From the NCBI GenBank assembly GCA_947631785.1, contig CANRMR010000001.1, positions 9,022 through 73,021 of the forward strand: a stretch of 64,000 nt of DNA. The letters are read 5' to 3'. This stretch comes from an uncultured Clostridia bacterium (lineage in GTDB: Bacteria; Bacillota; Clostridia; TANB77; CAG-508). The position numbers and the translations under genes are program-made. Under the pieces are notes generated by a model, which saw only the letters and a list, made by a program, of their open reading frames with translations, ran no database searches and was not told where the DNA came from. Of the stretch, positions 1-64,000 are shown piece by piece; position 1 is the first letter of the stretch; each line of letters opens with the position of its first letter.

Positions 1-363
1 AGTGTAATTTGTGTTGTAGAAGATGTAAAAGATATTATTGCAATGGAAAAAGCCCACGAATTTAAAGGTGTTTACCATGTGCTGCATGGTTCAATTTCTC
101 CAATGAACGGAATAGGACCAGATGATATTAAAATAAAAGAATTATTAAATAGATTGCAAGAAGATGTTCCAGTAAAAGAAGTAATTATTGCAACAAATCC
201 AAGAGTAGAAGGTGAAGCAACAGCAATATACCTTTCAAAATTAATTAAACCAATGGGAATTAAAGTAACTAGAATTGCACATGGAATACCAGTTGGTGGA
301 GATTTAGAATATACTGATGAAATTACATTAATGAAAGCATTAGAAGGAAGAAGAGAAATATAA
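1..363 (+). CDS. recR: Recombination protein RecR, C-terminal (Toprim) part; the 5' end lies upstream of the window
   Basis: The frame is open from position 1 ([29 protein letters not shown]...[13 protein letters not shown]...[11 protein letters not shown]), matching the RecR Toprim and C-terminal region. Confidence 0.85.
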
Positions 364-397
364 TTGTTTGTATACTATAAGAATATTCTTCGAAAAA

Positions 398-423
398 GCG
401 GGCGATTAAAATCGCCCCTACAC
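398..423. repeat. Solo GC-rich hairpin gcgggcgattaaaatcgcccctaca. It is the same motif as the subterminal hairpins of the ~260-bp elements at 12804 and 46820
   Basis: Exact motif match to 12997-13020 and 47006-47030. It sits 3' of recR, so it may act as a transcript-end or stabiliser hairpin. Confidence 0.6.
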
Positions 424-488
424 AAACTGAGGTAATGTTTTAGAATTTATTAATTTTAAAAACAGTAACAAATAAAAGTGTATATAAA

Positions 489-1616
489 TTAATTCAATAA
501 AATTTCACAAATATCTTTTGTGGAATTTTTTTTTGCAAATAGTCTTGCTCTAATTTTCATATGTCTAATTTGATTTGGATTATTAAACAAATCAGTTAAA
601 ATTTGTTCGATGTTATCTTCTTTTCTAATCCATATGGCCAATTTATTTTTTTCCAAAAATTCTGCATTTTCCTCTTCTTGACCAGGAATAGGATTTATTA
701 CAATTATAGGAAGGCCAGAAGCCAAACTTTCAGTAGTTGTAAGACCACCAGGTTTTGTAATTACCAAATCAGCTATACTCATAAGTTCTGGAACTTTATT
801 TGTAAATTCGATTATTTTAATTGTATCATGCTTTTGATAAGTGTCTACAATGTTTTGAAAATTTTTTTTCATTTTTTGGTTTTTACCAGAAATTGCAACA
901 ATTTGAATATCCATAAAATTTTTAGCAAATGCTTCTAACATTTGGTATGTATTTTTTTTACCTAGTCCAAATTCTCCGCCTGCAAAAAATAAAACGGTTT
1001 TTTTATTTTTTGACAGACCAAAAAAATCAAGAGTTTTTTGTTTATCATAATGTTCTAAAAAGCGATTAGATAAAGGAATACCAGTTGCAAAAATCTTTTC
1101 TGAATTTATATTTTTTTCTTCTAAAGCTTTTCTCATTTCATTATGAGCAACAAAAAAATAATCAATATAGTCAGACAAAACAAGCCACTGATCATGTGGT
1201 GCATAATCTGTCATAATAGTTGCAATTTTAGCATTAATTTTTTCCTTTTTTTTCAAATAAGCACACATTTGGCTAGAAAAAGGATGTGTGGATATAATTA
1301 AATCTGGATTAATTTCTTCTAATAATTTATCTAATTTAAAAGATAATAACCTATTTGAAGTATTACTAATTTTTGCAAGTGGTCCCTTTTGAGATTTAGA
1401 ATAAATTCTTCCCCACAAACGAGGTGTTTTTTTTGCTAAATCTTTATATGCTTTTGTTGTTATATTATTAATATAATGATTAATATATTCAATACAGTCT
1501 ACTAAATATGTTGTGCAACTATCTGAATAATATTTATCTATACATTCTTTAATAGAATTTGCAGCACTTAAATGTCCACCACCATATGATGCATAAAAAA
1601 TTAAAATATTTTTCAT
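489..1616 (-). CDS. ugtP: Diacylglycerol glycosyltransferase of the MGDG-synthase / UgtP family
   Basis: 375 aa. N-terminal YASYGGGHLSAANSIKE and C-terminal GT28-like ITKPGGLTTTESLASGLP motifs. Confidence 0.7.
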   Translation of the reverse strand: MKNILIFYASYGGGHLSAANSIKECIDKYYSDSCTTYLVDCIEYINHYINNITTKAYKDLAKKTPRLWGRIYSKSQKGPLAKISNTSNRLLSFKLDKLLEEINPDLIISTHPFSSQMCAYLKKKEKINAKIATIMTDYAPHDQWLVLSDYIDYFFVAHNEMRKALEEKNINSEKIFATGIPLSNRFLEHYDKQKTLDFFGLSKNKKTVLFFAGGEFGLGKKNTYQMLEAFAKNFMDIQIVAISGKNQKMKKNFQNIVDTYQKHDTIKIIEFTNKVPELMSIADLVITKPGGLTTTESLASGLPIIVINPIPGQEEENAEFLEKNKLAIWIRKEDNIEQILTDLFNNPNQIRHMKIRARLFAKKNSTKDICEILLN

Positions 1617-1735
1617 AACTTATCTCCTCTTTAAAAATATACTATCATAAAAAATAAAAAAAAGCAAAAAGAGAATAAATTCTTACAAAATAGGAAATTA
1701 ATAATATATATGACAATAGAAGGGAATGATAAAAA

Positions 1736-2206
1736 GTGAAAAAAATAAAATATTTGTTAGCAATAGTTGTTATTTTTTTTCTTTTATTTTATATATTACA
1801 AAACATTTCTAAAGAAGATATAAGTTATGCAAAAACAAGTTCAAATTCTAGTTCTGATGTACAATTAATGGCAAGAGCAATTAATGGAGAAGCAAGAGGA
1901 GAGCCGTATGAAGGACAAGTTGCAGTTGGGGCAGTTATATTAAATCGTGTAAAAAATGCAAGTTTTCCAAATACTATTGCGGGAGTTATATATCAAGCTG
2001 GTGCATTTACTGCAGTTTCAGATGGTCAAATAAATGTCCCTATTAGTAAAGGTTCTACTGTATATAAAGCAGCACAAGATGCAATGAATGGATGGGATCC
2101 AACAAATGGCGCAATTTATTATTTTAATCCAAGTACTGCAACTAGTAAATGGATTTGGTCAAGACCACTTATTAAAACAATTGGAAAACACAGATTTTGT
2201 AAGTGA
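1736..2206 (+). CDS. sleB: SleB/CwlJ-family spore cortex-lytic hydrolase (Hydrolase_2 domain) with an N-terminal signal/TM segment
   Basis: ARAINGEARGEPYEGQVAVGAVILNRV...AGVIYQAGAFTAV is the SleB/CwlJ catalytic-domain signature. GTG start. ypeB lies directly downstream, as in the Bacillus sleB-ypeB operon. Confidence 0.75.
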   Translation: MKKIKYLLAIVVIFFLLFYILQNISKEDISYAKTSSNSSSDVQLMARAINGEARGEPYEGQVAVGAVILNRVKNASFPNTIAGVIYQAGAFTAVSDGQINVPISKGSTVYKAAQDAMNGWDPTNGAIYYFNPSTATSKWIWSRPLIKTIGKHRFCK

Positions 2207-2512
2207 TTTTATTAAAAAATTAACAAAGATTTATTAAAAATTAATATTAAATTTTAATACTAATTTTCAATATAAAGCAAAGGATATATAATTTAAAAAA
2301 TTGTAAACGAGGAATCGAACGAAATTTAAGCTTATAAATTTTTCTTAGAATTTATGCGAAAATTTTCGTAAGCGACGAAGTTTATCATTATTTTTTAAAT
2401 TATATACCTTTGCATACACATACTTTTGCAATTATATATACCTTTGCACACATATATATTTTTGCAAATATAAGTGTATTACACTCAAATTTAATTTAAA
2501 GGAGAATTTAAA

Positions 2513-3907
2513 ATGGAAAGTTTAAAAGAAAAAGTTTATGATTGGAAAAACAGATTAAAAGATAGACATATGCTTAGTATAATTGTAGCACTAATTGCAA
2601 TTATTGTAGCATTAGGAATTTATGCATATAAAAAACAAACTGAATATAAACAAGTGTCAGAAAATGCATATAATATGTCATTTTATGAAGTCGTAAGTTA
2701 TGTAGATAATGTAGAAAGTTATTTAGCAAAATCATTAATATCTACAAGTCCAGAGCATGGAGCGGAAACTCTAACTTATTTATGGAGAGAAGCAAATTTA
2801 GCACAAGTATATTTAGCACAATTACCACTAAATACTGAAGGACTTTCAAATACAGCAAAATTTTTAAATCAAGTAAGTGATTACAGTTATTCTTTATCAC
2901 ACAAAAATATTTATGATGAGCCTTTAACACAAGAAGAACTAGATAATTTAAAAACTCTTCATGATTACAGTGTCGAGCTAAAAAATACTTTAAACCAATT
3001 ATCAGATGAAATTAATGAAGGAAGAATAAGTTGGGGAGAACTTACTAAAAAAGGAAATGTTGCATTTGCACAAGAAGTAAGTAACATTTCCAAAGATAGT
3101 TTTAGTAATCTAGAAGAAAATTTTCATGAATATTCTGGATTAATATATGATGGTGCTTTTTCAGAGCATATGACAAGTTCTAATCCAAAAGGATTAACAG
3201 GAGAAGACATAGATGAAGAAAAAGCAAAACAAATAGCAAGCCAGTTTATTGGGCAAGATAAAGTAGAAGAAATTACATCAAATGGTTTATCAGAAAATGG
3301 AAATATTCCAAGTTATTCTTTTTATGCTACCTTAAAAAATTCAGACAAAAATGAAAATGTAAGTATTGCAATTTCAAAAAAAGGTGGACACATAGTGTAT
3401 ATGAATTGTGATAGAGAAGTAAGTTCTGAAAACTTATCTCAGGAGCAAGCAGATGAAATAGGAAAAGTGTATTTAAATAACAAAGGTTTTGAAAATATGA
3501 AAGAAACATATTATTTAAAACAAGAAGGAATTGTTACAGTAAACTATGCCTACATGCAAGATAATGTTGTTATGTACCCAGACTTAATAAAATTAAAAAT
3601 AGCTTTAGATGATGGAGAAATATTAGGAATAGAGACAACAGGATATTTAAACTCGCATACACAAAGAAACTTGCCAGAGGTAAAAATTACAAAAGAACAA
3701 GCAAAAGAAAACTTAAATAAAAATTTAGAAATACAATCAGAAGGATTAGCCATAATTCCAACAGAATATAAAACAGAAATATTTTGTTGGGAATTTAAAG
3801 GAAAAGTAGAAGACAAAGAGTTTTTAGTATATATAAATGCAGAAAATGGAAATGAAGAAGATATATTAGTAATTGTAAATACACCAAATGGAACACTTAC
3901 AATGTAA
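2513..3907 (+). CDS. ypeB: Germination protein YpeB (PepSY-domain protein, partner of SleB)
   Basis: 464 aa. N-terminal TM segment, YpeB-like length and composition, located downstream of the sleB-like gene. Confidence 0.7.
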   Translation: MESLKEKVYDWKNRLKDRHMLSIIVALIAIIVALGIYAYKKQTEYKQVSENAYNMSFYEVVSYVDNVESYLAKSLISTSPEHGAETLTYLWREANLAQVYLAQLPLNTEGLSNTAKFLNQVSDYSYSLSHKNIYDEPLTQEELDNLKTLHDYSVELKNTLNQLSDEINEGRISWGELTKKGNVAFAQEVSNISKDSFSNLEENFHEYSGLIYDGAFSEHMTSSNPKGLTGEDIDEEKAKQIASQFIGQDKVEEITSNGLSENGNIPSYSFYATLKNSDKNENVSIAISKKGGHIVYMNCDREVSSENLSQEQADEIGKVYLNNKGFENMKETYYLKQEGIVTVNYAYMQDNVVMYPDLIKLKIALDDGEILGIETTGYLNSHTQRNLPEVKITKEQAKENLNKNLEIQSEGLAIIPTEYKTEIFCWEFKGKVEDKEFLVYINAENGNEEDILVIVNTPNGTLTM

Positions 3908-4089
3908 ACAATTATGTATAAAAAGTAACTTATAAGGATTAATATCTACATCAAAAAAAGAAAATAATTTCCAAAATAATTTAATAAAAAAAGTAAACAA
4001 TAATTAATGTGAAGAAAATAATTTTCACAAAGTTATGTTTTAAATTAAACTAGCTTAAAATTCTTTTTAAATTAGGAGGAAATTATAAA

Positions 4090-4263
4090 ATGTCTAGAAA
4101 AACAAGTATAATGTCTGAAAATTTAAAAGAAGAAATAGCAAAAGAACTTGGTGTATATGAACAAGTTAAAAAAGACGGTGGATGGCAAAACGTATCTTCA
4201 AAAACATGTGGAAACATTGTATCTAAAGCAATAGAAATTGCAAACAGAAAAGTAGAAAGTTAG
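4090..4263 (+). CDS. ssp: Small acid-soluble spore protein, alpha/beta type
   Basis: 57 aa, not in the ORF track because it is below the 60-aa cutoff. MSRKTSIMSENLKEEIAKELGVYEQV...SSKTCGNIVSKAIEIA matches the SASP EIAxELGV germination-protease-site motif and the S(R/K)xCG motif. Strong RBS aggagg. Terminator follows. Confidence 0.75.
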   Translation: MSRKTSIMSENLKEEIAKELGVYEQVKKDGGWQNVSSKTCGNIVSKAIEIANRKVES

Positions 4264-4311
4264 TGCCATTTAAGTTTTGTAAATTAAAAGGGAATTAAAT
4301 TTAAGCCCTAA

Positions 4312-4339
4312 ACGTGCAAATTTTATTGCACGTTTTTTA
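4312..4339 (+). terminator. Rho-independent terminator after the SASP gene
   Basis: acgtgcaa-attttat-tgcacgt followed by TTTTT. Confidence 0.7.
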
Positions 4340-4389
4340 ATATTTATGCTACAATAAGAATAATATATAAAAGAAAAGAGGAATAAGTA

Positions 4390-5769
4390 GTGAATGAAAT
4401 ATATGTAAAAGATATTTTGAAAATTTGCAAAGGAACTCTTATATGTGGAGATGAAAATATTATATGTGAAAACTTTTCAAAAGATACAAGAGAAATTGAA
4501 AGCGGAGATGTTTACATAGGAATAAAAGGAGAAAATTTTGATGGAAACAATTTTTATAAAGAAGCATTTGAAAAAGGTGCAAGTGTATGCGTTATAGAAA
4601 AAGAAGAGATTGAAAAGGTAGAAGGAAAAACAATTATTAAAGTAGAAAATACAATAGATGCATTGCAAAAACTAGCTACATATAAAAGAAGTCTATATAA
4701 TAATATACCAGTTATAGCAATAACAGGAAGTGTTGGTAAAACAAGCACAAAAGATATGATTGCAAATGTTGTAAATCAAAAATATAAAGTACTTAAAACT
4801 CAAGGAAACTTAAATAATCATATAGGACTTCCACTTACAATACTAAAACTAAAAGATCATAATGCAATAGTAGTAGAAATGGGAATGAATCATTTTGGAG
4901 AAATTAGAATACTAACAAACATTGTAAAACCAAATATATGTGTTATTACAAACATTGGTACATCACACATTGGAAATTTAGGCTCTAGAGAAAATATATT
5001 AAAAGCAAAACTAGAAATATTAGAAGGAATGGAAGAAAAAGGAACTATTATAATAAACAATGATAATGATCTACTAAATAAATGGGTAAAAGAAAATGAA
5101 GGAAAATATTCTAGCATAACCTTTGGAATAGATGAAAAAAGTAATATTCAGGCAAAAAACATTGAATTAGATGAAACAAAAAGTAATTTTATAATTGAAA
5201 GGGATAATAAAGAGTATAAAATAGAAGTACCAGTACAAGGAAAGCATTTTGTATACAATAGTTTAGCAGCAATTGCAGTAGGAACAAAATTAAATATTTC
5301 AATTAATGAAATACAAAAAGGAATAAAAGAATTTAGTTTAACTAAAAATAGAATGGAGATAAAAACAAATAAACAGGGAATAATTATAATAAATGATAGT
5401 TATAATGCAAGTTTTGATTCTATGAAAGCATCTTTAGAAGTTTTATCAAATTTTAATGGGAATAAAAAAATTGCAGTGTTAGGAGATATGTTTGAATTAG
5501 GTAGTTACGCAGAAAATTTGCATAGAAAAGTTGGAAAAGAAGTTGCAGATAAAAATATAGATATATTAATTACAGTAGGAAATTTATCAAAAAATATAGC
5601 AAAAGAAGCAATAGAAAACAAGATGAATAAGGAAAATGTTTATATATTTAATACTAAAGAAGAAGCAATATGCTGCATAGAAAAAATTGCTAAAAAGGAA
5701 GATGTAGTTTTAGTAAAAGCATCTAACGGAATGAAATTTAATAAAATTGTAGAAAAATTATTAAATTGA
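4390..5769 (+). CDS. murF: UDP-N-acetylmuramoyl-tripeptide--D-alanyl-D-alanine ligase
   Basis: 459 aa. VIAITGSVGKTSTKDM P-loop and Mur-ligase architecture. Confidence 0.85.
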   Translation: MNEIYVKDILKICKGTLICGDENIICENFSKDTREIESGDVYIGIKGENFDGNNFYKEAFEKGASVCVIEKEEIEKVEGKTIIKVENTIDALQKLATYKRSLYNNIPVIAITGSVGKTSTKDMIANVVNQKYKVLKTQGNLNNHIGLPLTILKLKDHNAIVVEMGMNHFGEIRILTNIVKPNICVITNIGTSHIGNLGSRENILKAKLEILEGMEEKGTIIINNDNDLLNKWVKENEGKYSSITFGIDEKSNIQAKNIELDETKSNFIIERDNKEYKIEVPVQGKHFVYNSLAAIAVGTKLNISINEIQKGIKEFSLTKNRMEIKTNKQGIIIINDSYNASFDSMKASLEVLSNFNGNKKIAVLGDMFELGSYAENLHRKVGKEVADKNIDILITVGNLSKNIAKEAIENKMNKENVYIFNTKEEAICCIEKIAKKEDVVLVKASNGMKFNKIVEKLLN

Positions 5770-5830
5770 CTTGAATAAACATTAAATGCTTGATATAATA
5801 GGTTCAGCTAAAATAGGTGGAGGGTGGAAA

Positions 5831-6742
5831 ATGATATTTAAGGATTATTATAAAATACTAGGCCTTAACACCAATAAAGTTTTGCAAGAACAAATTAAAT
5901 CGGCCTATAGAGAACAAGCGAAAAAATACCATCCAGATGTAAATGTTGGTAGCAAAATAGCAGAAGATAGATTTAAAGATATTAATGAAGCCTATAGAGT
6001 TTTATCAAACTCAGCTAGTAAAAGAAAATATGATAGAATGTGGAATACACACATTGGAAATAAGAAAAAGGCAAAATATGAAGAAAGTAAAAGGACAAAA
6101 GGAGCAATGTTTAGTGATTTCTTCCAAATGTTCTTTGGCAATTTAAAAGAAGATGATATAAATAATAAGTCTTTAGAAAATAGAAAAACAAAAGCTGAAA
6201 AAGGAGAAGATGTAGAAACAGAAATTACAGTTTCATTAGAAGAAGCATTTTTTGGTACAAATAAAAAAATCGCATTAAGAACTGTAGAAGGAAACATGAA
6301 AAGCTTTTCAGTAAAAATACCTGCTGGAATCAGGCAAAACGAAAAAATAAGATTAATAGGTCAAGGAAAACAAGGAAAACATGGTGGAAAAAATGGAGAT
6401 TTATTTATAAAAATCAATTTAAAAAATGAAGAAAAGTTTAAGTTAAAAGGTTATGACCTATATACAGATTTACTACTTACACCATGGGAAGCAGCACTAG
6501 GGACAAAAACAAAAATTGGAGGAATAGATGAAGAAATAGCAGTTATTGTACCAAAAGGTATTCAAACTGGACAAGAAGTAAGAATGAAAAATAAAGGATA
6601 TAAAAATCAAAAAGGCGAAAGAGGAGATTTAGTCGCATGTGTTAAAGTAATGGTTCCGCAAGAACTAACTGACTTTGAAAAGAAATTATTTTTAGAGCTT
6701 AGTCAAAAATCTAATTTTAATCCAAGAAAGATTATAAATTAA
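5831..6742 (+). CDS. J-domain co-chaperone, CbpA/DnaJ-like, lacking a Zn-finger
   Basis: YYKILGL...YHPDVN J-domain with HPD, plus a DnaJ C-terminal-like domain. Start chosen at ATG 5831, which follows the RBS ggtggagggtgg. Confidence 0.7.
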   Translation: MIFKDYYKILGLNTNKVLQEQIKSAYREQAKKYHPDVNVGSKIAEDRFKDINEAYRVLSNSASKRKYDRMWNTHIGNKKKAKYEESKRTKGAMFSDFFQMFFGNLKEDDINNKSLENRKTKAEKGEDVETEITVSLEEAFFGTNKKIALRTVEGNMKSFSVKIPAGIRQNEKIRLIGQGKQGKHGGKNGDLFIKINLKNEEKFKLKGYDLYTDLLLTPWEAALGTKTKIGGIDEEIAVIVPKGIQTGQEVRMKNKGYKNQKGERGDLVACVKVMVPQELTDFEKKLFLELSQKSNFNPRKIIN

Positions 6743-6842
6743 CATAAAGCCATTGACAAAAGTATAATAAATAATGTATAATTATGTATAGTGATTAAAC
6801 AAAAGAAAAACTATGCATAATAAAAAGAAAGAGGTGCATAAA

Positions 6843-7367
6843 ATGGAAAGGTGGCAAGGTAAACATTTTAGCATAACCGATCCAAAAGATGTAAACACAG
6901 TAATTTATCAAATTAATAAAACTGAAAAAGAATACTTAAAAGATTCTCCAAAGTATACAGTAGAAAGATTAGATTATACTGAAGAACTAAGAGGAGAAAA
7001 CAAGAAAAAAACATTCTTTGTTGATAATCCCTCAATAGATGGGGATCAATTAGTAATTCTTTCTTTTGGAAAAGAAAAAGTTGTTGTAAATATGGCTTTG
7101 CTTGACCAAGATAAGATAACAATATCAAAAAAGCCAGTACCACTTAAATTTGAATCGCTATATTCAGAAGAGGAAGTAGAGTATAAAGACTTTATTTATA
7201 CACCAAATTTAAAAAGACCGATATCTATTATTGATCCAGAAACAACAGAAGAAGTAAAACCAGTTGTTTATTTTGATGAAGATACCAATGAAATAAAAGG
7301 AAAGTGTAAATTAAAACCATATAAATCTTATTTCGCATTTGAAATAAGAGATAAAAAAGATGATTAG
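6843..7367 (+). CDS. Hypothetical protein
   Basis: Intact ORF with RBS aagaaagaggtg and start MERWQGKHF. No recognisable motif. Confidence 0.45.
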   Translation: MERWQGKHFSITDPKDVNTVIYQINKTEKEYLKDSPKYTVERLDYTEELRGENKKKTFFVDNPSIDGDQLVILSFGKEKVVVNMALLDQDKITISKKPVPLKFESLYSEEEVEYKDFIYTPNLKRPISIIDPETTEEVKPVVYFDEDTNEIKGKCKLKPYKSYFAFEIRDKKDD

Positions 7368-7381
7368 GGAGGAAAGAATTG

Positions 7382-7681
7382 ATGGCTACAAATGTAGGTA
7401 AATCAAAGACAAAAGAAAAGGTAGGACCAGCATCAGTAACTGTTAGTTTTGGTGGAGATAAAGAATTAAAAATAGGAAGTTTTTCAATCATAGATAATGG
7501 AAAAATTTCAGAAAATCCATTAGAAATAGGTACATTAGAAGCAAACGATTGTGTTATAAATGATAAAGGTGAATGTTACAGAGAGTATAATGGAAAAAAA
7601 GTAAAGGTTAGTCCTAATAAAATAGAAGATTTTAAAAATATTGCAAAGATAAGAAAACAAAAAGAAGATAAAGATAGATAA
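7382..7681 (+). CDS. Hypothetical protein
   Basis: 99-aa ORF with RBS gggagg and ATG 7382. Confidence 0.4.
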   Translation: MATNVGKSKTKEKVGPASVTVSFGGDKELKIGSFSIIDNGKISENPLEIGTLEANDCVINDKGECYREYNGKKVKVSPNKIEDFKNIAKIRKQKEDKDR

Positions 7682-7704
7682 AACTAAAGAGAAGGTGAAC
7701 ACAT

Positions 7705-9679
7705 ATGAACTACAAAGTACAAGGCGCAGTAAAAAAAGTAAGAAAATATTTAATAATATATTTAATACTATGGATAGTGTTAAATATATTATTAGTTATG
7801 CCCGTTTCCTATAGCTATATTAATGCATGTGGAAGCGGCAAATTTGATTTAAACATATTTTTTGAAACAATATTTAATAATATTATGCCTTTTACAACAT
7901 TTGGAAAAACATTTAGTGGTGCATATTTTGGAAACTATATAAAATTAACTATAGGGTTTACCTTAGTATATACAATTTTTATAGTAATAGGTATGATAAA
8001 ATTAGCACCTAAAAATCAATATTCAGATATTGAACATGGTTCAAGTGATTGGTCAGAACATGGAGAACAATATAGAATATTAAGCCCTAAAAGTGGTATT
8101 ATTTTAGCAGAAAAAAATTATTTGCCATTAGATAAAATGGGAAACGTAAATGTTCTAATTGTTGGACGGATCTGGTGCTGGTAAATCTTCAGCTTACTCT
8201 ATTCCAAATGCATACCAATGCTTAGGGTCATATGTATTTACAGATCCAAAAGGTGAACTATATGATAGAACAGCAGGATATTTAAAATCAAAAGGATATG
8301 ATATTAAAGTTTTAAATTTAGTACAACCACAATATAGTGATGGGTATAATCCATTAATGCATATTACAAGTGAACTAGATGTAGATGTTATTGCAAATAC
8401 AATTGTAAAAGGACAAAAAACAGAAAGCAGTTCAGACCCATATTGGGATGATATGGCAGAAATGCTTTTAAAAGCATTAATATATTACTTAATTGCAACA
8501 CGCCCAGAGGAAGAACAAAACTTAGCAAGTTGTGCAGAACTTGTAAGAGCAGCAAACACTAATGGAGGAAGTAACCTTTTAACAGAATTAATAAATCAGC
8601 TTCCTTATGATCATCCAGCTAGAATGTATTATAAATCTATAGAAATTGCACCAGAAAAAACATATGGAAGTATCTTAAGTTCACTTCAATCAAAACTTGG
8701 AAAATTTGATTCTAAAGAAATTGCAGAACTTACATCAACAGATACAATAGATTTTGATGCAATAGGAAGCAAAAAAACAGCAGTATATGTTATTTCATCT
8801 GATACACATACAGCATATGATTTTTTGCTTACAATATTCTTCTCTCAAATGATACAGCAATTATATAACTATGCAGATAATAGGGGAGGAAAATTACCAG
8901 TGCAAACATTCTTTATTCTAGATGAGTTTGCAAACATTGGTAAAATACCAGATTTCGATAAAAAAATATCAACAAGTAGAAGTAGAAAGATATCATTTAG
9001 TGTTATATTACAAAATTTAGACCAATTAGAAGCGGTTTATGAAAAATCATATGAAACAATAATAGGTAACTGTGATACACATGTATTTTTAGGAAGTAAC
9101 TCACAAAAAACTGTAGAATATTTTTCAAAAGCATTAGGAGAAAAAACAATAGGAAGAGATAATATATCAATAAATAGAGATAAGCAAAATCATAAACAAG
9201 GAAAAAGCATTTCAGATCAAATAATGGCAAGAGCTTTAATGACACCTGATGAATTAAGAAGATTTGATAATGACATGTGCATTATTTTTGAAAAAGGAAT
9301 AAGACCAGTAAAAGCACCTAAATTTTATTATTTTAAACATGCAATGGTAAGAGAACTTAAAGCTACTGAAATAAACCATAATAGTATAGGAGAAATTGAA
9401 AGAGGTACATGGAGAAAATATAATCCATACAATCCATATCAAGAAGATAAACAAGAAGAAGTAAAAGACTTAAAAGTAGAATCATTGGATGATTTATTTG
9501 ATGATGTTCCAGAAAAAGAAAATAAACAAAATGAAAAAGAAGCTCCAGTATTACCACAAGATAACTTTCTTGAAATGGAAGAAGAATATACAAAAACAGA
9601 AGAACATGAAGAAATAGATTTGCAAAAAGAATTAGAGGCAAAATTTGATGAACTATTTGGTCCTATAGACGAAGATTAG
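7705..9679 (+). CDS. TraG/TraD/VirD4-family type IV secretion coupling ATPase. It needs a +1 frameshift at the CGG codon 8167-8169 (extra C at 8167)
   Basis: Two N-terminal TM helices, then NVLIVG | GSGAGKS Walker A split across frames 1 and 2. Walker B FILDEFANIGKIP (TraG-D_C-like). Acidic C-terminal tail. Deleting C8167 restores VGGSGAGKS. Confidence 0.7.
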
Positions 9680-9734
9680 AATATAAACAAATGTTCAAAA
9701 AATATTGAAAAAAAAAATAAAATATGATATAAAA

Positions 9735-9764
9735 AGATAAGCAAAAAATGCTTATCTTTTTTTT
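9735..9764 (+). terminator. Rho-independent terminator
   Basis: agataagc-aaaaaa-tgcttatct followed by TTTTTTTT. Confidence 0.7.
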
Positions 9765-9775
9765 AGGAGGTAAAG

Positions 9776-10852
9776 ATGAAATTTATACACATTGCAGATA
9801 TGCACTTTGATATACCATTTACAACATTAAACAAAAAAGAACTAGGAAATCAAAGAAGACTAGAGCAAAGAAAAATATTTAAAGAAATAATAGAATACAT
9901 TAAACAAAATAAAGTAGATTATTTATTTATTGCCGGAGATTTATATGAACATGAATATGTAAAACAAAGCACAATAGAATATATAAATAACTTATTTTGC
10001 GAAATTCCAGATGTAAAAATATACATTACACCAGGAAATCATGATCCACTCATAAAAAATTCATATTATGCAACATACAACTGGAATGAAAATGTGCATA
10101 TATTTAAAAGTAAAATGGAAAAAATAGAAAATGAAAATATATGTATTTATGGATATGGATTTGATAATTTTTATAAAAAAGACAATGAATTAAAAAATAT
10201 AGAAAAAATAGATGAAAATAAAATTAATATATTAATTACACATGCAAATCTAGATGGATTAAAAAACAGTGAAGAAGAATATAATCCAATTTCAAAAAAA
10301 GAACTAATAGAACTTAAATTTAATTATATAGCATTAGGACATATACACAAAAAAACACAATATATTCAAGACAATATATCTATTGTTTATCCAGGTTCAC
10401 CTATGTCACTTGGGTTTGATGAAAAAGGTGAGCATGGAATGATAGTAGGTCAAATAAATGAAGAAAATAAAAAAATAGATATAGAGTTTATTAAGCTAGA
10501 TAAAAAAGAATTTGTAGAAATTAATTTAGATGTAAGTGATATAAACAATGAAGAAGAATTAATAGAAAAAATAAATGAATTAAATTTAGAAGAAAATAAA
10601 TATTATAAAATAATATTTACAGGAAATAGAAAGTTTAAAATTAATATATATAATATAGAAAAAAATATTTATAATCAAAATATTATTAAAATAAAAAATA
10701 ATACAAAAATAGAAATGGATTTTGAAAAACTAAAAAATGAAAATACATTAAAAGGAATATTTATAAAAAATATGTTAGAAAAAATAGAAAAAAATCCAGA
10801 AAAAAAAGATGAAATTTTAAAAGTATTGGAAATTGGTTTAAATGCAATGTAA
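9776..10852 (+). CDS. SbcD/YhaO-like metallophosphoesterase DNA-repair nuclease
   Basis: IHIADMHFD...AGDLYEH...PGNHDP calcineurin-like motifs. Paired with the downstream SbcC-like ATPase. Confidence 0.75.
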   Translation: MKFIHIADMHFDIPFTTLNKKELGNQRRLEQRKIFKEIIEYIKQNKVDYLFIAGDLYEHEYVKQSTIEYINNLFCEIPDVKIYITPGNHDPLIKNSYYATYNWNENVHIFKSKMEKIENENICIYGYGFDNFYKKDNELKNIEKIDENKINILITHANLDGLKNSEEEYNPISKKELIELKFNYIALGHIHKKTQYIQDNISIVYPGSPMSLGFDEKGEHGMIVGQINEENKKIDIEFIKLDKKEFVEINLDVSDINNEEELIEKINELNLEENKYYKIIFTGNRKFKINIYNIEKNIYNQNIIKIKNNTKIEMDFEKLKNENTLKGIFIKNMLEKIEKNPEKKDEILKVLEIGLNAM

Positions 10853-10901
10853 AGTTTACGCCAATTATTTTCCAATTTAAAAAAGAAAGTAGTAGGTAAA
10901 A

Positions 10902-12803
10902 ATGAAAATAAATAATTTAAAAATAAATAAATTTGGTAAATTAGAAAATAAAGAAATTAATTTAAAAAATAAAATAAATATTATTTATGGAAAAAATGAA
11001 AGTGGAAAATCTTCATTATTAGAATTTATAATATCTATGTTTTATGGTTTATCTAAAAATAAAAAAGGAAAACAAATATCTAATTTTGAAAAATATACAC
11101 CATGGGAAGAAGGAGATTTTTCTGGAAAAATATCATATGAATTAGATGATGGAAAAAAATATGAAGTATTTAGAGAATTTAAAAAGAAAAACCCAAAAAT
11201 ATATGATGAAAATTTAAATGATATTAGTAAAGAATTTAACATAGATAAAACAAAAGGAAATAATTTTTTTTATGATCAAGTAAAAATAGAAGAAGAATTA
11301 TTTTTATCTACAATAGTATCAAAACAACAAGAATTAAAACTAGAAAAAAATGTACAAAATAATTTAATACAAAAAACTGCAAATATAGTTGAAACAGGAG
11401 AAGAAAATATTTCTTTTGAAAAAATAATAAATAAATTAAATAAAAAACAAATAGAAGAAATAGGAACACAAAGAACACAAGATAGACCAATTAATAATAT
11501 AGAAAAAAAATTAAAAAAAATAAACGAAGAAAAAGAATTATTAAAAAATTATATTGAAGAAAAAAATAATATAAATAATTATAAAAATGAATTAATAAAA
11601 AAAATAAATAAAAAAGAAATTAAATTAGAATTAATTAAAAATATAAAAAAAATAAATGAAGAAAATAATTTAAAAAATGAAAAAATAAATATTAATAAAA
11701 ATTATTTAAATAATTATGAAGAAAAAATAAAAGAAAAAAATAATGAATTAAATAAAATAAAAGAAATAAAAATAGAAAATAAAAAAATAAAAAATAATTT
11801 TTTAAAAAATATAATAATTCCTATTTTATTTATTTTAATTAATTTAATTTTATTTATTTTTTTAAAAAATATAATTATAAATTGTATAGGCATTTTAATA
11901 TTATTTATTTATTTAATATTTATTTATAAAAATAATAAAAAAATAAAATTAAAAATAAAAGAAGAAGAAAAAATAAAAAATAAAATAATAGAAAATAAAA
12001 ATAAATTAGAAGAAGAAATAGAAGAATTAAAAAAAGAAAAAATAAAAAAACAAGAAGAAATAAAATTAGAAGAAGAAAAACAAAATGTAGAAAATAAATT
12101 AGAAAAAGAAAAAATAAAAAATAATTATTTAAATAAAATAGAAGAAAATGAAATAAATAATTTAATAAATAATATTAATATAAATTATTTATTAGAAAAT
12201 GAACAAAACGAATTAAATGAATTAAAATTAAATATTCATAAATTAGAATTAGAAGAAAAAAATATTTTAAATAATTTAGAAAAATTATCTGAATTAGAAG
12301 AAGAACAAAAAAATTTAGAAGAAAAATATGAAGAATTAGAAAAAGAAAATAAATATATTAATATGGCAAAAGAAGAAATAGAAAAAGCATATATAGAAAT
12401 GAAAGAAAAAATTTCACCAAAATTTACAAAAGAATTATCTTCAAATATTAGTAAAATAACAAATGGAAAATACACTAATGTAAAAATAAATGATGATGGA
12501 ATAATAACAGTAGAAACAAAAAATGGAAATTATACAATATTAGATACATTAAGTGTAGGTACAATAGAGCAATTATATTTATCACTAAGGCTAAGTTTTA
12601 TAGAAGATATATCAAACGAAAAAATGCCAATAATGTTAGACGAAGCATTTGCATTTTATGATGATGAAAGATTAGAAAGTATACTAAATTATTTAAATAA
12701 AAAATATGAAAATAGACAGATATTATTATTTACTTGTACGAATAGAGAAAAAGAAATTTTAGATAGGCAAAAAATACCTTACAATTTTGTAGAAATAAAT
12801 TAA
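10902..12803 (+). CDS. SbcC/YhaN-like AAA/SMC-type ATPase with a central TM segment and a K/E/N-rich coiled coil
   Basis: N-terminal Walker A GKNESGKSS; C-terminal signature/Walker B (LSVGTIEQ...MLDEAFAFYD). The internal hydrophobic stretch IIIPILFILINLILF resembles Bacillus YhaN. Confidence 0.65.
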   Translation: MKINNLKINKFGKLENKEINLKNKINIIYGKNESGKSSLLEFIISMFYGLSKNKKGKQISNFEKYTPWEEGDFSGKISYELDDGKKYEVFREFKKKNPKIYDENLNDISKEFNIDKTKGNNFFYDQVKIEEELFLSTIVSKQQELKLEKNVQNNLIQKTANIVETGEENISFEKIINKLNKKQIEEIGTQRTQDRPINNIEKKLKKINEEKELLKNYIEEKNNINNYKNELIKKINKKEIKLELIKNIKKINEENNLKNEKININKNYLNNYEEKIKEKNNELNKIKEIKIENKKIKNNFLKNIIIPILFILINLILFIFLKNIIINCIGILILFIYLIFIYKNNKKIKLKIKEEEKIKNKIIENKNKLEEEIEELKKEKIKKQEEIKLEEEKQNVENKLEKEKIKNNYLNKIEENEINNLINNININYLLENEQNELNELKLNIHKLELEEKNILNNLEKLSELEEEQKNLEEKYEELEKENKYINMAKEEIEKAYIEMKEKISPKFTKELSSNISKITNGKYTNVKINDDGIITVETKNGNYTILDTLSVGTIEQLYLSLRLSFIEDISNEKMPIMLDEAFAFYDDERLESILNYLNKKYENRQILLFTCTNREKEILDRQKIPYNFVEIN

Positions 12804-13063
12804 AGTTACTAGTTAATGGTTTTATATTTAATAAAACTACAAAAGCTAGCCATATTTGGTGTAGGGGCGATTTTAATCGCCCGCCACTTCAAAGAATTTT
12901 CTTAATAAATATTATGTATAAAAATATATATAAATTTTTTATAAAATTGTTTTATATCAAAAAAATTATATAGGTCATGCCTAACATTGGTCTTCGGGCG
13001 ATTAAAATCGCCCCTACAGCTTTACATGTTAAACATCCGATAGTAATAAGACCATTATCCTGT
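12804..13063. mobile_element. ~260-bp MITE-like non-coding element, copy A. It has ~20-bp imperfect terminal inverted repeats (ttactagttaatggtttt...) and GC-rich subterminal hairpins (ggggcgattttaatcgccc / gggcgattaaaatcgcccc)
   Basis: ~90% identical to 46820-47079. No ORF inside. Its ends are the reverse complement of each other. Confidence 0.7.
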
Positions 13064-13094
13064 AACAAATTAAAAAATTAATCTTAAATAGCTA

Positions 13095-13123
13095 TTGAAA
13101 AATAGCTATTTTTTGTGTATAAT
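13095..13123 (+). promoter_or_regulatory. SigA-type promoter upstream of prfA
   Basis: TTGAAA, then a 17-nt spacer, then TATAAT. Preceded by the AT-rich hairpin aaatagctatt-gaaaa-atagctatttttt. Confidence 0.55.
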
Positions 13124-13158
13124 GTATAAGTATTATAAAAGAAAAGTGAGGGACATTT

Positions 13159-14217
13159 ATGTTTCAAAAATTAGAAGATGTAGAAAAAAAATATGAAGAG
13201 TTGACACAAAAAATTAGTGATCCAAATGTAATTGCTCAAAATAAAGAATGGCAAAAACTTATGAAGGAACATTCAGATATGACTCCAATTGTAGAAAAAT
13301 ATAGAGAATATAAAAAAACAAGTAAACAAATAGAAGATGCAAAGGCTATGTTAGATGATCCAGAATTAAAAGAACTTGCGGAAATAGATATTATGGAAGC
13401 AAAAGAAAAACTTCCACAAATAGAAGAAGAACTTAAAATATTATTAATTCCAAAAGACGTAAATGATGACAAAAACATTATATGTGAAATAAGAGCTGGT
13501 GCAGGAGGAGAAGAAGCAGCATTATTTGCAGGGGATTTGTTTAGAATGTATTCGATGTATGCAGAAAGAAAACATTGGAAAATAGAAGTATTAAATGAAA
13601 ATGAAACAGGAATTGGAGGATATAAAGAAATATCTTTCATGGTAACAGGAAAAGGAGCATATAGCAGATTAAAATTTGAAAGTGGCGTTCATAGAGTACA
13701 AAGAGTTCCAGATACAGAAAGTAGTGGAAGAATACATACATCAACAGCTACGGTAGCAGTACTTCCAGTTGTTGAAGATGTTGAAGTGGAAATTAATCCA
13801 GCAGATATAAAAATGGATGTATATAGGGCTTCGGGCGCTGGAGGACAGCATGTAAATAAAACATCATCAGCCGTAAGGTTAACACATATTCCAACAGGAA
13901 TAGTTGCAGAATGTCAAACCGAAAGATCACAAGTACAAAATAGAGAATATGCTATGAGGCTACTTATGTCTAGGTTATACGAAATGCAGCAAAAAGAGCA
14001 AGATGAAAAACTTGCAAATGAAAGAAAAAGTCAAGTAGGATCAGGAGATAGAAGTGAAAAAATAAGAACATACAACTATCCACAAGGTAGAATTACAGAC
14101 CATAGAATAGGGCTTAGTATATTCCAATTTGAAGACTTCTTAAATGGTAACTTAGATGAAATGATAGATAGTTTAATTACGGCAGATAGAGCAGAAAAAC
14201 TAAAAGGAGAAGAATAA
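13159..14217 (+). CDS. prfA: Peptide chain release factor 1
   Basis: 352 aa. GGQ motif [18 protein letters not shown], and an RF1-type N-terminus [15 protein letters not shown]. Confidence 0.9.
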
Positions 14218-14304
14218 AGCATAGTTTTAACGTCTTTTTATATTATAGAAAATTTTTAAAATTTATAAAAATCTTTTATAATAAATAAATAGGAGAGTTT
14301 AAGG

Positions 14305-14634
14305 ATGAATGAATTTAAAGTAATAGAAGTAATGAATGAAGCAATGATAGAAATGTTGAAGGAAAAAAATAAAAATTATGAAAAAAATATAAAAATTAAA
14401 CAATACTTAAAAGATGAAGCTTTTTTCTTTAAAAATAATAAAGATAAATCATATGAAGTATTAGAAGATATAGGGGTTAAACAAGATAAAATAGATGAAT
14501 GTTATAAAAAATTGACATCTTTAAATATGTTTTATGAACTATTACGTAAAGGAAAAATAAATCAGAACGATAAAAATTTAGTAATAAAATATGAAACCAA
14601 TAATAATAAAGATATATTTAAAAAATCAAAATAA
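14305..14634 (+). CDS. Hypothetical small protein (109 aa) preceding the tandem paralogs
   Basis: Intact ORF, no recognisable motif. It forms a three-gene block together with 14651 and 15688. Confidence 0.4.
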   Translation: MNEFKVIEVMNEAMIEMLKEKNKNYEKNIKIKQYLKDEAFFFKNNKDKSYEVLEDIGVKQDKIDECYKKLTSLNMFYELLRKGKINQNDKNLVIKYETNNNKDIFKKSK

Positions 14635-14650
14635 TAAAAAGGAAAAGAAA

Positions 14651-15664
14651 ATGAAAGATGAATATATAAAAAAATTTTATAATGAAATATGTAATTCTTT
14701 AGACGGAAATTACAAAATAATATTAGAGCCAAAAAGAAACCTAAAAGAAGATTGGATTGAATATGATCAAGTAAAATGGGATTTAGAAGAAGAGCTTCAA
14801 ACATTAGTAAATAAACTATTACAAGATAAAACTTTAACTTTTGAAGAAAAAATTATAGAAGTATATAAATTTATATGTTTAAAATACATATATGATGATA
14901 ATGTGTTGTTTTTCTTTAGAAAAGACACAAGTGATATTGAAAATATAAAGTATATAGCTGTGGATTGGTATGGAAGAATAGTAGATGATAGTTGGAAAGA
15001 AAATCGAAAAAAACACAATAGAAGAATATGCTATGAATTTGCTAGATATTATGCAAAAGCAATAAATGAATTATTAGATGGAAATGAAAACTTAGAAGCC
15101 TGTATGATTGGAGATAAAGAAAATACACATTATGTTGTAGGACTAACAGGAAAAGAATATAGTGCTATTTTAGATTTAGATGATTTTAATAAAATAAAAG
15201 ACTTAACAAGATTAAAACTTGGTTTAACAATTAAGGGGATAAACATATTAAGAGATGAAACTGGAAAACTTCAAGCTGCAGTCGATAATTTTAATAAAGA
15301 CAGGTTAAATGATTTATTAGAAGTAGAAAAAGCAAAAAATGATTTAAAATCAAAGAGCATTATTAAATATTTTAGCAAAATTGTAGAAATCTTAAATTCT
15401 TATAATATAGATTCACAAGGATTTATGGAATACATGAGATCTATAGTTGAAGCAGAAGAAATTGAAATTGAAAAAGTTTGGAAAGAAGTTAAGGGCGGAC
15501 CAGAAAAAAGATATGTTAGATGTTTAATATTTGAATTTGAAGCAAAGATGTATTTAATAGATAGTGTTGAGCAAACATTAAGTCAGATAAATAAGGAAAG
15601 TCTAGATAAAAATATATTTATATTTAATCCGGAAGAAAATGAATATGCTTATTATGGTGGATAA
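14651..15664 (+). CDS. Putative transglutaminase/papain-like cysteine peptidase-fold protein, paralog 1
   Basis: Start ATG 14651 after RBS aaaggaaaag. Candidate triad Cys (HNRRICYEFARYYA), then His 45 aa later (THYVVGL), then Asp 13 aa further on (AILDLDD). This is the spacing expected for the TGase-like fold. ~40% identical to the downstream paralog. Confidence 0.45.
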   Translation: MKDEYIKKFYNEICNSLDGNYKIILEPKRNLKEDWIEYDQVKWDLEEELQTLVNKLLQDKTLTFEEKIIEVYKFICLKYIYDDNVLFFFRKDTSDIENIKYIAVDWYGRIVDDSWKENRKKHNRRICYEFARYYAKAINELLDGNENLEACMIGDKENTHYVVGLTGKEYSAILDLDDFNKIKDLTRLKLGLTIKGINILRDETGKLQAAVDNFNKDRLNDLLEVEKAKNDLKSKSIIKYFSKIVEILNSYNIDSQGFMEYMRSIVEAEEIEIEKVWKEVKGGPEKRYVRCLIFEFEAKMYLIDSVEQTLSQINKESLDKNIFIFNPEENEYAYYGG

Positions 15665-15687
15665 ATATATTATACAAGGAGAATTAG

Positions 15688-16779
15688 ATGAGTAAAAATG
15701 TAAAAAAAATTATAAAATTAAATGAATTAGTATCATTATCTTTACATAGAAAACATACAATTGTTTTAAATCCAGAAGGAAGAAAAGATATAGAAGATTT
15801 AGATGAAGATATAGTATATGATAAAAGAGAATGGAAAATATCAGATGAATATCAAACATATATTAATGAATTAATTAAAAATAAAAATTATAGTACAGAA
15901 GACAAAATTCTTAAAGTTTATGAAAAAATAGGACTTGATTATATATATGATGACAATTTAATATCATATATAAAAAAGGTTGATGATGATATATTTACTT
16001 TACCAGAGTGGTATGGAAGAGATATAGATGATAAATGGGAGGAAAACAGGGAAACACATAACAGAAGAATTTGTTATGAGCTTTCTAGGTATCTTGCGAA
16101 ATCTCTAACAGAATTATTAAAAAATGATGAAAATTATAGTGTTTGTATACATTGGAATAAAGAACTTACACATTATTTTGTAGGACTAATTTGCAATGAT
16201 TATTGTATTACTTTAGATCCAGATGATTTTTTTAATATTAAAGATTTAACACGTTTAAAGACAGGATTAACTGTAGAAGGTATAAAAATTTTAGTAGATA
16301 AAGGAAATAAATTTGGTAATGCTCTTAAAAAATTTAATGAAGGTAAAAGTAAACATGCTATAAAAAAATTAGAACATGAATTAGAAGAAGATAGCTTATC
16401 TTATTCTATTAACGAAGACGAAGAGGTAAAAGAAAGTGAAGATGTTATTTTTTTAAAAAAAGCGGTCGAAATTTTAGCTGGTGATAAATATAAACTAGAT
16501 TCACAAGGAATATTTGAATATATGAAAGAAGTTATTGATATTAAATATGGATCAGATAAAAGAGAAAAAATATGGAAAGAAATTCATGGAACATCTAATG
16601 AATCTAAACGATATATAAGGTCACTTATAGTAAATATTGATAATAAAAAAATATTAATAGATGTTGATAAAAAAGAAGTACGTGCATTTGACGAAAAAGA
16701 ATTTGAAATTAAAAGACCAGTTTACATACGATATAATGATTTAAATAGAAATCAACATGACTTCTATAACGGAAAATAA
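15688..16779 (+). CDS. Putative transglutaminase/papain-like cysteine peptidase-fold protein, paralog 2
   Basis: HNRRICYELSRYLAK / THYFVGL / TLDPDD in the same spacing as paralog 1. Shared blocks DLTRLK.GLT..GI.IL and DSQG..EYM. Confidence 0.45.
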   Translation: MSKNVKKIIKLNELVSLSLHRKHTIVLNPEGRKDIEDLDEDIVYDKREWKISDEYQTYINELIKNKNYSTEDKILKVYEKIGLDYIYDDNLISYIKKVDDDIFTLPEWYGRDIDDKWEENRETHNRRICYELSRYLAKSLTELLKNDENYSVCIHWNKELTHYFVGLICNDYCITLDPDDFFNIKDLTRLKTGLTVEGIKILVDKGNKFGNALKKFNEGKSKHAIKKLEHELEEDSLSYSINEDEEVKESEDVIFLKKAVEILAGDKYKLDSQGIFEYMKEVIDIKYGSDKREKIWKEIHGTSNESKRYIRSLIVNIDNKKILIDVDKKEVRAFDEKEFEIKRPVYIRYNDLNRNQHDFYNGK

Positions 16780-16792
16780 ATTGAATAAAAAG

Positions 16793-16870
16793 GATTGGAA
16801 AGAAAGTACAAATCTTCCAGTCTTTTTTTACCTAATAGGAAATTTCTCCGAAATTCCTATTAGATAAAAA
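16793..16870. terminator. Two consecutive hairpins (bidirectional terminator region) between the paralog block and zupT
   Basis: ggattggaag...cttccagtc followed by TTTTTTT, then ctaataggaaattt-ctccg-aaattcctattag. Confidence 0.55.
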
Positions 16871-16962
16871 TATTATAGTCTTATATTTAAATGCAAAAAG
16901 AATAAAAAAGAAACTTCAAAAATAAACTTATAATAAAGTTTAAAATAAAAGGAGTTTTTAAT

Positions 16963-17706
16963 TTGGAAAATATCATAAATACTACAATATTAGGTTTATT
17001 TTTTGGAACATTTGGAACAACACTAGGAGGAATAATAGGTGTTAAATTTAAAAACACCTCAAAAAAATTTTTGAGTTTTGTACTATCACTTGCGTCAGGG
17101 TTAATGATATCAATAGTATGTTTTGACTTAGTACCAGAAGCAATGGAAATAGGAAAATTTTCTAACATGATATTAGGGGTAATATTTGGAATTGCAACAA
17201 TGATAATATGTGATGTAGCAGTACAAAAAAAATTTAGTACAAATCCTAAACATAAAAACAATACAAATAGCTTACTAAAAACTGGCATAATAGTAAGCGT
17301 AGGATTGGCACTACATAACTTTCCAGAAGGGCTTGCAATAGGAAGTGGGTTTGAAGCATCGGTAAAACTAGGATATAGCTTAGCACTTGCAATAGCTTTG
17401 CACGATATACCAGAAGGTATATCTATGGCAGTACCAATGAAAAATGGTGGTATGAAAGCATCAAAAGTAATAATATATGTAATATTATCAGGAATAACAA
17501 CTGGAATAGGAGCATTTTTTGGAGCAATAGTTGGAAACATATCAAAAGAAGTAATAAGTATGTGTTTAGCATTTGCAGCAGGAGCAATGCTATACATAGT
17601 ATCAGGAGAATTAATACCAGAATCAAACAAATTATACAAAGGAAGAATGAGTGCAATAGGTAATATAATAGGATTTTTACTAGGGATACTAGCAACACAA
17701 ATATAA
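16963..17706 (+). CDS. zupT: ZIP-family divalent metal transporter
   Basis: GLALHNFPEGLAIG and ALHDIPEGISMAVP ZIP signatures. TTG start with RBS aaaggag. Confidence 0.8.
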   Translation: MENIINTTILGLFFGTFGTTLGGIIGVKFKNTSKKFLSFVLSLASGLMISIVCFDLVPEAMEIGKFSNMILGVIFGIATMIICDVAVQKKFSTNPKHKNNTNSLLKTGIIVSVGLALHNFPEGLAIGSGFEASVKLGYSLALAIALHDIPEGISMAVPMKNGGMKASKVIIYVILSGITTGIGAFFGAIVGNISKEVISMCLAFAAGAMLYIVSGELIPESNKLYKGRMSAIGNIIGFLLGILATQI

Positions 17707-17787
17707 AATATTGAAAAAAATATTAATTTAATATTTTGTATTGAAAAAAATTATTAAATATAGTATAGTTACAAACAGGTGATAAAA

Positions 17788-18255
17788 ATGAAAGTAATGT
17801 TTATTTGCACAGGAAACATATGTAGAAGTGCTATGGCAGAGGCAATGCTTAAAGATAAAATAGAAAAAAATGATAAATTAAAAGGAAAAATAGAAGTTTG
17901 TTCTGCTGGAACATTTGCAAGTACAGGAGATACATCTACCTATTCTGCAATAGAAGTAATGGATGAATATGGTATTAATTTAACATTGCATAGAGCAACA
18001 AATGTTAATGAATCTAATATTTTGCAAATGGATGTAATTTTATGTGCTACAACATCACACAAAAATATGCTAATTAATATGTATCCAAATTTGAAAGAAA
18101 GAATATATACAATGAAAGAATATGTTGGATTTGATAAAAACGATTTGGATATTAAAGATCCTTGGGGATATGGTATAGAGGTTTATAGGGTATGTGCTGC
18201 CGAAATTGAAAAGTGCATTGATTTAATGATTGATAAATGGATACAAGAACTTTAA
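17788..18255 (+). CDS. Low-molecular-weight protein tyrosine/arginine phosphatase (YwlE-like)
   Basis: VMFICTGNICRSAMAE is a CX5R P-loop; a DPWG-type acid loop is also present. Confidence 0.8.
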   Translation: MKVMFICTGNICRSAMAEAMLKDKIEKNDKLKGKIEVCSAGTFASTGDTSTYSAIEVMDEYGINLTLHRATNVNESNILQMDVILCATTSHKNMLINMYPNLKERIYTMKEYVGFDKNDLDIKDPWGYGIEVYRVCAAEIEKCIDLMIDKWIQEL

Positions 18256-18311
18256 AAAATAAATGCTTGGGCAAAAATATATAAATTCGCAAAAAAGAAA
18301 GAGGAAAAAAT

Positions 18312-20609
18312 ATGGAATTATTAGAAGGATTAAATGATAAACAATATGAAGCAGTAATAAATACAGAAGGACCAGTGCTTGTAATTGCAGGAGCTGGAAG
18401 TGGAAAAACAAAAGTTTTAACACATAAAATTGCATATTTAATGGGAGAAAAACATATCATGCCTTGGAATATTTTGGCAATTACATTTACCAATAAAGCT
18501 GCAAATGAAATGAAACAAAGAGTTGAAAATTTAGTAGGCGATGCTACAAAAGATATGTGGATAGGAACTTTCCACTCTATTTGTGTGCGCATTTTAAGAA
18601 GATACATTGATAGAATTGGTTTTGATACTTCTTTTGCTATTTTTGATACTTCAGATCAAAAAACTATGGTAAAAAATTGTTTAAAGGAATTAAATATAGA
18701 TGACAAGATGTTTACAGATAAATCCGTTATGTATGAAATTAGTAATGCAAAAAATGAAATGCTAGAGCCAAAAGCATATGCGGTAAAAGCAAATGGAGAT
18801 TATAGAAAAGAAAAAATAGCTACAATTTATGAGTTATATCAAAAGAAATTAAAAGAAAACAATGCAATAGATTTTGACGATATTATTAATTTCACAATAA
18901 AAATATTAATGGAAAATCCAGATGTACTAGAGTATTATACAGAAAAATTCAAATATGTGCTTGTAGATGAATATCAAGATACAAATAAAGCACAATTTAC
19001 ATTAGTTACACTTTTTGCATCAAGGCATGGAAATATTACAGTAGTAGGAGATAATGATCAAGGGATATATTCATTTAGGGGAGCAGATATTTCTAACATT
19101 TTAAATTTTGAAAAAGATTTTCCAGGAACTAAAATTATAAAGCTAGAGCAAAATTATAGGTGCACAAAAAACATTTTAAATGTAGCAAATGATATAATAA
19201 AAAATAACACAAAAAAATATGATAAGAAATTATGGACAAATAATGAAGAAGGAATAATGCCAATTGTATATAAAGCAGATGATGAATATGCAGAAGCAAG
19301 CTATATTGTAGAGCAAATTTATCATTTGAAAACAGAAGAATATTATAAATATTCTGATTTTGCAATTTTATATAGAATGAACTCACAATCACGTAGCATA
19401 GAAGATATTTTAAGAAGAGAAGAAATTCCATATAAAATTATTGGAGGACTAAAATTCTACGAAAGAAAAGAAATTAAAGATATTATTGCATATTTAAGAT
19501 TAATTAATAATACAAAAGATAATCTAAGTTTAAGAAGAATTATTAATGAACCAAAACGTGGAATTGGGGTAACTAGCCTAGATAAAATAGCACAAATTGC
19601 AGAGCAAAATAACATTTCTATGTATGATGTTATAAAAAATGCGGAAGATTACGGCTTAAACCGTGTTTATTCAAATTCTAGAGAATTTATAAAGGTAATG
19701 GAAGAATTAATTGCTCAAAAGGAAAATCTAAATATATCGGAATTAATTAAACAAACACTAAATAAAACAGGATATACAAAAGCATTAGAACTTGAAAATA
19801 CGCAAGAGGCAGAAAATAGAATAGAAAACTTAGAGGAATTTTTAACGGTTGCAATTGAATTTGAAGAGCAAGAAGCGGAAAATACATTGTCTAACTTTTT
19901 AGAGCAAATGGCTTTGACTAGTGATATTGATAATATGGAAGATGAGCAAGATTCAGTAACACTTATGACTCTGCATAGTGCAAAAGGACTAGAATTTCCT
20001 GTTGTATTTTTAGTAGGAATGGAAGAAGGTATTTTTCCAGGATATAAATCTATTTCTGAACCAAAAGAATTAGAAGAAGAAAGAAGACTTTGTTATGTAG
20101 GGGTAACAAGAGCAAAACAAAACTTATATTTAACTTGTGCCAAAAGAAGGACTATGTTTGGTTCAACTTCGTACAATTTAGTTTCAAGATTCATAAAAGA
20201 AATAAGTAAAGACTGTTTGCAAGGTTATGAAGATGTTGTAGATGATAAAAATATGCAAGATACATTTGAAGACAGTAAATATAAATGGCAATATGGATTA
20301 GATAGTAATATTAGTAAAATAAATTATAATAAAACAGAAAATAATAAAATAGCAGCGGGAAGTATAAATAATTCTAATTTTACATTTAGAAGTGCAGAAA
20401 GTTTTCTTAAAAATTTAGAAAATAATAAAAAACAAGAAATAGATATTAGTAAATATCAAGCAGGACAAAGAGTATATCATAAAAAATTTGGAGAAGGAAA
20501 AATTAACTATATAGAAGAAGAAGGAAATGATTATAAAGTAGATATAACATTTGATAAATCTGGACATAAACGATTAATGGCAAGATATGCAGGTTTAGAA
20601 ATTATATAA
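18312..20609 (+). CDS. pcrA: ATP-dependent DNA helicase PcrA (UvrD family)
   Basis: 765 aa. AGAGSGKT Walker A, DEYQDTN, and a C-terminal Tudor-like RVYHKKFGEGKI. Confidence 0.9.
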   Translation: MELLEGLNDKQYEAVINTEGPVLVIAGAGSGKTKVLTHKIAYLMGEKHIMPWNILAITFTNKAANEMKQRVENLVGDATKDMWIGTFHSICVRILRRYIDRIGFDTSFAIFDTSDQKTMVKNCLKELNIDDKMFTDKSVMYEISNAKNEMLEPKAYAVKANGDYRKEKIATIYELYQKKLKENNAIDFDDIINFTIKILMENPDVLEYYTEKFKYVLVDEYQDTNKAQFTLVTLFASRHGNITVVGDNDQGIYSFRGADISNILNFEKDFPGTKIIKLEQNYRCTKNILNVANDIIKNNTKKYDKKLWTNNEEGIMPIVYKADDEYAEASYIVEQIYHLKTEEYYKYSDFAILYRMNSQSRSIEDILRREEIPYKIIGGLKFYERKEIKDIIAYLRLINNTKDNLSLRRIINEPKRGIGVTSLDKIAQIAEQNNISMYDVIKNAEDYGLNRVYSNSREFIKVMEELIAQKENLNISELIKQTLNKTGYTKALELENTQEAENRIENLEEFLTVAIEFEEQEAENTLSNFLEQMALTSDIDNMEDEQDSVTLMTLHSAKGLEFPVVFLVGMEEGIFPGYKSISEPKELEEERRLCYVGVTRAKQNLYLTCAKRRTMFGSTSYNLVSRFIKEISKDCLQGYEDVVDDKNMQDTFEDSKYKWQYGLDSNISKINYNKTENNKIAAGSINNSNFTFRSAESFLKNLENNKKQEIDISKYQAGQRVYHKKFGEGKINYIEEEGNDYKVDITFDKSGHKRLMARYAGLEII

Positions 20610-20616
20610 ATATTAA

Positions 20617-20672
20617 AAGCCTAAAATTTATTTAAAAAATTATTATTTTAAATAAAATCTTAGGCTTTTTTG
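20617..20672 (+). terminator. Terminator hairpin after pcrA
   Basis: aaagcctaa ... ttaggcttt followed by TTTTT, with a long AT-rich loop. Confidence 0.55.
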
Positions 20673-20708
20673 TATAAAATATGAAATTAAACAAATACTA
20701 ACAAAAAT

Positions 20709-20915
20709 ATGAAAGGAAAGATGAAAATGGCAAATTTAACTCAAATAGAATTACAAAATTTAAAACATTTAATAAACATTCAAGATATATCTTATGATAA
20801 ATTTAATACCTATTCTGCACAGTGTGTTGATCCACAAATTAAACAATTATTTACTAAATCAGCACAAGATTCACTAAATATTAAACAAAAATTAATGTCA
20901 TTTTTAAATGAATAA
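20709..20915 (+). CDS. CotF-like (Coat F domain) small spore coat protein
   Basis: ELQNLKHLINIQDISYDKFNTYSAQCVDPQIKQLFTKSAQDSL resembles the Coat_F helical repeat. The true start may be ATG 20721 or 20727, which lie after the RBS gaaaggaaag. Confidence 0.45.
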   Translation: MKGKMKMANLTQIELQNLKHLINIQDISYDKFNTYSAQCVDPQIKQLFTKSAQDSLNIKQKLMSFLNE

Positions 20916-20926
20916 GGAGGAGTAAG

Positions 20927-21173
20927 ATGGAAGAAAAAACGATGGTAAATGATATACTAGAAGGTACAAAATCTGAACTTACATGTTACCAAACAGTAAT
21001 TAATGAAACTGAAAATATGCGGATTAAGGCAAACGATTATGCAGATTCGTAATAATCTAGAAAGCTTTGAATATGAACTATTTAAGATAGCTCAGACAAA
21101 AGAATATTACAAACCATTAGTACAAGCAACACAAGAAGAAATAGACAATGTAAAAAAACAATTGCAACAATAA
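20927..21173 (+). CDS. Second CotF-like small protein. It is an 81-aa ORF only if +1 shifted at CGG 21020-21022 (extra C at 21020)
   Basis: RBS aaggagg. Frame 2 reads MEEKTMVNDILEGTKSELTCYQTVINETENM and then continues in frame 0 as GLRQTIMQIRNNLESFEYELFKIAQTKEYY... The shift context, C before GGA, is the same as at the nine other sites. Confidence 0.4.
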
Positions 21174-21288
21174 CAAAAAATATAAGGGCACGAAGAATGT
21201 CGTGTCCTTAAAATAATAATAAAAGCTTTGGTTGACAAAATTATAAAATCGATATAAAATAATATGCATAAAATATAAGGAGAAAACT

Positions 21289-23317
21289 ATGCAAAATAAT
21301 AATAAAAAACCATCTGAATTTTTAATATCAAAGACAAAAATATATTTAGCAATAATTGCTATTATATTAATTTTATTATGCATTCAAAATATAAATTATA
21401 TTATACCATCTATCTTATGTTATGTGCTTATACTAATTTATACATATTGGTCTAACAATAAAAGAAAAACTGAGCTTTCTAGGCATATCCAAGAACTAAC
21501 AATAAATGTGGATTCAGCAGCTAAAAGCACTTTAATTAATTCGCCATTTCCACTAGTCATTATTGAGACAGATGGAAACATCATATGGAAAAGCACAAAA
21601 TTTGCAGATGAATTTGCAAATATAGATATTAATAATATATTAGCGACATTTGTAAAAGAAATTAAACAAGAACTAGAAAATACAAAAAATAAAAAACAAA
21701 AAAGTATACAAAAGCAATTAACAATAGGTAAAAAAACATATAAAGTTCTTGGTGAATATGTAAAAAATAGAAGAAAAGACAGAAAAAAACAAATAGATAC
21801 ACAATATATTATGATTTTATACTTTATAGATGATACGCAAAATAAAAAGTTAGAAAAAAATTACGAAGATTCAAAGCTTTGTGTTGGAATTTTAAAAGTA
21901 GATAATTACGAAGAAACAATGCAAAGAATTACAAATGAAGAAAAGCCACAAGTTGTGGCACAAATTGAAAAAATAATATATGATTGGGCAAATCAAACAA
22001 ATGGTGTAATTATAAAATCTGAACGAGAAACATTTATATATATTTTTGAAAAACAATATTTAGAAAAATTAAAAGAAAATAAATTTGATATATTAGATGA
22101 AGTAAAAGAAATAGAAATTAATGCAGCAATTCAAATAACCCTTAGTATTGCAATATCAACTGAAGGAGAAACAATTTATGAAAAATACAAATCTGCGCTA
22201 TCTGGTATGGACATTGTACTAGGACGTGGAGGAGACCAAGCAGTTGTATTAGAAAACGAAAAATACGATTTCTTTGGTGGAAGAGCTCAAGAAATAGAAA
22301 AAAGAACAAAAGTAAAAGCAAGAGTTGTAGCACATGCATTAGAAGAGTTAATTAAAGAAGCAAGTAATGTTTTAATTATGGGACATACAAATTCTGATAT
22401 TGATGCAATCGGTTCAAGCTTAGGGATTTATAGATTAGCTACAAATATAAATAAACAAGCAAATATAATTACAAATCCTAATTATGGTGTTGCAATAAAA
22501 AGTTTTATGAATGTTATTGAAAAAGATGAAAATTACAAAAATGTATTTATAGACAAAAATGAAGCAATAACAAAAATTACAGAAGATACATTATTTGTAA
22601 TTGTAGATACCCATAAAAGAAATTTTGTAGAAGCACCAGAATTATTAGAAAAAGCAAATAAAATTGTTATAATTGACCATCATAGAAGAAGTACAGACTA
22701 TATAGATAATGCAATTTTAGCATTTCACGAAGTATATGCATCATCTGCATCAGAACTTGTTACAGAACTTATTCAATATGCAGAAAAAGAAATTACACTT
22801 CCACAAATAGAAGCAGAAGCACTATATGGTGGAATTGTAGTAGATACAAAAAATTTTGCATTTAAAACAGGTGTTAGAACATTTGAAGCTGCAGCATACC
22901 TAAGAAAATGTGGAATAGATATATTAAAAGTGAAAAAATGGTTCCAAAGTGATTTAGAAGGATATAATAAAATTGCAGATGTAGTAAAAAAAGCACAAAT
23001 GATTAATGATACAATAGCTATATCTATTTATGATAATGATGATAAAGATTCAAATTTTATTTGTGCAAAAGCTGCAGACGAATTACTTACAATAAGTGGA
23101 ATAACAGCTTCTTTTGTTATAGGAAATATGGGTGAGAAAGTGTGCATTAGTGGACGTTCTGTAGGAGATATTAATGTGCAAGTAATTTTAGAAAAACTTC
23201 GGAGGAGGAGGACATATTACACTTGCAGGTGCACAAGTTGAAAATATGACATGTGAAGAAGTAAAAAAAGAATTAATAGACATTATTAATGAATATATTA
23301 CGCAAAATGGTAATTAA
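21289..23317 (+). CDS. gdpP: c-di-AMP phosphodiesterase GdpP (TM-PAS-GGDEF-like-DHH-DHHA1). It needs a +1 shift at CGG 23200-23202
   Basis: Two N-terminal TM helices and the DHH motif MGHTNSDIDAIGS. The ORF stops as ...ILEKLRRRRTYYTCRCTS, but the +1 frame continues GGGGHITLAGAQVEN... (DHHA1 GGGH motif) through to 23317. gdpP-rplI-dnaB synteny is conserved. Confidence 0.8.
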
Positions 23318-23384
23318 ATATATGGGCAAATTTTAGGCTAAATGCAAAATTTGCCCTAAAATAATATATAAGGAGGATAGAAAA

Positions 23385-23831
23385 ATGAAAGTTATTTTAA
23401 ACCAAGATATTAAGGGAGTAGGAAAAAAAGATCAAATAATTAATGCCAGTGATGGATATGCTACAAATTTTCTATTTCCAAAGAATTTAGCTGTTCCAGC
23501 AGATAAAACAAATATGACTAAATTACAAGCAAGAAAAGATTCTTATGAGTTTAAAAAAGAAGAAAAAAGAAAAAAAGCATTAAAAGAAAAAGAAGAAATT
23601 GAAAAAATAACATTAGTTATAGAAGTAAAATCAGGTGATAATGGAAAAATATTCGGTTCTATTACTTCAAAAGAAATAGCAGAAAATTTAGAAAAACAAT
23701 ACAAAATAAATGTAGATAAAAAGAAAATTGCAATGGAAAATATAAAAAATATAGGTAGTTATGTTGTAGAAATTAAACTGTTCGAAAAAATTACAGCAAA
23801 ATTGAAAATTAACACTGTTGACAAAAAATAA
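23385..23831 (+). CDS. rplI: 50S ribosomal protein L9
   Basis: MKVILNQDIKGVGKKDQII... is the L9 N-terminal domain. Confidence 0.9.
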   Translation: MKVILNQDIKGVGKKDQIINASDGYATNFLFPKNLAVPADKTNMTKLQARKDSYEFKKEEKRKKALKEKEEIEKITLVIEVKSGDNGKIFGSITSKEIAENLEKQYKINVDKKKIAMENIKNIGSYVVEIKLFEKITAKLKINTVDKK

Positions 23832-23849
23832 AAAAAGGAAGTGGCAAAA

Positions 23850-25187
23850 ATGGAATTAGGAAAAGTACCACCACATGACATAGAAGCAGAGCAAGCAGTT
23901 TTAGGAAGTATGCTTACAGATAAAGATGCAGTAATATCATGTATAGAAACATTAAAAGCAGAAGATTTTTATAGAGAAGATAATAAAGCAATTTATGAAG
24001 CAATTATGAATTTATACAATAGAGCAGAGCCAATAGATATAATTACAGTAAAATCTGAATTAGACATGCAAGGAAAATTAGATGCAATTGGAGGAATAGA
24101 ATATTTAGCAGATTTACCAGAAAAAGTTCCAACAACTGCAAATATAGATAAATACATAAAAATAGTAGAAGAAAAATCAATGCTAAGAACGCTAATAAAA
24201 ACTGCAAATGAAATTATTACACTTGGATATGAACAAACAGAAGAAGTAGAAACTGTAATGGAACATGCTGAAAAAAAGATATTTGATGTAATGCAAAAGA
24301 AAAACCAAAAAGGATATACTGCTATTAAAGATGTATTAGTAGATACATTTGCGCAAATAGAAAAACTATATAATCAAAAACAACACGTAACAGGTGTACC
24401 AACGGGATTTTCAGACTTAGATTATAAAACAGCAGGATTTCATAATTCAGATTTAATATTAATTGCAGCAAGACCATCAATGGGAAAAACAGCCTTTGCA
24501 TTAAACTTAGCAGTAAATGCAGCAGTAAGAGGTCATGTTCCAGCTGCAATATTTAGCTTAGAAATGTCTAAAGAACAATTAGTAAACAGAGTACTTTGCA
24601 GTGAAGCAATGGTAGACAGTAATAAATTAAGGACAGGAAAAATAGAAGAAGAAGATTGGGGTAAACTTGCAGGTGCATTAGGACCATTATCAGAAGCAGA
24701 AATTTATATAGACGATACACCAGGAATTTCAATTACAGAAATAAGAGCAAAATGTAGAAAACTAAAATTAGAAAAAAATATAGGGCTTGTTGTAATAGAC
24801 TATTTACAATTAGTACAAGGAAGTACATCAAGACGTGCAGGAAGTCGTGAGCAAGAAATATCTGAAATTAGTCGTTCATTAAAAATACTTGCAAAAGAAA
24901 TAGATGTACCTGTAATTGCACTTTCACAACTGTCAAGAGCGCCAGAACAACGTCCGGACCATAGACCAATGTTATCTGATCTTCGTGAATCTGGAGCAAT
25001 AGAGCAAGATGCAGATATAGTAATGTTTTTATACAGAGATGATTACTATAACCAAGACAGCGAAAAGAAAAACATAGCAGAAGTAATAATTGCAAAACAT
25101 AGATCAGGATCAACTGGAACAGTAGAATTACTATGGCTTGGAAATTACACAAAATTTGCAAATATAGAAAGATATAGAGAAGAATAA
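23850..25187 (+). CDS. dnaB: Replicative DNA helicase (DnaB/DnaC)
   Basis: Walker A ARPSMGKTAF, plus DnaB-family N-terminal and RecA-like domains. ATG 23850 follows the RBS aaggaag. Confidence 0.9.
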   Translation: MELGKVPPHDIEAEQAVLGSMLTDKDAVISCIETLKAEDFYREDNKAIYEAIMNLYNRAEPIDIITVKSELDMQGKLDAIGGIEYLADLPEKVPTTANIDKYIKIVEEKSMLRTLIKTANEIITLGYEQTEEVETVMEHAEKKIFDVMQKKNQKGYTAIKDVLVDTFAQIEKLYNQKQHVTGVPTGFSDLDYKTAGFHNSDLILIAARPSMGKTAFALNLAVNAAVRGHVPAAIFSLEMSKEQLVNRVLCSEAMVDSNKLRTGKIEEEDWGKLAGALGPLSEAEIYIDDTPGISITEIRAKCRKLKLEKNIGLVVIDYLQLVQGSTSRRAGSREQEISEISRSLKILAKEIDVPVIALSQLSRAPEQRPDHRPMLSDLRESGAIEQDADIVMFLYRDDYYNQDSEKKNIAEVIIAKHRSGSTGTVELLWLGNYTKFANIERYREE

Positions 25188-25214
25188 AAAACGACAAAAT
25201 AGTCGTTTTTTATT
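25188..25214 (+). terminator. Rho-independent terminator after dnaB
   Basis: aaaacgac-aaaata-gtcgtttt followed by TTATT. Confidence 0.7.
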
Positions 25215-25386
25215 CTTCTATTAAATTTCTATTAGATAATATATTTTTTAATAAATATCATTAAAATAATTTATTTGAAAAAACTAAGTAAAAAGCAAAA
25301 GTTTTTTTATAATTTTGAAAAAATTGACTACAATTAAAATTATCAATAGGTATTTAAAAAATCCCCTAAAAAATTCACCAAAAATG

Positions 25387-25416
25387 TTGACAAGCCTTAC
25401 GGAAGTGTGATATAAT
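25387..25416 (+). promoter_or_regulatory. Strong SigA promoter at the start of the long rpoB leader
   Basis: TTGACA, then an 18-nt spacer ending in TGa, then TATAAT (extended -10). Confidence 0.6.
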
Positions 25417-25787
25417 CTCATTTGATTTATATTAAAATTACATATTGATTTAATTTTAATAAAGTAAGGGTGATTAAAATTAATAAAATCATGAATTTAA
25501 ATGGTTTTTAAATATAATATATAAAAAGGTAAGTTGGTAAAAATATAAGTTTACCAGCATGCCTTTTTATTGCCATTTTAAATTACTTATGTAAAATTAA
25601 AAAAAGAGGAATTAATGTTTAAGATTAATATAAACGTATTTAGAATAAAAAGGCAGGAATTCTAAAGAAATTTATAAACATCTTTTTCATTAAGAAGGAC
25701 TTTTTTTAAAATATATATAAAACATCTATAGCCGCAAGCAAAAATAAAAATCTCCTGCTAAATTTATAAAGAAGGTGGTATGTTTTA

Positions 25788-28700
25788 ATGAAAGACATTA
25801 AACATGAAAAATGTGTACGTAAAACATTTGCAAAAATTGAAGATAGCATTGATATGCCAAATTTAATTAAAGTTCAAAAAGACTCGTATGAATGGTTTAT
25901 AAAAGAAGGATTAGGAGAAGTTTTAAAAGATGTATCTCCTATTGTTGACTACACAGGAAACCTAGTATTAGAATTTTTTGACTACTACATGGAAGACAAA
26001 ACAAAATATTCTTTAGAAGAAGCAAAAGAAAGAGACACTACATATGCAACAAGACTACATGTAAAAGTAAGACTAATAAATAGAGAAACAGGAGAAATTA
26101 AAGAGCAAGAAATATATTTAGGTGATTTTCCACTTATGACCGATACTGGTACATTTGTAATAAATGGAGCAGAAAGAGTTGTAGTTAGCCAATTAGTTCG
26201 TTCACCTGGATGTTATTATGCAGAAGATTATGATAAAACAGGAAAGAAAATTTATACATCTACGGTAATGCCAATTAGAGGAGCTTGGATTGAATACGAA
26301 ACAGACAGTAATGATATTTTTTATGCAAGGGTAGATAGAACAAGAAAAATACCAGTAACTGTACTTTTAAGAGCTTTAGGTATTGCAACTGATGAACAAA
26401 TATTGCAATTATTTGGAGATGAAGAAAAAATAAAAGCTACAATTCAAAAAGATACTATCAAAACTCCTGAAGAAGCATTAATAGAAATATATAAAAAATT
26501 AAGACCTGGAGAATTACCTTCTGTAGAAGCTGCAAAAAGTTTATTTACTGGATTGTTTTTTGATCCAAGAAGATATGATTTGGCAAAAGTTGGAAGATAT
26601 AAATTCAACAATAAATTAAGCTTACAAAAAAGAATTGTAAATCAAATAGCATTTTCAGATATTGTAAATCCTGAAACAGGAGAAATAATAGTTGAAAAAG
26701 ACCAAGCTATAACAAAAGAATTAGCAGAAGAAATTCAAAATTCAGGTATTAACCAAGTTGAAGTTAAAATAAATGAAAAGCCTGTAAAGGTAATAGGAAA
26801 TGGAACAGTAAATTTAAGCAAAGTAGTAGATATAGATGCAGAAAAACTTGGAATTAAAGAATATGTAAATTATGAAGTATTAAAAAATATTTTAGAAAAT
26901 ACAGATAAAAAAGAATTAGAAAAAGTAATAAAAGAAAGAAAAGACGAGCTAGTTCCAAAACATGTTACAACAGAAGATATAATTTCTTCTATTAATTATT
27001 TATTAAACCTAGAACATGGAATAGGAAAAGTAGATGATATAGATCATTTAGGAAATAGACGTATACGTTCAGTTGGAGAATTATTACAAAATCAATTTAG
27101 AATTGGTATGGCAAGATTAGAAAGAGTTGTTCGTGAAAGAATGACTGTACAAGATTTAGACATTGTAACACCACAAACATTAATTAATACAAAACCAATT
27201 AGCTCATCAATTAAAGAATTCTTTGGAAGTTCACAACTTTCACAATTTATGGATCAAACAAACCCACTATCAGAGTTAACACATAAAAGAAGAGTTTCAG
27301 CATTAGGACCTGGTGGATTATCTAGGGAAAGAGCAGGATTCGAGGTAAGAGACGTACACTATAGCCACTATGGAAGATTATGTCCAATTGAATCACCAGA
27401 AGGACCAAACATTGGATTAATTTCTGCTATATCTTCTTTTGCAATTATTAATGAATATGGATTTGTAGAAACACCATATAGAAAAGTAGATCCTGTAACA
27501 CATAAAGTAACAGATATTGTTGAATATATGCCAGCAGATGTAGAAGATGGATTAATTATTGCACAAGCATCTGAACCAATTGATAAAGATGGAAATTTTG
27601 TAAATAAAAAAATAAAAGTAAGACAAGCAGATGACATAAAAGAAGTTGCACCAGAGCAAGTTGACTATGTTGATGTATCACCACAACAATTAGTTTCTGT
27701 TGGAGCCGCAATGATTCCATTTTTGGAGCATGATGATGCTCACCGTGCACTTATGGGTGCAAACATGCAACGTCAAGCAGTTCCACTTTTAATACCAGAA
27801 TCTCCAATTGTTGGAACAGGTATTGAATATAGAGCAGCAAAAGATTCAGGTATTATGATTTTAGCAAAATCTGATGGTGTAATTCAAAAAGTTACTGGTG
27901 ACGAAATTGTTTTAAAAACTAAAAAAGGTGAACTAGAAACATATAAATTACAAAAATTTAAAAGAACAAATGGTGGAACATGTATTAATCAAAGACCAAT
28001 TGTTGTAAAAGGTGAAAAAGTAAAAGCAGGAGATGTTATTGCAGATGGTCCATCTACAGATAAAGGTGAAATGGCACTTGGAAAAAATGTAATTATTGCT
28101 TTTGCAACATGGGAAGGATACAATTATGAGGATGCTATATTATTAAATGAAAGATTAGTAAAAGAAGATGTTTATACATCAATACATATTGAAGAATATG
28201 ATTGTGAATGTCGTGATACTAAACTTGGACCAGAAGAAATTACAAGAGATATTCCAAATGTTGGTGAAGACAGCTTAAGAGACTTAGACGAAGATGGAAT
28301 TATTCGTATTGGTGCAGAAGTAAGACCAGGAGATATTTTAGTTGGTAAAGTTACTCCAAAAGGAGAAACAGAGCTTACAGCAGAAGAAAGATTACTTCGT
28401 GCAATCTTTGGAGAAAAAGCAAGAGAAGTAAGAGATACTTCACTTAGGGTTCCACATGGAGAAGCAGGAACAATTGTAGATGTTAAAATATTTACAAGAG
28501 AAAATTCTGATGAATTAGCACCAGGAGTAAACCAAGTAATTCGTTGTTATATTGCACAAAAAAGAAAAATTTCTGTTGGTGATAAAATGGCAGGTCGCCA
28601 TGGAAATAAAGGTGTTATTTCAAGAATATTGCCAGAAGAAGATATGCCATTTTTACCAGATGGTACACCAGTAGATGTTGTACTAAACCCACTTGGTGTT

Positions 28701-29513
28701 CCTTCACGTATGAATTTAGGTCAAGTTCTTGAAGTTCATTTAGGAGGAGCTGCAAAAGCATTAGGATATAAAGTTGCAACACCTGTATTTGATGGTGCAA
28801 CAGAAAAAGAAATTACAGATTTATTAGAAAAAGCAGGTCGTACGCCAGATGGAAAAACAATTCTTTATGATGGTAGAACAGGAGAGCCATTTGATAAGCC
28901 AATTACAGTTGGTGTTATGTATATGCTTAAACTACATCATTTAGTTGATGATAAAATACATGCTCGTTCTACTGGACCATATTCATTAGTTACTCAGCAA
29001 CCTTTAGGTGGTAAAGCACAATTTGGTGGACAACGTTTTGGAGAAATGGAAGTTTGGGCACTAGAAGCATATGGTGCAGCACATACATTGCAAGAAATTT
29101 TAACAGTAAAATCAGATGACGTAGTAGGAAGAGTAAAAACATATGAAGCAATTGTAAAAGGTGAAAATGTACCAGAACCAGGTGTTCCAGAAAGCTTTAA
29201 AGTATTAGTAAAAGAACTACAAAGTTTAGGACTAGATGTTAGATTATATTCTAACGATAATAAAGAAATTGAATTAAAAGAGCATATAGATGAAGGAATA
29301 GATTTTAATCTTCAAAGAGAAAAACAACAAAATATATTATTACAAGATGAGTTAGAATCTGGATATGAAGAAGAATTAGATTCAGATGAAGATGATGAAT
29401 TGTTTGAAGAAGAAGATTTGTTAGATGAAGACGATATTTTAATGGATGACAGTGATTTAGCACATGATAATATGCTAAATGATGAAGATATCTTGACTGA
29501 GGACGAAGAATAA
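25788..29513 (+). CDS. rpoB: DNA-directed RNA polymerase beta subunit
   Basis: 1241 aa with all RpoB conserved blocks. Unusually acidic ~50-aa C-terminal tail. Confidence 0.95.
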
Positions 29514-29530
29514 AAATAAGGAGGTTAAAA

Positions 29531-32500
29531 ATGGACGAATTAGAATGTTTTGACAAATTAAAGATTGGAATTGCATCAGATGAAAAAATAAGAGAATGGT
29601 CAAAAGGAGAAGTTAAAAAACCAGAAACTATTAATTATAGAACATTAAAGCCAGAAAAAGACGGATTATTCTGTGAAAAAATCTTTGGTCCTACTAAAGA
29701 TTGGGAATGTCATTGTGGAAAATATAAAAGAGTTCGTTATAAAGGAATTGTTTGCGATCGTTGTGGAGTTGAAGTTACTAAATCTAAAGTAAGAAGAGAA
29801 AGGATGGGACACATTGAACTTGCAGCACCGGTTGCACATATTTGGTATTTTAAAGGAATACCAAGTAGAATAGCCCTAATGCTAGATATTTCACCAAGAA
29901 GTTTAGAAAGAGTTATATACTTTGCTTCTTACATTGTTACAGATAAAGGAACATCTGGATTAATTAAAACACAAATTTTAACAGAAAAAGAATATGTAGA
30001 AGCAGAAGAAAAATATGGAAAAGGTTCTTTTAAAGCTGAAATGGGTGCAGAGGCAATAGAAAAATTACTAAGAGAAATTGACTTAGAAAAATTATCTGCT
30101 AAATTAAAAAAGGAATTAGAAAAAGCAAGTGAACAAAAAAAGGCTAAATTAATAAAAAGATTAGATACAGTAGAATCATTTAGAATTTCTGGAAACAGAC
30201 CAGAATGGATGATAATGAATGTTGTACCTGTTATTCCACCAGAATTAAGACCAATGGTACAATTAGATGGTGGAAGATTTGCAACATCAGATTTAAATGA
30301 CTTATATCGTAGAGTTATAAATAGAAATAATCGTTTAAAAAGACTATTAGAACTTGGCGCACCAGAAATTATTGTAAGAAATGAAAAAAGAATGCTTCAA
30401 GAATCTGTAGATGCATTGATTGATAATGGTAGACGTGGAAGACCAGTAACAGGTGCTGGAAACAGACCTTTAAAATCATTATCAGACATGCTTAAAGGAA
30501 AACAAGGTAGATTTAGACAAAACCTTTTAGGAAAAAGAGTTGACTACTCTGGTCGTTCAGTTATTGTAGTTGGTCCAGAACTTAAAATCTATCAATGTGG
30601 TCTTCCAAAAGAAATGGCAGTAGAATTGTTTAAACCATTTGTAATGAGAGAATTAGTAGGTAGAGGAATAGCTCATAATATTAAAAATGCAAAAAGAATG
30701 GTAGAAAAACTAAGACCAGAAGTATGGGATATTCTAGAAGAAGTAATAAAAGATCATCCTGTAATGTTAAACCGTGCTCCAACACTTCATAGATTAGGTA
30801 TTCAAGCATTTGAGCCAATACTTGTAGAAGGTAGAGCAATTAAATTGCATCCACTTGTTTGTACAGCATTTAATGCAGACTTTGATGGAGACCAAATGGC
30901 AGTGCATGTTCCATTATCTCCAGAAGCACAAGCAGAAGCAAGATATTTAATGTTATCTGTAAATAACTTACTTAAACCACAAGATGGTAAACCAGTTACA
31001 GTTCCAACACAAGATATGATTTTAGGAAGTTATTATTTAACAATGCAAGTAGACGGTGAACAAGGAGAAGGTATGTACTTTAAAGATGAAGAAGAAGCTT
31101 TAATGGCATATCAAAATGGAGAAGTAGGATTACATGCAAAAGTATTTATTAGAATTCATAAGGAAATTGACGGAGAAATAAAATGGAAAAAAGTTGAAAC
31201 AACAGTTGGAAGATTAATTTATAATGAAGGTATTCCACAAGATATTGGATTTGTAGATAGAAGCAACCCAGAAAATGCATTTGAGCTAGAAATTAACTTC
31301 CCAGTAATAAAAAAGAATTTAGGAAAAATAGTAGAAAAATGTATAAACAAACATGGATTAAGTCGTACAGCAGAGCTTTTAGACTATATTAAAGCAACAG
31401 GATTTAAATATTCTACAAAAGGTGCAATTACAGTTAGTGTGGCAGACGTAACAGTTCCAGCACAAAAACAAGACATACTTAGTACTGCTGATGAAAAAGT
31501 AGATGAAATTACAAAACAATATAGAAGAGGTTTAATTACAGAAGATGAAAGATATAATTCTATAATTAAAATATGGGAAAAGGCAACAGATGATGTAACA
31601 GAAGCTATGAACGACAATTTTGATGAATTAAACCCAATTTATATGATGGCGCAATCCGGAGCAAGAGGTAACATGAACCAATTAAGACAAATTGCTGGTA
31701 TGCGTGGACTTATGGCAAACACATCTGGTAAAGCAGTAGAAATTCCAATTAAATCAAGCTTTAGAGAGGGATTAGATGCATTAGAGTACTTTATTTCTTC
31801 ACATGGTGGTAGAAAAGGACTTGCAGATACAGCTTTAAGAACAGCCGATTCAGGATACCTAACAAGAAGATTAGTAGATGTTAGTCAAGATATAATAGTA
31901 AGAGAACATGATTGTGGAACACATGATGGAATTGTAGTAGAAGATATTAAAGATGGAAATCAAGTTATTGAAAAATTACAAGAAAGATTAGAAGGAAGAT
32001 ATCCATTAGAAAAAATAATTCATCCAGAAACTAAAGAAGTATTAGCAGATGAAAACACTATGATTGATACAGACTTAGCAGAAAAGATAGTTGCAGCAGG
32101 AATTACAAAAGTAAAAGTACGTTCTGCATTAGGATGTCGTTCAAAACATGGTGTATGTAGTAAATGTTATGGTATGGGACTTGCAACCCATGAAGAAGTA
32201 AATATAGGAGAAGCAGTTGGAATTATTGCTGCACAATCAATCGGTGAGCCTGGTACACAGCTTACAATGAGAACTTTCCACCAAGGAGGAGTAGCAGGAG
32301 GAGATATTACACAAGGTCTTCCTAGAGTTGAAGAGTTATTTGAAGCAAGAAAACCAAAAGGAATTGCTATTATTTCTCATATTGCTGGAAAAGTAAAAAT
32401 TGTAGAAGATAAGAAGAAAAAAGAAGTTATTGTTACTTCAAAAGAAGATTCAAAAAGCTATACAATACCATTTGGTTCAAAACTAAAAGTAAAAGAAGGA

Positions 32501-33061
32501 GATCAGATTGAAGCAGGAGCTCCAATTACAGAAGGTTCAATTAACCCTAATGAAATATTAGAAATAAATGGACCAGAAGGAGTATATAACTATTTAATAC
32601 AAGAAGTTCAAAAAGTTTATAGAAACCAAGGTGTTGATATTAACGACAAACACATTGAAGTAATAGGTAGACAAATGCTTAAAAAAGTAAGAGTAGAAGA
32701 TAATGGTGATACAGATTTATTTACAGGTTCTTTAATTGATATGTATGAATTTGAAGACAGAAACAAAGAGGCAGAAGAAAAAGGTTTAAGACCTGCAACA
32801 GGTACAAGAGTTTTACTTGGAATTACAAAAGCATCTCTTGCAACTGAAAGCTTCCTATCTGCTGCATCTTTCCAAGAAACAACAAGAGTTTTAACTGAAG
32901 CTGCAATAAAAGGAAAAGAAGACTTATTAATTGGTCTTAAAGAAAATGTTATAATTGGTAAATTAATACCAGCGGGTACAGGAATGAATATATACAAAAA
33001 TATTCATATTAATACAGAGGATAATCAAGAAACAGAAGAACCCGTAGTAACTGCAAAATAA
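29531..33061 (+). CDS. rpoC: DNA-directed RNA polymerase beta' subunit
   Basis: 1176 aa. Zn-binding [20 protein letters not shown] and the NADFDGD catalytic motif. Confidence 0.95.
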
Positions 33062-33239
33062 AAGTTAATAATTAGGCAGGTTTATAATCCTGCCTAAAAA
33101 ATATAAAAATAAAGGAATAAGAAGAATATAAAAGAAAACAAAAAATAAATAAAGATATTTTAAAAAAAATGAAATATTTTATGATTGCAAAAAAAGTTTT
33201 TTTTCTATAAAATAATAGCAGAAATTAAAGGAGTAAAAA

Positions 33240-34220
33240 ATGAAAAAAATATTGATATACTTGAGATCATCTGTAAAGCTTATATCCCTAGTTGTTATTT
33301 CATTAATACTAATAGCATCTGCTGTAATATTTATATACAAACCAATATATAGTGTAACAATTGACGGAGAATTTGTAGGATATACAGAAAATAAGGGAGA
33401 TTTACAAACAAGAATCAATGACTATATGAAAATAGGTGAAGGAGAAAATGTAGCTTTTGTACAAATAGATGAACTTCCAGAATATAAAATGTGTCTTCTT
33501 AAAAAAGATATTGTAACAAACGATGATGAAATATTTGATAAAGTAAAAAATAGTGGAGTTACTTATTACAAATATTATGCAATTGTAGAAAAAGAAGAAG
33601 AAAAGCTATATGTATCCAAATTTGATGAAGCAGAAAGTATTATTAATCAACTAAAAGAAAAAGATAGTAATAACAAAGACGACATAAATATAATAGAAAA
33701 ATATGAAACATCATGTGCAGATTTTACTTCAGTAGAAGATGCAGTAAATAAGTTATATGTTAAAAAGGTAGTTGCAAAACCTAAAATAACATCAGTTGCC
33801 AGAGTTTCAAGTTCAACAGCAAACACATCAAGTACAGTAGTACCTTTAGGAATTACTTTATCTAAACCAGTATCTGGAACTATATCTTCTAGATATGGTA
33901 GAAGATGGGGAACAATGCATAAGGGGTTAGATATTGCAGCACCATATGGAACCCCTGTAAAGGCAGCAGCCGCAGGAACAGTAACACAAGCTGGATGGAA
34001 TAGTGGAGGATATGGATATTTAGTTGTTATTTCTCATGGAAATGGTGTAGAAACATATTATGGACATTGTAGTTCTATTGCTACAACAAAAGGTGCTAAA
34101 GTATCAGCAGGTCAGGTAATATCATATGTAGGTTCAACAGGTGATTCAACAGGAAACCATCTACATTTTGAAATAAGAAAAAATGGGGTAACACAAAACC
34201 CTCAAAATTATTTATATTAA
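33240..34220 (+). CDS. M23-family (LytM) metallopeptidase with an N-terminal membrane anchor
   Basis: C-terminal HKGLDIAAPYGTPVKAAAAG...GNHLHFEI is the M23 signature. Confidence 0.8.
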   Translation: MKKILIYLRSSVKLISLVVISLILIASAVIFIYKPIYSVTIDGEFVGYTENKGDLQTRINDYMKIGEGENVAFVQIDELPEYKMCLLKKDIVTNDDEIFDKVKNSGVTYYKYYAIVEKEEEKLYVSKFDEAESIINQLKEKDSNNKDDINIIEKYETSCADFTSVEDAVNKLYVKKVVAKPKITSVARVSSSTANTSSTVVPLGITLSKPVSGTISSRYGRRWGTMHKGLDIAAPYGTPVKAAAAGTVTQAGWNSGGYGYLVVISHGNGVETYYGHCSSIATTKGAKVSAGQVISYVGSTGDSTGNHLHFEIRKNGVTQNPQNYLY

Positions 34221-34222
34221 AA

Positions 34223-34252
34223 AAAAGAAGGTAATTAAATTACCTTCTTTTT
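34223..34252 (+). terminator. Rho-independent terminator
   Basis: aagaaggtaatt-aa-attaccttctt followed by TTT. Confidence 0.75.
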
Positions 34253-34330
34253 CACATGATAACATATAATATCTTGACAAACATTTTAATTCGTAATATA
34301 ATAAAGAAGTTCCAAAAGTAAATAGAAAAT

Positions 34331-34406
34331 GGGCCATTAGCTCAGTTGGTAGAGCAGCAGACTCTTAATCTGACGGTCGGAGGTTCGATCCCTCTATGGC
34401 TCACCA
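34331..34406 (+). tRNA. tRNA-Lys (anticodon CTT)
   Basis: 76-nt cloverleaf. Acceptor GGGCCAT/ATGGCTC, D-arm GCTCAGTTGGTAGAGC, anticodon loop CUCUUAA with U33 and A37, T-arm GGAGGTTCGATCCCTCT. Near-identical in architecture to Bacillus tRNA-Lys. Confidence 0.8.
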
Positions 34407-34657
34407 AAGCAATCTTATACGAACCCAGTATATGCTAAAGCAAACAAAAATAACCCCTATCCGCCTAAAATCCATAATTTAGTTATATTAGCTAAAAGAT
34501 GTAATATTAAGTTAGATGACAAAAAGACTACAATATTAATGACATGTAATTCATTTAATATAAGTGCGAGATATGAAGACTATAAAAATGAATTCTATGA
34601 AAAGTGCACTGAAGAATATACTTATGAGCAAATAAAAAATATTGAGGAGGTTAGAGC

Positions 34658-34975
34658 ATGGCTAAAGGAAATGTTGATATAGAAATTCTTGAAAATGTAG
34701 AAGAATATATTAAAGAAATATCAAAACATTATAGCATTAAAGCAGTATATTTATTTGGATCTTATGCTAAAGGAACAAATACTGAAGATAGTGATATAGA
34801 TGTAGCAATTGTTATTAATAGTGATAATAATGTTTTTGATTTAATGGTTGAACTTATGATGTTAACACAAAATATAGATTTAAGAATAGAACCACATCCT
34901 ATAAAAGTAGAAGACTTTGAAGAAGGAAATCCTTTTGTTCAAGAAATAATTGATACTGGAATAAAAGTAGCATAA
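34658..34975 (+). CDS. Minimal nucleotidyltransferase (MNT, Pol-beta superfamily; type VII TA-antitoxin-like)
   Basis: LFGSYAKGTNTEDSDIDVAIV is the GS...DxD NTase motif. No HEPN partner was detected. Confidence 0.65.
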   Translation: MAKGNVDIEILENVEEYIKEISKHYSIKAVYLFGSYAKGTNTEDSDIDVAIVINSDNNVFDLMVELMMLTQNIDLRIEPHPIKVEDFEEGNPFVQEIIDTGIKVA

Positions 34976-35003
34976 TAAGTAATAATTAAATATGATGGAG
35001 AAC

Positions 35004-35039
35004 CAAAAGAGGACTCACATTTTCATGTGAGTCCTCTTT
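35004..35039. terminator. Strong perfect hairpin that may terminate transcripts from either strand
   Basis: aaaagaggactcacat-tttc-atgtgagtcctctttt (16-bp perfect stem). Confidence 0.7.
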
Positions 35040-35051
35040 TGGTATGTTGAC

Positions 35052-35230
35052 TTAATAGAAAAAGCCCCTTGGTAAGCCCATCATCGCATCAACCGCAGCA
35101 GCTATTTTACGTCCATCAATTTCATCGAATCTTCTATCTTCGTTGTCCGTTTCTTCATACTTCTCAACCTGTTTAAGTTCTTCTTCGGACAATTCAATGT
35201 CTCCAACAGTAAACAGATAGACAGGTTTTC
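35052..35230 (-). pseudogene. GC-rich (~40%) minus-strand small ORF or gene remnant with no ATG start. A TTG at 35192 would give 46 aa
   Basis: Open frame ...KPVYLFTVGDIELSEEELKQVEKYEETDNEDRRFDEIDGRKIAAAVDAMMGLPRGFFY*. Its GC content is clearly above the local background. Adjacent to tRNA-Lys and MNT. Confidence 0.3.
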
Positions 35231-35441
35231 CTTTATAAATATTTCTATTTGTAAATAATCTTATAAATAGAAGATAGCATAAAAAATATACTTAGCTTTA
35301 TTAATTAATTTGCTATTAATAAATTTTTATTAAAACTCTAGGCTACTATTGAAATAAATAATTTTGTATGCTATATTACTTGTATCAAGGCAAATGTATA
35401 GCGATATAAATAAATCTAATAAAAAAGAGAGGATTAAGTAA

Positions 35442-37169
35442 GTGAAAAAAAGTATTTGCTATTTTATTATAATAGTTATATGTATTAGTATATTTATATT
35501 TATTATGAACTATAATAAAGACATAAATATTTTAGATTATAAAATTTCTTTAATAGAACAAAAATATTTTGAAACAATTGATATGAATGAAATAAAAAAT
35601 AATGAAGAAAATGTTGTTGTTATTTCTGTTGGTAATAATAAACAAAAAGCTATAGTTGAAGGAAAATATGGTAAAAATTTTAAAGAAGTATATAAAAATG
35701 CCAAAAATAGCATAAAAAAACAAATTAAAGAAAAAAATTATCCTATTTATAATGTGAAAATAGATTTAGCACAAACAATTGAAGAATTTTCCATAGAACA
35801 ATTTAAAGAAGAAATAGAGAAAATAAATGAAAAATATTCATATAAAAGAGATATAATACTTGACTATGAAAACGCAGAAGATATAATATTAATAGAAGCT
35901 GAATTAAATTCTAACAATATTATAAATTATATTGAAAACACAATAGACTTAGAAAATTTAAATTCATATCTAGAATCATCTGGAAAAAGTAAAGTAAACA
36001 CTTTACCAGAAAAAATAAAAATATTTAAGTCTATAAGTTATTTTTGTGATGAAAATGACAACATATATGAGTTATATAGTGATGACCAAAATACAAAAAG
36101 AAGAAAAATAGATATAAACGAAACAGATAATATAGAAGAAATTATAGATAATTCATGTGAATATTTAACAAATATGCTACAAGACAATGGAAAATTTATT
36201 TATGGTTATTCAGCCCTTAAAAACAATACATTAGATAGCTACAATATAGTAAGACATGCGGGGGCAATTTGGGCACTGTCAGCTAAATGTAAAACAAACG
36301 AAAAAAATTCACAAAAAATAAGTTTAGCCATTGATTATTTAATAAAAGATAATTCAAAAAAATATAATGATATCACATTTATAAAATCTTCAACAAATGA
36401 ATCATCACTAGGAGCAAACGGTTTAGCACTTGTAGGAATATGTGAATATATAGAAAGATTTAAAGATACTAAATATATTGAAGAAGCAAAGAAAATAGGA
36501 AATGCTATTATTAAAATGCAACAAGAAGATGGTATGCTAATTCATGAGATTAATGTAGATGATTTTAATACAACAAGTAAATTTATAACCGAATATTATG
36601 ATAATGAAGCAACTTTAGCATTGTGCAAATTATATGGAATAACAAAAGATAGTAAATATTTAGAGGCAGCTGAAAAATCATTACATTATTTTATACAAAA
36701 TGATTATTATGAACTAGGAAGCCATTGGTTTTCTTATGCATTAAATGAAGTTACAAAATATGTAGATAAAGAGGAATATTACATAGCTGGACTAAAAAAT
36801 ATAGAAACCAAATTAGAAGAAATTGCAAGTAAAAAAACTACATCTCATACAGATTTTGAAATGTTATTACAAGGATTTGAATTATTTGATAGAATTTTAT
36901 CAAAAAGAATAAAAATAGAAGAATTAAATAATTTTCCTGCAAAAAAATTTTTAACAGTAATACAAGACAAAGCAAACCTTCAACTTAACTCATATTTATA
37001 TCCAGAAATAGCAATGTATTTACAAATACCAGAAAAATACGAAAATACATTTTATATAAGAAGTGATAAGTATAGAATAAGAATAGATGATATACAACAT
37101 TCTATGTTTGGATATATGCGATATCAAGAAAATAAAGATAAAATTGAAAACTATTTAAAAATTATGTAG
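35442..37169 (+). CDS. Hypothetical membrane-anchored protein (575 aa), possibly an alpha/alpha-barrel-like extracytoplasmic domain
   Basis: GTG start with RBS agagagg and an N-terminal TM helix. No firm motif; the helical repeats HAGAIWALSA / EATLALCKLY / GSHWFSYALNE are only weakly suggestive. Confidence 0.4.
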   Translation: MKKSICYFIIIVICISIFIFIMNYNKDINILDYKISLIEQKYFETIDMNEIKNNEENVVVISVGNNKQKAIVEGKYGKNFKEVYKNAKNSIKKQIKEKNYPIYNVKIDLAQTIEEFSIEQFKEEIEKINEKYSYKRDIILDYENAEDIILIEAELNSNNIINYIENTIDLENLNSYLESSGKSKVNTLPEKIKIFKSISYFCDENDNIYELYSDDQNTKRRKIDINETDNIEEIIDNSCEYLTNMLQDNGKFIYGYSALKNNTLDSYNIVRHAGAIWALSAKCKTNEKNSQKISLAIDYLIKDNSKKYNDITFIKSSTNESSLGANGLALVGICEYIERFKDTKYIEEAKKIGNAIIKMQQEDGMLIHEINVDDFNTTSKFITEYYDNEATLALCKLYGITKDSKYLEAAEKSLHYFIQNDYYELGSHWFSYALNEVTKYVDKEEYYIAGLKNIETKLEEIASKKTTSHTDFEMLLQGFELFDRILSKRIKIEELNNFPAKKFLTVIQDKANLQLNSYLYPEIAMYLQIPEKYENTFYIRSDKYRIRIDDIQHSMFGYMRYQENKDKIENYLKIM

Positions 37170-37445
37170 CAAGTCATAAAAAACGTTTGATTTGATGGTG
37201 ATTAAAAAAATAGTAAGTTTATAAAATATAAACTTACTAAAATAATTCATATAAAAATAACCCGACAAATAAAAAAAATATATTGAAAATTTAGACAAAT
37301 TATAATACAATAGGAACAATAAAAAAGGATAAAAGAAAAATATATAGCAAAAAAAGTAAAAAAGTTTTTTGTAATAGGTATCGAAAAACGACAAATATTT
37401 ACCAAAGAATATATTAAAATAAAAGGCATAATAAACTTAATTGAG

Positions 37446-39917
37446 GTGGTAAAAGTGTTTCAAAATATATCTGGACAAGTAGATACTGATGATAAAAAAG
37501 AAGAAAATTATATAAAAGACAAATTAGAATATATTATACGAAAATTATTTACAAAACAAAATATAATACTGTATATATTAACATTTATGATATCAAAAGT
37601 AACATTAGGACAAACAATGGCACCATTTGCACTTGCAATTTTTGCAGCATGTTGTAGTAATAAAATTCCAGCAGGTATAGTTTATATTATGACATTACTA
37701 CGGAACAGGAATAGGTTTTGGAAGTAGCGGGTTAATAAACTATATACTTACATCCCTTATTTTAATAGTAAGCTTTCTAATTGGAAGACCAAAATATAAG
37801 CAAATAGAAGAGCCAAGGTTAAAATTAGGAAAAAACGTGTTCTTTTCAAGTTTAATTGTACAAATTATTTCAATGTTTTTTAAAGAATGGATGATATATG
37901 ACGTAATACAAAGTATTGCAATTTCCCTATGTAGTTTTATATTTTATAAAATATTTGCAAACAGTATAATTGTAATTAAAGAATATCAAGTAAAAACAGC
38001 TTTTTCAATAGAAGAAGTAGTTGGGGCAAGTATGCTTTTTGCAATTGCCACATCTGCATTTAAAGGTATAAATATATTTGGACTACATCTTCAAAATATA
38101 TTAAGTATACTAATAGTGCTTATTTTAGGGTGGAAAAATGGGATACTGCTTGGGACAACCAGTGGTGTAACAATAGGTGCAGTAATAGGAATTATTAACA
38201 TGGAAGGACCAGTTATAATTGCTGCATATGCAATTTCTGGAATGTTAGCAGGTATTTTTAGTAAACTTGGAAAATTACGGAGTAATTATTGGATTTATTG
38301 CTGGAACAGTACTTTTAACATATGTTACAAATGGAAATACAATAGAAATTATATATTTAAAAGAGATTTTAGTTGCATCTATTGCTTTATTGTTAGTTCC
38401 AAATAACGTAGAAATTAACATAGAAGAATTTTTCTCAAAAGAAAAATGTTTACCTGTAGCTCCAAAATACACTTTAGAAGATAGTACAAATGCTATACAC
38501 AAATTAAATTATGTATCTGATGCAATTAAAGAAATTTCAGATACATATAAGGAAGCTGCAGCATCTGTTGTAACACAAGAAGAAATAATAAGCCAGAATA
38601 AAACGCTTTTTATAGATGAACTGCAAAATGAGCTAGAAAGTATAGAAGAAAACTTTTTATATGAAGAAATTGCAGAAGAAAATGATGCAATTCTTGATCC
38701 AATATTTGATTTACTAAATAAAAAAGAGAAAATAGAAGAAAATGATTTAGTAGACATATTTGAAGAAAATCAAAGTTATATAGTAGGAATGGAAGATAAT
38801 AATCAAATTCAAACAGAACTAAAAGAAATGGTAGATGTAATAAATAATTCTTATAAAATTAGTAAAATAAACTTTTTATGGACAAAAAAAGTAGAAGAAA
38901 ATAAAAAAACAATATCCAACCAGTTAGATGGTGTATCAAAGGTAATTTCAAACATTGCAGAAGAAATAAAGCCAAATTCACAGGAAAATTTCGAAGAAGA
39001 AAAAGAAAAGATAAAAACAATATGTAAGCAAAAAAAGATAGATATCTTATCTGTAGATATAAAACAAGAAAAAAACAAACGATATATTGCAAAAGTATAT
39101 ATAAATGCATGCAAACAAGATGATGACATTACATGCCAAATTTCTAAAATAGAAAAAATTTTGACACAAGTTCTAAAAGAACAAATGACTTTGCAAAAAG
39201 AAAACTGTGCAATGAAAAATCAAAAAGAAATATGTATGCAAACATATGTATCAAAAGATAAATATACTTTAAGCATTGGAATTGCAAAAAAAACAAAAGA
39301 TAAAATGTCAATTTCAGGTGATAGCCATATAAAAGCAAAACTAGAAGATGGAAAATATCTGCTTGCAATATCAGATGGAATGGGATCTCGGGCCAGAAGC
39401 AAGAAAAAGCAGTCAAATAGCAACAAAAATGGTAAAACGATTGTTAAAAACAGGCTTTGAAAAAGATACATCCATAGATTTAATTAATTCAACTGTATTT
39501 TTAAACACAGATGAAGACATGTATGCTACATTAGACATATCAATATTCGATTTATATTCAGGAAATATAGAGCTAATAAAAAATGGGGCATGTCCTACAT
39601 TTGTAAAAAGCAAAACAGGAGTACAAATGATAAAATGTAGCTCATTGCCAGCTGGAATTGTAGATAATATAGATGTGACAATACACGATATTGATATGCA
39701 AGAAGGAGATATTATTGTAATGTGTTCAGATGGTATTATAGAATCTTATGAAGAATGTGAACAAAAAGAAGAGTGGGTAAAAAATATATTAGAAGATTTG
39801 TATACAGACAATCCACAAAAAATAGCAGACATTATTTTAAAAGAAGCAATTGATAATAGTTACGGCATAGCAAAAGATGATATGACAATAATTGTAGGAA
39901 AAATAAAGAAAATATAA
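37446..39917 (+). CDS. spoIIE: Stage II sporulation protein E (PP2C phosphatase with a polytopic N-terminus). It needs three +1 shifts, at CGG 37701, 38278 and 39389
   Basis: Four consecutive ORF fragments in frames 0, 1, 2 and 0. The joins read MTLL|GTGIGFGSSG, GIFSKLGKL|GVIIGFIAGTV and LLAISDGMGS|GPEARKSSQIATKM (PP2C). The C-terminal PP2C domain has CSDGIIE. Each join carries an extra C immediately before GGA or GGG. Confidence 0.8.
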
Positions 39918-40035
39918 TATTACAAGGCGAGGATTAAAACTCGCCTTATAATATATATAAAACACAAATTATATAACAATATGTAAAAGAATATAAAATT
40001 AAAGTAAAAAAATAAAACTTTTTCTTCTATAGACA

Positions 40036-40064
40036 TTGACTTTTTATGTAAAAGAATATATGAT
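40036..40064 (+). promoter_or_regulatory. SigA-type promoter upstream of minD
   Basis: TTGACT, then a 17-nt spacer, then TATGAT. Confidence 0.5.
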
Positions 40065-40123
40065 ATAAATGTTAGAAAATAAAGTAAAGACAATATAAGC
40101 CGTAAGATTAAGGAGGAAAATTT

Positions 40124-40918
40124 ATGGGAGAAGTAATAGTAATTACATCTGGAAAAGGTGGTGTTGGAAAAACAACTACAACAGCAAATTTAGGTTCATC
40201 ATTAGCGCTAGAAGGGAAAAAAGTAGCATTAGTAGATACAGACATAGGACTTAGAAACCTAGATGTAGTAATGGGTCTAGAAAATAGAATAGTATATGAT
40301 ATAGTTGATGTTGTAGAAGAAAAATGTAAACTAAGACAAGCATTAATTAAAGACAAACGTTTTGATGAACTATTTTTATTACCAGCAGCACAAACTAGAG
40401 ATAAAAGCGCCGTAAATGAAACACAGATGAAAGAATTAACAAAGAAACTAAAAGAAGAATTTGATTATATATTAATTGATTGTCCAGCAGGAATAGAACA
40501 AGGCTTCAAAAATGCAATAGCAGGAGCTGATAGAGCAATTGTTGTAACAACAGCAGAAATTTCTGCAATTAGAGACGCAGATAGAATAATAGGACTACTA
40601 GAATCATCTGAAATAAAAAATCCAGAATTAGTTATAAACAGACTAAGACCAAATATGGTAAAAAAAGGGGAAATGATGGATGTAGAAGACATTGTAGACT
40701 TATTATCTATAGACTTAATAGGTGTTGTACCAGATGATGAATACATAATTACACAAACAAATAAAGGAGAACCAGTAGTACAAAATAAAAAAGCACCATC
40801 TGGAAAAGCATATAAAGAAATAGCAAAAAGAATATTAGGAGAAAACATAGAAATTACAGTACCAGGAAGAGAAAAAGGATTTCTAGCAAAATTAAAAAGA
40901 CTATTTATAAAAAATTAA
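40124..40918 (+). CDS. minD: Septum site-determining ATPase MinD
   Basis: VIVITSGKGGVGKTTTTANLG deviant Walker A, and a C-terminal amphipathic helix. Confidence 0.9.
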   Translation: MGEVIVITSGKGGVGKTTTTANLGSSLALEGKKVALVDTDIGLRNLDVVMGLENRIVYDIVDVVEEKCKLRQALIKDKRFDELFLLPAAQTRDKSAVNETQMKELTKKLKEEFDYILIDCPAGIEQGFKNAIAGADRAIVVTTAEISAIRDADRIIGLLESSEIKNPELVINRLRPNMVKKGEMMDVEDIVDLLSIDLIGVVPDDEYIITQTNKGEPVVQNKKAPSGKAYKEIAKRILGENIEITVPGREKGFLAKLKRLFIKN

Positions 40919-40978
40919 AATAAATTACTTTTTTAAAACAAAAAGTAGCTAAAAAAAATAAAAAATTGGGAGGTAAAT

Positions 40979-41557
40979 ATGTTTGAGAACATTATAAAAT
41001 TCTTCAAAAATATTGGAAAATCAAACAAAGAAGCTGGAAATTCTAAAGAAGCTGCAAAAGAAAGATTACATTTAGTATTAATGCAAGATAGAGCAAATGT
41101 ATCTGCTGATTTTCTAGATTTAATGAAGCAAGAAATAATAGAAGTTATAAAAAAATACATTGATGTAGACGAAAGTGCAATAGATGTTAGACTTGCAAAC
41201 AAAACAAATGAAGATGGAACAACAGGGTCACCAGCTTTATATGCAAATATACCAATTAGAAATATAAAAGAAGAAACAAGAAAAATGCAAAAAACAATTA
41301 ATCAAAATGAAGATAAAAACAGTGTAAATGAAAAAAATAATTCTTTTAAAGAACAAAATGAAAATAGTGTAAACTCTAATCAAAACGAAGAAAAAAAAGA
41401 AATTAAACAAGAAGAGAATTTTCAAAACAAGGTAAATGAAGTAGAAAAAAATACAGAAAATAACATGCAAGACGAAAAAAGTACTGATATAGATAATAAA
41501 GAAATAGAGCAAAAACAGCCTAATTTAGAAACTGTAGAAAAAAATTCATCTATTTAG
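40979..41557 (+). CDS. minE: MinE topological specificity factor with a ~100-aa low-complexity (N/E/K-rich) C-terminal extension
   Basis: N-terminal MFENIIKFFKNIGKSNKE...KERLHLVLMQDR is MinE-like; the remainder is compositionally biased. Confidence 0.65.
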   Translation: MFENIIKFFKNIGKSNKEAGNSKEAAKERLHLVLMQDRANVSADFLDLMKQEIIEVIKKYIDVDESAIDVRLANKTNEDGTTGSPALYANIPIRNIKEETRKMQKTINQNEDKNSVNEKNNSFKEQNENSVNSNQNEEKKEIKQEENFQNKVNEVEKNTENNMQDEKSTDIDNKEIEQKQPNLETVEKNSSI

Positions 41558-41637
41558 TAAAAACAAATAAAAAAGCGGGTATATAAAAATAAAAGAAACG
41601 GACAATATACCCGCTTATAAAAAAGAAAGGAAATCCA

Positions 41638-64000: not shown

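Follow-up and report, generated by a model that had tools for sequence, protein, structure and literature searches.

The two 262-nt sequences described here probably belong to one REPIN/BIME-like composite repeat, REP-based and non-autonomous, in a lineage of AT-rich (27% GC) uncultured gut Clostridia. One of them is found in one strain and missing from another, and no target-site duplication marks the site. The window, that is the whole 64-kb stretch of DNA that was analysed, contains both copies (A and B) and a half element, the solo arm. Their features are as follows:

12805..13066, no strand: copy A of the 262-nt composite element, supported by alignment, blastn, the left boundary in contig L117 and the ssDNA fold; neighbours are an SbcC-like ATPase gene (stop at 12803) on one side and prfA (start at 13159) on the other
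12805..12825, plus strand: left terminal inverted repeat (TIR) of copy A, GTTACTAGTTAATGGTTTTAT (consensus form)
12861..12883, plus strand: left REP of copy A, GTAG followed by a 7-bp stem with a 4-nt loop (GGGCGAT-TTTA-ATCGCCC) and G
12884..12994, no strand: AT-rich core of copy A, with no gene, no Rfam family and no promoter or terminator signal above chance
12995..13017, minus strand: right REP of copy A, inverted; the minus-strand GTAG starts at 13017
13046..13066, minus strand: right TIR of copy A, 4 mismatches to the consensus
46820..47081, no strand: copy B, 262 nt, polymorphic (missing from strain contig L122), in the divergent promoter region between an HD-GYP gene (45791..46738, minus strand) and smc (from 47173)
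46820..46840, plus strand: left TIR of copy B, 3 mismatches
46876..46898, plus strand: left REP of copy B
47011..47033, minus strand: right REP of copy B
47061..47081, minus strand: right TIR of copy B, perfect consensus
378..469, minus strand: solo arm (half element) of about 90 nt, between the convergent recR (ends at 363) and MGDG-synthase-like (489..1616, minus strand) genes; minus-strand reading GTTAC ... GTAG-REP ... CTTTTTCGAAGAAT
399..421, minus strand: REP of the solo arm, followed on the minus strand by TTTTT and matching the intrinsic-terminator consensus for the 489..1616 gene

The original prediction had described two non-coding regions of about 260 bp, some 90% identical and bounded by imperfect inverted repeats of about 20 bp. 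The regions were correctly located; their ends have been refined to 12805-13066 (A) and 46820-47081 (B), since the element begins with GTTAC and finishes with GTAAC. The left boundary at GTTAC was fixed by a third, independent left flank present in contig L117. Copies A and B align from end to end, with a mean column identity of 93% in the alignment and 91.8% over 268 nt by blastn, and the predicted similarity thus holds at about 92-93% over the full length, beyond the hairpins alone. The TIRs (short form of the end sequence, GTTACTAGTTAATGG) are 21 bp long: A-left and B-right agree at 21/21 positions, and B-left and A-right carry 3-4 mismatches, so that the range is 0-4 mismatches to the consensus. 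Both copies are indeed non-coding, their small ORFs being interrupted by indels between the copies and giving no protein-family signal. The same elements are found in ENA and Logan assemblies made independently from this species, which shows that they are not an assembly artefact. The species is represented in ENA assemblies ERZ27249337, ERZ27249603, ERZ27249329 and ERZ27249118 and in runs DRR848816 and ERR10663753.

From the outside inwards, each arm consists of the TIR (21 nt), a spacer (35 nt in the left arm and 27-28 nt in the right, without homology between the two) and a REP unit (23 nt), the REPs being placed symmetrically in both arms. The two REP units of a copy, GTAG-GGGCGATTTTAATCGCCC-G, are inverted, invariant and separated by 111 nt; left and right REP are identical in A and B, in agreement with the prediction that the same hairpin recurs in inverted orientation at each end. 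Between A and B, the TIRs differ at 7/42 positions, the spacers at 5/63, the core at 4/112 and the REPs at 0/46. The window contains five instances of the hairpin GGGCGATTWWAATCGCCC, where 100 shuffles gave an expectation of 0.00. All five occurrences read GTAG-GGGCGAT-TTTA-ATCGCCC-G on one strand, with the tag that defines GTAG REPs at the 5' foot of the palindrome in 5/5 cases. As single-stranded DNA, the 23-nt unit folds into a 7-bp stem with a 4-nt loop (dG -7.3 to -8.1 kcal/mol, z about -3.5). Each complete copy folds into one long hairpin in which TIR pairs with TIR and left REP with right REP (z -8.5 for A and -7.4 for B; 0/200 shuffles as good), the joint ssDNA hairpin of inverted REPs being the structure that characterizes REPINs.

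The hairpin following recR had been taken for an isolated copy. The hairpin is there, but as part of a whole arm: about 99 nt (378-475) show 76-77% identity to the reverse complement of the left arm of the element, and the match takes in the terminal GTAAC at 465-469 as well as about 20 nt on the core side. On the minus strand, the 7-bp stem of the solo REP is followed by TTTTT directly after the convergent MGDG-synthase-like (glycosyltransferase) gene; this terminator-like REP may be an exaptation.

A scan of species-representative genomes for the 19-mer hairpin returned at least 140 occurrences in at least 116 stretches. Among the matches listed, 117 of 140 occurrences fell in about 29 gut MAGs, of animal or human origin, from uncultured, AT-rich Clostridia (24-32% GC); 125/140 hairpins were preceded by GTA, completing GTAG (the G was in the query), and 115/140 were followed by a 3' G. 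Low-GC Clostridia occurrences among these matches were outside ORFs in 111 of 117 cases, with ORFs crudely called. In the genomes listed, some REPs stand alone, others form inverted pairs with 34-194 bp between them, and others again make up tandem arrays whose period is about 30 or about 73 bp. Related MAGs have at least 10 loci or at least 17 REP copies each; in the window's own genome, five copies are visible in the 64 kb, with one further locus in L117. In 726 kb of related loci, GTAG was present on 197/492 hairpin-strand observations, and about 80% of the GC-rich perfect hairpins were GTAG-tagged on one strand. Since 40 different stem sequences lie behind the tag, tag and structure are conserved while the sequence varies. 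The GTAG tag, the GC-rich palindrome, the extragenic multi-copy occurrence and this combination of conserved structure with varying stems identify the hairpin as a member of the GTAG-tagged REP superfamily. Thus, calling the element novel was an overstatement; the REP-like reading offered at the same time gains support, from the tag on each hairpin and from the bracketing of a transposase gene by the same hairpin in five related genomes. The REP itself, identical in all five window copies and, among the matches listed, across about 29 species-level MAGs, is a conserved, constrained module.

Of 62 REPs that lie between co-directional genes among the matches listed, 50 carried GTAG on the sense strand (50:12). 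This bias could result from strand-specific insertion into the lagging-strand template or from selection at the RNA level. REPs of related genomes are frequently found immediately upstream of an RBS. In the low-GC subset, an extended unit, GATAGTGTAAAGTAATTTATGAAAAAAT-GTAG-REP-G..CTTCGAAGAAATTACTWAAA, is conserved and often lies directly 5' of the RBS. One array (L111, 4880-5260) comprises about five copies of a 73-74-bp REP unit and stops at the RBS of a gene; others are made of degenerating REPs with a 30-bp period (L087, 4990-5200) or of REP-containing units in tandem (L107, 6790-6950).

The identical 19-mer was also seen in MAG RGIG3742, of 55-62% GC (L011, L027, L029, L115), in Methylococcaceae/Gammaproteobacteria (L040, L042, L070, L079, L113) and in Saprospiraceae (L044, L078, L104), where the tag is CAATAG instead of GTAG. 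The high-GC and non-Clostridia hairpins are mostly GTAG-tagged, and methanotrophs pair the hairpin with a second one ending in CTAC. Such high-GC and non-Clostridia occurrences could be due to REP families that converged on one sequence, to RAYT/REP passed on horizontally or to contaminated bins. Only two predicted viral contigs, both from IMG/VR, contain the REP (L130, 74-95; L131, 12211-12232), in each case as the same extended unit just upstream of a gene start; they could derive from prophages of these Clostridia.

In one relative (L012), inverted REPs exactly enclose a 149-aa ORF with the HUH motif HIH (MPNHIHILL) and the catalytic-Tyr motif SFYEHIIR. The ORF scored 30 bits against Pfam Y1_Tnp (PF01797; cutoff 23). 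Its best NCBIfam model was REP_Tyr_transpos ("REP-associated tyrosine transposase", RAYT; E 1.4e-17), with 64 bits against 21.7 bits for the IS200 model, a score below the equivalog cutoff of NF047646 (64 vs 80 bits). The sole PDB match was E. coli TnpA_REP (4ER8), whose motifs align with those of the ORF. Best database match and REPtron context, which carry the assignment given a score under the curated cutoff, mark the REP-bracketed ORF as a putative RAYT (TnpA_REP-type HUH/Y1), single-copy and from a divergent clade. At E<=1e-10 the family comprises 1,539 proteins, of which JGI calls some RayT; many of the contigs are about 1 kb long, as expected if the flanking repeats break assemblies. 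Four diverged RAYTs (71-83% identity), from other genomes and with other neighbour genes, are all REP-bracketed: GTAG-GGGCGATTTTAATCGCC(C/T)-G stands 15-90 nt before the start codon and GGGCGATTAAAATCGCCC-CTAC 1-10 nt past the stop. The REPtron was thus recovered in five related genomes or lineages (L012, L132/133, L134, L135/136 and L137/138; RAYT of 149-150 aa), and two MAGs (SIG349; GCA_045593405.1) have it together with dispersed REPs. The 64-kb window yielded no RAYT by tblastn with one and then 120 family members or with a family HMM run on six-frame segments, in line with the earlier statement that it has no transposase gene.

RAYT-less "REPtron shells" were observed in two relatives. 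The one at L060 720-960 (UBA9784) has arms homologous to RAYT-flanking arms; those of the other, at L056 1990-2230 (RUG13298), resemble the L060 arms, unlike RAYT-flanking arms. Just 165-194 bp of AT-rich DNA separate the inverted REPs of these shells.

The full 262-nt element was absent from the 116 genome loci listed and from six metagenome doublets of equal REP spacing. The latter are different mosaics, with a second REP class, GGGCGGGTTCCAAACCCGCCC, and other arms. Pieces of the left arm and core edge (CTTCAAAGAA...) lie beside the REP in other MAGs, notably Lapin-022 bin51. Since the other doublets are different mosaics with the same REP, the shared module is the REP, around which each lineage has its own composites, much as in BIMEs. 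Annotated plasmid and phage collections contained no match to the 262-nt element.

Copy B is missing from contig L122, whose strain shows 99.3% identity to the window in the flanking HD-GYP gene. Window positions 46799-47088 (290 bp) are exchanged there for 12 bp, ACATTGTTTTAC. The filled allele minus the element aligns to this empty allele with few indels; as 290 bp stand against 12 bp, 28 bp of non-element sequence differ too, so that the filled/empty comparison is not clean, and the L122 allele could also have arisen by deletion instead of being a never-inserted empty site. The original prediction had proposed to look for target-site duplications by comparing filled and empty sites. None was detected at the empty site of this conspecific strain, and no consistent direct repeat flanks A or B. 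Neither an apparent 8-bp direct repeat at copy A nor a by-eye resemblance of the L122 filler to the L117 flank was significant (p 0.17-0.37, a range shared by the two tests). The flanks of A, B and C showed no significant mutual similarity and no detectable common target. The lack of target duplication fits a Y1/HUH single-strand mechanism and counts against a DDE-type MITE.

Existence of the third copy, C, is implied by contig L117 (ENA ERZ27249337 NODE_1046, 2600-2900). Here another left flank, with a left arm unlike that of either A or B, is fused, within the element, to the right half of copy A and prfA, with flank and element joined exactly at GTTAC. Either the assembly joined unlike sequences at the repeat, giving a chimera, or two copies have truly recombined. 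Three full copies (A, B and, via L117, C) and one solo arm are therefore documented in this species. Exact-protein look-ups for further empty sites, with the SbcC-like and glycosyltransferase neighbours, returned no records. In another contig (L121, 1-300; ENA ERZ27249118; coverage about 2x) the region upstream of HD-GYP runs, after ...ACATTAAAA, into DnaB-like coding sequence, without element or smc at the junction; this is probably a chimera or a rearrangement.

The copies could in principle be a classical MITE, a deletion derivative of a DDE-transposase IS recognised through the 21-bp TIRs, with the REP hairpins as passengers or decoration. The small size (262 nt), the TIRs, perfect between A-left and B-right, the non-coding intergenic character and the filled/empty polymorphism are all in keeping with such an origin, and to that extent the MITE-like label of the original prediction was apt. 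Yet neither A, B nor the empty site has a target duplication, and the TIRs are the most diverged part of the element whereas the REPs, at symmetric positions in both arms, are invariant. Approximately 0.9 Mb of related loci contained no other TIR-bearing sequence or IS; two weak TIR matches (3-4 mismatches) were not next to REPs. No IS with matching ends was found in the window, in these loci or in the plasmid and phage collections, and the latter had no match to the element either. A classical MITE is thus an unlikely explanation.

Alternatively, the element might be a RAYT locus that lost its transposase gene and was later spread by recombination or gene conversion and not by transposition. 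RAYT-less shells do exist in relatives, the L060 shell having REPtron-type arms (z 6-8 vs the L012 arms) and 165 bp between its inverted REPs; window arms and REPtron arms both start with GTTAC, the core has a marginal similarity to the REPtron leader (z about 2, p 0.03-0.06), and L117 suggests recombination between copies, if it is not an assembly chimera. Nonetheless, the window arms reached z <=2 against any REPtron arm, which is not significant, compared with z 4-8 in the positive control among the arms of L012, L132, L134 and L060. No remnant of a RAYT ORF is present, and for at least three copies at unrelated loci with sharp common ends transposition is simpler. This origin therefore seems quite improbable. 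On these comparisons, arms and TIRs appear to be lineage-specific, and derivation from a REPtron is not demonstrable.

Most improbable of all is a primary role as RNA or in regulation, in which the core would encode an sRNA, or the hairpin would be selected at its sites because it stabilises or terminates transcripts, and the repetition would be incidental: the solo REP matches a terminator consensus, and REPs in relatives are co-oriented with flanking genes and often just upstream of an RBS, but this bias is equally expected from strand-specific ssDNA insertion where genes co-orient with replication, A and B have no terminator-like site and only chance-level promoter-like sites, and the L122 strain does without copy B, which lies shortly before the -35 regions of two divergent genes. 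The suggestion that the core encodes a small RNA found no support for the same reasons and in the Rfam comparison proposed along with it: Rfam 15 gave no known family at gathering score, and permissive thresholds returned plant miRNA-precursor models only (E 0.007-0.5).

For the non-autonomous REP-based composite, mobilization can be pictured by analogy with the biochemistry of IS200/IS605 and TnpA_REP (PMC8266576). A RAYT would bind GTAG and the stem-loop on transiently single-stranded DNA and, with a 5'-phosphotyrosine as intermediate, cut at a CT/CA dinucleotide close by; rejoining of the strand at a new site would move or copy the doublet without target duplication (PMC8266576). Single REPs or arms might be left behind or exapted, as exemplified by the terminator-like solo REP. 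To our knowledge, the evidence that a RAYT can transpose REP doublets is confined to cleavage and strand transfer observed in vitro for Proteobacteria. We tentatively consider it possible that the 262-nt element is a currently active Clostridia REPIN-type replicator, in which GTAG-guided RAYT cleavage would take place some 56 nt away from the REPs, at the GTTA/CT termini, and the outer 21-bp TIRs would be a recognition/cleavage substrate and not relics. If so, natural filled/empty alleles in one gut species would offer a tractable view of REPIN transposition, and REP-RAYT biology would extend to Bacillota with 25-30% GC. We know of no direct observation of the REPIN transposition step.

GTAG-tagged REPs and REPtrons, such as E. 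coli REP/TnpA_REP, have been described previously (Nunvar 2010, PMC2817692; Di Nocera 2013, PMC3733652; Corneloup 2021, PMC8266576). Like these REPs, the present ones have a 5' GTAG followed by a short GC-rich palindrome, and are extragenic and multi-copy, in singles, inverted pairs and clusters. As in REPtrons, a single-copy Y1/HUH transposase gene is bracketed by the same REP in relatives. The perfect palindrome with a short loop recalls group-3 REPs, of which REP_Mb shares the TTTA loop. Unlike the GTAG REPs surveyed, those described here have very AT-rich uncultured Clostridia as hosts, and those of the window are embedded in a longer TIR-bounded unit; unlike known REPtrons, the Clostridia ones have a small RAYT (149-150 aa) below the NCBIfam equivalog cutoff.

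REPINs, as outlined in PMC5581495 after Bertels and Rainey, resemble the element in being non-autonomous inverted REP pairs that form one long ssDNA hairpin, with a RAYT as presumed mobiliser. By that outline, the present unit differs in its 262-nt length with a 111-nt AT-rich spacer, in the arms of about 56 nt outside each REP, which end in extra 21-bp TIRs, and in the 3-4 copies documented in the species as opposed to tens to hundreds. Enterobacterial BIMEs are likewise mosaics of REP and inverted REP with linkers, and relatives of the window genome combine the REP with other classes, linkers and tandem clusters; here, however, linkers and arms are unrelated to enterobacterial motifs, TIRs are defined and the behaviour is that of discrete insertions. 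The composite TIRs and TIRtrons of Pseudomonas putida/fluorescens also join a REP to unrelated sequence in repeated long inverted repeats, degenerate GTAG-1 REPs being linked there to unrelated stem-loops (Di Nocera 2013, PMC3733652). Sequences and hosts are different in the present case, the REP is intact and the outer TIR forms no stem-loop; still, these REP-plus-stem-loop TIRs are the nearest precedent for extra 21-bp TIRs some 56 nt outside the REPs.

IS200/IS605 elements and their PATE derivatives share with the element the Y1 HUH enzyme superfamily, a subterminal hairpin with a 5' guide tetranucleotide, ssDNA and the lack of target duplication. With both of their hairpins read on a single strand, these elements lack inverted-repeat ends. 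Derivation of the copies from such a PATE, one of the readings first put forward, was rejected: the copies end in inverted repeats, and the hairpin of one end recurs reversed at the other, where a PATE would have different LE and RE hairpins on the same strand. Moreover, IS200/IS605 insert 3' of a fixed tetra- or pentanucleotide, whereas the flanks here have no detectable conserved target, and the associated enzyme is RAYT-like (64 vs 21.7 bits). Bacterial MITEs such as Correia/NEMIS, RUP, ERIC and Bcr1 are similar in being 70-300 bp long, TIR-bounded, non-coding, intergenic and able to fold into long hairpins, but they make target-site duplications and match DDE-type IS ends, neither of which was seen.

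Work on REP and RAYT has been almost entirely on Proteobacteria. Hosts of GTAG REPs in the REP surveys are Proteobacteria, Cyanobacteria, Chloroflexi and PVC, Firmicutes being unmentioned; Bertels 2017 mentions, without more, that Group 1 RAYTs occur in Clostridia too. We found no paper joining REPIN, RAYT and Firmicutes. The element is therefore of a known kind in a little-documented host group and does not define a new class. The combination of GTAG tag, GC-rich palindrome and REP-bracketed RAYT can now be placed in dozens of species of AT-rich uncultured gut Clostridia, across which one 23-nt REP is conserved base for base. Such hairpins stand out as GC islands in AT-rich intergenic DNA, and their default annotation as terminators or sRNAs is unwarranted. 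They also break or chimerise metagenome assemblies, as in the RAYT contigs of about 1 kb and the odd junctions of L117 and L121. Presence or absence of the composite at the strain level provides a natural handle on the movement of REP doublets.

Some other features of the window were recorded. A strongly structured intergenic element (44415-44585; RNA fold z -9.5) lies upstream of a YdcC-like gene at 44679; its 36-nt arms (44420-44455 and 44543-44578) are 92% complementary and surround an inner hairpin and a GC-rich stretch, and comparison with Rfam gave nothing above noise. The smc gene is split into a 114-aa N-terminal ORF (47173-47517, SMC_N) and a 1054-aa ORF with hinge and C-terminal head (47558-50722). 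The split was called identically in an independent assembly (L120); a genuine frameshift or pseudogene, a programmed event and a sequencing error common to both assemblies are all conceivable. Within the SbcC-like gene, dense low-complexity direct repeats (11490-12410), coding for a Lys/Glu/Asn-rich coiled coil and unrelated to the element, dominate the repeat-finder output. Finally, two 297-nt stretches 1 kb apart (14963-15259 and 16006-16302; repeat family D4), about 70% identical, are probably parts of paralogous adjacent genes downstream of prfA.
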